DNA of 64,000 nucleotides from Camelus ferus (Eukaryota): positions 42,782,001 through 42,846,000 of the forward strand of contig NC_045696.1 in the NCBI RefSeq assembly GCF_009834535.1, given 5' to 3'. The first letter of the stretch is position 1, and each line of letters starts with the position of its first letter. The position numbers were made by a program, and so were the translations under genes. The notes under the pieces are model-generated. The model searched no databases. It saw nothing but the letters and a program-made list of their open reading frames with translations, and was not told the DNA's origin. Positions 1-64,000 of this stretch are shown here, piece after piece.

Positions 1-1024
1 AATTAACTACCGAAGGTTGTGGTGCTCTTTGGCTGAGTTAGATACCTTGGTTTCCTTCCCCTCTGTGCTTGTTATGCCGGGAACATCTTTGTTTCTACCT
101 CCACCCCCCAGTGCTCTTTGCAAGTTCTTCTCTTGTTTCTAGTTCCATTAGGCTTTGTTTTCTGTAGAACAGAAGATTTCCATTCAGGAGCCTCCTCACT
201 CTACCACAACCAATTCCAAATATGCCTACTGCTTGAGGGCATTTTCAGGGACAGAACTAGCTCATAGAGGTGATTCTGAACATCTCCTTGCAGGTGGTCC
301 TGCTCATATTATACCACGTGTACATGTTACTTCACTTGCGTGTAAGGCACACAGGTGATCCTTAGAGATCCAAACCTTTGTGAGAGTCAGTAGAATGTTC
401 TACACTTGAACATTTATTTGACATAAAAATATATTAGAATGTGCTTTAATGCTCTGTTTTCGCAAAGCTAAGCATTTAAAGTATAATCTTGTTTCTTCAG
501 TAAGCCTGATAGACATTGCATTTTCTTAATATTCACACCAAATTGAGCAAATGAAAGAATTTTACCTCATCTGAAACATCCTGTTAAGCTTATGGTTATA
601 TTTAATGTAAAATATCTGTGTTATTGTTGTTTAAAGCACAGGCACAGATTTGAGTGGGGAGATTTATTTATCTATTTTAAAGTCATGATGTAAATCTAGT
701 CAACCATACTTTCTTGCTCCAGGCTCAAGCCTACACACAATTTTTCATTAAAATATTATTTGAACCGAGGACATCTGCAGTTGTCTGGAACATATTTTCT
801 CCAGTACTTGATTTTAAGCTCTCTATGCATACTGGGATTCCCTAAAAAATTCTGTGGCGTGTTTGAGTGTCACTGAGCAAACAACAGCTATACCTACACA
901 AGAACGGTGCCGATCTGAGTGGGTCATACGCCAGCTTTATTAAGAGCATCTTCAAAAAATTTAATTACTCTTATTCTGTTAATAATACTGTTCTCTGAAT
1001 AAAGAACTTCTCTATTCATAATAC

Positions 1025-1480
1025 ATGATTTATTATGAAATGTCTTAAGCATAAAGAAAAATAGTGAAAATAATGATGAATATCTACCATCACCCAGGTT
1101 TGTCAAATCTTGATATTTTGTCATGTGTTCTTCTGATACTTTAATTATATTTTACATTTGACTCATACTTTCAACTATCCCTTCTTCCATTTTCCTCTCC
1201 TTCTTTCCAGAAGAAACTGATATCTTTGTTGTTTATCAAAACAATGTATGTTTACACTTTAGTTACTTATGTGTGTATTCTGAATTGATACTTAATATTT
1301 TTAGGTTGTTAAAAACATGTAAATCTTATCATAATATAAGTTAGTTTTTCTTCACTTGTGCTTTTTAATATTGTTTTTCCTGTTAATATTGCAGGTATAA
1401 TTTATTCATTTTCACTAGATAAGGATTCCGTTGTATGAACACAGCACAATTGATTTCCCCTTGTCTTGTTTTCCCGACTT
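1025..1480 (-). mobile_element. Ancient L1 (L1ME-like) 3' end fragment
   Basis: TTTATTATGAAATG...CCATCACCCAGGTTTGTCAAATCTTGATATTTTGTCATG resembles the antisense 3' terminus of L1ME/L1MC families; highly decayed. Confidence 0.5.
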
Positions 1481-1534
1481 TTTGTTTTTCATTTTCCTAG
1501 CAGTTACACTTTAACAGGGCTCTTTGACACAAAA

Positions 1535-1612
1535 ACATGTGAGCCTTAATAAATGATTACTCTTTGAAGCCATTGAGATTTGGAGTGATTTGTTACTCAG
1601 CAACAGTGCTAA
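1535..1612 (+). mobile_element. MaLR MLT1 LTR 3' fragment
   Basis: AATAAATG...TTTGAAGCCATTGAGATTTGGAGTGATTTGTTACTCAGCAA matches the characteristic MLT1 LTR tail. Confidence 0.5.
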
Positions 1613-2254
1613 TTCCTTCAGTTGAAAGTAACAGACTATGTCTTCTTAATCCCTAAAGTACTTTCTATTTGTCATTGGATCCATGTTCATAGTGTTTCTG
1701 ATCATAGTTACTGAGGATCTCTATCTTAGTTTACCACTGAAGTTTCTGTTCTTTGAGCGCCCTGGAATCCTCGTTTTAATTGTTTATTCCCCTACACCAT
1801 TTGTTCCTGGCTTGGCAGTGGAACAGTTATTTCATTTCTAAACTAAGTGAAACAAATTAATGTTAAAATAAATTTCGTCTGTGTTTCTCTTTTCTACAAT
1901 AGCCTGTGCCTTGTTTTCATTTAAAACCAGTATACCCAACACTTCTTCACTGAGTTTTTCTAGACTCAGTGTAGAAAGGGCCTGTTTTTGGTCCTTTTGT
2001 CACCATCTCCAGTGCTCTTCTCCAAAATTTTTCTCTGCTGTTTCCAGCTTAGTCCATTGGGAGCACAAAACCTCCCTCTGAAATGATGAAAAGTCTATTT
2101 TATTGGTGATACAACCAACAACAACCAACTGTTCTTCTCTTGCACCTTGAAACCATCTCCTAAATTCTTAACTTCTGACATCGGCCCCACTTGCTGTCTT
2201 GTATATGGGGTAACTTGATTTTTTTAAAAAATTTATTTGCTTTCTGTTTCCTAC

Positions 2255-3030
2255 GGTGATAATGTGATTTACAAGAAATATATTTTTGGTCATTCGGATG
2301 ACCAAAATATTTTTTTCATATATATTTGGTCTTCATCCACAGTTCCTGGCTTACAACTGCCAAAACCTTTGGGATTTCTTAAGTGTTAAAAGTGGTGAAG
2401 TGTCCTTTGTTATGCTAATCAGGTGACTTTTGGAAAGCTTCTGAGGGTGGGGGCTGATTGCTGTGGCATCTGATCATGTGATTAGAGGACTAGAACTTTC
2501 AGTCCTACCACTTAACCTCCTTGAAGAGGAGAGAGATAGAGGTTGAATCAATCTCCAATGGGCAATTATCTAATCAATCATACCTATGTAATGAAGTCTC
2601 CATAGAAATTCAAAGGGACAGAGAGCTTCTGGGGATACAGCTGAGCTTGGAGAGGATGTGGAAGCTCTGAATCCTTTCCCCATGCCTTGTCCTTCATCTC
2701 TTCTGTCTGGCTGTTCCTGAGTTGTATTCTTTCATAATAGTTTGGCAATCTAGTAAGTACAGTTTCCTCTGGTTCTGTGAACTTCTCTAGCAAATCAATT
2801 GGATCCAAGAAGGAGGTTGTGGGAAGCTCTGACGTAAAGCCAGTGGGTGAGAAATACAGGTGGAAACCTGACATTGAGACTGGTGTCCAAATGGGCTGTG
2901 GGGGGCAGTCTTGTAGGACTGAGCCCTTAACCCATGGAATCTTTGCTATCTCGGTGTAGACAGTATCAGAACTGAGTTAAATTATAGACCAGCTTGCTGA
3001 TGTCCAAGAATTGTATGGTGTTGTGTCCTA
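2255..3030 (+). mobile_element. ERVL solo LTR, MER21-like
   Basis: ATATATTTGGTCTTC, TTTGTTATGCTAAT, ATGTGATTAGAGG.TAGAACTTTCAG, TAATCAATCATACCTATGTAATGAAG and ACTGAGCCCTTAACCCATGGAATCT occur in MER21 order. Confidence 0.75.
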
Positions 3031-3984
3031 CCCTCCCTCCCCTGCTTCCCCCTTGGAATTGAGTCCAAGAACCTAATTTACCTACATATTTTACTTCTGG
3101 ATATTTGGGAGTGGACAGAGAAGTATTTATTGAAAAAAAGATTGGTTTATTTTTAGAACTATTATTTGAACCACTGCTAATTTTTAACTCATCCTTAGCA
3201 AACTTTGCCCCATATTCTTTGCTCCTTGACTCTCCCTTAACCCTATGAGAGCTCATCCAATTCAGTAACTTTTTTGGTGTATTTTTCCAAATACACAGTT
3301 CATTACTTATGTCTTCTAAACATCCTCCCTTGTATTCTTTTTCTTTTTGTTACAGCTTAAATCTTTATTATCTATTGTTCATTTTGAGTACCAAGTTATC
3401 AGTTTTACTGTTTTACTAGTTAGTTACCTTAATCTGACCATTAATATGACTTAAAATTACTCAGCTGAAAATGATCCATTGCTTCATTCCTGATTAATGT
3501 GAGGATAATGAAAAATGCCAGCCTTGACATTGTCATTTTTGATTTGGTACACTCGATAAATATGGTCCATGTTGAAATAAAATGTTCTTGCTTCACCCTT
3601 ATCAGGAAGCTATGCACTATGTTTCCAAATGATTGTGATAGAATAGTTACCTTATGATTTCTTCATTATTTGTTTGTTTGTTTATTTATTTATTTATATT
3701 GAGGCACAGTCAGTTTACAATGTTGTGTCAATTTCTGCTGTACAGCACAATGTCCCAGCCATACATGAAGATACATGTATTCATTTTCACATTATTTTTC
3801 ACCATAAGCTACTACAAGATATTGAATATATTTCCCTGTGCTATACAGTATGAACTTGTTCATCTATTTTATATATAGCAGTCAGTATCTGCAAATCTCA
3901 AACTCCCAGTTTATCCCTTCCCTGTCCTCTTCCCCCTGGCAACCACAAGTCTGTATTCTATGTCTGTGAGTCTGTTTCTGTTTT

Positions 3985-4380
3985 TTATATAAGTTCATTT
4001 GTCTTTTTTCTTCTTTTTGGATTCCATATGAGTGATATCGTATAGTATTTTTCTTTCTCTTTCTGGCTTACTTCACTTAGAATGACATTGTCCATGGCCA
4101 TCCATGTTGCTGCAGATGGCATTATTTTATCATTTTTAATGGCTGAGTAATATTCCACTGTATAAATATACCAAAACTTCTTTATCCAGTCATCCATTGA
4201 TGGACATTTAGGCTTTCTCCATATCTTGGCTATTGTAAATAGTGCTGCTATGAACATTGGGGTGCAGGTGTCATCCTGAAGTAGGGTTCCTTCTGGATAT
4301 ATGCCCAGGAGCGGGATTCCTGGGTCACATGGTAAGTCTATTCCTAGTCTTTTGAGGAATCTCCAGTACTGTTTTCCACA
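3985..4380 (-). pseudogene. L1 ORF2 C-terminal remnant
   Basis: ORF 3985-4257 MFIAALFTIAKIWRKPKCPSMDDWIKKFWYIYTVEYYSAIK is the conserved L1 ORF2p C-terminus. Confidence 0.9.
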
Positions 4381-4446
4381 GAGAAATGCAAATCAAAACT
4401 ACAATGAGGTATCACCTCACTCCAGTCAGAATGGCCATCATTCAAA

Positions 4447-5029
4447 TATACTATGTCTTGATGTTGCATTAGTTTGGGTTCTTCTTGTTTGGGACCCTTT
4501 GTGCTTTCTGTACTTGGATATCTGATTCCTTCTTTAGGTTTGGGAAGTTTTCAGTCATGGTTTCTTCAAATACCTTTTTAATCTCCTTTGCTCTTTCTTC
4601 TCCTTGTGGGACCTCTATTATGTGTAGGTTGGCATGCTTTATATTATCCCATAGGTCCCTTATATTGTTTTCATTGGTTTTTATTTGTTTTTCTCTCAGC
4701 TGTTCTGATTGGGTGACTTCTATTTTCCTGTATTCTAAGTCACTTATTTGTTCCTATGCATTATCTAGCCTACTTTTTACAGCCTTTAGCTCAGCTCTCA
4801 TCTCAGCAAATGAGTTTTCCAATTTTAATTGGGTCCTCTTTATAGTTTCAATTTCCTTTTTGACATACATTCTGTCTCTATTCACAATCTCTTTTAGTTC
4901 CTTCAGTACTTTGATCACTCCTTTTTTGAAATCATGATCTAGTAGATTAGCAAGGTGTATTTCATTGATTATTCTTTCAGGGGATTTCTCTTGTTCTTTT
5001 AATTGTGAGTGGTTCCTCTGCTTCTTCAC
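4447..5029 (-). pseudogene. L1 ORF1 N-terminal half remnant
   Basis: MKKQRNHSQLKEQEKSPERIINE... followed after a stop by ...NIRDLWDNIK...TENFPNLKKESDIQ; homologous to ORF1 at 40183-41086. Confidence 0.9.
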
Positions 5030-8000
5030 TTATATCTCTCCAGCACTATGGATTAACAATAACAGAAGAACAAAACAAATAGAAATTAAAATCAAATTGA
5101 GACAAATTAAAAATAATTTAAAAGAAGAAGAAAATTGAAAGCAGTATGATTGATAACAGAAGAACAAAACAGTGCTAGAAATAAAATTGAGACAAATTTT
5201 TTAAAATTTTTAAGAATTTTTAAAAGAAAATTTCAAAAGAGATTTTAAACATTAAAAAAATTAAAATTAAGAAAGGAAAAGAAAAAAGGAAAGAAAAAAA
5301 AAGGTTGATGTGTTTCCATGGAGACTGTGAGTGCTTCATAATTTTGTCCAGAGGTCCTTCTTAAGTATGAGTGGTTGCCAAGTCTTCCTCCAGAGCCTTT
5401 TGTCTGTTATCCCTTTGGCTGAGGGTGTGGCCAGTATTTTGGTGTCAGAGCCTGCCCTGGCTATCGAACAGGGCCTCCTTTTTGTTCTGTGGTTGTTGCC
5501 GCTCCTGCCCTTGCTTTGCAGTGGGAACTCCACTTGCCGATTCCAGGCGTGCTCCGGTCATGCCCCAGGTCTGTGCTGCTCCCGGTGCTGGTAGGCAGGC
5601 AGGTCATCTCTCCTCCCAATGCCATGTCTGTGAGTTGTGCTACTGTGTGGTAGGTGGGCGCTTCTAGCCCCCTCCAGACACCTCGTCTCTATGCCTGCAC
5701 TCATTCACCATAGGCGGGCAGGTCATATCCCTTCTCAACACTGCATCCTGGCACCATGCTCCTGCGAGGTAGGTGGTAGGGTTGCTCCCCCATTCAGTGC
5801 CACTCCCCACACCGTCGCATCCATCATTCGTGCTCCATAGGTGGGCTCACAGAAAATGGCTGTGCCAGCCTCACTCCTTCTCACACACTCGCTGTGTGCC
5901 AGAAGTCCGCTCCTTGTTGGTTTGCCTTAGAGGCTTGAGTTCAAAGAGGCACCGGGGCAGAACGGTCCCCTCTGCCTGGGGCTGTAAACAAATTTCAGTC
6001 CCGCCTATGAGGTTTCGAAGCTGCTAGGTAAAGATTCAACCCCACCTCCGCCTGGGAGCCACGCACTGGAGAAGATAGTAGCCATGGCTGAGCCCCGCCT
6101 CTCTTCTCTAGAGAACATGCCAGGCACGGTGCCTCGGGTCTGCAGAGACAAAGGCTATGGCACCCCTCCCCCCAGGGCACACCAGCAGTGTTGCTTATTT
6201 TTTTTTTTTTGTATATTATGTGGTACCCAGGCTGTTCTGCTTTGTATACCCTCCCTGCCACAGCGCACCACACACTGCAGTCCCCCAGGGTCGCCTCTGT
6301 GCTGGCCAAGTCCTCCACCCGGCCAGGGAGGCTTGACCCATCCCACCCCTGCCGGTTCATGAATAGGTCTGGGGGTCTCAGGAACCCTTTGTGCCTGTTT
6401 ACCTTAGTTCTATTGGCCAAGGGCTATTCTATACAGATCCACCTTGGAGGTTCCCCCTCCATCCAGCTGACGGTGGGTCTGTGGATGTCACTTTCGGTGT
6501 ACTTGTGGGAGAGGGTGAGCTACGAGCGTCCTTCTACTCTACCATCTTGGTTCTTCCTCTTCATCATTTTAAATATATCACAACCCTGTTGTCTATAATC
6601 ACAATGTGTTCAACTCTTAGTTCATAATTAAATTTTTTTTTTTTATGTGTAGAGGTTTCACGATGCCCTTACTTCTAGTTCCTTCTTCTGCTATTTTCTA
6701 GATCTACTGAAACTCTGGCCCAGTTGTATTATTCTTTAAAGGGGAGATGTTGTATGGGGGCTCATGGGTCCATCCAGTCTGCATGAGCCAAACATGCTAA
6801 GCCATCCCTTCTATGGTCTATCATCCTATTCTGGGTATAGATGAAGATCAATAAATATAAAGCCTTTAAAAAGAATGTTTCCTGAAAACGCTGCTTGATT
6901 ACTGCTTAACCTTGTTCTCCAGAAAGTGCAGATCTCTGTGGCCCTCAGAATTATTTAGATATCACCAAGAATGGACTAACACAACCATAGACTATCAGGG
7001 CTGGGAAGGATCTTAAAGTCCATCTAATAAAATCTTCTCTTGTCAAGACATGAATTGAATAGTCAAAATTTGACTAGTTTTGTTTTCAAAAGTTAATTTT
7101 CATATGGTTCACCTCATAGATGAGATGGGGAAAGCCCTATTCAGTTGCCAGTGAGATCTGTCTACGCCATGGCCACAGCATTGTGCAGACCCACGTCTGT
7201 GATCTTAATGACAGCACTTGCTCTATCACTCATCTGGCTTACCTCTTGTTAAAAAAAATTAAGATAGTTGATACATATTTGGAATGGAAGGAGGCAGGAA
7301 AGAGCCACATAAAAATTTATCTCAAGGAAAATTAGGACATTTCAAATGAGATGAACTAGCAAGATACATTGATGCGATCCTTTGCCAGCAGGGAAGCATC
7401 CTGGATCGTTTCCTTTGTTCCAAGCCATTCTGCTATGATCTGAATAGACTCTTTCAAGTGATGAGTGGGCACACTTCAAAAATCATTCATAAGTTTCTCT
7501 AGATCTTGGAAAGCATTTTTCTATACAAATAACATAATAAATGATTAATATGTTCCCTGACCAATATTGCAAGGTTACTTTAACACACAAGCTACCGACA
7601 TATATTGGAATTGTTTTACATACGTCTAACAGTGGTATGCCTCTTTATTTCTTTGGGACAGCTGCTCTCTTAGTTCTAAATCTTCCCCCATCAGGAGTGG
7701 TGGCCATTTCCAGTACTGATGTAGAACAGGGTCTTCACTGGAGGTAGATTTTAGGGTACACTCAGGAACTTTTCAGAAACTTTTTCACTCAGTCCCCTTT
7801 TTTAATTACTTGATAGAAAGGGTCTCAGGATAACCACTGTCCAATTGTTCAGAATAAAAAGATAAAAGGAGAACTGCACGGACAAGGAGCATGCAGTTTC
7901 AGACTTCCGTGGGGATGTTTTTGGTACAGTTGTTTATAAAGTGAGGACCACCTAATCCTCAGTTTCTGTGGTCTGGGCTTCCCATTTTGCATCTTGATCT

Positions 8001-8602
8001 AATTTTTAAAATTATGCTATTTTATGACTAGCTTGTGAAAATTTGAGAGCTGCGTTTAATTAGAGCAGCAACAGTATATTGAACTACTTCAGTATTTCTC
8101 ATGTCTGAACTTTTCAAATTTTTTTAAATTTGAACCAATGCTGTATTTTCATTCAACTTCATGGCGTTTTTTGCAATGTGCACTGTAGTAGTGGGAACTT
8201 CCAAAATTAAAAAAAAAAATAACTGACTTTCTGAGAGAAGCTTTGTTTCTGAAAGTAATTATTTGCAATAATTGCTATGCTGTTTTCTGAAGAGGTAAGA
8301 TTCCTGGTGTCACATGGCAACCTTATCCCTGGGTCTCCTGCTGGCTCCTGCCAGATACTGTGTATTACTCCCCTGTGGGAAAACCCACATGGGTTTTTCT
8401 CCAGGCCACCTGTGAAGAAGGAAGGGGTTTTTAATTTTTTTCCTTAAACTTCTAAGAGAAGGGGAATAGCTACAATGTGGATTGGAGGAGACAGAATCAC
8501 TTATGATAGCTGTTTTTAAAAAAATTCAACCTTAGGAGCAAAACAAGTTGGACTGACAGTCTCAAAATCTAACATTCTCTCACATTTTCTTGTAAATGTA
8601 TG

Positions 8603-8685
8603 TTTTATTGAAGCATAGTCAGTTTACAATGTGTCAGTTTCTGGTGTACAGCATAATGCTTCAGTCATAATGAACATACCTATAC
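8603..8685 (-). mobile_element. Short 5'-truncated L1 3' end
   Basis: TTTTATTGAAGCATAGTCAGTTTACAATGTGTCAGTTTCTGGTGTACAGCATAATG, the same terminus type as at 3697 and 33910. Confidence 0.7.
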
Positions 8686-10304
8686 GTTTTTTTAAAAAAG
8701 AAATTGACAAGACTTTGCTGAATCTTAATGCCCTCCCGTTCTACTCACATCTTGCCATCTTCTATTTTCTTACTTTAAATCAAGTTTCTAACAAAGGAGT
8801 AAATATTGGTAAAGGTTGGGAAGTTTCAGACATGGGTCTCTTACTTTTTAAATCACCCAGTGGCTAGGTTTACGATATGTGTAATTTTTTCCCTTTCTCT
8901 CATTATTAAAACTTTTCTCAAAGCAAAGCCATCAGTGAATTTCAGGTGCTAGAACTTCCTCTCCATTGTTTTCTGTTGTTGAGGAGAGAAGCTTGCAAGT
9001 GCGGATAACTGCCTTCTTAGCAGGCAGTGTTGGACTGCATCTGAAACACCAGAGGTGTCAGGTGCAAGGGCTAAGTCTTTTGGATTTGTGGTACCAGGTA
9101 TTTGAAATCAATTACAAACCCTGCTGGAATGTCTTTAAATTTTGAAAAGCTTAACTGTGGCCTCCTGGAATACTTATGTGTTTCTTTATTTCCTCTATAT
9201 TAGTGGACTCTTTTCTCTGCAGTTGGGTGAATGTTGTAAAGGTCTCCTTGGATGTGTTTTGATGTGGGAAAGGTTTTGTGAGTCGTTCCTTATGTTCTCA
9301 AGAATGAAACCCCTTATCTTAATGAATAAAATGTCCAGACAACGTATTAGCCCTCCTGGGAGAGCAGTTATGCTTCTACTGTTTGTTGCCTGAAAAAAAT
9401 GCATAAGGACTGACATTTGCTGTAAATTTAGTAAAGATTCTGGATGTATTTTTTTAATCACCAAGTCATTTTAATAAACATGACAAGGAGTATGCAAATG
9501 TGTGAAGTGTATCAGTCACTCTACTCTTGCTCAGTTAGAGAGCAAATTGGTGCTAAGATCTCTAATCACATCCCCCTGTTGCTCCCTTCAGGGGCTCAGG
9601 CTCCCATTGATGGAGAACTGTTGTGGTGTTGTGGTGTAAGCTGATTGTGTTGTTTCACTGGGGCTTTATATATATTCTAATCATTTACTTGTGAGATTGA
9701 GTGATGGACTATAAGATACGTTCTCTGTGAAATGCACTTCTGAACTTCCTAGGGAAAAAAAAAAAAAAGAAAGACAAGATGAATTAATGTTCTGGCTTAT
9801 ACCAAATCTAGTATTTGTTACAATGCGTGAACTGTCACTTAACCCGCCCTCTTAAATGGTGTTGGTGCTACGTCTTGCGTGTATGTGAGCTGACCTCTCC
9901 TTAGCCCCCCCTTACTCATCACTTAGGAAGGCTTAGCTCCATTGCTGATTACTCATAATATTTGGCAAGGAAATTATTTTCATTTCTCAAATTTATTTCT
10001 GGTGAATTGCTATTAACCGTCATCTACCTAATGGGAGAACTGAAAAGCATTTTCTGCCAGATAAATACACATATGCTCAACTTTGCTGATAAATGCTGCT
10101 AGCAGGGAGTGTGCAAGGCCTGTAGCTCAACCTGACCCATGGTAAGTCCTGCTCATTATCTTCCCAGATTCTGTACATTTATGACTCTATCTTAAAGGAT
10201 CTTTCTCTTGATTTTTTGTTTTATGAGAGTAAAGTTTTGTTTTTTACATGCAACTGGGAATTTATCTCTTCCCTTACTTACCTGGCTATGGCGTAAGGTA
10301 TACC

Positions 10305-10434
10305 TGCTTCTAGAGAGAGTTCTCAGAGGGTAGGGAATGGGCCTGTTTTGCCCTACTCTGTATCCTAATTGTCTAAAGTGGGAAAACGTACCTAGTAAGT
10401 CTCAGTAAATATTATATGAATGAATGAACAAATG
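10305..10434 (+). mobile_element. L2 3' end
   Basis: GAGGGTAGGGAAT...TCTGTATCC...CTCAGTAAATATT..TGAATGAATGAA tail typical of L2. Confidence 0.6.
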
Positions 10435-12279
10435 CCCAGATTACTCTTGAATAGCAGAACTCACTGGAGTATATATATAATTTTCTGAGCCTCTAAATCA
10501 CGCCACTCCTCTTACCTATTAATAGAGCTACGAAGTTGTGAAGTCTAGGCATGGGGCGGTGTTGATGCTTTTCAGAATCTAGATTAATGTCTTACAGCAT
10601 GGTTACTCTCTCTTATTCAGATGAAGTCACTTGACTTTGGTATCGGATTTAATAATTGGTTTGTGGATCTTAGGTCTTTTCTTATTTGATATTCTCCATA
10701 AGACGCATGCATTGGTATGGACTAAAGACAAAGTTACATTCGAATATAGAACACAAATCCCATTCCACTGGTGAGCAGCCCTGACAGTAATAGATTGCTC
10801 ATTTAATGGAAGGATCTGTGGTATTATCTGCTGAGATCAACAAAATGGGCCCAGTGAGCACATGACGTTAGCACATTATCAAATGATAATATGGCCATGA
10901 ATACACTGATGCTCTTGTGAGAATTTCTGTCCTCAAGGAATTGTAATAGATTCCTTGGATACATCTGAAAGTAAATCCATAGAGACGTAATAAACAGAAA
11001 AAAATCTTTGGCTTGCTCTCTCTCTCTTACTCTGTCCCTCTCTTTTAGCGCTAATGGAAAAAGGCTATTCTAACAGCAAATAGGATTTTTCCTGAGTGGC
11101 ACTTACCGCAGTGACATGGCCCACTCGAAGGGCTGTAGGATATTTTGCCAAACCACTGCTGGGCCTGCCCTTTTGCTCAGCTCCTACCGGTTTGGCTCTC
11201 ATCCACATCAGGAGGCCTTGAGGCTCTGGGAAGGGGCTGCAGTCTTCATGTCCTCCCGGACCCCTTGCTGTGACTTGGGATGAAGTAGGTCTGCTCAGCA
11301 GCCAGAGAGAGAGAGAGAAAGGGGAGAGAAGGAAAAGCTGATAAAACCTTCATCTACTTTTGAGAATTTTTTGTTTGCTTTGGAACCTTGCTTGTCAGAA
11401 TTTGGAAAATTTAAGGCAAAGCAAATGTCCAATCTGCTATGAGTTGGTACATAAAAGGTACACCTTTAGTGACATGACTTACTCAAAGGTCAATTGAACT
11501 GACATGTTATGCCTAAGAAATGAGATTTTATTTATGCCTCCTTCACGAGAATTAATTGATGACTTTCAACTGTCCCTTGAATAAACTTGGGCTGTAATTG
11601 AACATGAGAAAAGAAGTCAAGGTCCTATTCTTGAAGGTTACCTGTCGATCTCAATTATTGAGCAGAGTTGTCACGACTGTCACTTACATGCGTACGGGAT
11701 ATTTGCTAGTGATAAAAACATCCACGGAACAATAGTAAATATTGGGTTCTGCTGGTTAAATCCCCAGGATTAAAAGGAGAGCAACTAAATAGTGTCTGTC
11801 AATATTGAGTTCTTCAGAGAAATGCGCAAGATACAACAAGGTTGTTTTTAATCCATTTATTTAGCAGGATGTTCATATTCAGAAATGAGCATTTTTTGTT
11901 TTTGTTTTTGTTTTTTTTTTGCCTTTAAACTCATAGAACATGTTTCTTCACCAGATTTACATGATTGGGGAAGATTTCATGAATGTGTGTGTATTATGGG
12001 AGCTTCACAGTGAACAAAGTTGCTTAGCCTAAAAAGATCTGGGCATCACCTGGGTTCCATTTGGCCATAGTTAATATTAATGTTCCAGAGGGATCACACC
12101 TGCAGGGCAGTACACTGACAGTGTCGCTTGATTTTCATGTTACCTGCTTACTAGTGCTGCTCATGTTAAATTTGAACTTTCAGAATTATGGAATTTTTTT
12201 TGAGCCTTGTAATACCTGTTTCTGTTGGCTACCTCCCGCCACCAATTGGTGGCCTGCTTCTCTGTGTCCAGGAGTTCCC

Positions 12280-12430
12280 ACACTTTAACTTGAATAAGAA
12301 TCGCCTTGAAAACTCATTATAGTAAGATTTTTAATTTAGTATGCAGGGGTGATCTCAGGAGTTGCATTGAAAAGAAACTCTCTGAATAACTCCTGTGAAG
12401 TGGGCGCCCACCCTTCAAGAAACATGGTTT
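12280..12430. mobile_element. MER5-like hAT fragment
   Basis: AGAATCGCCTTG...TTTAATTTAGTA...CTTCAAGAAACATGG; weak MER5 similarity. Confidence 0.35.
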
Positions 12431-12569
12431 AGATCTTCCTTTAGTTAGCCTGGTTCTTCTGATTACCAAACTGGCTTTCCAGTCTCCTGGTTGTGTATTC
12501 TGCCAGCTCTTAGCTGCCCTTCTGTTTGCTATGTGTACTTCATAGAGTTGCAGGCCGGTCCAAAAACAG

Positions 12570-12962
12570 TGTGGTTGGAGGACTGTGAATATAAGAACTG
12601 CTACTTTCCATGGCAGGAGGGGCTTTACAGACCTGATTAAGTAAAGGATTTTGAGGTGGGGAGATTACGTTGAATTGTCTGTTTGGGTACAATATAATCA
12701 CATGGTTCAGAGAGAGAGAGAAAGAGAGTGAGAGCGAGTGAGATGGATAGTTTGATGCTGGCTATGAAACTGGAGGAAGGGACTAGGAAAATTCTTCCTT
12801 AGAACCTCCAGAAGGAACATTGGTTTGCCAACACTTTGTTTTGGGGCCAGTAAAACTGATTTCAGACTTCTGACCTTCAGACGTGTAAAGTAATAAATTC
12901 ACGTCATTCTAAGCCATGAAGTTTGTGCTAATATGTTACAGTAGCAATAGGAGGCTCACGTA
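12570..12962 (+). mobile_element. MaLR solo LTR, MLT1D-like
   Basis: GATTAAGTAAAGGATTTTGAGGTGGGGAGATT, TAGAACCTCCAGAAGGAAC, TTTCAGACTTCTGACCTTCAGA..TGTAA..TAATAAAT...AAGCCATGAAGTTTGTG..ATGTTACAGTAGCAATAGG. Confidence 0.7.
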
Positions 12963-13639
12963 TTGTCTCTAAACTTGTTTATTCAGTTCAATTAAAAAAT
13001 GAGATAAATTGTGAGTTTTTATTCCTTAGAATTTTTAGAGCACATCAAATGAGATACATTATGTAAAAAATATGGGTGCCAGTTAACTGCATGCTGCTGA
13101 TGAAGATAGTGGTGATGAGGACGCCAACAACTCTGCTTCTTCATTTCTAGTTAGGCAAAGCCTCAGCCCCTGCTAAAAATGATGGTTATTCTGAACTCGT
13201 TTGCTTTTAGATCACATTTCTACTTCCAAATGTTCCCCTAGATAGTAAACTCTCTCCTTCTTGTGTGTTTCCAGGAAAAAAGAAAAAACAGCCATATTCT
13301 TGTTTCCATATTAAATTAATCCAACTAACAAGACTTTTTGACCATCTACCAACTACCCACAATTATCTATGCCAGGAATCACTTGGCTCAATCATATTTC
13401 CCTTGAATTTCTATAATTTATAGTTTTAGGATTGGATGAGGCTATTTTTTCCCTCCAAGTAGAGCTTCTTTAGAAAGTCTCACGGTTCCATGACACTCTA
13501 CTGCTTCTCTTTTTCAGCACCAAGCCTGTTCTGAAACGATGTAAATGATTGAAAAAAATTTTTCCTCTTAAAGGACTGATAATCTGTTGTTACAAATGTA
13601 ACAGGATCAGATGCCACTTAAAGGGAGAGCAATTAAAGA

Positions 13640-13830
13640 ATGGTAAGAACTCAGAGGAGAGGAGCTGTGTATTGATATGTTGGAAAAGACTCTAAGAAGG
13701 AAGTGAGACTGGAGCTGCGATTTGAAGGATGTGTATAATTTGTATAGGAAGAAGGGAAGAGGCAAGGTACTTTAAATTAGGGGGACAATGAAAAATCCAT
13801 AGAGTCCACTGAGAGAGAAGGGTGAGCAGG
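13640..13830 (-). mobile_element. L2 fragment
   Basis: GGAAGTGAGACTGGAGCTGCGATTTGAAGGATG purine-rich antisense L2 pattern. Confidence 0.4.
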
Positions 13831-14787
13831 GATTGCACTGGAGAGGATCAACCTATACAGAGATGGAATTAAGGTTGAATCATGATGTGCTCAGGCTTTA
13901 CAGGAACTGGAAGCACTGCTTATTCTGTTGTATTCCTGAACCTCCTTAGAAATCCATACTAACATATCTGTAAGTTTAAACAAAGATACATTTATTTTTC
14001 TTCTGTAACAGTCAGATAGAATAGCGTATATTCTTATCCATTCAAGCTGATCATCATCTTGAGATACCAGGGCTAATGGACATTCATCCTCTCTCCTCCC
14101 AAATAGCTTGGACCCTCTAATAGTGAATGCCACTAATGGTTATGAAGTTCCAATTTTCGATATTTTTAAAAGGAAAAAAAATATCCGATAGGCATATGGA
14201 GTAGAGCAGGACTATTCTAAGTATCGAGGGAACTGTCTGGAGATGGAACAAAGTAATCAGACGTTTATTACTGCGTCTGCCCAGGCACATTAGTATAAAA
14301 GGGTCAGCACATCAGTGAAGTAACAGTGCAGGAGCTTTAGCACCAGCATCCCCAGCAAAGTCTCTGCAGCCTTCTGGCTAGGAGCAAAAGAAGAGGAAGC
14401 AAATGTGATGATTCAAGAAAATAGCAGGGATGGTGAATCAGAGCAGTCAGGGGCTCCTTCAGAGATCATTTACGTTCATGTTCAAAAGACAGTGACTCCT
14501 TCCTTAAAAAAAAAAAAAAAAAGATTCAATCAATAAATAGCAGAAAGTAGTCCATTTCCTGAGCCCAGAGTAAGTAAGGAAAGACCTGGCATTTTTAGGC
14601 AAGGGGAGTCTCCGTATCCATTTCTTAGGTGAGTCAAAACTGGTGCATCCCTCGCTAAAGAAGTCCTGGGGCCCCTGGTCTGCAGCGGCTGTTGCGTGGT
14701 GCCTCTCCCACACTGCCCTTGCTAAGGCTTTCATGAGCGTCCAGCTCCGTGCCTCAGTGTGAAATGAATCCGCACGACACCCTAAAG

Positions 14788-15233
14788 GTTTTTATTGCAT
14801 TTTAACATTCAAATGATAACATTCAAAAAAAGTACATAAAACAAACAACTTGTTAGGGAAGAATCATAAGATAAACACAAATATAGTCACTATCCCAGTC
14901 ATGACCATATTGTCATGCATACTGCAGGTGCACCCAGCTGTCCCCCGGGTCCCTTCACATCCATTCTTTTCTCTCTCGCAAAGGTAACCACTGTCCTGAG
15001 TTTCTTGGCAATCACGTAGCATTCTTCTTTATACAACTGGCACTTATGTATATATTCCATAAGCACCGCAATTTAGTTTTACTTGTTTTCTTACTAGCGT
15101 ATTAACAGAACTGAATGATAAGCATTCTTTTGTGTTCTGGCTTTTCCTTTTTCCTTTTATTGTTACATTTGTGAGATTAATCCAGGGAGATTCTTGTGGT
15201 TCTTGCAGTTGTTTTTGAAGTCACGCTGGTGGA
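14788..15233 (-). mobile_element. Ancient L1 (L1ME-like) 3' fragment, interrupted by Tigger
   Basis: AAGGTAACCACTGTCCTGAGTTTC, ATTCTTTTGTGTTCTGGCTT and TTTGTGAGATTAATCC motifs of the antisense L1ME 3'UTR. Confidence 0.55.
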
Positions 15234-15235
15234 TA

Positions 15236-15553
15236 CAGGCATATCTCAGAGGTATTATGGGTTTGGTTCCAGAAGACCTCAATAAAGTGAATATTGCAGT
15301 AAAGTGAGTCACACAGATGTTCTGGTTTTCCAGGTGCATATAAACATTATATTTACACGACATTGTAGTCTAGTAAGTGTGCAATAGCATTATATCTAAA
15401 AAACAATGTACATACCTCAATTAAAATATAATGCTATTGGGAAAATGACCAATATCTTATTCGATTCAAGATTGCTACAAACCTTCCATTTGTAAAAAAT
15501 GCAATACCTGCAAAACACAATAAAGCAAATTACAATAAAATGAACTATGCCTG
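15236..15553 (-). mobile_element. Non-autonomous Tigger1 deletion derivative (Tc1/mariner), Tigger1a_Art-like
   Basis: TA|CAGGCATATCTCAGAGGTATTATGGGTTTGGTTCCAGA at the left end and CAATAAAATGAACTATGCCTG at the right end: both Tigger1 termini joined in 318 bp. Confidence 0.85.
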
Positions 15554-15670
15554 AATTATATTATGTACATGTATTATAGATGGCTGTGTAAATTAGTGCA
15601 TGTACATTTCAGATAACATTTCTTTATAGAATCTCAGTTAAGATGAACCCTCATCAGCCCCTAAGGGAGG

Positions 15671-16262
15671 TGTGTTAGTTTTGATTGCTGTCTAATAAAT
15701 TCAGCATCTTCAGACACCACCTATGTAGTACCACACAGTCCTGGAGGTCAGACGTGTGGGTAGGCTGGACTGGTTTCTCTGCTCTCAGGATCACAAGGCC
15801 AAAATCGAGGTATTATTTATTCTGGTCTCCGATCTGAAGGTCTGCGGAAGAACGCACTTCCAACTCATTCAAGTTGTTGTGTCATCATTCCGTTTCCTGT
15901 GGCTGTAGAAATGAACTCCCATCTCTTTGCTGGCTGTTGGCTGGAGGTCATTCTCAGCTAATAGAAGTTGCTGTAAGGTTCTTTTATGTGTCCCCCTAGT
16001 CTTCAAAGCCAACCACAGAGCATCAAATCTCAGGCTTCCAGTCTCTCTCATTTTCCCTTCTGACAGGAGCTGGAGAAAAGTTGCTTTGAAGTGATTAGAC
16101 ACACGTAATTAGATTACCCCACCAGGTAAAATCTCTTTTGTCATATAATGTAATACAATCATGGGAGGGATATATAGTCATATTTACAGATTTCACCCAC
16201 ACTCAAAGGGGTCTTCACAATGTGAGGGTCATTGCGGGGATTTGAGAATTCTGCCTCACACA
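15671..16262 (-). mobile_element. MaLR solo LTR, MLT1E-like
   Basis: TGTGTTAGTT...CACAGTCCTGGAGGTCAGA...GAATTCTGCCTCACACA; TG..CA ends; 5-bp TSD GGAGG/GGAGT. Confidence 0.75.
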
Positions 16263-16704
16263 GGAGTGAAGAAAATAATTTTATTGGTTTAAAATCTAGT
16301 GTTTCTGAACACTGCATTCAGTAATTTCCACTGTTTTTGTAGCTTTGGTACTTAAGACGACCAGGGGTACTCAGACGTCATGTAAAATTGATACCTACCT
16401 TCAACAAAGAAGGCTGTATTCGTCATGCTGTTTTTCTCTCCTCCTTAACTTAAGAATATTACTTATTGAGTAGATGCTATTCATAAAGTACAGTGATGGA
16501 TACAGAGATAATGTGAACATTGCATAGTAACCTGTGGAACAGCAGATAAATTGTAATAACACTATATTGAATTCAAGAGAGGGCAAGAGTTCATTCTGCT
16601 CAGGACATGAGGGACACCTTCACATTTCAACCAAATTTAACATCCATCCTTTGTCTTTGGTCTGTCTCCCTTACTTCTGTTCTTACACTTTTTTTTCATA
16701 CATT

Positions 16705-16952
16705 TAGCAAACATTTATACAGCACTTACTGTCAAGTACTGTTCATGGCCCTGTATATATATATATGAACTTACTTAACCTCACAGCACCTCTGTGAAGG
16801 AGCTGTACTCTTAGTATCTAATTTCATAGGTGAAAATGCCCGGGTACAAAAGTTAGGTGACTTGTGCAAGTTTGCACAACAGGTAAGCAGCAGGGTTTGA
16901 ACCCAGTCATGCTGGCTCAGAGTCCTTGTTTTTAAACCATTATGCTGTCCTG
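16705..16952 (-). mobile_element. MIR SINE
   Basis: AACATTTATACAGCACTTACT...TTAACCTCACAGCACCTCTGTGAAG...GTTAGGTGACTTGTGCAAG...GGTTTGAACCCAG. Confidence 0.75.
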
Positions 16953-17024
16953 CTCCAAAGTGTAGAAAGAATGCAGATTTAACCATGTTATTTCCAGGTT
17001 CATATCGTTGTGAACCATGTAGGG

Positions 17025-17227
17025 CAGTGGTTTTCATCAGACTCTGCTATTATCCTCCTTCAGCTAGACGTTTGGCAAGATCTGGAGATCCTTTTGGTTG
17101 TCACAGTGACACTAGCGTTTAGTGGGTAGAGGCCAGGGGTGCTGCTAGACATTCTAATTCTTTTCCTCCCACAACAAAGAATTATCTGGTCCAAAATGTG
17201 GGTAGTGCGAGGTTGGTAGTGCCCCGT
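17025..17227 (+). mobile_element. MER20 hAT-Charlie MITE
   Basis: CAGTGGTTTTCA...TTTGGCAAGATCTGGAGA..TTTTGGTTGTCACA...TAGTGGGTAGAGGCCAGGGGTGCTGCTAGACATTCTA...CCCACAACAAAGAATTATCTGGTCCAAAATGT. Confidence 0.8.
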
Positions 17228-17339
17228 GACCCCTAGGATTAAATCAAAGATCGCAAACATGGCAAGCAGGGTGTTTATCTAGCTGGCCTTTCCCTTTCCC
17301 TTCCAGTATTTTGTGTGCACAAAGTGCACGCACAGTGCT

Positions 17340-17725
17340 GTGTCTTGACACTGTGGCTGTGTCTATTCGCTCCTCTCTGCCGGGAATGCCTTCTCTACCC
17401 ATCCTCTCACCCTCAACACTCTCCATGCATTTACTCGTCCTTTGAGTCTTAGCTCAGGCTGTGGTCACTCTTGAGGCCTTTTCCCCATAGTCCCAACAGG
17501 GTGAGGTGCCCATCACCATCAGCCCGCGTGATCTTCAGCTCCCTTGAACTATTGCATGTAAGACACTAAACAATTTTGAGCTCTTCCTTTGCTTCTCCCC
17601 CATGAGTCTGGGAATCCAGTGGGAGCAGGGACTGTCTGGCTCACAACTGTGTCAAAAGCACCTAGTAGAGTGTGATTTCTGACACACATAAATCCAATAC
17701 ATCTCAGCTGAATTAGTAAATAGAA
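17340..17725 (+). mobile_element. L2 3' region
   Basis: TCTGCCGGGAATGCCTTC, GTCTTAGCTCAGG, GAGCAGGGACTGTCT...GCACCTAGTAGAGTG. Confidence 0.55.
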
Positions 17726-17729
17726 GTGT

Positions 17730-18107
17730 TGTCTTCCTCTGCCAGGGCTGCCGTGACAAAGCCCTGCAGGCTGAGTGGCTGAGACAACAGAACTCCGTTT
17801 CTCACAGTTCTGGAGGTGGGGAAGGAGTCCGAGACCGAGGTGGCAGCAGGTCTGCTCTCCCTGAGGCATCTCTCTTTGGCTTGTGGGCGGCATCCTCCCT
17901 CTCTGTCTTCATGTGGCCTTTTCTCTGGATGTGACTCTCCTGTTGTCTTCCTTATAAAGAGATAGATGCTATTACATTAGGGACCCACTCTTACAATTTC
18001 ATTTAGCCTTTATTGCCTCCTTAAAAGCCCTATCTCCCAGTTCAGCCACACTAGCGGCTAGGGCTTCAACATATGAATTTTCGAGGAACATAATTCAGTA
18101 CGTAACA
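17730..18107 (-). mobile_element. MaLR solo LTR, MLT1A/B-like
   Basis: AGGGCTGCCGTGACAAA...TTTCTCACAGTTCTGGAGG...AGGGCTTCAACATATGAATTTT..GGAACATAATTCAG..CGTAACA. Confidence 0.75.
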
Positions 18108-18884
18108 AGTACCAAGTGAAAAAAATACAGAAACAGTAATTATATCTCAGTTTAGATAGGAAGATGCTTCTCAAATCCAGTCATTTGATATAAGCTGTTA
18201 TTAAAATATTAATATTTTGATTAATTCTGTTCACTTTAAAAAATAAGGATATTTATATTATAACTCTAAATAAAAAGCAAGCTTATATCCTTAAACAAAT
18301 GGTATCCATACAAACGCATGCAATGAAAACAAAAGAGTCATACATACTTGTATCCGGAGAGTGCTGCCCATGGAAAGATTGGCACTTGCATTTATGCTCT
18401 CCTTGTTATTGAAAAGATGGTCAGGTGTTTGAGATGTGTGAAGAGTCACTTGCACCAAAGCAATATAGCCAGAAGGAAGGAGAGAAACTGAAGAGGAATG
18501 GCATTCTTACTATGTGAATCAACATTGTTTCTTGCACATCGTCACCAAACTAGATGCATCGGAAACTTGGGCACAGGCTAGAATAGAATCTAGGCTGTGT
18601 GATGAGGAGTGGGTGGGGCGAGGGGGGAGGCTGCTCATGCCGAGCAGGCTGGGTGGCAGGAGACTGTGCTCTGGTTGATAGCTGGGGTTCTGTGTGTTTG
18701 CTTCTTGTCTGCATCATTTGATACTGTACAGCGAAGTTAAGTTGGATTCCAAGTATCCAAAAATTGTTACCAAAAGTCCCCTTTTGGTACTAAGAGAATC
18801 TGTAAACCTTTTAAAGTTTATAATGCTAATTTGATTCCCATTCCATAAAACCATGTTTTGTTTTTGGTGGGTTCATATGTCAAG

Positions 18885-19090
18885 CAGTGCTTTAGAGTGA
18901 TTCTGTTGTGGTCTATGACAAGGAGTCTCAAAATCACCTGGAGAGCTTGTTCAGACAGAGTTTGCTGAGCCCACTATTCCCATGGTTTCTGATGAGTAGA
19001 CATTGGTGGGGACTGAGAATTGATATTTCTCACAAGTTCTCAGATAATGCTGATGCTGTTTTTCCGGATACCCTACTTTGAGAAGCATTA
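18885..19090. mobile_element. MER5A hAT-Charlie MITE
   Basis: AAATCACCTGGAGAGCTTGTT...TTTCTGATGAGTAG...GAGAATTGATATTTCTCACAAGTTCTCAGATAATGCTGATGCTG...ACTTTGAGAAGCATT. Confidence 0.7.
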
Positions 19091-19414
19091 TTCGATGGTC
19101 CGTATAAAATTCTGCCTTGCCTCCTTGGAAGAGCCATGGATGAAAAGCAACCATATATTGCTCTTCCAAATGGAGAAATTAAAGGCATATGTAGATGCAG
19201 TATTTTTTCCCAGAGCATGTTGGAAGCATTCTTGGTATTTTGAGTGCAGTTCCTATTTGGACCTTCATCCAATCACTGAAGACTGATTTACTAAGCTTCT
19301 TCGTTTGCTGGGTTCTCTGCTGGGTAGTTGGTGTGCAGCAGTGTGCACAGGTGGGGTCGCAGGCTTTATACAGACTAGTGTTTACAGCAAGCCAAGTGGC
19401 TATTTTAGTCAATG

Positions 19415-19560
19415 TGTGAGCTCACAGAACTGGGAATGAAGTTCTGTCTCAGTTTGCCAAACTCTAGCTTTGTGAACAAAATCATGTAACTTGCCTGGAT
19501 TCTCAGTTTCTCCTCTCAAAAATGAGATTAGCATCACATTCAGTGACTCAAATATTTCTG
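19415..19560 (+). mobile_element. MIR fragment
   Basis: CTAGCTTTGTGA..AAATCATGTAACT..TCTCAGTTTCTCCTC..AAAATGAGAT. Confidence 0.45.
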
Positions 19561-20029
19561 GAAAGGTCTGACATTAAAAATATTTCTGGAACTTATGATA
19601 TATGATACCCTCACTTTTTTCTCTCCCCCTCTAGGTGCCATAATGGTCTGAATTGAAACAGTTACTATTAGTAAAACACAGTAATAATCTGTATGGCATT
19701 TAAGATTAGTTGGTTAGAATCTTATTTAATCAGAATGACCTCCTATGCTCATGACCTGATCTATTGAAAGCTATTGGAAATACGTGTCAAACATCATAGA
19801 AATCAGAAAATTACATTGAAACTGCCTGAACTGTCCTGCAGCATGTCCACCATGAAGTCTTTTCTGTCTCTTTTATGAGGACCAACTCTACCTGTTAGCA
19901 GCTTTGCCACATCTGAGCACACATGTGCTCTCCACTCAAAGGCAGCGCAGCTATCCAAGAGACATTAGACAGTTACAAAGCAAAAACAAAACTTTGGCTC
20001 TCAGATAAATCTTACAGATGTCTTTGGAT

Positions 20030-20228
20030 ATACAGATTTGGGTTTGAATCTCGCCTAAGCTACTTATGACTTTGGTGATATCAGACAAGTTACTTGGACT
20101 CCTTGCATCAAAGTTTTGTCATCTATAAATGGAACTAGTGTAACTCACAGGATGTTGTGACAATTGGACATAATAATGCATGTAAAACATCTAGCAATGT
20201 ATATGGCATACGGTAGATGTTGAATGTT
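20030..20228 (+). mobile_element. MIR SINE
   Basis: TGGGTTTGAATCTC...GACAAGTTACTT...TCATCTATAAATGG...CTCACAGGATGTTGTGA..ATAATGCATGTAAAACATCTAGCA. Confidence 0.7.
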
Positions 20229-20396
20229 ATATAAAAAATAACTTGTAATCAGAAACCTGTTTCAACCAGATTACGGGCCATCACTTTTGGACCCAGAAAG
20301 GAAAATCGTATAGGGACATGAATTGCTGACCACTGCTTATTCTCTGCTGCTGCATGGCTAACCTGAGGCAGAAGGCAGCAGGAAGCGTTAGGGAAA

Positions 20397-20833
20397 TATC
20401 TTAGTTTGGGTTCTCTTGAAAGCAGAGCCTGAGAAAAGACCATGGCTTCACCAGGAAGCAGAAATTAGGGAGTGGGGAGAATTAGACAGAGAGGGATGAA
20501 AGATCAATATTCAGCTGTGTTTTTTGTCACTGTCTATTTCCCCAGAATCCACTAAGAAGTATGGAGAACTCCTCTCCCAAGAGACCAGCTGAGAGAACAG
20601 CTGCCCGGAACACGAGGTGAGATTTGTCCTGGGGGCTTTTACCCCCACTTCTGGGCTGAATTTACACATGATTTGAGGGTATTCCCATTACCTTGGGGAA
20701 GCAGCCTATTAGAAGTTGGAAAGGTCCTTTAAGCCTCCTTGACAGATGGAGCACTTCCACCAGCAAGCCATAGGGGAGTCTGGGCTGCAGCTGAAGTCAG
20801 AGGTTGGCTGAGGGGGAGTCTGAAGCGTCTACA
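20397..20833 (-). mobile_element. ERVL LTR (LTR33-like)
   Basis: TCTTAGTTTGGGTTC..GAAAGCAGAGCCTGAGA...CCAGGAAGCA..TAGGGAGTGGGGAGA. Confidence 0.5.
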
Positions 20834-22604
20834 AGTGAGGGTAAAGTCCTTTTGCTCAGAATTCTCTAAGGCAGTGCTTTTTAGAATAAGACTAGAATAG
20901 GTCTACCCCCTTCTCTTTTCAAAATTCCCTATAGTCATTAATCTTCATGTTCAACTTAATGAGTATTACCTTATCTTAAGCATAAACTAAAAATGAATAC
21001 TTGACTTCATACATTGTCAAGTACAACATATATTCCCAGGCCTAATGACCCCACTAATAGACACTGACTAGACAAGTACTTCAGATAAGGTGGTCCTTAC
21101 GCTACCTACAGCAGAATTACCAGTAAGGCCCACTACATTAAAATCTCTCAGGATGAAGTGTCTTTTCTTTAAAAAGCTCTGTACTGGAAAGTCAGGGAAT
21201 TATTATGCTATATTCTTTTGAGCTTTAAATTTTCTTATTTTGTGTACATTGATCGTGTTCACATTTTCTTTTGAATCCCCTACATGGCAGTAAAATAGAA
21301 TTTTAGATAGTTTTTCTCCCCTATCTTTTGGAGAGAGTATGGGGTAAATCATTCACGGAACTATGTGTTTTGGATTGTATTGTGTGCAGTGTGTGGATGA
21401 GAAGTTCCTTCACCGGCCACTTCTAAGTGCTTAAACGTATACACACCCGACGTAGCCCTGCATACCTTAGAATCATCCCATCTCTGAGGTACAACAGGGA
21501 GTGTAAGGTTGACTCTCGCATTGAAGGAAACAGAGGCTCGTAACACTTGAATGTCTTATTTCAGTCCAGGTACCAAAGCATAGTTCCAGCTGAGATTAGA
21601 GCTTTGCTAAAGTGCCTTGGTATTGCTGGGATACAGGCTGTCTGGAAAACTGGCACGGTAAATGGCTCGTAGGTTTGTTGTTTTGTCTTTAAAAGGAGAT
21701 ACCAACCATACACATTTTTCAGAACTCTCTTTTCTCAGACAGACTATAGTTTTCCTTTCAGACATTTTATAAAAGTACTTAATCTTATTGAGCATATCTG
21801 GACACAATGAACTGATTTAAGAATAAAGAGACTACTTGAGCTCAGGGTTTACTTTCTTGTCAGCTGGTGTCACTGGCTAGTTTCATGGCAGGGTTTCTAA
21901 ACATATATTTTCTGTGACTGGGAACATGCCATTCAATGTAGAGTGGACAAATGTGTGGATTGTGGCTTCCAAATTCTCCTTTATTCAATGCCCTCCTGAA
22001 TACCCTTCTACTATTCCAGGTTCTCAGGACTCAAACACGTTTGCTAATAAGATCAGAGTGAGAACTTTATTAAATACTGGTTCATGGAAGACTTTATGGT
22101 TTTACTGTGTAGTTTGACTGTACTATCCTAGTCTGCATTGTATAGCTCCCTAAATTTCATGCTTTTGATATGTTCTTTCTCCAAAAGGGCATTGCTATAA
22201 TGGCAATGTAATGACAACAGGAGAACTTAATGCTTTTAGAACATTATATTTAATAACCATTACCTGTAATATATCAGACAGTGAATATTTGGAATTTATT
22301 AAGTCATAAATGGGTCATCAAATATTTGGGTGGTGGAACTGATTGGTAAGTGAGATGGAAGCTACTGGAGCTGAAATTTTGGGAGGCTGGTTAATTTGCA
22401 ATCTCAGTAACATTTCTGTGGAGTTGCTTGAGTATTAAACATACAAAAAGCATAATTAGGCTTTAATAGCTCATTTATCAGGGAGATTCACACTCAGTGT
22501 TCACAGTGGTACAGAACCCAAACTGGAACCTAACACCAAAGCAAAAAAGTATTTTTGGGGGGTGTGGGTGGGAGAGTGGATGTAAATGAGAGCACACCAT
22601 TACT

Positions 22605-22740
22605 TTTTGAGTTCACAGACCTGATGGCTATAGTTTTTTTGCATGTTTACCCACTGTCAGACTATGAGCTACTTTTTCTGCCTTAGTCTCCTTATCTCTG
22701 AAACAAAGATAATAATAGTCACCTCTTAATGGGGTTGTAC
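22605..22740 (+). mobile_element. MIR fragment
   Basis: TCTGCCTTAGTCTCCTTATCTCTGAAACAAAGATAATAATAGTCACCTC MIR core. Confidence 0.45.
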
Positions 22741-22959
22741 ACACATGCACACACACATTACATATACACATTTTACCTGACATCACACTGTTACAAAGTC
22801 TGCATAAACCATTTAGAGGTAATTTGATATACTTTTACAAACAATGCTAACAATGTTGACTATTTTATTGGTCCACAGAAAATTTGATTAAAAGTCATAT
22901 TGTTATATACAGGTATACTGAACATAACAATAATAATATCAATAATTTAAAATATAGCT

Positions 22960-23090
22960 TATAGTTGATACATACATAGTGCTTACTAGGGGCCAAGCCC
23001 TATAGATATTTTATATATAATTTGTTTACTCTTCAGAAACCCATTATAAGGTAGCTACTGTAACACTGTTTACATATGAGGAAACTGAAA
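22960..23090 (-). mobile_element. MIR fragment
   Basis: AGTGCTTACTA..GCCAAGC...AACCCATTATAAGGTAG..TTTACATATGAGGAAACTGA. Confidence 0.55.
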
Positions 23091-23944
23091 AAGAAAAAAA
23101 AAGATTGCTCTCAGTGTGACAGTGAGAATAGAGGTAGAAACATTACGGTTATCTGGTGTATTCGTTAAAAAAGCAGAAGTCTATAGTTATTTATTGCAGG
23201 TCAGGGCATCCCTCAGTAACCTCTTCAGACAAAGTAGTGTGTAGGCAGGTCAGATATCAGTAAAATCACTCCTGAAAACACACTAAACAAAAGTTTGTTG
23301 GGAATTTTAAGACAAAGTAGCATCTGATAGATCTCAAAACTAGTTTCACCAAAAAGAATTTTTAAACCTTTGAAAACCAAAAAATTTAAGTTCCTTTTCA
23401 TTGGTCAGGATGTTAAAGAACACATCTCTTTAATTATGCCCAGAGTACAAAATAATATTCATCATAGCTTTTGTAGGTTAAAAAAAGTGAAAAGAACGAA
23501 CAGCAACCACACACACACATCCACACGTACGATTTATTGAGATTTAAGGATGTAATTTGGAACTTTCTGTTTCAAAACAGTTTTTAAAGTCAAGTAAAAT
23601 TTCTCCTTTGTTTTCCACCTACTCTATCACATTAGAGCCCTGTCACTCTGCATCAGGCATGCTTATAGCCATCCATACCTTTTGCTGCTAATAATGCCTT
23701 GAGATGATAACTCATCCATTTATCTAGATTAATATTCACTTTCCTTCAAGTTGATAAATTGAAATTAGGTACTTTGGAATTCATCTGCTCTATTGATGCT
23801 GAACATACGAGGAGATTCAAGGATGTGCCAAGGATGATTTTTAAAGCGAGGATTATTTCTGCTTCTGAAACAAGACTTAGGTACTAAGTCCTCTTAGAAT
23901 TTTTTGTTGTTGTTGTAATCTGACCCTGCTAAAATGTGGAAAGT

Positions 23945-24520
23945 TTTGATTATATTGAAATCAAAGGGTTTTGTTTAACAAAGGTAACCATAAGAAGTAT
24001 ATGGAAGGGTGATAGGAAGACTATATTTCAATATCAAAATAAAGCATGGGATGTATAGATAGCGAGACTATTTAAGGAACTCTTTTAGCAGTAGGTTACT
24101 CAAGAGAAGAGAGAGCTTAGAAAATGAAAAGGAATTCAGAGAGGTGGAAATCAGAAAAACCAGTGAGCATTTGAAGAGCTGTCTTGCTATCCATTGGGGA
24201 AGTACCAGTTAAAGCACACCTTGAATTCTCCAGACTGGCAAAAATTAGAAAGTCACATGATATCTAAGCCTAGTGAGGATAGGGCAAAATGGAATCCCAA
24301 GGGCACGTCCGTTGGAGGTACCCATGTTACAGGGCAATGTGGCAGTATCTAGTGTGATCAGGTTGCCTGTGATCTAGTTCTAACTTCTGGGTATAGTCCT
24401 TCCAGACTGTGTAAGAGCAGTGAGATGTTCACACCCACACTTGGGTGACAGCAAGAACTGGAAGGCACGCAATGACTATCACTGCTCGAAACAATAGGAA
24501 AAATAGAGTGATATTAGGGG
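23945..24520 (+). mobile_element. Ancient L1 ORF2 3' fragment
   Basis: CAGACTGGCAAAAATTAGAAAGTC..TGATATCTAAG..GTGAGGAT and GGGCAATGTGGCAGTATCTAGT motifs. Confidence 0.5.
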
Positions 24521-27147
24521 CGCAAGACAACTTGAACGCTCACCAGCAGTGCTATAATAGCAGTGCTATAATAAAGGATGTAACACTATCTCCTAAATAC
24601 TTGAATGATAGATGGGCAGGACCTATGTTAACTAGTACTAAAAAGTGCTTTTGTGGGAGTTGGGCTTGGAAGAGAACAAAGAAAGAGAAGCATTTAGTAA
24701 AAGACAAGTAGGTAAGTATTTAAATCAATTACGGGATAAGGATGAGTAACTCAATCAGAGTATGCATTCCAAAAAAGGAAATGGGCAAATAAACAACCCT
24801 CTGCCAATGCTGTCCTCTCTCCCTTCTTGAGACTTCTGTGATACACTAGGTTTGGTGGGCTAAGATTCTGAAGGGTTTTTGAAAAGAGAGGAGGATTCTG
24901 TGATCTCTAAAAGTCTTGTCTAAAGATCTTTGCTGCTTATTCATGACTGGCTTTCAGGCCTCTGATGAGTCCCACTGACTTCACAAAGATACCATCATCT
25001 TCCAGAATACTAAACTAGGATTGGTCTATTTAATGCTTCTATTATTTGGTGACTCCAAGTGCCATGATTTCTGAGAGGTAACCACTGTCACATGTTCCAA
25101 TGCACAACTCCTTTTGGATGATATACTGAACCTGAGAAAGAGCATAGACATAGTATTGGCCTCCAGATGTATTAGAGTTTGAATTGTAGCCATCACGTAC
25201 CAGATATGAAATTAGAAACAGGCTTTTTATTTTTAAGAGTGAAATATTGCCATCTAGTTTATTTTCTACTGTGTTTGCTGTTAATCATGGCATTTGCAAT
25301 TCTAATTAAGAAATGGGTGAACTTAGCAAGCAGTGTAAATTTGATAAGCATATCCTATGAGGAGATCAAATTATATTTGTAAAGAATCTCATGCACTAAT
25401 ATAAATCATAATTGTATTAATATATTAATAAGTTAATATTAATATATTAAAATCTTAAAATCTTAATAGCTAAGAATTGATTTTTTAAAAATGAAAGTTG
25501 TTCTGATTGTCACGAAGGCAAATCTTATTTATTTATGACTGAAAAACATTAGAAGAGAAATACATACAATGTGTTGAAAACTTTATATGTTTGAAAAGAT
25601 TCCACATGTGGATGTATACATGAGAAAAACATGTTTTAATACAGGTAAAAAAAATACTAAGATTGAATTACCTAAAAAAGCAACATATATGACTCTGTAT
25701 AACACCTAAGACTAGTTATGAACTGATGCATAGAAGTTCCAGTGATTTAAAACTGATTGATCTTGACAATGAATATAATCAATGATTGAAAATTGGCTAC
25801 TTGAAACTGTTTATTTAGAAAAAGTGACTATTGTCTATCAAAAGAAATGGAGTATTGGGTATACTCCAAGATAAAATAATTATATTTTGAGAATTAACAG
25901 TAACCTAAATTCAGAGATGACTGATGATCTATAATAATGCTTATCATGCACAAGTGTAATCACCTGATTACTGGGTTGTCAGAGTGCTAACATTCTTTTG
26001 AGCTATGTATTTTATTTTATTGAATAAAAGAGTGAGTGTATGAATAAATATATGGACATATGGATATATAGCTATGTGAAAAGCTGAAAATGATAAAAGA
26101 AAAAATTCAGAATCACCTTAAGTGGGAAAAGACATGATTTTATATATCTATCCATCTATCATTACAAATTGAAGAATTTAGGCTACATTTGTATTTGAAA
26201 ATAATTCTCAATTAAAATTTTAGCTATCATCACATAGAAAGTTCAGAATCTCACTGAAAATATGGAACTTAGATCCAACATATTTCCTAAAATGGAAGTA
26301 ATGGCATAAAGGAAAAATACAATAAAAACTGAGAGCCTTGTAGCACTGGTCTCGTAATTTGTAGTCACTGCAGAAATAAGCTGCATGAGTGATGTAAGGG
26401 TTTGTGTCAGAAGGGGCTGTAGCTAATTTTTTAAAAATAATGGTACTGGAAGCATTTATGATATCTATAAAGGTGGCAAAGATCAAGGTACAGGATATGT
26501 TACACTATTTTGGCCAAACATCAAATGAGAGACCTAGTGTTCTTTCATTTATATAATGCCGTAAAATATAAATTTTATTTAATTTGCTCTTTTAGATTAA
26601 ATATTAAGAAAACATATTGTTGATAAAATGTTGATGATCCTTAATTTGTACTTCAACTAATATGCTATGACAAACACCCCATATATAATCATGCATTCTG
26701 GAATGTACATCTAAAAAAGATACCTTGAGTAAAGATTTTTTTTAAAGCATTTCTCCATGATCTGAAGCACAATAAATAATTATTAGATTTATTTATAGGT
26801 TTATATCCCTTATCTTGTTTCACCAAGTTTTTAAAAATCTCTTGTAAAGTGTATGTATGTAATAAAGGGTAAGATGAAATTTTAGAGTAAAATGGAAATG
26901 GAAAAATAATAAAAATCTGTACAAATAAGTTTTGTACACTTGCTACAGATGTATCTCAGAGTGACTCTGTTTAATTGTCATATCAAAAGAAAACATGTGA
27001 AATTTTTGTTGGCTTAAAAACCATTTAAAATCAGGTTAATTGTAAATTGTACAGCTTTTCTTGATACCAAGATCTGATAGGAAATTCCCTCAAGGCTCCA
27101 ACAGGACATTATACTATTGATATTGCTACACCTCCAGTATATATCAC

Positions 27148-27172
27148 TGTGTGTGTGTGTGTGTGTGTGTGT
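27148..27172. repeat. (TG)n microsatellite
   Basis: Perfect TG dinucleotide run. Confidence 0.95.
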
Positions 27173-29004
27173 ATCCTACGTTCATGTATATATTTTATAT
27201 TTGTGCAAAATGCAGTAATGGAAATTCTGCTAGAGGGTCATTGCAAAATTAATTAGTACAAATAGATACTCTGGTCTCTGATAACATGACTTCTTAATCC
27301 AAGGAAATAATTCAAACTGCCTTCATAGGGTTTCTAACCCCAAGATATGTATCATCACAGGGATTCCAGTGATGGGATGAAGGCATTTTGTAAAGCACCC
27401 AAAACTGTAGTATGTTAATACCGTTATGTATCATTTTAGATTTTCCCTACTTCCACTATACATAACAATCTCAAATAAATTGTAACATGCAAAATTTAGA
27501 GAACCATTGCACGTCATGTGCTTATTAACTATTTAAATTCTGAATTAGCAAGTATAGTTATGTTCTTTGATAACTTATTACTATTTAATTGTTAGCTTTT
27601 AAGTAATTTGCTCTTGGCATCAACCATATCAGAAATGAGGGTCCCTTTATTTTATGGTTTTCATGATACTTTCTTTAAAATTACAGTTTTAGGTAAGTTA
27701 TATGATTTTCTCCTAGGACCTTCCCTCATAGAATTCAGCATGTGGCTGAAAGTCTTAACTATCATGGAGATTGATTTGCTATGATAAGAGCCATGGATGA
27801 ATTGTTTATGAACCAATATTTGGAGAAGGATTCCACTGTTTTTCATATTCATATTGTCTCAATTAGTGACACTTACCAAATCTGTTTCTTCATATAATAC
27901 CCAGGTATCTGTCTATATAAATCAGCAATGCCATGTAATTCTTATGGTATAAACCATTTTCTCCCTGATCAGACTTTCTACTTGATACTTGGAGGATGTG
28001 GGATCTGAATCCACTAACAATCCCAGAGACAAGTGGGATGAAAGGGTGGAGGACAGGACGACTACTGTCCATGTGCAAGGTAACTGCCTCAGGTGAGGTC
28101 ATTGCAAATCCATCAGGCAAGGCAGAACTTCTGTCACTAGACAGGAGAGGTACTTTTTCTGCTCTTTAAGAGATTTTGTGTGTGCGTGTGATTTGTGGGT
28201 TAAAGTCCTTAGATTCATCATAATTCGTCCAAATGTTCCATTCCACTTTCCAGAGATCTAGTCAGTCCCTTAAATTTTATGAGATCTGGCAGGGCTGGTA
28301 AATCTATTTATGTTCTAATTTAGCAATCCTTAGGAGAAGTTTCTGCTCTGCTTTTCAGTGTCAGCAGCCCACCCTTGAATCTGCAAGAGATATGGGATTC
28401 TTTTAGGATAAACATGGCGGCTTTCTCGTTCTTCATTATTACTTAAGCTGAGAATTTAGAACCTTGAACTTACCTTTTTTTTGTTTTAATGAAATGTTTC
28501 TAGTGCCATCAGAATAACCAGCACATTATTTGTGTTACTCATAACTAGATACTGGAACATGGAGACTATCTCCTACGAACACTCACGTCTTTTAGAACTT
28601 GTTTAAGAGCTACAGAAAGATGACTTCTATTTCATTCCTGTCTTTCAAATCCTGCATAAATGCATCTCAGTGGCAGAAACTAAATTGTATCCAGTACCTT
28701 AGTCACAAAGAAGTCTGAGGAAAGGCTTTTTAGCCGTTGAAATACAGAATGGAGCATGGGGCGGATTTGTTTTACTCAGTCTTTTCAGCATCACTTGACA
28801 AGTTGATTTTTGTCTTTTTAATGCACTTTCTGCTCTTGCTTTCTGTGTAATAGTATTTTGCTGTTTTCTTTCTTCATGCGTTGCCTGCTGTTTCTGAGGA
28901 TCATTTTCTGGATCAAGTGAATAAGGAAAATGGGGACAGAGGAATAGGTCCATCATCTTTGATATGATGACAGTGAAGATTTCTCTGTATAGGTTTCACT
29001 TAGG

Positions 29005-29051
29005 TTCTAGACTTAAGTCTAGAAGTCTGTGCGTGTGCAAGCACACGCACA
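29005..29051. repeat. Two adjacent perfect inverted repeats
   Basis: TTCTAGACTT|AAGTCTAGAA (29005-29024) and TGTGCGTGTGC-AA-GCACACGCACA (29028-29051). Confidence 0.9.
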
Positions 29052-29119
29052 TACAAATGTGGGGTGGGTTTTGGGAATAACACCAATCTTTTTTCTTTCT
29101 TCCTTTCTCCCTTCTTTCT

Positions 29120-29320
29120 CTTCTGTGGCAACTCTAGAGACCATATGTTGAGGGTGGTAGCATCACAAGATGGAATTCCTTGGCATCCTTGTGTAACTTC
29201 TTGAAGGGAGGCCACACCTCTCATGAAGAACAATATTGACTGTCTTGTTAAAAATAAATAACTTTCACTTTGTTTTAAGCCATTTAAAACAAAAGAGAGC
29301 TTTTAGTCTGTTTGTTTCAT
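29120..29320 (+). mobile_element. Old MLT1 (MLT1I/J-like) LTR fragment
   Basis: ATGTTGAGGGTGGTAGCATCACAAGATGGAA...TTGTTTTAAGCCA. Confidence 0.45.
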
Positions 29321-31854
29321 GAAAGTTTGAAGTTTATTAGAAAATAATGCTAGAAGGAGACAAGAAAAATGTGGGCATTAGCAATAAAGCGATTATCATG
29401 ATAGACAATGACATTTAGGTCAACTAAGAGCAAGTGGTATTGATGGTTAGTTAGAAAGTGATAGTGTCAATATGTTTATGACATTGACAAGTAATAGGAT
29501 TGTGAGGGTATTTGACCAAGTGAGAAGAAGTCTATGACATACTGTTTTAAAGTGTATGTTTGCTATCAAGAGTTGATGGGATGTTCATTTTCTTACGGTA
29601 TCAAGATTGAAGGCATGCTCATCAAAGTGAATGATTGAGGGGATATGAAGGAGAAATGAAAACACCAACTATGTGGAGATCAACAAACTGAGAGGCCAGG
29701 GGTTTATAGAGGACCATTTGAGAGATATTCATTTATTCCAATATTTAAAATTTTCTAGTTTTATCAGTAGATGAAACCAGAAGCGTAGGAAACTCATATT
29801 GGTCCTCTCTGAACACTTTGCTCTTTATATTTTACAGATTTACTTTTGGTGAGACAAAGATAATGTTGCATATAAAAACATGAGCATTGATGTCAGACTG
29901 CCATCTTCTGATTCTGGTGTAGCCATTCACTAGTGTAGTGGTACTTGGCAGTTGGTTTACTCAAGAAATTTTTTTTTCTGATGTAAAAGGAATTTTGAAG
30001 ATTAAATTAATTCAATGATTTTGAATGTCTTGATTAATAAATTACTATCATTATTGTGTAATATTATGCGTTCCTACTTTGCTTGATGACTTAGCATTAA
30101 AATTTACCACTAAGTTTACTGTAGGGACAATGGCGAGGACAGTATCCACCATATCATTTATTGTTACCTATGAAACTCCTTACTTTTCACACACACACAC
30201 AAAACAAAAACAGATATAGACTTCCAGATTGAAATGCCAAAAGAAATTTGCTTCCACTGAAAAACTGTTGTATATTCTCAAATTCTCCACAAGTATCATG
30301 CTAACAAATGTTCAGTCCCTTTTAGCTTTGGAGACCACATAATTAGAGTCAAAACAGTGGCTTGACTTTAATATAGGAAAAGACTCTGTCAGTATCATAT
30401 ACACACTCCCTTCCCTCCATTAATGATAACCTTTCATCTTATTTTAGATTTAATATTTATTTATTTATTCTTCCACATATATTACAAGTCACCTCAGTTC
30501 TTGTGTGTGTGCATATGTGTGTATTAATAAACTCAATATCCTAGATTTTGAAATCACAAACTGTTGGAAGGAAAACAGAGATCCAGAAGAAAATTTCTAC
30601 CTCTATAGAAAGTTTTTTTTTTTAAAACAATAGGGAAGGGTTTTCCACATAAGGACTAGAATGAAGCGATTCTCCTTCAGTGGGGGGCAACCCGAGCCTG
30701 TGATCTAAACGACTCTTTCTACAGGTCTCGTTTTGATTGAAAGGTTAGTTGTGCATCATCTATTGGCCTTGTTTCTTAATTGGGTCCAATCTATGTTATA
30801 ATTATTCCTTTACATTGTGATTTCTAGTGTCAGGGAACTTAGAATCTAATGAGGGTTCTAGACCTCTTTTCTCAATTACATCTATATGGATATTTTAATG
30901 GTAAAAGGAGATTAAAAATAAGGTTCTATTTCCTAGTCTACAACTGAATCAAGCAGGTGTTATTTTAATAATGTCCTATTCCCATCCCTGCAAGTAGAAC
31001 TTGCTGCATTGCAGCTGAGAAACCATGTTAAGTAGGACACCTATGAGCATCTTTGAGAAACTGCTCAGAGGTTAAATGTTTCTTACTTTTCATACCAGCA
31101 AATGATTTCATCTTTGACCTGTAATTTGACGTTCTAAGCATATAGTGTTTTGTATTTTAGTATCAAGCGTGATTAAGTCAATTGGATTTCATCCAATCTT
31201 TTATTAATTTTGGTACTGGGAAGGGTGAGGATAGACCATTGAATTTTAAGCCTATGTAAGTTTCAAGGAAGGCAAATACACAGAAGCAAATCAAGGTAGT
31301 GCAGTTCCTGTCAGTCCTGACAACAGCTCTGTGAAGTCTCACACATGATATACTGATTTAGGGTACTTATAAACTGTTCCCTTCTGGGCAAATTCATATC
31401 TTGTTTTACAAGACACTTGTGTACCTATTGTGTGGAAAATAATAAATTCTTAATAGACAAAGAAATGAAAACAAAATATCCCAGGCTTTAAGGAGCATTT
31501 CTTACGTGGGTAGTATTACCCAAGTTCAAAGAAAAAAAGGTATCTATCATAATGTATACCTGATGAAGTAATTTTTTATGAATTTCTAAGTAATAGAAAA
31601 CTTTGAATATGTACCACTTGGGCGTGAGGTAACTTTAGGAAATAAGAGGTCAGGGGCTATTTCAATGAAGAGGTCAGGACTTAAGTCAAGTCAAATTCAC
31701 CACGTATTTGCTTGATTTTTGAGTTATCTAAAACTTATTCCTACTGTATATTATTCAATATGATTTTCTACTGCATTTGCACATTTACCTACATCTTCTG
31801 ATTCATTTAGTCATATATTTTAATTCATTCATTAAAGATATATTTAATTCAAAT

Positions 31855-32720
31855 AAGAACTAAGTAAGTGGAGAGGTATTTTATGTTCATGGACAGGAAG
31901 ACTCAATATTGTCAAGATGTCCATTCTTCCTAACTTAATCTATAGATTCATTCGCAATTTCAATAAAAAATCCAGGCAAGTTTTTTTTTTTTTTTTTTTT
32001 TTTTTTGTATATTGCCAAACTGATTCTAAAGTTTATAAGGAGAGGTAGAGGATTCAGAATAACCAACTCATAAAGTTGGAGCACTGACACTATTTGACTT
32101 CAAGACATTCTGCAAAGCAATCAAGGAAGTCTGGGATTAGCAAAAAGTATACAGATAAATCATTGGAACAGAAGAGAGTTGAGAAACAGGCCCCCTCAGA
32201 TACAGTTATTTTATCTTCGATAAAGAACAAAAGCAATTCAATGGAGAAGGTAGTCTTTTTAATAAAAGTTTCTGAAACAATTAGATATCCACATATAAAA
32301 ACAAACAAACAAAAAGAATCTAGACACACACCTTACAACCTTTCACAAAAATTAACTCAAAATGATTCATAGACCTCAATGTAAAATGCAAACTATAAAA
32401 CTCCTAGAAGACGATACAGAAGAAAGTCTAAATGACCTTGGGTTTGGTGGTGACTTCTGAGATACAATACCAAAAGCAAGATCCATGAAGGAAGAATTGA
32501 TAAGATGGACTTAATGAACTCAAATGTAAACTATGGTCTTTGGGTGATAATGATGCTTCAGTGTTGGCTCATCAGTTGTGATAAATGTACCACTCTAGGG
32601 GGGATATGAATAGTAGTGGAGGTGGTGCGTGTGTAAGGCAGGGGGTATATGGAAACTCTCTGTATTTTATGTTCAGTTTTGCTGTGGACCTAAAACTGCT
32701 CTGAAAGTGTCTATCTAAAA
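31855..32720 (+). mobile_element. L1MC-like element (ORF2 part fused directly to 3' end)
   Basis: TGTTCATGGACAGGAAGACTCAATATTGTCAAGATG (ORF2) up to ~32512, then AATGTAAACTATGGTCTTTGGGTGATAATGATG...TTTTGCTGTGGACCTAAAACTGCTCT (L1MC 3' end). Confidence 0.75.
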
Positions 32721-32721
32721 A

Positions 32722-33500
32722 GATAAAGAAACAATAGCAAATTAAACCTGATGATGAAAGAAAGAAAATGATAAACATGGGAAGAAATTAATGAGTTAGA
32801 AAACAAGCATTCAACAGAGAAAGTCAGGAAAGACAAAAATTGGTTCTTTAAAAAAAGTAATTAACCCATGGCAAGATATATATATAATCATTAATATATA
32901 GCAGATAAAACATCAATGTAAGGAATGCAAAAGAAGATATTTATACTGTCAAATAGTTAATTAGAAATATAATACATGTGTATTATGTTCAGTTTTCGAT
33001 GGATACATTGAAAAATTTAGATGGAATGGACAATTCCTGGAGAAATACAACTTAGCTGAATTTATATCATAATGAAGAGAAAATTGAAAAGACTATTCTT
33101 TGACGGAAATTTAATCCATAACTAAAAGCTTTTCTTCAAAGAAATCTCTAGACCATATAGCTTTTCCATCCACATAACATTACTCAAAGCTTTAGTAAAT
33201 AGAAAAATAGATCATTATATCCTATTTGTTTTATGAGACCAGCATAAGATGAATACAAAAACTTGCCAAGGATATTACCGGAAAGGAAAATTATAAGACA
33301 ATCATCTTGCAATCTTAAATATAAGATGTGAACTATTGCAAACAAACTTAGAGCTAACTAGGTATCATATGTATAAGTGTCCTTTTATCCATGTAAATAA
33401 ATCTGGTCACTACTCTGAGAATAATGGATTTGGAGGGTTTTAAGAAAAGAGGAAATATGTATTATTCCATAGACGCCCTATGATATAGTAGAAAAATTCA
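32722..33500 (+). mobile_element. Ancient L1 ORF2 fragment
   Basis: AAAATTGGTTCTTT, AAAATTTAGATGGAATGGACAATTCCTGGAGAAATACAACTTA, TTTTATGAGACCAGCATAA. Confidence 0.55.
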
Positions 33501-33714
33501 TATCTGTTAAGTTTCTTTCATTCAATATTTTACACCCTGGTGAGGAAATAAAAGCCATTATTGTAAAAGAACACTTTAAATATCAATATTAAGTAATGCA
33601 GACTGCTAGAGTATAGGAATTTATTGACTCAGTGTGGTATTTAGAAGTCGGAAAATTCTTTGTGAATAGAAGAAGAGGTAATGAATGGACTTTATTGTAC
33701 ATAACCTTAGCTGA

Positions 33715-33721
<7 letters not shown>

Positions 33722-33746
<25 letters not shown>
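33722..33746. repeat. (TA)n microsatellite
   Basis: Perfect TA run. Confidence 0.9.
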
Positions 33747-33898
33747 GTAACTAGTTGGAGAATAGAAGAAAGTTTATTCCTGGAAGAGAAAAATAATATG
33801 AGCAGATGGAGTAAAGTGGTAATTAACTGTGGGCTGTGAAGCCGTAGCTCCTAGGGTAATGCCTCACACATTAGAGACCTTCAGTACACTTAAAAAAC

Positions 33899-35727
33899 TT
33901 TTTTTTTTTAATTGAAGTATAGTTGATTTACAATGTTGTGTTGTTTTCTGGTGTACAGCATAGTGATTCAATTATACATAAATTCTTTTTCATTATAGGC
34001 TATTATAAGTTATTTAATACAGTTCCCTATGCTATACAGTAGGACCTTTTATCTGGTTTATATATAACGGTTAGTATCTACAAATCTCAAACCCTCCATT
34101 TATCCCTGCAACCCTTCCTTTACCCCCAGGTAACCATAAATTTGTTTTCTATGTCTGTGAGACTGTTTCTGTTTTGTAAATAAGTTCATTTGTCTTACAT
34201 TTTTTTAAAGATTCCACATATAAGTGATATCATATGGCATTTTTACTTTCTCTTTCTGGCTTAGTGACAGTCTCCAGGTCGATCCACGTTGCTGCAAATG
34301 GAATAATTTCATTTTTTTTTATGTCTAAGTATTGCATTATATGTATGCAATTTATTTATCCAATCCTCCATCAATGGACATTTAGGTTGCTTTTATGTCT
34401 TGGCTATTGTAAATAGTGCTGCTATGAACATTGGGTGCATGTAATTTTTTGAATTAGAATTTCCTCTGGATATATGCCCACGAGTGGGATTGCTGGATCA
34501 TATGCTAAGTCTATTTTTAGTTAGTTTTTTTTTTTTAAGGAATCTCCACACTGTTTTCCATAATGGCTACATCAAACTATATTCCCACCAACAGTGTAGG
34601 AAGGTTCTCTTCTCTCCACACCCTCTCCAGCATTTATTGCTTGTGGACTTTTCAATAATGAATGTGAAGTGATACCTCATTGTAGTTTTGACTTGCATTT
34701 CTCTAATAGTTAGAAATACTGAACTTTTTTATGTGCCTATTGGCCATCTGTATGTCTTTACTGAAAAAATGTTTGTTTGGGTCTTCTGCCCATTTAAAAA
34801 ATATATTTTCTGTTTGTTTTGTTTTTTGTTCTTGAGTTGTATGGCTGTTTGTATATTCTGGAAATTAAGCCCTTGTCAGTCACATCATTTGCAAATATTT
34901 TCTCCCATTCCTTAGCTTGTCTTTTCCTTTTGTTTATACTTTCCTTTCCTATGCAAAAGCTTATGAGTTTGATTAGGTCTCATTTATTTATTTTTGCTTT
35001 TATTTCTGTTGCCTTGGTAGATTGCCCTTGGAGAACACTGCTAAGATTCACATCAGAGATTGTTTTGCCTATGTTTTCTTCTCAAGGTTTATAGTGTCTT
35101 GTCTTAATGTTTAAGTCTTTAAACCATTTTGAGTTTATTTTTGTGTATGGTGTGAGAGAGTGTTCTAAGTTCATTGATTTACATGCAGCTGTCCAACTTC
35201 CCCAGCACCAACTTCAGAAGAGGCTGTCTTCTCTCCATTGTATATTCTTGCCTCCTTTGTTGAAGATTAATTGACCATACTTGTGTCGGTTTATTTCTAG
35301 TCTCTATTCTGACCCATTCATCTATATGTCTGTTTTTGTGCCAATATCACGCTGTTTTGAATATTGTAGCTTTGTAGTATCATCTGATGTCTGAGAGGGT
35401 TATTTATCCAGCTTTGTTCATTTTCTTCAGTATTGCTTTGATGATTCTGGGTCTTTTGTGATTCCATATAAATTTTTGGATTATTTGTTCTAGTTTTGTG
35501 AAAAATGTCCTAGGTAATTTGACAGGGATCACATTAAATCTGTAGATTGTTTGGGGGTATTATGGCCATTTTTACAATATTAATTCTTCCAATCCAAGAG
35601 CATGAGTTATCTTTCTATTTCTTTTCTATTTCTAATCATCTTTAATTTCCTTAATCAGTGTTTCATAGTTCTTTGCTTATAAGTCTTTCACTTCTTTGGT
35701 TAGGTTTATTCTTAAGTATTTTATTTT
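33899..35727 (-). mobile_element. Older cetartiodactyl-type L1, 3' part (host of the nested L1)
   Basis: Poly-T then AATTGAAGTATAGTTGATTTACAATGTTGTG; colinear with the young L1 3' half; continues at 43430. Confidence 0.9.
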
Positions 35728-36073
35728 ATTTTATTTTATTTTATTTTATTTTGAATATATATATATAAACATTTTTTATTGATTTATAATCATTTTACAA
35801 TGTTGTGTCAAATTCCAGTGTAGAGCACAATTTTTCAGTTATACATGAACATATATATATTCATTATCACATTTTTTTCTCTGTGAACTACCATAAGATC
35901 TTGTGTATATTTCCCTGTGCTATACAGTATAATTTTGTTTATCTATTCTACAATTTTGAAATCCCATCTATCCCTTCCCACCCTCCACCCCCTTGGCAAC
36001 CACAAGTTTGTATTCTATGTCTATGAGTCTATTTCTGTTTTGTATTTATGCTTTGTTTTTTTGTTTCTGTTTT

Positions 36074-39000
36074 TTAGATTCCACATATAAGCGATCTCAT
36101 ATGGTATTTTTCTTTCTCTTTCTGGCTTGCTTCACTTAGAATGACATTCTCCAGGAGCATCCATGTTGCTGCAAATGGCATTATGTTGTCAGTTTTTATG
36201 GCTGAATAGTATTCCATTGTATAAATATACCACTTCTTCTTTATCTAGTCATCCGTTGATGGACATTTAGGCTGTTTCCGTGTTTTGGCTATTGTAAATA
36301 GTGCTGCTATGAACATTGGGGTTCAGGTGTCATCCTGAAGTAGGGTTCCTTCTGGATATAAGCCCAGTAGCAGGATTCCTGGGTCATATGGTAAGTCTAT
36401 TCCTAGTCTTTTGAGGAATCTCCATACTGTTTTCCATAGTGGCTGCACCAAACTGCATTCCCACCAGCAGTGTAGGAGGGTTCCCCTTTCTCCACAGCCT
36501 CTCCAGCATTTGTCATTTGTGGATTTTTGAATGATGGCCATTCTGACTGGTGTGAGGTGATACCTCATTGTAGTTTTGATTTTCATTTCTCTGATAATTA
36601 GTGATATTGAGCATTTTTTCATGTGCTTATTGATCATTTGTATGTCTTCCTTGGAGAACTGCTTCTTCAGGTCTTTTGCCCATCTTTGGATTGGGTTGTT
36701 TGGTTGTTTCTTATTAAGTCGTATGAGCTGCTAATATATTCTGGAGATCAAGCCTTTCTTGGTTTCATTTGCAAAGATTTTCTCCGATTCTGTAGGTTGT
36801 CTTTTTGTTTTACTTATGGTTTCCTTTGCTGTGCAGAAGCTTGTAAGTTTCATTAGGTCCCATTTGTTTATTCTTGCTTTTATTTCTTCTCGGAGAAAAT
36901 TTTTGAGATGTATATCAGATAATGTTTTGCCTATATTTTCCTCTAGGAGGTTTATTGTATCTTGTCTATGTTTAAGTCTTTGATCCATTTTGAGTTGATT
37001 TTTGTGTATGGTGTAAGGGAGTGTTCTAGCTTCATTGTTTTACATGCTGCTGTCCAGTTTTCCCAACACCATTTGCTGAAGAGACTTCTTTATTCCATTG
37101 TATATTCTTGTCTCCTTTGTCGTAGATGAGTTGACCAAAAGTTTGTGGGTTCATTTCTGGGCTCTCTATTCTGTTCCATTGGTCTATATGTCTGTTTTGG
37201 TACCAATACCATGCTGTCTTGATGACTGTAGCTCTATAGTATTGTCTGAAGTCTGGGAGAGTTATTCCTCCAGCCTCTTTCTTTCTCTTCAGTAATGCTT
37301 TGGCAATTCTAGGTCTTTGATGGTTCCATATAAATTTTATTATGATTTGTTCTAGTTCTGTGAAGTATGTCCTGGGTAATTGGATAGGGATTGCATTAAA
37401 TCTGTAGATTGCCTTGGGCAGTGTGACCATTTTAACAATATTGATTCTTCCAATCCAAGAGCATGGGATATCTTTCCATTTTTTAAAGTCTTCTTTAATT
37501 TCCCTCATCAGTGGTTTATAGTTTTCTGTGTATAATTCTTTCACCTCCTTGGTTAGGTTTATTCCTAGGTATTTTATTACTTTGGGTGCTATTTTAAAGG
37601 GGATTGTTTCTTTACTTTCTTCTTCTGTTGATTTATCGTTAGTGTAAAGAAATGCAACTGATTTTTGAACATTAATCTTGTAACCTGCTACCTTGCTGAA
37701 TTCTTTGATCAGCTCTAGTAGTTTTTGTGTGGACCTTTTAGGGTTTTCTATATATAGTAACATGTTATCATGATATAGTGACACTTTCTCCTCTTCTTTT
37801 CCAATTTGGACCCCTTTTATTTTTCTCTCTTGCCTGATTGCTGTGGCTCAGACTTCCAAGACTATGTTGAATAGGAGTGGTGATAGTGGGCATCCTTGTC
37901 TTGTCCCAGATTTTAGTGGGAAGCTTTTGAGTTTTTCACCAGTTGAGTACTATGCTGGCTGTAGGTTTGTCATATATAGCTTTTATTATGTTGAGATATG
38001 TCCCCTCTATACCCACTTTGGTAAGAGTTTTTATCATAAATGGGTGTTGACTTTTATAAAATGCTTTTTCTGCATTGATTGAGATGATCATGTGGTTTTT
38101 GTCCTTTCTCTTGTTGATGTGATGTATTACATTGATTGATTTGCGTATGTTGAACCACCCTTGTGTCCCTGGGATGAACCCCACTTGGTCATGATGTATA
38201 ATCTTTTTTATGTGTTATTGGATTCTATTTGGTAATATTTTGGTGAGGATTTTGGCGTCTATGTTCATCAGTAATATTGGTCTGTAATTCTCTTTTTTGG
38301 TAGTGTCTTTGCCTGGTTTTGGTATCAGGGTGATGGTGGCTTCATAGAATGAGTTTGGGAGTATTCCCTCCTTTTCAGTCTTCTGGAAGAGTTTGAGAAG
38401 GACTGGTATGAGTTCTTCTTTGTATGTTTGGTAAGATTCCCCGGTGAAGCCATCTGGTCCTGGAGTTTTATTTGTAGGGAGGTTTTGTATTGCTATTTCG
38501 ATTTCATTTCTAGTGATAGATTTGTTCAAGTGGTCAGTTTCTTCTTGATTCAGTCTTGGTGGACTGTATGTTTCCAGAAGCTTGTCCATCTCCTCTAGGT
38601 TATCCAGTTTGGTTCCATATAGTTTTTCATAATATTCTCATATGATATTCTGTATTTCTATTTTATTTGTCATAATTTCTCCATTATCCTTTCTTATTTT
38701 GCTAATTTGTGCTCTCTCTTTTCTCTTCTTTGTGAGTTTGGCCAGAGGTTTATCAATTTTATTTACTTTTTCAAATAACCATCTTTTGGTTTGATTGATT
38801 TTTTTCTATGGTCTTTTTAATCTGTATTTTATTTATTTCCTCCTTGATCTTTATTATTTCCTTCCTTCTGCTGCCTTTTGGGGTTTTTTGTTCTTCTTTT
38901 TTAGTTCATTCAGCTGGTGGGTTAAATTGTTTATTTGAGATTGTTCTTCTTTTTTGAGGAAGGCCTGTATGGTATAAACTTCCCTCTTAGCACTGCCTTT

Positions 39001-39813
39001 GCTGTGTCCCATACAATTTTTGTGGTTGTGCTTTCATTTTCATTTGTCTCAAGGTATTTTTCAATTTCAGCTTTGATTTCCTTATTGACCCATTGGCTTT
39101 TTAATAACATATTGTTTAATCTCCATGCTTTCCTTTTTTTCTCCTTTGTTTCTCTGTTGTTGATTTCTAGTTTCATAGCATTGTGATCAGTAAAGATGCT
39201 TGAGATAATTTCTATCTTCTTAAAATTGCTGAGGTTTCTTTTGTGCCCAAGTACATGATCAATTGGAAAATGTTCCATGTGCACTTGAAAAGAAAGTATA
39301 TCCTATTTTTGGGGGGTGTAATGCTCTGAAAATATCCACCAAATCTAATTTTTCTATTGTATTATTTAATTTCTCTTTTGCCTTATATATTTTCTGTATA
39401 GTGATGTTAATGCAGTGTTCAAATCTCCAACTATGATTGTTTTATGTACTTAGGTGCTCCTATATTGGGTGCATATATATTAACGAGAGTAATGGCCTCA
39501 TCTTGTATCATTCCTTTAATCATTATAAAATGTCCTTCTTCATCTTTCTTTATGGCTTTTGTTTTAAGTCTGTTTTGTCTGAAATCAGTACTGCAACACC
39601 TGCTTTTTTGGCTTTTCCATTTGCATGGAATATCCTTTTCCATCCTTTCACTCTCAATCTATATGTGTCCTTCTCCCTAAAGTGGGTCTCTTGTATGCAG
39701 CCTATTGAAGGTTCTTGCTTTATTATCCAGTCTGCCACTCTGTGTCTTTTGACTGGAGCATTTAGTCCATTAACATTTAGAGTAATTAATGATAGATGTG
39801 TGTTTATTGACAT
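36074..39813 (-). pseudogene. L1 ORF2 (endonuclease-reverse transcriptase), multiply frameshifted
   Basis: MSINTHLSLITLNVNGLNAP (EN start), [54 protein letters not shown]. The catalytic Y/FADD motif reads YHDN at ~37764-37775. Confidence 0.95.
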
Positions 39814-40182
39814 TTTGAGCTTATCTTTGCAGTTGATTTGGTCTTTCCTCTTCTTTTTGTGGTTTGGTAATCTTCCTTTGTATTATCATGGATTTTATTT
39901 AGTTTTTGTGACTCCCTTGTAAGTTTTTGGCTTGTGGTTACCCTTTTCTGTAAGTCTATTAGTCCATTACTATATCTCAAACCCATCCTACCGAAAACAA
40001 AAAATTTTTAAAAAAGAAAGAAAGAAAAAAAAATATTCTAAATTTTCTTGCTTCCCTGTCCCACTCTTAATGATTTAAATGTCTTCTTTTACAATTTTGT
40101 GTTTATTTTATTTGTAATTCATGAGTTATCACCTTTCCAGTTATGATTTTCTCATTTCTGTAGCATCCTGCTTCTTTTCTAT

Positions 40183-41086
40183 TTAGAGTAGACCTTTCAG
40201 TATTTCTTTTAGCATGGGTTTAGTGTTGCTAAACTCTTGTAGTTTTTGCTTGTCTGTGAAATTCTATCTCTCTCCTTCTATCCTAAAGGATAGCCTTGTT
40301 GGATAAAGTCCTAGGCTGCATCTTTTTTCATTCAGGACTTTGAATATATCTTGCCTCTCCCTTCTGGCCTGTAGTTTTTGTGTAGCGAAATCAGCTGAGA
40401 GCCTTATGGGGGTTCCTGTGTAACTCACTCTTTGCTTTTCTCTTGTTACCCTTAGGATCATTTCTTTCTCCTTGACTCTGGCCATCTTGATTATGAAATG
40501 TCTTGGTGTGGGTCTGTTTGGGTTCTTCCTGTTTGGGACCCTTTGAGCTTCCTGTATTTGGATATCTGATTCCTTCTTTAGGTTTGGGAAGTTTTCAGTC
40601 ATGATTTATTCAAAAACCTTTTCAATCCCCTTTGATCTTTCTTCCCCTTCTGGAACCCCTATTGTGCGAAGATCGGCACACTTTATGTTATCCCATAGGT
40701 CCCTTATGTTGCTTTCATTTGTTTTTATTTGTTTATCTTGCAGTTGTTCTGATTGGGTGCTTTCTGTTTTCCTGTCTTCTAGGTCACTAATTCGTTCCTC
40801 TGCATTATCTACTCTGCTTTGCACTGACTTTAGTTAGGTCTGATCTCATCTCAGCCAATGAGTTTACCAGTTCTACTTGGTTCTTCTTTATAGCTTCGAT
40901 TTCATTTTTGATACATTTTATATCTCTAAACACTATCTCTTTTAGTTCCTTCAATACTTTGATCACTCCTTTTTTGAAATCTTGATGTAGTAGGCTATCG
41001 ATGTCTATTTCATTGATCATTCTTTCAGGGGATTTCTCTTGTTCTTTTAATTGGGAGTGGTTTCTCTGCTTCTTCATCTTGCTCAT
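40183..41086 (-). pseudogene. L1 ORF1 (RNA-binding), frameshifted
   Basis: MSKMKKQRNHSQLKEQE..., NIRDLWDNIK, PTPRHFIIKM, PIRLSADF, ending ...LKEILKGLL*. Confidence 0.95.
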
Positions 41087-41224
41087 ATGTCTCTTGTACT
41101 GTGACTTATGGAGTATCAGTTATCTATTGTGGTCTTTAAAGGAGTTTATTTATTTATCTATCTAATGCCTATGTAGGAATAAAACTTAAAAAGTAAAAAA
41201 AGAGAGAGAGAAAGAATTTTAAAA

Positions 41225-42295
41225 GGGAGGAAAAAAAGGTTTGAAAACAGTGTATAATCAATTATAGAAGCGCAATTTGAATCGGACTAGCTTTCAAGTT
41301 GAGACATCTGTTTTTTTCCTAAAAACCCTTAAAAAAAAAAAAAAAGGAAAAAAGATCCCAAAACGATATTTGAAACCTATTTATAATCTATAACAGGAGA
41401 TCAAAACCAAAAGAAATGAAAATGAAATCAGGTGGATTTTATTTTTAAAAAAATAATAATAATGTAACTACTTTAAGAAAAAAATTTAAAATGAATTAAA
41501 ACTAGAAGCATATACAATTGTTTAGAAAGTAGAAATTAAAAAGGTAATAGAAAATAGAACAGATTTAAAAAAAAAGATATTTTAAGAGAAGGGAGGAAAA
41601 AAAGGCCTGAAAATAGTGTATAGTCAATTATAGAAGAGTAATTTGAATTAGAGTAGCATTCGAATTGAGATCTTTTTAAAAACCCTCAAAAAAAAAAAAA
41701 AAAAAAGGAAAAAAGATCAAAAAATGACACCTGAAACCCATTTACCCAACAACAGGAGATCAAACCCAAAAGAAGTGAAAATGCAATCTTGTAAATTCTC
41801 TTTAAAAAACAATATAACTACTTTAAGAGAAAAACTCAAAAGGAATCAAAACTAGAAGCACACACAACCTTCCAGAAATTAGAAATCAAAAAGGTATTAA
41901 AAAATAGAACAGACAAAAAAAAAAAAAAAAAAAAAGATATGATAGAATTCCGGAAAAGGGCAGGAAAAAAAAGGCCTGAAAACAGCATACAATGAACAAC
42001 TGAAGAGTAAGTTGAAGCAGAACAGCAATCGGGTTGAGATGTCTCCCAAAAAGCTCCAAAATAGGACAAAAGAGGAAAAAAACACATTTGAAACCTGTGT
42101 ACAATCAACATCAGGCGATCAAAACCAAGAGAAAAAATGACACAAGTGGATCTTTCAAAATAACAACCTTACCATTTTAAAAGAAAAATTCAAAAGGGAC
42201 CCAAACAGGGAGGATACAACCGTTTAAAAAGCAAAAATCAAAAACGTAACAGAATACAGCAGGCAAAAACAGATAAAAAAAAAAAACTAAAAAGG
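41225..42295. repeat. Three ~366-bp A-rich tandem units in the L1 5'UTR
   Basis: GGG(C)AGGAAAAAAAGG starts at 41225, 41591 and 41958; TGAAACC...CAGG.GATCAAA.CCAA occurs in all units. Confidence 0.85.
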
Positions 42296-42399
42296 GTAGG
42301 GGGTGTTCTCCTGGAGACTGTGTACTCTTAATGAGAAGTCTTTCTGTCTTCGCCCTGTTTCGAGAGCTTGGCTTGTTGTTTCCCGAGGCCCTCTGTTGG

Positions 42400-42800
42400 C
42401 GCCCTTGTCTGTGCTGCTCCTAGTGCCTGTGGGCAAGCAGATCGCGCCCCCTCCCAGCGCAGCGTTCCTGCCGGAAAGGTGGGGGGGGCCACCCGCCGTC
42501 TCCCGGCGCCGGTCGCTCCGCAGCTCTGCGCCACCACGCGCTCCGACCGCAGGAGGGCCGGGAAGACCGCCGAACAGCCCCGCCCCTGCTCCCTGTCCAA
42601 GCTCAGCTCCTTGTTTGTTCTGGCCGCACGAACTTTGCTAGGCACCAGGGCGGAAGGATCTTATCTGATTTGGGCTGCAAACAAGTCGCTGTCTGGCCTC
42701 TGAGGCTGCCAAGCCCCCAGGAGCGGACTCAGGTTTCGCCCCCGCCCCCACCTGGGTGCCAAGCGCCGGAGGATATGGCGGCTTGTGCCTGAGCCCCGCC
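42400..42800. promoter_or_regulatory. CpG-rich part of the L1 5'UTR internal promoter
   Basis: About 23 CpGs counted in 42421-42640; GC-boxes GCCCCGCCC. Confidence 0.6.
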
Positions 42801-43429
42801 TGTCCTCACGGAAAACCTTCCTTGGGTTTTCAGAGATGGGGATATGCACCCTTTCACCCAGGGCGTATCAGCCGTGCTGTTTCATGGAGGGCCCAGGTTG
42901 TTCTGCCCTGTGCACCCACTCATCCACGTTGTGTAGCCCCTGCAGTCCCCTGGGGCTGCCTCAGCGCAGCCATCCCCATCCTCCACCTGGCTTGGGCAGC
43001 CTATCCCGGCCCCCAGCTCCCAGCTCGGGCCTCCAGCTGGGTGTCGCAGGGACCCTCTGCTGGTTGAACCCAGTTCTGTCAGTCAAGGGCTTCTCCATAC
43101 AGATCCAAGCCTCAGAGGCTCCCCTTCCATCCCGCTGGCCTCTCAGTTGGAGAGGGGAGACCCAGCGAAGGAGCAGCCAGTCCTCCTTTGCTGCTCCCTC
43201 CTCGGGGGACCGGTCCCACACCGTTTTGCCTTTTCATCTTCTTTTTTTTTTTTTTTCCTTTTTCCTACCAGATTTTTGGCATCTTTATATTTTGAAGAGG
43301 ACAATGTTCTGTCGGAGTTCCACAGGTGCTCTGGTTGGCTGAGTGGGCCCGTAGATGTGAGTCTTGGTGTATCTGTGGGAGAGGGTGAGCTGCGTGCATC
43401 TTACTACTCCGCCGTCTTGGCCTCCTCCC

Positions 43430-43662
43430 AGTATTTTATTTTTTGATGCAATTTTAAAAGGGATTTTTTAACTTTCCTTTTCTGATATTTCATTGTTAGT
43501 GTAAACAAATGCAACTGATTTCTGTATGTTAATTTTGTATCCTGCTACCTTGATGAATTCTTCTGTTAGCTCTAGTACTAGTTTTTGTATGGAGTCTTTA
43601 AGGCTTTCTATATATAGTATCATGTCACATGCTGTAGAGTGACAATTTTAGCTCTTCTCTTC
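43430..43662 (-). mobile_element. Continuation (5'-truncated end) of the older L1
   Basis: Resumes the ORF2 sequence exactly where 35727 stops (compare 37570-37800). Confidence 0.9.
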
Positions 43663-43796
43663 CCCAGTAACTGAATTCATCCAGGCAGCAGGGACAACTC
43701 CAATATGCTAGAGGGGCTACGTTGGGCACACAAGTGGGAAAGTGAGGCCACCAAGCACTGAAAGGAGAATCTCAAAACACAGTTCTTCCTGATCAT

Positions 43797-46440
43797 TTGC
43801 TTGTACCCATTATTATTTCTTTTCTTCTGCTTGCTTTGAATTTAATTTGCTCCTTTTCCAGTTTTCTAAGATGGAAACTTTTTCTTACTTTTCTAACATA
43901 TGCATTCAGTGCTATAAATTCCCCTCTAAGGACTGCCTTCACTGCATCCCATGGATTTCATTGTCATTTAGTTCAAAATAGTTTTTAATTTTTCTTGAGA
44001 GTTTTTTCTTTGACTGACCTCAAAGAAGTATGTTCTTTAATATCTCTATTTTGGGATTTTCCATTTATCTTTCTGTTAATAATGTCTAATTTAATGTCAT
44101 TGTGGTCTGAGAGTAGACATTGCATGATTTCTACACTTTTAAATTTGCTAAGGGGTGTTTTATGGTCCATAATGTGGCCTGTCTTGGTAAATGTTTCATA
44201 TAAGTTTGACAAAAATCTGTATTCTGCTGTTATTGTTGTATAAGCTAGTCAATAGGTGTCCATTATATCTAGTTGATTGATGGTATTGTTGAGTTCAACT
44301 ATGTCCATACTCATTTTCCATCTGCTGAATCTGTTCATTTTTGATAAAGGGACACTGAAGTCTTTGACTATAATAATGGATGCATCTGTTTCTCTTCGCA
44401 GTTTTCTTAGTTTTTACATCATGTATTTTGACACTGTTGTTGGGTACATACACATTAAAAATTGTTATGTTTTCTTGGAGAATTGACCTCTTTATCATTT
44501 TGTAAGACCCTTCTTTAATCCTGCTAACTTTCCCTACTTGGAAGAGTGCTTTGTCTAACATTAATAGACACACTCTTACTTTTTCAGGTTAATGTTAGCA
44601 TGGTATGTTTTACTCCATTCATTTACTTTTAACACATTGATCACCATGGCACACAAATTTGGGTGACAGTCATATTTCCTCAGGGGCACCTGATCTATAG
44701 TGGGTGATCAATGTGTTAACACTTATGTGTCTTTATACTAAAGTGGGTCTCTAACAGACAACACATAGTTGGGTTTTATTTCTTGACAATCTGTCCTTTA
44801 ATTTGTATATGTAAATTACAAATATTGAAAGTGATCATTGATATAATTGAATTAATATCTACCATATTTGTTAGTATTTTTCTATTTGTCACTTTTGTTC
44901 TTTATTCCTATTTTTGTCTTCCACTCTTTTTCTGTCTTTTGTGCTTTTAATCAAACGTTTTATGTGATTTTCTTTTTTCTTAGCACATTCATTATACTTC
45001 TGTTTTTACTTTTTTTTAATGGTTGCAGTATACATTTACAGCTAATCCAAGTCTACTTTTAAATAACACTATACTGATTCATAGGTAGAGAGTACCTTAT
45101 AATGACAAAATAACCCTTATTCCTTCCTCTGTCCCTTTTATCATTGCTGTCATTTATTTCACTTATACATAAGCTCATATAAATATACATAAGTACACGT
45201 GATTGAGTACACTGTTACCATTATTATTTTGAACATACTGTTAGCTACTAGATCATTAAGAATAAGAAAAATAGATTTCTTAACTTTACCTTTACTTATT
45301 GCTTCTCTGATGCTCTTCATTTTTTTATATAGATCTGAATTTCTGCCCTCTTTCATTTACCTTCATTAATTTTTTTTTTTTTAACATTTCCCGCAAGGTC
45401 TTCTACTGTCATTACTGTCATTATTGTTTCAAACATTTCTTCTCTTCCTTTCTCTCTTTTCCTTCTGGAATTCTCATTAGGCACCATGTTATACCTTTTT
45501 TAGTTCTTTCACATTTTTGGATATTTTATTTGTTCTGTTTTTTTTTTTTTTTTTTTTCCTTTCTTTCTCTCTTCAGTTCTTTTTCTTGCTGCTTTTCAGT
45601 TTCAGTGGTTTCTAGTAAGATACCCTCAGGTCAGAGACGCTTTTCTCAGCTGTATCCAGTCTACCAATAATCCCACCAAATATGCATTTTTCTTTTCTCT
45701 TAGTGTTTTTTTTTTTTAAATCTCTCCTTCTCTCTCTAATTTTTTTTTTTTTTTGATTTTTTGTTAGAATTTCCATCTCTCTGCCTCCATTGCCCATCAG
45801 TTTTGCGTTTTGTACTTTACGCATTGGAGTCCTTAGCATCTTATCCACAGTTCTTTTAAACCTCTGATAATTCCCACATCCCTGCCATATCTTAGTCTGG
45901 TTCTGATGCTTATTATTTCTTTTCAGACTTTGGCTCTTGTCTTTTAGTATGTCTTCTTTCTTAGTAACTGAACATGATGTACTTGGTAAAGGGAACTGCT
46001 GTAATTAGGCCTTTGGTGGGGGGGGGAAGTGTTTTATAAGTAGGTTTTGGTCTTTTAGTGAGTTTGTAGCACTGAACTGTGAACTTCACATATGCTTCTC
46101 AGTTTTTAGCTTCTCTTCACTGGGACAAGATGGCTAGAGTGGGCTGTATTTGGGTATTGCCTTTCTTTAACATTGGAAGGCTACAGTGAGCTGGAATTGG
46201 AGTTTTCCTTCCCCCAGGTCAATTAAACTCTGATTAACCTCAGCCAGTCAGGCTCTAGCTAAACAGTTTCACCTGAGGGCAGGTATTTTAAGCCAAACAG
46301 CTGGGGGAGCTCTGGCGTTTTTCAAAATGGCTCCTTTTCCTTTCCTCCTGTCAGAAGCACAGGAGGTTTTTCTCTGCAATTCCCTGTGAGAACGTGGTCC
46401 ACCTCCTGGAGGTAAGATGCAAAAGTGTGGGGTTCCCCTG
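43797..46440 (-). mobile_element. Ancient L1M (L1MC/MD-like) ORF2 EN domain, spacer and ORF1 region
   Basis: Antisense ORFs ETFTKTGHIMDHKT...LSDHNDIKLDI and IKEGSYKMIKRSILQENITIFNVYVPNN; ORF1-like GIIGRLDTAEKSVSDL. Confidence 0.75.
44633..44715. mobile_element. piggyBac-type MITE (83 bp)
   Basis: TTAA|CACATTGATCACC...GGTGATCAATGTG|TTAA: perfect 13-bp TIRs and TTAA TSD; the host L1 is restored on removal. Confidence 0.8.
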
Positions 46441-46779
46441 ATGTTAAAGGCCAAAGGCAGTCTTTTATTTCAGTGTTGCGTTTTCCCATTTAGCAGATAA
46501 ACTGAGGTGCAGGGTGTTTTGTATCATTTATTTTACATGAAGTATGTCCTTCAATATGTGTTGTAAATGGTATTGAATTCTCTGTTTTACTTGTCTGTGA
46601 AAGTTGTTCTTTAGCTTTCCTTATTAAAAAATTGTTGCATATTTCCTGGGTTGATGTTTTTCTTTAAGAACTTGAGAGACGCTACTTGGCTATCTTTTGC
46701 GTAAAAATTGAGTTGAATGTGGGTTGTGTTGTAGATGTAGTTACCCTTAGCACTTTTTTTTTGCTTCACCTTTTTTTTT

Positions 46780-47718
46780 TTTCAGAGTTACCTTTTGCAT
46801 AGGGTGCAAGTTGGCTTATCAGAGGGTTTTTTCTCAATCTCCTGTTCTCCTGTTACCTTTAGGCTTTCTCTTTGTGCTTCCCCATCAGAACAGGTCTTTG
46901 TCCATGCTGTCACCATAGGGACAGACTGCCGCATAGTCAGTGCTGAGTATCCCGGCGGTGGGGACAAGGAGGGCATTTTCTGTTTTGCTCGTTCAATTTC
47001 AGTCTTAGACTGGCTTGGTGTTCTTGGGGATGGAGCTTTCTCTATGGTCTTGCTCTGGTTCCTTTTGCTAGATGTAGAAAGTTCTAAAAACCAGGGTCTG
47101 GGGAGTCTAACTCTCCTCCCAAGGGTGGGATGTTTTTTCTGGTCTCTTGCTCTAGCTGCAAATGTTTGCTCTCCCTCCTCCGCCTTCCTCAACTCACAGC
47201 TCAAAATCCTTCCCCCACCCCGTGGGAGAGAAGTTACAGGTGGAACTCTCTGCTTCTCTGCAGCGGCAGCTGCTTTTCTCGCTCAGGCTTGAACCACAAA
47301 GGGGTCCTTTTTCCTAGTCTCTCTTCTCAAAGTTGTTCTTGTTACCTTGTGACATCCATGGAAAAGTCTGAGTTTGGTGTCAAATCCCTGGCGTCTCTGG
47401 CCCTTGGTAGTTCTGTACTCTCAGATTATCCTGCACTTGGTCTTTAGCAATCTGTTCACATTCTTAGCTGAGATCTTTTTACTGGCTTATATGTTAGCCC
47501 GGTTTTCCTCCTGTTTGGCCCGGGATAAGCCACCACTTGTGTTTCCTTGAAGGTGCCTGTCTTTCCTCAGATTTCAGCCTAACTTGTTTCCCCTGTGGCC
47601 TCCGTTGTTTTATTAGCTCAGAACAAATTAAAACTTCGTAGATTTTTCAGCTTTCTCCTGTCGTGTGAGTGGGACGAATACTCTTCATACGTTTCTGTAT
47701 CCTAATTGGAAGCCAAGC
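46780..47718 (-). mobile_element. Ancient L1M 5'UTR region
   Basis: Reverse complement reads ...GGAGAAAGCTGAAAAATCT...GAGGCCACAGGGGAAAC...AAATCTGAGGAAAGACAGGCA, like L1MD/ME 5' ends. Confidence 0.55.
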
Positions 47719-49257
47719 CTTTGTGGAGAAGAGTTTTTGTTCAGCTGGAAATCATTAAAACTGCCTGCTGTAGATAATGAGAAAATTATTCACAGTTGTG
47801 TTGGGCTAGTGAGTTTTTCATTAGCAGTTGTGTTGGCTACCCTTTGAAAATTCAGGTCTTTAAAGGCTAGAACACAATTTTTCTATGACGAAAATGTGTA
47901 TGTGTTGTCATTTGTAAATGTGATGCCTTTGGCATATCATTATTAAGCTGTTGGCTTTAAGTTGATTTTATGTTTTATTAATAGAGTGACACATTAAATG
48001 GATGTTCTTGCGTAAAAAAATCAGAAAATATAAAAATGGCTATTTTAACACCATCTCACAGTAGGAAAGCTGACTTTATTATCTGTAAATTTAAAATTTG
48101 GAAATTTTATTTCTCTTTAGAACATGTCAGAATGTGAACACAGTAATTCATTAGACAATTGAGCAATTAATTTTAGTACATCGAAATTCTTAATTCTAAT
48201 GTACTGCATCATCTCTGTTACATTTGATTTCATCACACTTGTCATTATCACATTTAATTTCATCAGTGTCAAAATGACTTGAAAGTTGAGTTTACATTAA
48301 AGATACGCACTCTTGACCTCTGAGTAGAGTAATAGTTTAATGCTGTCAAAAAATATTTTTTTCAGAGCTCTGTATTTACTCAGTTGAGTTGGAAAGCTAG
48401 AAGCAGAGTGACACTGAAAAATATAACAGCTATAAATAATGAATGTGTTATGGTCTTACATTTTCTTTCTGTGCTGTCATTTTCAAGAATTGGATGAAGA
48501 AATGAGTAATGTGAAATCAGTTTCACCATGTGACCCTTATCTGTGAGCTAGCTGTTTGTTAATTCAGTGTCTTTACTGAGTGGCTGTTAGGACAGGTGAT
48601 GTTCATGGAACTGTGGAGGCAGCAGTGACGGGGAAAACCAGCTTGGATTCATGTGTAGCTCTCCAGGTTTTCAAGAAAAATTAAAAGTACTTACTGTACT
48701 TTCATATTAACTTTGCTAATAAGATCTCATGTAGGATAGCTTAACTTGGAGTGCTTTAACTTCTAGCAGTTGACTGCAGATTCAACTGCTGTATTTTTTT
48801 TTTCTAGCATATATAAATACACTTTTTTGTGTATGAACAATTTAGAGGAGTGTACAAGTATATTCTTCTCTGAGGGTGTCAGTAAAGTTGAGGAACTAGA
48901 ATAGAACATGAAATGTTTGGTTAAACTTATGCTAAGTTCCATTTATTGATTTCCCCTTTTGGGTTGAAGATACCTCTGTGGCTCTTCTGAGCACTCTGTG
49001 TGCATGAGGCAATACTACTAGGCTTTGAGGAATCTCAGCAACATGAGGAACAGGTCTCTTTATCAGGTCTAGATTGAAGGATACATTACATTGCGGGTTT
49101 TTTTGTTTTGTTGGTTTTTCTGGTGTGCTGAAGCCAGTTTTGTGAGAGCTGATTATTAAATTTTCCAGAAACTTGACACCTGGTTGTCTAACAATTGGTG
49201 ACTTAAAATCTGACATAGTGGAGTATTTTTTTTTAAAGTGGAGGCATATTATTATTA

Positions 49258-49825
49258 TGTTTCAGAGTCCCCAGCACCATCCCCACCTTAAAAGATTTCC
49301 TAGAGTGATTCATGGGATTTAAGATAGAGTTTTACTCTTAAAATATTTATTAAACAGATGGAGTAAAGGTAAACAGCAGGATCATTAGGGAAAGAGATGT
49401 AAGTAGCGAGGGGAGGAACCTGTGTGCAGGCCTCCTTATGCTCTCTCCCTCATTAGCTGTCACATGGAGCACGCTCTTCCCTAGCAGTGGAAATGCAGCC
49501 ACATGTGTGCTGTGTTTTTGCTGAGGGAAGCTGGCTAGAGACTCATGGGCTAGGTTTTTATTGGGAGCTGGTCACATAGGCACTCCCTGCCTCGCACATA
49601 CCAAAGTTCAGACTCCCAGGAAAAAAAAAAAAAAAAAAGCAGATACAGTAGAAAGCACGTTGTTTTCACAAACACTTTAGACACCGTATACGACCCCTAG
49701 CATTTTGGGGGTGGTAGGAATACTCTGAAAATCCAGGTTCCCAGACAACAGCCAAGAGTCAGTCTTGAAAGCAGGCCTTCTAGCCTAGCAGCCCTGGGCC
49801 AGCTCTGTTAACCTTTTTCTGCACA
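49258..49825 (-). mobile_element. ERVL solo LTR, MER68-like
   Basis: Reverse complement starts TGTGCAGAAAAAGGTTAACAGAGC...AGAAGGCCTGC...TCTGGGAACCTGGATTTT and ends GGGGACTCTGAAACA; ATTA on both flanks. Confidence 0.75.
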
Positions 49826-50024
49826 ATTAACTATTTCTAGTACCTTGGTTGTAAAAAAAAAAAAAAAATTGTATATGTTAGCAATAACAACCAAGTTTCT
49901 AACTATTGATGTAGCTTAATTGGAATTACCAAGTTAGAGTCGTTAATCAGATCTTATTAACCAGGTTATCCTTCTGCTCTCGAATCCAGTTCTGATGACT
50001 AGATCCCCTGCTCCTTCTCTGTGC

Positions 50025-51900
50025 TTGTCTCATTCTTTATCTCATGCATTTATTCCTTCAATAAAAATTCTCTGCTCTTTACACCATCAAGGTAATTCAA
50101 AATATACAGTAGCGCATACGACAAATTCCTTCTGTGTGGGGATTTACGCTGTGTTTGGTGAGGATGCGGGTATTGGGTATAGAGATTTTCAACTTGTGCT
50201 TAATACCATGAAGAAAATACCTAAGGGGAATAGAGTGACAGAGTTGGATTTGAATTAGTTCATATGTTGTTTTTAAGGAAGGCCTCTCTGGACATTTGAA
50301 CAGGGAAGGGAAAGATGTATGGGAGTGAATTGCACATACACCTAGAGGAAGTTCCCTCCGACAGAATTCCATGTGCCAGAGGCAGAAACTGATGGAAGAG
50401 AGGCAAGGAGGTCAACATGGCTCATGTAGAATAAACAAGGTATAGATTTAGTTAACAGGTAACATCAGAGAAGTGGGGGAAAATAGAAAACATATTTTAG
50501 GGATTTGTAGTTCTGTTAGTATCTTTAAATTTTCCCTGCATGAGAAGAATCCTGATTTTTGTGAGAAAAGAATTGATAGGCTCTTACGTACATTTAAAAA
50601 GTAAGAGCAAATAATAAGTTTAAAGGTGAAGATGGAATATTAGGAGAGAATATACGAAGACAACATTAGGAGCATATTGCAATAATACAGAGCAAAAGAT
50701 GTTGAGGATCAGAACAGTAGCAGTGAGTGGAAATGGTCAGAAGAGTTGTGCTGGGTATATTTTGACTTCAGAGCCAATGCAAAAAGAATAGAACAAAGAG
50801 AATCTTTTTGGATGATACTTTCAAGGTACTTTTAGATTTTTGGTTGAAGTAACTAGGAGAAAGATATTGATACTGATTGAAATGAGGAAAACTGAGAAAG
50901 AAAATTGCTTTGGGGTGACCAAGAATTTATATTTGGATGTGTTATGCTTAGGGTACATATCTGATGACCAAGTGGAGATGTTGAGTAAACTGGGATATAA
51001 GAGTGAAGATGGGTGGAGGTGAGGGTTTGGAGATCTAAACTTGGGAGTCATCAAATTAAAGATGACATTTAAAGCTATGGGGATGGAAGATACACAAAAT
51101 GTAGTTAGAAAAAGAGTTACAAGGACAAACAAAGCCATGGGGCATTCTTATTGGTACAGGAGTGGAAGGTGAGAACTACCTGTAGTGGAAACCGAAAGAA
51201 ATAGTCATTGAAGTAAGAGAACCAAGAGCAAGTGATGTCTAGAGTCAGTGTGAAGAAAGTCCTTCAAGAAGAAGTGATCAGTATTGTCAAATGTTGCTGA
51301 TTTTTGCATTAGGTGAAGTTTCAGAATTAACCGTTCCTGATGTTGGCAAAAGCAAATGATATACATTATTCTACTGACATAAATTAGTGTGGGTTCAAGA
51401 GAGAATAGGAAGAATGTAAAGATGGACTCTAAATGCATTTTGTACCTGCAGGGAGACTTGGGGGTCAGGAGGATTTTTTATAGTTACTAATACAGTATGT
51501 ATGATTATGACAGACCGAGAGAGAGAAAAAGATGATTAACAATAAAAGAAAATAATATCATAAGTGAGATAGGATGGAATCCAGTGCATAATTGGACAGG
51601 AAGACTGATACACAGCAACAGCAGGAGAGGAGGTAGAGTGCATGCGAGTCAAAGCAGGTGGGCTGGTGGAGGTGGTGTCAGTGTTTCTGAATGCTTCTGT
51701 TTGTCAGTGAACTATTTACAAGCTGAAGAGCTGAAAATAGGGAGTGCCCTGAGGGCAGGGTGGTCAGAGAGTTTTTGTTAAGTATTGGAGAAAGGAAATG
51801 GTTGTGGGTCTGAATGACTAAGGAAATACAATAGGATTGAAAATACAATAGAATTGAAACTATGGACAGATTCTGAGATATGTGGTCAGGAATATTGAGT
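50025..51900 (-). mobile_element. Long L2 (L2a-like)
   Basis: TCATTC tail, AGGAAGGCCTCTCTG..ACATTTGAACAG, GGGTTTGGAGAT.TAAACTTGGGAGTCATCA, TGTCAAATGTTGCTGA; probably continues after 52370. Confidence 0.7.
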
Positions 51901-51903
51901 TAG

Positions 51904-52367
51904 TGAGTCAGTTCAGGTCCTTCAAGAGCAGATAGCAAGTGTGGGATTAGATATGTAAGACATTTATTGGGCAAAATGCCTGAAAAGGGTAAAAGAGAGG
52001 GTTAAGCATAGGTGAGAAGAGCATTTAGACTGTGATGCTGGTCTGACACCCATGAAATGAGGAGGAAAATCGGGTAAGAGCTCAGACTGCAGTGCAGATC
52101 TGACGGTGTCTTGGCCGGGCCAATGTGAGATCCCCCAGCAAAGGCTGACTGTTGGCGGGGTCCCACGTTGGGCAGAAACAGCCCCACTGTAGTAGTCTTG
52201 TCCTACCTGGCCGCTGGCTGGGAGAAGGCTAAAGGAAGCCCAGCTTTGGCAGGAGCCTGGTAGAGGCCCTGCAGGTGCTGGAGGCAGAGGCTTCAGTCCA
52301 TGTGCTCAGGGCAGCAGGCTCTCCTGAGGGAGAGCTGAGATGTGTGCGCACGTCCATGGCTGACACA
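51904..52367 (-). mobile_element. ERVL solo LTR, LTR16C-like
   Basis: Reverse complement TGTGTCAGCCATGGA...TCAGCTCTCCCTCAGGAGAGCCTGCTGC...TTTCTGCCCAACGTGGGAC...GCACTGCAGTCTGAG...CCCAATAAATGTCTTACA. Confidence 0.75.
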
Positions 52368-53359
52368 TTCCACTTGGTTGTATGTTTCACTCCAGGGTGT
52401 TTAGTGTCTCCGATGTATTTGAGGAAGGAAGTAGAATGCTGTATTTAAATAGATTTAAGAATTTCCAGAGTAGTAATATGAAGGGGAAGAAGGATAAGCA
52501 AACTGAAGCATAACTATGCAGTTAAAAGAGGAAACAGAATCTAAGCTGGTTATGGGAATGAGTACCTGAGGGGGCTGTGGTTCTAGCCATGCAGACAAGG
52601 AGCCCAAGTGTCTTTAGTGAGGTACACATCCTTAACTCCTTAATTCTGTTTGCTAGTTTCTGAGTATGAAAGTATAAAAGACTTAAAATTACATATGCAT
52701 ATGTATACATAGAGAAACAATTTCAAAAGTTATTAAAGTGTATACATATGACTTAGATATAAGAGGAGAGAGAAGAATTTACCTCCTGGGTAGGTTTCAA
52801 TTCCTGTGTGTTTCTTTAGTCTTAACTGCACTGAGTTGGATTTTAATTTTATCTGTCTGTTGTAGCATGGGCCTCAAATTCCAATGAACTACTTCATCAT
52901 GTGCTCAGATCAAGAGGAAACTGAATGCATTGAACTTGTTATGATGGGGGATGATATGCAGTTCTACAAAGTAGTGCTTTGAGTGAGAATATGAAGGGTA
53001 CATGAGGTAATTTGAGGTTTTCCAATGACGAGGTTCAAATCCTAGTGCAAGATCAGCTTCAAAACTACTGCCTCTACCCGATCCCCACTTCGCTTGCCTC
53101 TAGTCGCCTGTTTGGATACTCCACTCTCTGAATGAGTGTTGTGGGACTAGCCAGTCCTCCCTTACCTGTGACTTTGCCCACCAGATGCCAAGTTGTCTGA
53201 AGTGCAGGATTGAAATTTATTCCCATTTGTCCTGGGTCTGTCCCCATCGTTCTTCTCCTACTTTGATGGACAGGTCTGGTTTCAGATCTGAACCTTGTTC
53301 AGTATGCCTTGTCCTCCAGTTGACAAAGCCATGCCTGGCTATGTCAGACATATTAATAA

Positions 53360-53590
53360 GTAAATAATAATAATTATATTTAGTACCACTGTCACCAGTA
53401 AGTGCCAGGAAGTAAATCCTGTTCTGAGAACCTTAAGAAATATTCACATCCAATCCTCAGAACAACACTATATTTGATTATTGTTATCCAGATGAAAAAA
53501 TGAAGCCCAAGTAATATAACCTGCCCAAATTTTTGCAAGAAATTGGGGAGCCACAGAGAAACCAAGCTAACTACAAATTTTCCTTTTAAT
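53360..53590 (-). mobile_element. MIR fragment
   Basis: AATCCTCAGAACAACACTAT...CAGATGAAAAAATGAAGCCCAAG..TAACCTGCCCAA. Confidence 0.5.
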
Positions 53591-55557
53591 TGCTATCATA
53601 CTCGTAGTGCTAGACACAAAACATACCAATTTATAAGTATATCATGGCCCACATTTTAAGTATATTCACAGATTTACCTCCTTTTCAAATTCTTCATATT
53701 AATAGATTAAGAAACATCACTGTCTACTTACAGAAAAAATAGCAATCATGTCTGTATGGGGCCATCATTAAGTACTTAATTTCTTTTGGATCCTGAACAC
53801 ATGGCTTATTACTTACACATATTGATGCTTCGGGGTAACTACTTTTGGTCATTGATATAATCATAACCCTCCAACAGAAGTGTGTGTAATTTTTATTCTT
53901 TATAGATTCAAGTCCTATTTTCATTAGAATTATTGCTACCTTAGGGTTTGAAACTTTGCAGATCATAAAGCTGGTTTCCTAATCAGAAACAGAAAGGACT
54001 CTTCTACAGAACGATACATACTTTCAGATGTGTACATCAAAATAAAGCAATATTCCTGTTAAAGGATCATTTTTACCTATATCTCTTTCTTGGTCTGAGA
54101 GTTACTTTCCAAAACTACATTGGAAAATTAATTACTTAAAATTGCAATGGCTGAAAAGTAAATTGAAACATTAGTAAAGTCACTGATAGTTTCTTGCTGC
54201 TGAAGTAAACCAATTATGTGTCAGAGACGTCCTGTTTAACACTATGCTATCCATCAGGTGTTGCATCTGTTTCTGAATGCTGTGAAGAAATGGGTTACAG
54301 CATTTAAGTCAAGGATTCTACTTGATAGAAGCAGAGTCTCTTTCATGCTTAGCCTCATAGTCTATGGAGCAACTGAGTTTGTTTTGTTCTACACAGAATT
54401 TTTTCCCACTGGTTTGAATGTTGCATAAGACTGTTAATTTCACTGGCAAATTATTAAAAAATTCATGTCATTAATTTTTCTGTTACCTAGGAGTTAACAA
54501 ATCAGTTTGAACGACTCATTTGTTGGAGTTGTTTGGAATACTTTAGGACTTAGTTTTTCAGGAAAGACAGAATAAAATTTAAACTTGGTAAGGATATATA
54601 TTGTAAGAAACATTTTCTATTTTTAAAACATTTGAATTTGATATGAATTGTTTGGATATGGAGAAATAAAAAAGGAAGAAAACACAATGCTTTCATTTCT
54701 GTATTCTGTGTTCCTTACGTACCATGCAGCAGATTTTGAACTGGCAAACCAAGTAAAAAGGAAGACAGAAATAATTATTCATATAATACAGCAGTGCTCA
54801 AAATGAACCACATTACTGGGTAAATAGTTTTCCCTCCTACAGGCAATGAATTACATAAAGGTTCTCCCCTTACAGTCGTTCATGTATGTTTCTTCTTGTA
54901 CATTATTAATATTATCTTTGCATAACTTTGCATTTATATAACTGCAGTAAGCTTATAATTATATTTGCTGCCACCAAAATTAATTCTTGCTAATTTCAAA
55001 CTTCTTCCAGGTGGATATTCTAAAACCATCACTTTCACTTGGTTGTCCCTCTTTGATATTCCTTATCCCTAGTTTCCATTCAGTCTCACTTGATTGACAG
55101 TTCTCTGCCCAGCACTCTTCAGTGAGGCCAGCTTCTCTGTGAATAACCATGAGTGTTGCGATCAGTTTTGTTGTTACTGCCTACGCTATTGCTCAGATAA
55201 GCCAGCTGCTGCCTTTCCTTTATGTGCAGCACTGAATCCATTTTCTCATGAAGCCTCACTCAAATGATCTGTCCCTGTTTATGATTTTCTCTTCTGTGAG
55301 TATTGTCTCAAACTGGTCTCTGGCTTACATTATTTTCTAGTTGCTTCAAGTACCATATTGTTTCTCCAGGTAGGTTATTCATCTTAGAATATTACTATGT
55401 TATCAACCAAGACTTCTTGAACAATAGGAAACAAATAGATATTTAAATAATTATAAAACATTCTAATATTTGGTCTACTACAGTAATAAAGTTTGTTGAA
55501 ATACAGTAGCATGCAGTGTAAGACAAGAAATGGTTAAATGTTCAACAAGGTGTTCAC

Positions 55558-56858
55558 ATTTTTGAAGTACAGTTAATTACAATATTTGAGGTATACAGCA
55601 TAGTGATTCAACATTTTTATAGATTATATTCCATTAAAAGTTATTATAAGGTAATGGCTATAATTTCCTTTGGTGTACAATATATGCATGTTTCCCGTGT
55701 TTTATATGTAGTAGTTTGTATCTCTTAATCCCATACCCCTTTGCCCTCACTGTTTCCCCTCTGCTCTCTGTTAACCACTAGCTTGTTTTCTGTATCTATG
55801 GGTCTGTGTCTGTTTTGCATACACATTCATTTATATTCTTTTTTAGATTCCACATAAGTGGTATCATATAATATTAGTCTTTCTCTGTCAGACTTACTCC
55901 ACTAAGGATAATACATCTAGATCCATCCACTTTGCTGCAAGTGGAATGATTTCATTCTTTTTTATGGTTGAGTAATATTCCTTTGTATATACATACAGCA
56001 TTTTTATCCATTCATCTGTTGATGGGTACTTGGGTTGCTCCCATATCTTGGCTCTAGTAAATGGTACTACCATGAACATTGGGTCACATTTATCTTTTTG
56101 AATTAATGTTTTCATTTTTTTCTAGGTATATACCCGAGAGTGGAATTACTAGGTCATATTGTAGTTCTATTTTTAATTTTTTGAGGAACCGTTACACTCT
56201 TTTTCGCAGTGACTGCACCAATTTACATTCCCACCAACAGTGTACAAGGGTTCCCTTTTCTCCACATCCTCTCTAATATTTGTTACTTGTAGCCTTTTTT
56301 AATGATAGCCATCTGACAAGTGTGAGGTGATACCTCATGGTGCCTGCTGGCCTTCTGTATGTCTTTGGAAAAATATTCAGATCGTCTGCCCATTTTTTGT
56401 TGGGGTTGTTTGCTTTTTTGATACTGAGTTGTATGTGCTGGTTATATATTTTGGATATTAACCCCTTGTTGGTTATATCATTTGGAAATATTTTCTCCCA
56501 TTCCACTAGTTGTCTTTTCATTTTGTCAGTGGCTTCCTTTTCTGTGTGAAAGTTTTTAAGTTTAGGTTCCATTTGTATGTTTCTGCTTTTATTTCTTTTG
56601 CCTTAGGAGACAGATCCAAGAAACTATTGCTGTGGTTTATGTCAAAGAGTGTTCTGCCTATGTTGTCATCTAGGAGTTTTATGGTTTCAGTTCTTAAATT
56701 TAGGTCTTTAATCTATTTTGAGTTTGTTTTTGCATATGGTGTGAGAAAACGTTCTAATCTTGCTGTTTTACATGTAGCTGTCCTCTTCCCAGCACCACTT
56801 ACTGAAGAGACAGCCTTTTCTCCATTATGCATTCTCACTTTCTTTGCGTCACAATTTT
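55558..56858 (-). mobile_element. 5'-truncated L1 (cetartiodactyl/laurasiatherian type)
   Basis: ORF remnants [38 protein letters not shown] and KMKRQLVEWEKIF..KGLISKIY; 3' end TTGAAGTACAGTT..TACAAT. Confidence 0.85.
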
Positions 56859-59018
56859 AACAGACCATCTCATAGTAGATTGTTAGACCTGAAATTAGCT
56901 ACATCATATTTTGAAGTTTCTTCTAAGTAAAAAGTAGCAAGCTAGATAGTATCCTGAACTAAACCTTCAAAATTGATGACTACATTCAAACGTTACCTGT
57001 CCAAAATCTCATTAGCTTAGTAAAATATTTTTCAATAATAATTGTTAATTAATTATGTTAATCAAATAAGAAAAAGTAACTCAGCTATTGCTTCTTGATT
57101 TTTTTTGTATTATATATAATTTTGAGAACCTGATAAGTTGTGGACCTGCCTACTATTTTTCTCCTTTCCAAATATAATTTACATAAATACACACAATGCT
57201 GTCATGCCTTTTATTCTGGTTTATATAGGAAATAGATTTCCTTTGCAAAAAATAAGAGGTCAATTTAATAAAATACTGCATACTCCAAGGTTGAAATGAA
57301 AATACTGGCTTCCTTTAAAAAACATAAATGCAAATTGGACAAGTAAAACCCAAAAGAGAAAAGTTAATTCTGTTTAAAAGTATACTTAAACGAGTAAGTA
57401 GCTGGTATTTGGCTTGAATAAGAAGTTGCTATTTTGGATTGGACTTTGACATGGCAAAGCTCCTGTCATCTTTAGTATGCAATTGAGCTTTTTAACTTTT
57501 CGTTTTGATGATAATAATAAAAGTTGGTAATCTGATTCACAGAGGTTTGTAGAAGCACATCAAATCAGAATTCTATAGCTCATGTTGCCAAGCAAGGGTG
57601 AGCTTGTGTCAAGGAATTCTTGATTTTCTTCCAAGGCTGGGTCACACTCATGTTAGATTATTTCTTTTCTTTTCAAATGAATGAGGTCAAATTGTGTGCG
57701 TGTATATAAAATCTTTTTCTTTTCTTTTTTTGCAATGTGGCATTCATTATGTTATTTTAGCAAGAAAATACTTACACATATTTTAATCTTAAAGTGTTAT
57801 GAAAAAATTTCAAAAGGGTCCTGCCGTATTTTCTGTTACTCATGGGCTTCTGCCTATTAAGAAACTGACAAGTCTTTTTGATGGCTGATTCCAAACTAGA
57901 GAAACATTTCTTCCAATCTTGGGGAGGACAAACCATGGTCTCTGTTGACTATATATCACATCTTAATGCTATGATTTACCTCTTTCATTCTCATATTCTC
58001 CTTAGTAGTTCCATGTTATTCAGTCTTCCTTCAGTAGCACCAAAGATCAAGGGGACAGTGATAAAGGGCAAGTGTTCATGCAGTTGTGACAAGCCAAACT
58101 GATACATCAAACCTGTCATGAGAATCAGCTTTTCAAAGATTTGTCTATGAGTGATGGCATCAGATGTAACAGGTGAATTCATCACCACCTGCTTTATTTG
58201 TTCTTACGATTTTATTTGGAATCCTAATGACTTTTGAGATCTATTGAAATAATCTTTGTTGGCAACTCATATACATCCCATTATAACACATTTTCTCTGC
58301 TTATAAAAGATCAAAATTGAGACTTATGTAAGGAAATAGAATTACATAGTTTGAAGTCTAGCTTTTCCTTTTTTTGTTTGATTTGGCCTCTCTTAATACT
58401 TCTGATCACATAAATCATAAATGTTGTACAACTTCCTTCTATTTAACTCACTTCTCCAGAATAAATTACTGATCAAACATGTTGTAAGTTCAATAAGTTG
58501 GCACAAATCATTTCTGACAGCACTGTAAGTTTGTGTGTATGTATATACACACATACACAAGCATATAATTTTGCCTAAAGCATATTAATAAAATTATTTG
58601 TGATCAGCTATACCCAAAAAATGTTTACCTCACATGTTACATGTGTTTACTTATATTTCCATTATCCCTATATAAAAGTTCACCTTTAATTTCCCACATT
58701 CTTCTCATAAATATTTCCCATCAGTGTCCTTATAAGTCCTCTTCTATTTTAGCCAAAGATTTTCTGAAGCATCAATAAAGATGACAGCTGAACCTTGTTT
58801 TGAAAGATTTACATCATTTTCTATGGCAAATTTAGCTGCCATTTATAGCCAATCCAAGAATGTGCTTTTCCTTGACACATTATTCTGAGAGTTAACTTAC
58901 GTATTCTTTCAAAAATATTAAACTCCATGCTGTGGCAGTTCAATGTGGGTTCAGGCAACTTGCTGCTATAGGATCAGTCACATCCTGAGCCCTGACATCA
59001 AGCTGGCATTCAGTGAAA

Positions 59019-59535
59019 CAGTGATTCCTAAATCATTGTCCAGGAGCCCTTGTGGTTCCCTGAGACCCATTCAGGGAGTCTGCAATTAACAATTTTCACA
59101 GTATTACTAAGATTTCATTTGCCTCTTAAACCCTCCTTTTCTCATTGAGTGAAGAGTGAGGTTTTCCGGAGGCTACATAATTTGGTATTGCAACTGAATG
59201 AATGCAGAAGCAGGGGTGAAAATTTAGCTGTTTCTCTTCAAAGAGATATTAAGGAGTAATACTGAAAAATGTAAACAATGCCATTCTTCATTCTTAATTT
59301 TTTTTTTTTTTGCTTTGGGAAGTACATGTATTTTTATAAAATGTGTAATTTATGTTAAAATGTAATGGTTTTATTACTGTTGAGTTAAAATATTTATTAC
59401 ATTTAACATTTCTCAGTTTTAATTTCTAAAACTGTAACTATAGACGGAGCTTGCATAAACCCAAACTCTTTGAGATCATCAGTATCTCATAAGAGTGTAA
59501 AAAGGTCCTGAAGGCAAACATTTGAAGAAACCTTG
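59019..59535. mobile_element. Non-autonomous hAT-Charlie element (Charlie1b-like)
   Basis: CAGTGATTCC...CCCTGAGACCCATTCAGGG...GTTTTCCGGAGGCTACAT...TGAATGCAGAAGCAG...TTTCTCAGTTTTAATTTCTAA...AAGAGTGTAAAAAGGTCCTGA. Confidence 0.75.
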
Positions 59536-60284
59536 TTGTAGAGGCTGCCTGCTTTCTTTTTGAAGCTTTAAGTACTGCTGATCTTCTGTATACTAATGGA
59601 GAACAAATTGTGAAGCCAGCTCTAGTCAGTACCAAATCCAAGTACTTGTCTAGGTTCTATGTCCGGCTGGGTTTCTTGGCCATCTGATCTACATTCTTGT
59701 TGTCCTAGACTTTTGACCTTGGCTAAATGTCTGATTTGAAAACTTGTTTGTATAACCCTTCTCTGGCTTATTGATCCCTGCTTTCTAGTTTTACTCCCTT
59801 GATTTCAGTGTTACCAGGTTTCAGGAGGAAGATACTCCTTGTACCAAAATAAGCTAGAGGACCTCTTTCCTGGATTCAGCTAAGAGTATACACACCTCTG
59901 CCTGCATTGATGCATTAGGTATTGGGAGTTCCTGATATTGCTGCTAATTGCGTATTTGACATTTGTGGGTCTAATGGTTGATAATTCCCTCCCAACAGTA
60001 TCCGTGATGTGTTTATTGACTCTAGTTTGATTTTTCCAAGTTACAACATTCGTTTATGATTAAAGCTTCTCCTTGCCTTCCCCTTTAATTCATTCTGCTG
60101 TTGTCCTCACCTCCAGGGTGTCTGCTGATCAGTGTCCTGCCCCTGATGTCTAGTCCTTGGAGCTGAATTCTTGCCACGTGTAATTAGAAGTCCCTGGTGT
60201 TCCCTAGTTTAGCCCTTTCTTACACCAGCTTACTACTTAAACATTTCATCAACTCACATGGATTTTCTTGGTTACAACTGAAAA

Positions 60285-61830
60285 AAATATTTTATTTAAG
60301 CGTAACATACATATAGACAAACAAATTATAGTTATTTAGCATGATGGATTTTCACAAATTGAACATGCTCAAGAAAACCAAAATCCAGATCAAGAAACAA
60401 CACTGCCAGCATTTCAGAATTTTACTTCGTCTATTTCTGTTCACTATTCTAAAAATAAAACCCATTTTTCTGTCTTCTAGAAATATACATGAGTTTACCT
60501 GTATTGGAAATATATATATGTGATCAAACAATATAAGCTCTTTGCTGAATAGTTTCTTTAACTTTTTTTTTGTGAGCTACCCATATTTTTGTGTATACTT
60601 ACATTGCTCATTCTATTTGCTGCATAGAATTCCATTGTGAGAAAATACTGCAATTTATTCCATCATTCCACTTTTTTTCAGCTTATGCATGGTTCTGAAT
60701 AGTATTACTATCAACAATTTTAGCACTTTTTCATGAGTAAATGCATGAATTTCTATCCATTATATGCTTAGGGATCCACTTGCTAGATCATAGGATGCGC
60801 TCATGTTGAGCTACAGGAAAGTCTATCAATCGCATTTCAAACTGGTTGCACAAATTTGCACTCCCATTAGTAGCATAAGAGTTCTGACTGTGCCTTACCC
60901 TTACTAATACTTGCTATTTCCTGATTTTTTGTGTAATAACACATCATGATTTAATTTGCATTTCTCAGAATAATAATGTTAAGTATCTCTTGATAGTGTT
61001 TATTAGCCATTTGGATACCTTTTTTGGGCTTGTGTTAAGTATTTTGCCCATTATTTTCTGTTAGTTTGCTTGTCATTTTCCTATTGACTTAGAGTGCTCT
61101 ACATATTCCAAACATAAGCCTTTGATGGGTGTTGCAAAGATTTTGTCTCTCTGGGTGACCTTTTCATCCTTTTGGGATCATTTTTGTATGAATGACAGCT
61201 CTTAATTTTCATCTTGTCTAATCTATAATTTTCCTTTACAGTTAGCTCCCTGTTTTAGAAATCTTTGCTTACTCAAGTATCAGAAAGATGTTTTTCTATG
61301 TTTTCTTCTAAAATTTTATTGTTTTACTCTTTGTTATTTTCAGTAAACTTTAAAATTTACTTTAATTTTTACCTTACATTTTACAAAATTTTGTTCAGAT
61401 TGCAATCCATGTGGCATTGCTTTTGTAGAAGGCATGAAATAGAGGTCAAGATTTCTTCATATGAAAATTAAATCCAACATTTATTTTGAAGATCATTGTT
61501 TCCATTGCTCTGTAGAATTTGCTTTGTTATAAATTACTTGGTCTGACTTCAAGTTTTGTTTTCTATTTCATGGTCTTATGTGTTTATTCTTGTGCCCATC
61601 TTACACTGTTTGACTAATACATTTTCTAATGGATTGCTGTACCATGTAGTATATGTCCTAGAGCTTTGAACTTTATTTTTGCTTTATATATTCTTGGCCC
61701 TTCATATTTTCATAGGGATTTAGAACCATCTTTACAATTTTCATGAAAATAAATATTTGGAATTTTGCTTGACATTCCTATAGATTCATTTCAGGAGAAT
61801 TGGTATATTAAATATCTGAAGCCATGTATC
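60285..61830 (-). mobile_element. Ancient L1ME-like element
   Basis: TGATGGATTTTCACAAATTGAACA..CCAGATCAAGAAACA and AATTTGCACTCCCATTAGTAG..TAAGAGTTC antisense motifs. Confidence 0.65.
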
Positions 61831-61929
61831 ATGTTATAATAAAGAAGTTTACTTTTACTCTTGGTTTGCTGAAAGAACCCCATAAGATAGGAGTTTAATT
61901 TTATGTATTCAATATTTATATTTGCCTGT

Positions 61930-62175
61930 ACCTTTGCCCTTTCTGGTGTTTTCTTTCTTTCTTTTTATGTTTCCTTCAGAGGTAGTTTCTATCTCAAGAC
62001 TCCCACTGAGTACTTCTTTTTAGTGTAGACTTGCCTGCAACAGATTCTCTCAAGTTGTCTTAAAATTTCTTTATTCAACCTTTATTTTTGAAGACTGTCT
62101 TGTCTGTGTATAGAATTACAGGCTTGGTTAATTTTTTTTCTCTTCACTTCAAAGATTCATTCCATTGCTATCTTT
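61930..62175 (-). mobile_element. Ancient L1/HAL1 ORF1 3' fragment
   Basis: ATTCTCTCA...CTTTATT..CCTTTATTTTTGAAGA...GTATAGAATT...AAAGATTCATTCCATTG. Confidence 0.45.
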
Positions 62176-63814
62176 TCTTTCAAGAATTCTGCAGTCTGAA
62201 TTTTTCCTTTTACGTTCATGAACCTTGTTAGAGTTCTCACAGGACCATAGAGAGTCAATTGTTATTAATACCTCTGCTTTCTTCATTTCTTTAACAAAAT
62301 TTTAATTTCTCACTTCATTCTGTGACTTAATATTCTTAAGAAGCATTTACTACAGAAGGTGGCTGAGGAAATTCTAATATTTCTCATTTTATGTTTCCAA
62401 AAAATAATTAACCAAGTAGGTTTTCTCATGTTTGACCTCAAGCCAATTATTGACTTCTCCATCCCTCACACATCCATTATACAGAGGTAAGGGTGATCTT
62501 AATCAAGGATGTGTGTATTTTCTTGTTTCCTGGTGCTCACTCTGTTAGCCTTTACTTCTGTGTCTACATAACTGCTCAGTTTCACTTGGGGTGTGTGCCC
62601 TCAGGGTCATTAGTAGAGATAAGATTGTATGTAGTTAGTTCCTTTATTAACAAACCAAGGAATAACCTTTCCTTACCTTCATTTTACTTAACTCCAAGAG
62701 AGGCATGCAAACTTCAGTTTTCTGCTAGGAATATAGCAAAAGCTCCTGGCCTCCAGTTAAGAACTTATTTTATGAATGAAGTGAAGTCTGTACCATGTTT
62801 TAGAATGGTCTTTACTAACTCTTCTTCTAATTTGCATGTCTTAGAATTATTTACACTAGGATTGACATATGGGTAGTGTCCTTTAGGACTAATGACAGAT
62901 GAAGTAGGTATTTTTTCTCTTACCTACTTTAATATTGGGCTACCACCAAGACTTTGGTAGGAACTCCATTAATTTTCTTACAAAAATGTAATCTCTTTCC
63001 CATTATTAACATGAGGGTGAGAAGTTCTCTTTTCTTTCTATGTACTCTTTTTCTGAGTTTTTTTTTTTTTTTCTTTTTTTTCTTTTTTAACCAGCCATGG
63101 TCCCAATGTGAGATCATAAATGGATCTGGCAGTACGGTATTCATGCTCTCTGGTCCTCTCAGGGGCAGCATAAGAAAAGGCATACAAGTTGGTAGAGTCC
63201 TTGAATAATCACAGTTGTATCTACCATACTCTGGGTTGGTGGCACACTGGAGGAGGCTTTAATTTGATTATCATAAAATTGACTTAGCTGCTCTCCTTAC
63301 CATTTCCAGTGTTTCAGTGCTGCATTTTGTATTACTGTGGGAAAGGGAAGGGACAATTTCTCCTGTTGCATTTATCTCAGACTGGTTTTTACTGAACCTA
63401 AGAAGATACTGCATTCAGATTATTAATAGATAGAATGCCAAAGACTTCACGTAACAGTGGGTCAGCACTCAAAACTAAAATTCTCAGTTGAGTAATATCA
63501 AAGTTGAGCAAGATTTTCTCCAAGTCCTCTAAAAAAGCATTGGGATGACCATGTGAGCCAGATCTTATTACAAGTTCATGCCAAAAGCTCTTTTATCAAA
63601 GACTCCTTCCTCCTTGCTTACTGGTTTCACTATTTCCAAAGCTGCTATGAGTAACTGTTTTTTCCTAGTTTCTCTCGGCTTTCCTCACTATTATATATTT
63701 TAGTTATTGATTGGTTTCCTGTTGGATGGTACAAAATATTTGATACATCAAAACATGGATAGGTCAGCAACCATTTGCACATCAAAATTTAATAAGTTCC
63801 GAGAGAGAAAAAGA

Positions 63815-64000
63815 AAGATGGGTGGGTGGAAAGGGACGTGGTTTCATAGATGGATGGATTGAAGGGTGAGTGGCTGGATGAATGGATAAGTAGGTAAAAA
63901 GACTGATAGATGGGTGGATGGATGGATGGATGGATGGATAGATAGGTAGGTGGGTGGATAGGGACATGGGTTCATAGATGGATGGATTGAAGGGTGGGTG
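63815..64000. repeat. (GGAT)n-derived simple repeat with ~128-bp higher-order duplication, running off the window
   Basis: TTCATAGATGGATGGATTGAAGGGTG occurs at 63843 and 63971. Confidence 0.85.

What the first reader, a model, noticed from the sequence alone, without database searches (positions are those of the whole stretch)
44629..44719. Unrecognised 83-bp piggyBac-type MITE with perfect TIRs and TTAA target duplication
Seen: TTAA(44629-32)-CACATTGATCACC ... GGTGATCAATGTG-TTAA(44716-19). Removing the element plus one TTAA restores continuous ancient L1 sequence (CCATTCATTTACTTTTAACACTTATGTGTCTTTATACTAAAGTGGG), so it is an insertion. Established: TTAA TSDs with short TIRs define the piggyBac superfamily. 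The eutherian piggyBac MITEs I recall (MER75, MER85) start with CCC, while CAC-starting ends are what I recall from bat (Myotis) piggyBacs. Inference: mismatch-free TIRs and TSDs inside a heavily decayed host suggest a younger, lineage-specific piggyBac wave in a camelid-like genome, possibly horizontally acquired. This would imply an autonomous partner with CACATTG ends. Caveat: the host base triplet after the right TTAA is also CAC, so a local fold-back duplication is a formal alternative.
Basis: partly seen in the sequence, partly recalled or inferred. Interest (0 to 1): 0.75.

Follow-up and report, generated by a model that had tools for sequence, protein, structure and literature searches.

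The report
Probable piggyBac mini-transposon in camel DNA
An 83-base, gene-less piece of DNA has inserted into a dead L1 retrotransposon of a camel genome and is built like the ends of a piggyBac cut-and-paste transposon, which hints at a piggyBac invasion of the camel lineage, but only this one copy could be examined and its age is loosely bounded.

Summary
Observation confirmed. TTAA + 13-bp TIR is mismatch-free at both ends, and the stretch is an exact 87-bp (83+4) insertion relative to another L1 in the window. New support for piggyBac: a 22-bp imperfect palindrome at bp 15-36 of the left end, where piggyBac's cysteine-rich domains bind (P 0.002-0.008, position window set post hoc; 0.06 untargeted), and 8 of 13 identity to the piggyBat tip. 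Host is camelid. Simple fold-back is rejected: the flanks do not template the arms. Weak points: one copy only; copy number, orthologous empty sites, autonomous partner and Dfam/Repbase status are untested. Perfect ends bound the age only to under about 65 My at the camel rate, so 'young' and 'horizontal' are not shown. A TA-target Tc1/mariner parse gives the same 87 bp. Camel piggyBac-like MITE families were counted in print without sequences I could see. The scan holds no look-alike of this sequence. Verdict: likely a new member of a known kind.

The parts
44629..44632 (.). Left TTAA target-site copy
44633..44645 (+). Left 13-bp terminal inverted repeat CACATTGATCACC; first six bases fit the piggyBac end motif; 8 of 13 identical to the piggyBat left tip
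44647..44668 (.). 22-bp imperfect palindrome (arms 9 of 11 complementary), element bp 15-36, centre bp 25.5; inferred binding site for the transposase's cysteine-rich-domain dimer
   Evidence: piggyBac palindrome at bp 17-33, centre about bp 25 (PMC7351741)
44680..44693 (.). Short inner inverted repeat near the right end (5-bp perfect arms, 4-bp loop; bp 23-36 from the right tip), different in sequence from the left palindrome; weak on its own
44703..44715 (-). Right 13-bp terminal inverted repeat, identical to the left
44716..44719 (.). Right TTAA target-site copy
44030..45000 (-). Host: decayed old L1, ORF2 endonuclease-coding region around the insertion (aligned part only; the L1 extends further)
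   Evidence: aligns to 39109-39970 of the younger L1; insertion point corresponds to 39657-39662, inside the frame 39553-39882 that hits Pfam Exo_endo_phos

Best explanation
A non-autonomous piggyBac element (MITE). Shown: an 83-bp gene-less insert with identical 13-bp C-starting ends and a duplicated TTAA sits in an old L1 of a camelid genome. Inferred from the piggyBac mechanism: it is an internal-deletion derivative of a full-length piggyBac with CAC-starting ends, reduced to little more than its two transposase-binding ends. A transposase supplied in trans bound both TIRs with its core domains and the left sub-terminal palindrome with a cysteine-rich-domain dimer, excised the element through TTAA hairpins and inserted it at the single TTAA of the L1, duplicating it. 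The transposase has since most likely died, leaving a neutral fossil. Timing (inferred): after the host L1 decayed in part, probably on the camel branch after the split from pigs (under about 65 My), and probably before the organisms that share this locus diverged.
For: Exact 87-bp = 83+4 insertion against an in-window L1 paralogue. TTAA target, 13-bp TIR and first-six-base motif C[C/A/T][C/A/T][T/G/A][T/A/G][T/G/A] match the superfamily description (PMC5381638 passages; motif alone has 0.06 chance). Palindrome centred at bp 25.5 of one end only, as for the piggyBac left end (bp 17-33, centre about 25; PMC7351741 passages) and piggyBat (palindrome 3 bp after the motif at bp 11-16; PMC11707139 section 7): P 0.0024 (left end), 0.0041 (either end) in 20,000 shuffles, 0.0082 against random window 57-mers. 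Different inner repeats at the two ends are a described piggyBac-like architecture (PMC12324416 passages). 8 of 13 identity to the piggyBat tip, binomial P 0.006, 0.014 without the first C. Interior GC 46% against 26-32% in the flanks. Mammalian piggyBac MITEs of 172-348 bp exist in bats and lemurs.
Against: Only one copy seen: none other in 64 kb, which excludes only very large families (P of no second copy 0.85 for 5,000 copies). No transposase: 0 piggyBac Pfam hits in 221 frames scanned. The palindrome test window was chosen after the palindrome was seen; without a position constraint P is 0.061. Two short interior pieces resemble the right flank (12/14 and 10/11; reached by 1.4% of random windows in 1 of 4 comparisons). 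The TA-target parse cannot be excluded at one locus.
Confidence: 0.82

Rival explanations
1. A Tc1/mariner-type MITE: 85 bp with 14-bp TIRs starting with A, inserted at a TA that happened to lie in TTAA.
For: Formally identical at this locus: 85+2 = 87 bp and the same empty site (sequence).
Against: Only 11% of TA sites in the window (514 of 4805) and 13% in the host L1 (21 of 156) lie in TTAA. The likeness to the piggyBat tip and the palindrome at the piggyBac CRD position would be coincidences. Mammalian Tc1/mariner ends rarely start with A (recalled).
Confidence: 0.06
2. A one-off repair insertion: at a break, the 3' end was extended on other templates, snapped back to copy its own first 17 nt, and rejoined by microhomology; no transposon involved. 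The plain fold-back duplication proposed by the first reader is the simplest form.
For: 7-bp direct repeat TTAACAC at both junctions; the four host bases after the right TTAA all differ from the L1 paralogue; two short interior pieces resemble the right flank.
Against: The 13-bp arm has no local template (best 9 of 13 within about 2 kb); the insert is no tandem copy of either neighbouring 87 bp (fractions 0.17 and 0.80 of random windows score as well); 3 of 4 flank comparisons are at chance and the two pieces are in the wrong order; ending exactly at TTAA with a piggyBac-type tip and palindrome would be chance.
Confidence: 0.07
3. A piggyBac MITE, but an old or already catalogued one (ancestral to artiodactyls or laurasiatherians, or a camelid family already in Dfam or in the 2021 Camelus library), picked out because this copy happens to have perfect ends. 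This differs from the best explanation in age and novelty, not mechanism.
For: P of 17 perfect pairs is still 0.05 at 64 My and 0.024 at 80 My, and the copy was selected for being perfect. Four MITE families per camelid genome were classed as piggyBac by homology (PMC8605555 Table 8). The Zoonomia curation covered four camelids and is deposited in Dfam.
Against: Human piggyBac families in Repbase are only Looper, MER75/A/B and MER85 (PMC5753468), whose CCC-type ends are recalled, not checked. No text hit for this TIR as a transposon end.
Confidence: 0.3
4. A Kolobok MITE (also duplicates TTAA).
For: TTAA duplication; Kolobok-classed MITE families were counted in camelids.
Against: Kolobok ends are 5'-RR..YY-3' (PMC9587614); this element is CA..TG.
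Confidence: 0.01

Closest known systems
piggyBat (piggyBac1_ML, Myotis lucifugus) and bat/lemur non-autonomous piggyBacs (npiggy1-3_Mm, npiggyBac-2_EF, nPiggyBac-1..3_MNa)
   Same: TTAA target; CAC-starting tip, 8 of 13 identical to the piggyBat left tip; imperfect palindrome just inside one end only; mammalian, gene-less derivatives.
   Different: Perfect 13-bp TIRs against piggyBat's poorly matched 15-bp TIRs; lacks the GCGGGA motif; 83 bp against 172-348 bp; host is a herbivorous artiodactyl. The ends of piggyBac2_ML/Mm and of the npiggy families could not be read, so the nearest family is not established.
piggyBac (IFP2) of Trichoplusia ni
   Same: 13-bp TIR, TTAA, palindrome centred near bp 25 of the left end, asymmetric ends; minimal LE35+RE63 = 98 bp is close to the whole 83-bp element.
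   Different: Here the two inner repeats differ in sequence, whereas piggyBac has the same 19-bp palindrome at both ends; no ORF.
Human piggyBac MITEs MER75/MER75A/MER75B/MER85
   Same: Short, TTAA-flanked, sub-terminal inner repeats, families of 93-905 copies with many ends intact.
   Different: Their ends start with CCC (recalled; not seen in a call); no sequence comparison could be run.
Four 'piggyBac' MITE families per camelid genome (Ibrahim et al. 2021, PMC8605555, Table 8)
   Same: Same host group, same class, size range 50-650 bp.
   Different: Only counts were visible; assigned by automated homology; TSD lengths reported as 2, 3, 8 or 10 bp, not 4; supplements unreadable, so identity with this element is open.

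Membership tests
piggyBac superfamily, non-autonomous (MITE) | TTAA target-site duplication | tested here: met
   TTAA both sides; 87-bp = 83+4 gap against an L1 paralogue. The TA parse is formally equivalent at one locus.
piggyBac superfamily, non-autonomous (MITE) | Short TIR (about 12-19 bp) starting with C, motif C[C/A/T][C/A/T][T/G/A][T/A/G][T/G/A] | tested here: met
   13 bp, CACATT
piggyBac superfamily, non-autonomous (MITE) | Sub-terminal palindrome or inner repeats (common, not universal) | tested here: met
   bp 15-36, centre 25.5; P 0.002-0.008 targeted, 0.06 untargeted
piggyBac superfamily, non-autonomous (MITE) | Multiple dispersed copies of uniform size at different TTAA sites | tested here: inconclusive
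   One copy in 64 kb, uninformative below about 100,000 copies; no genome-wide count was obtained
piggyBac superfamily, non-autonomous (MITE) | Ends shared with an element encoding a piggyBac DDD transposase | not testable with these tools
   No assembly of the host; none in the window; scans of viral, metagenome and prokaryote contigs gave only chance arms
piggyBac superfamily, non-autonomous (MITE) | Orthologous empty site with a single TTAA | tested here: inconclusive
   Paralogous L1 lacks the 87 bp; word shares of 0.82 in two organisms fit either an empty site or about 0.5% divergence
Kolobok | Termini 5'-RR..YY-3' with TTAA duplication | tested here: not met
   CA..TG; PMC9587614
Tc1/mariner MITE | TA duplication with variable outer flanks | tested here: inconclusive
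   Fits formally with A-starting 14-bp TIR; TTAA context has 11-13% prior; needs more copies
piggyBat family itself | Tip sequence and GCGGGA core motif at bp 11-16 | tested here: not met
   8 of 13 tip identity only, no GCGGGA: related in type, not a member
Catalogued mammalian MITE (Dfam/Repbase/Zoonomia) | Full-length match to a library consensus | not testable with these tools
   Libraries not held; Rfam negative for the window; text searches negative

The most novel reading that the evidence does not exclude
The element marks an undescribed piggyBac invasion confined to the camel lineage (Tylopoda) in the last 40 My or so, by horizontal transfer of a CAC-ended element related to the bat piggyBacs; its 83-bp MITE escaped surveys that require at least 90 bp, and, being close to the minimal pair of transposase-binding ends, it shows the smallest natural substrate of that transposase.
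Probability: 0.3. Interest if true: 0.65.

Novelty: new member of a known kind. Interest (0 to 1): 0.42.

Why it matters
Lineage-specific DNA transposon invasions are reported as rare outside bats: 229 events in 37 bats against 2 in 46 cetartiodactyls, whose representative there is a whale (PMC10162687 Table S8), and recent DNA transposons are about 20 times more abundant in cetaceans than in other artiodactyls (bioRxiv 2022.12.28.522108). A camel-specific piggyBac family would be a herbivore exception to the diet-linked model of horizontal transfer, would give dated presence/absence markers on the long camelid stem, and would point to another mammal-adapted piggyBac transposase. That survey's rule needs elements of at least 90 bp, so an 83-bp family could have been missed. 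If it is old or already in Dfam, it is an ordinary fossil.

Tried and rejected
No second copy in the window. TIR scans: 3 viral and 51 metagenome stretches all had one arm only and no interior match; the best, 25 of 26 bases to the right end in L054, lies inside a long open frame and was judged chance; two-arm pattern: 0 viral hits, 1 prokaryote hit unrelated inside. Attempts to obtain a piggyBac transposase as a query failed: 0 hits for the piggyBat tip, 4 phage chance hits for the piggyBac tip, Pfam PF13843 absent from the 1 of 5 records that could be searched; so no protein search for a camelid partner was run. Pfam on 221 frames (216 outside the two young-L1 blocks plus 5 inside) found only L1 domains; Rfam nothing. 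RNA fold is a multibranch hairpin, not pre-miRNA-like by eye. Word shares of public runs (20 holders of 23 listed, 9 studies, 4 labelled organisms, 0.82-0.96) show the locus is real and shared, but cannot tell filled from empty sites: losing the whole insert costs 16% of words, only the junctions 8%, one SNP 4%; one holder may be the window's own source. Table S2 of PMC10162687 shows nothing special for camelids but its rows look inconsistent (for example Helitron shares near 10% in cattle), so it was not used. Kolobok, PIF/Harbinger (3-bp) and hAT (8-bp) parses give wrong or asymmetric ends. Text searches for this family; none names it.

Full report
Observation. The sequence reads TTAA (44629-44632), an 83-bp element (44633-44715), TTAA (44716-44719). 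The arms including TTAA are 17 nt, fully complementary, 57 nt apart. It is the only perfect inverted repeat of 15 bp or more with a spacer up to 1 kb in the window, and 2 of 100 dinucleotide shuffles produced one of 17 bp or more. Of 514 TTAA sites, only this pair encloses C...G ends with 3 or fewer mismatches in 13 bp within 4 kb. No second copy is in the window.

It is an insertion. The window holds a younger L1 whose ORF2 endonuclease region (frame 39553-39882, Pfam Exo_endo_phos) is homologous to the host. The host aligns at 86/143 and 89/146 identity on the two sides, and the gaps at the site add up to 51+10+26 = 87 bp, exactly the element plus one TTAA; a scan of trial deletions also favours 87 bp. 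This is a paralogous, not an orthologous, empty site. The element's GC is 46% against 32% and 26% in the 300-bp flanks.

Host. The ORF1 fragment of the young L1 has its highest identity among named hits to a Camelus dromedarius protein (85% over 53% of the query), against 63-68% for pig and at most 69% for bats among 57 hits. Earlier notes of this scan call this genome a camel's (AI notes). The 751-bp stretch around the element is held by 20 of 23 listed public runs from 9 studies and 4 coded organisms at word shares of 0.82-0.96, so it is real DNA shared by close relatives; the shares do not tell filled from empty sites. No gene exon was recognised (0 non-L1 Pfam hits in 221 frames).

Anatomy. 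The first six bases fit the piggyBac end motif and the TIR length is typical (PMC5381638, passages). The TIR matches the piggyBat left tip given in a supplement of PMC11707139 at 8 of 13 positions (P 0.006; 0.014 without the first C), but lacks piggyBat's GCGGGA motif (section 7 read). One base inside the left TIR begins a 22-bp imperfect palindrome (44647-44668; arms 9 of 11), element bp 15-36, centre 25.5. In the piggyBac structure a dimer of cysteine-rich domains binds a palindrome at bp 17-33 of one end, centred near bp 25 (PMC7351741, passages); piggyBat has one 3 bp after bp 16 of its left end and none on its right. A palindrome this good centred at bp 24-27 arises in 0.24% of 20,000 shuffles (0.41% allowing either end) and 0.8% of random window 57-mers. 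That window was set after I had seen the palindrome; anywhere in the interior the figure is 6%. The right end has a different, weaker inner repeat (44680-44693). Different inner repeats at the two ends are described for piggyBac-like elements (PMC12324416, passages).

Mechanism. Shown: size, ends, TTAA duplication, insertion into L1, no coding capacity. From established piggyBac chemistry: transposase excises through TTAA hairpins and joins to a target TTAA, duplicating it. Inferred: this element is a deletion derivative of a full-length CAC-ended piggyBac, cut down to about the minimal two ends (piggyBac needs 35+63 bp), moved in trans, and now inert. Confidence 0.82.

Age. Seventeen mismatch-free pairs bound per-site divergence at 8.4% (95%). 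The camel rate in PMC10162687 Table S3 is 1.3e-9, with a camel branch of 0.083 since the split from pig at 64 My, so the bound is about 65 My; P of perfect ends is 0.47 at 17 My, 0.16 at 40 My, 0.05 at 64 My. The copy was also noticed because it is perfect. In human, 144 of 475 MER75 and 95 of 905 MER85 copies keep gap-free ends with TTAA (PMC4625184, passages). So insertion on the camel branch is likely, but 'young' is not shown.

Rivals. (1) Tc1/mariner parse, TA plus A-starting 14-bp TIR: identical at one locus, but only 11-13% of TA sites lie in TTAA. (2) Repair insertion with fold-back: the arm has no local template (best 9 of 13) and the insert is no tandem copy; against my reading, two short interior pieces resemble the right flank (12/14, 10/11; 1.4% of random windows in 1 of 4 tests), and the four host bases after the right TTAA, which create the 7-bp direct repeat, all differ from the L1 paralogue; this stays unexplained. 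(3) Kolobok: needs RR..YY ends (PMC9587614, passages); not met. (4) Old or already catalogued piggyBac MITE: open.

What is in print. PMC8605555 (passages) counts four piggyBac-classed MITE families in each of four camelids without sequences in the text; its supplements could not be read and may hold this element. PMC6675863 has no mention of piggyBac (passages). PMC2997546 (parts 2-3 of 5; supplement unreadable), PMC4971623 (passages and supplement) and PMC3342881 (passages) describe bat and lemur families but show no end sequences in text. PMC10162687 (passages; supplement, cut when stored) found non-bat matches of bat elements only in lemurs, tenrecs, tree shrews, insectivores, an opossum and two non-mammal groups, counts 2 events in 46 cetartiodactyls, and used a 90-bp minimum. 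The Zoonomia curation (bioRxiv 2022.12.28.522108, passages) is in Dfam, which I could not search. Four readable supplements of PMC13461360 hold neither the TIR nor camelid names (one PDF unsearched); the TIR table of PMC5381638 was too large to read; Ray et al. 2008 is not held. Human piggyBac families are Looper, MER75/A/B, MER85 (PMC5753468, passages); their CCC ends are recalled. Ten text searches name no camelid piggyBac family with these ends; the seven listed hits for the motif (listing only) are unrelated papers.

What remains open. Copy number, flanks of other copies, orthologous sites, the autonomous partner and library status are all untested; each is a short job with an assembly. 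Scans of viral, metagenome and prokaryote collections gave only chance single arms, as expected for a mammalian repeat, and the scan's own index has no look-alike; its TTAA-MITE notes concern giant viruses.

Verdict. A real, well-formed insertion, very probably a piggyBac MITE; new member of a known kind; interest 0.42. If it marks a camel-specific horizontal invasion in the last 40 My (probability 0.3) it would deserve 0.65.

Noticed in passing
window 33905-43663: Nested L1s: an older L1 (33905-35725) resumes at 43431-43663, split by a near full-length younger minus-strand L1 (about 35770-43430) with 5'UTR, ORF1 and ORF2 remnants.
   Followed up: partly
window 3685-6560: Rearranged young L1: 3' end (3693-4381) joined through a 71-bp inverted piece (4379-4449, 96% identical to 36523-36593) to the ORF1/5'UTR part, with most of ORF2 missing.
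   Followed up: no
window 41188-42285: Diverged tandem units of about 370 bp (67-72% alike) between ORF1 and the GC-rich 5' end of the young L1.
   Followed up: no
window 44720-44723: The four host bases after the right TTAA all differ from the L1 paralogue and extend the target duplication to a 7-bp direct repeat that mimics the element's own start; chance, slippage or a remnant of a second insertion cannot be told apart.
   Followed up: partly
whole window: No young tRNA-derived SINE was recognised by eye or by a box-motif scan, in keeping with a camelid rather than a ruminant, pig, whale or vesper bat (recalled).
   Followed up: partly
L054 3992-4017 and L008: A metagenome contig matches the element's right end at 25 of 26 bases, inside a long open frame; no second arm; treated as chance.
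   Followed up: yes
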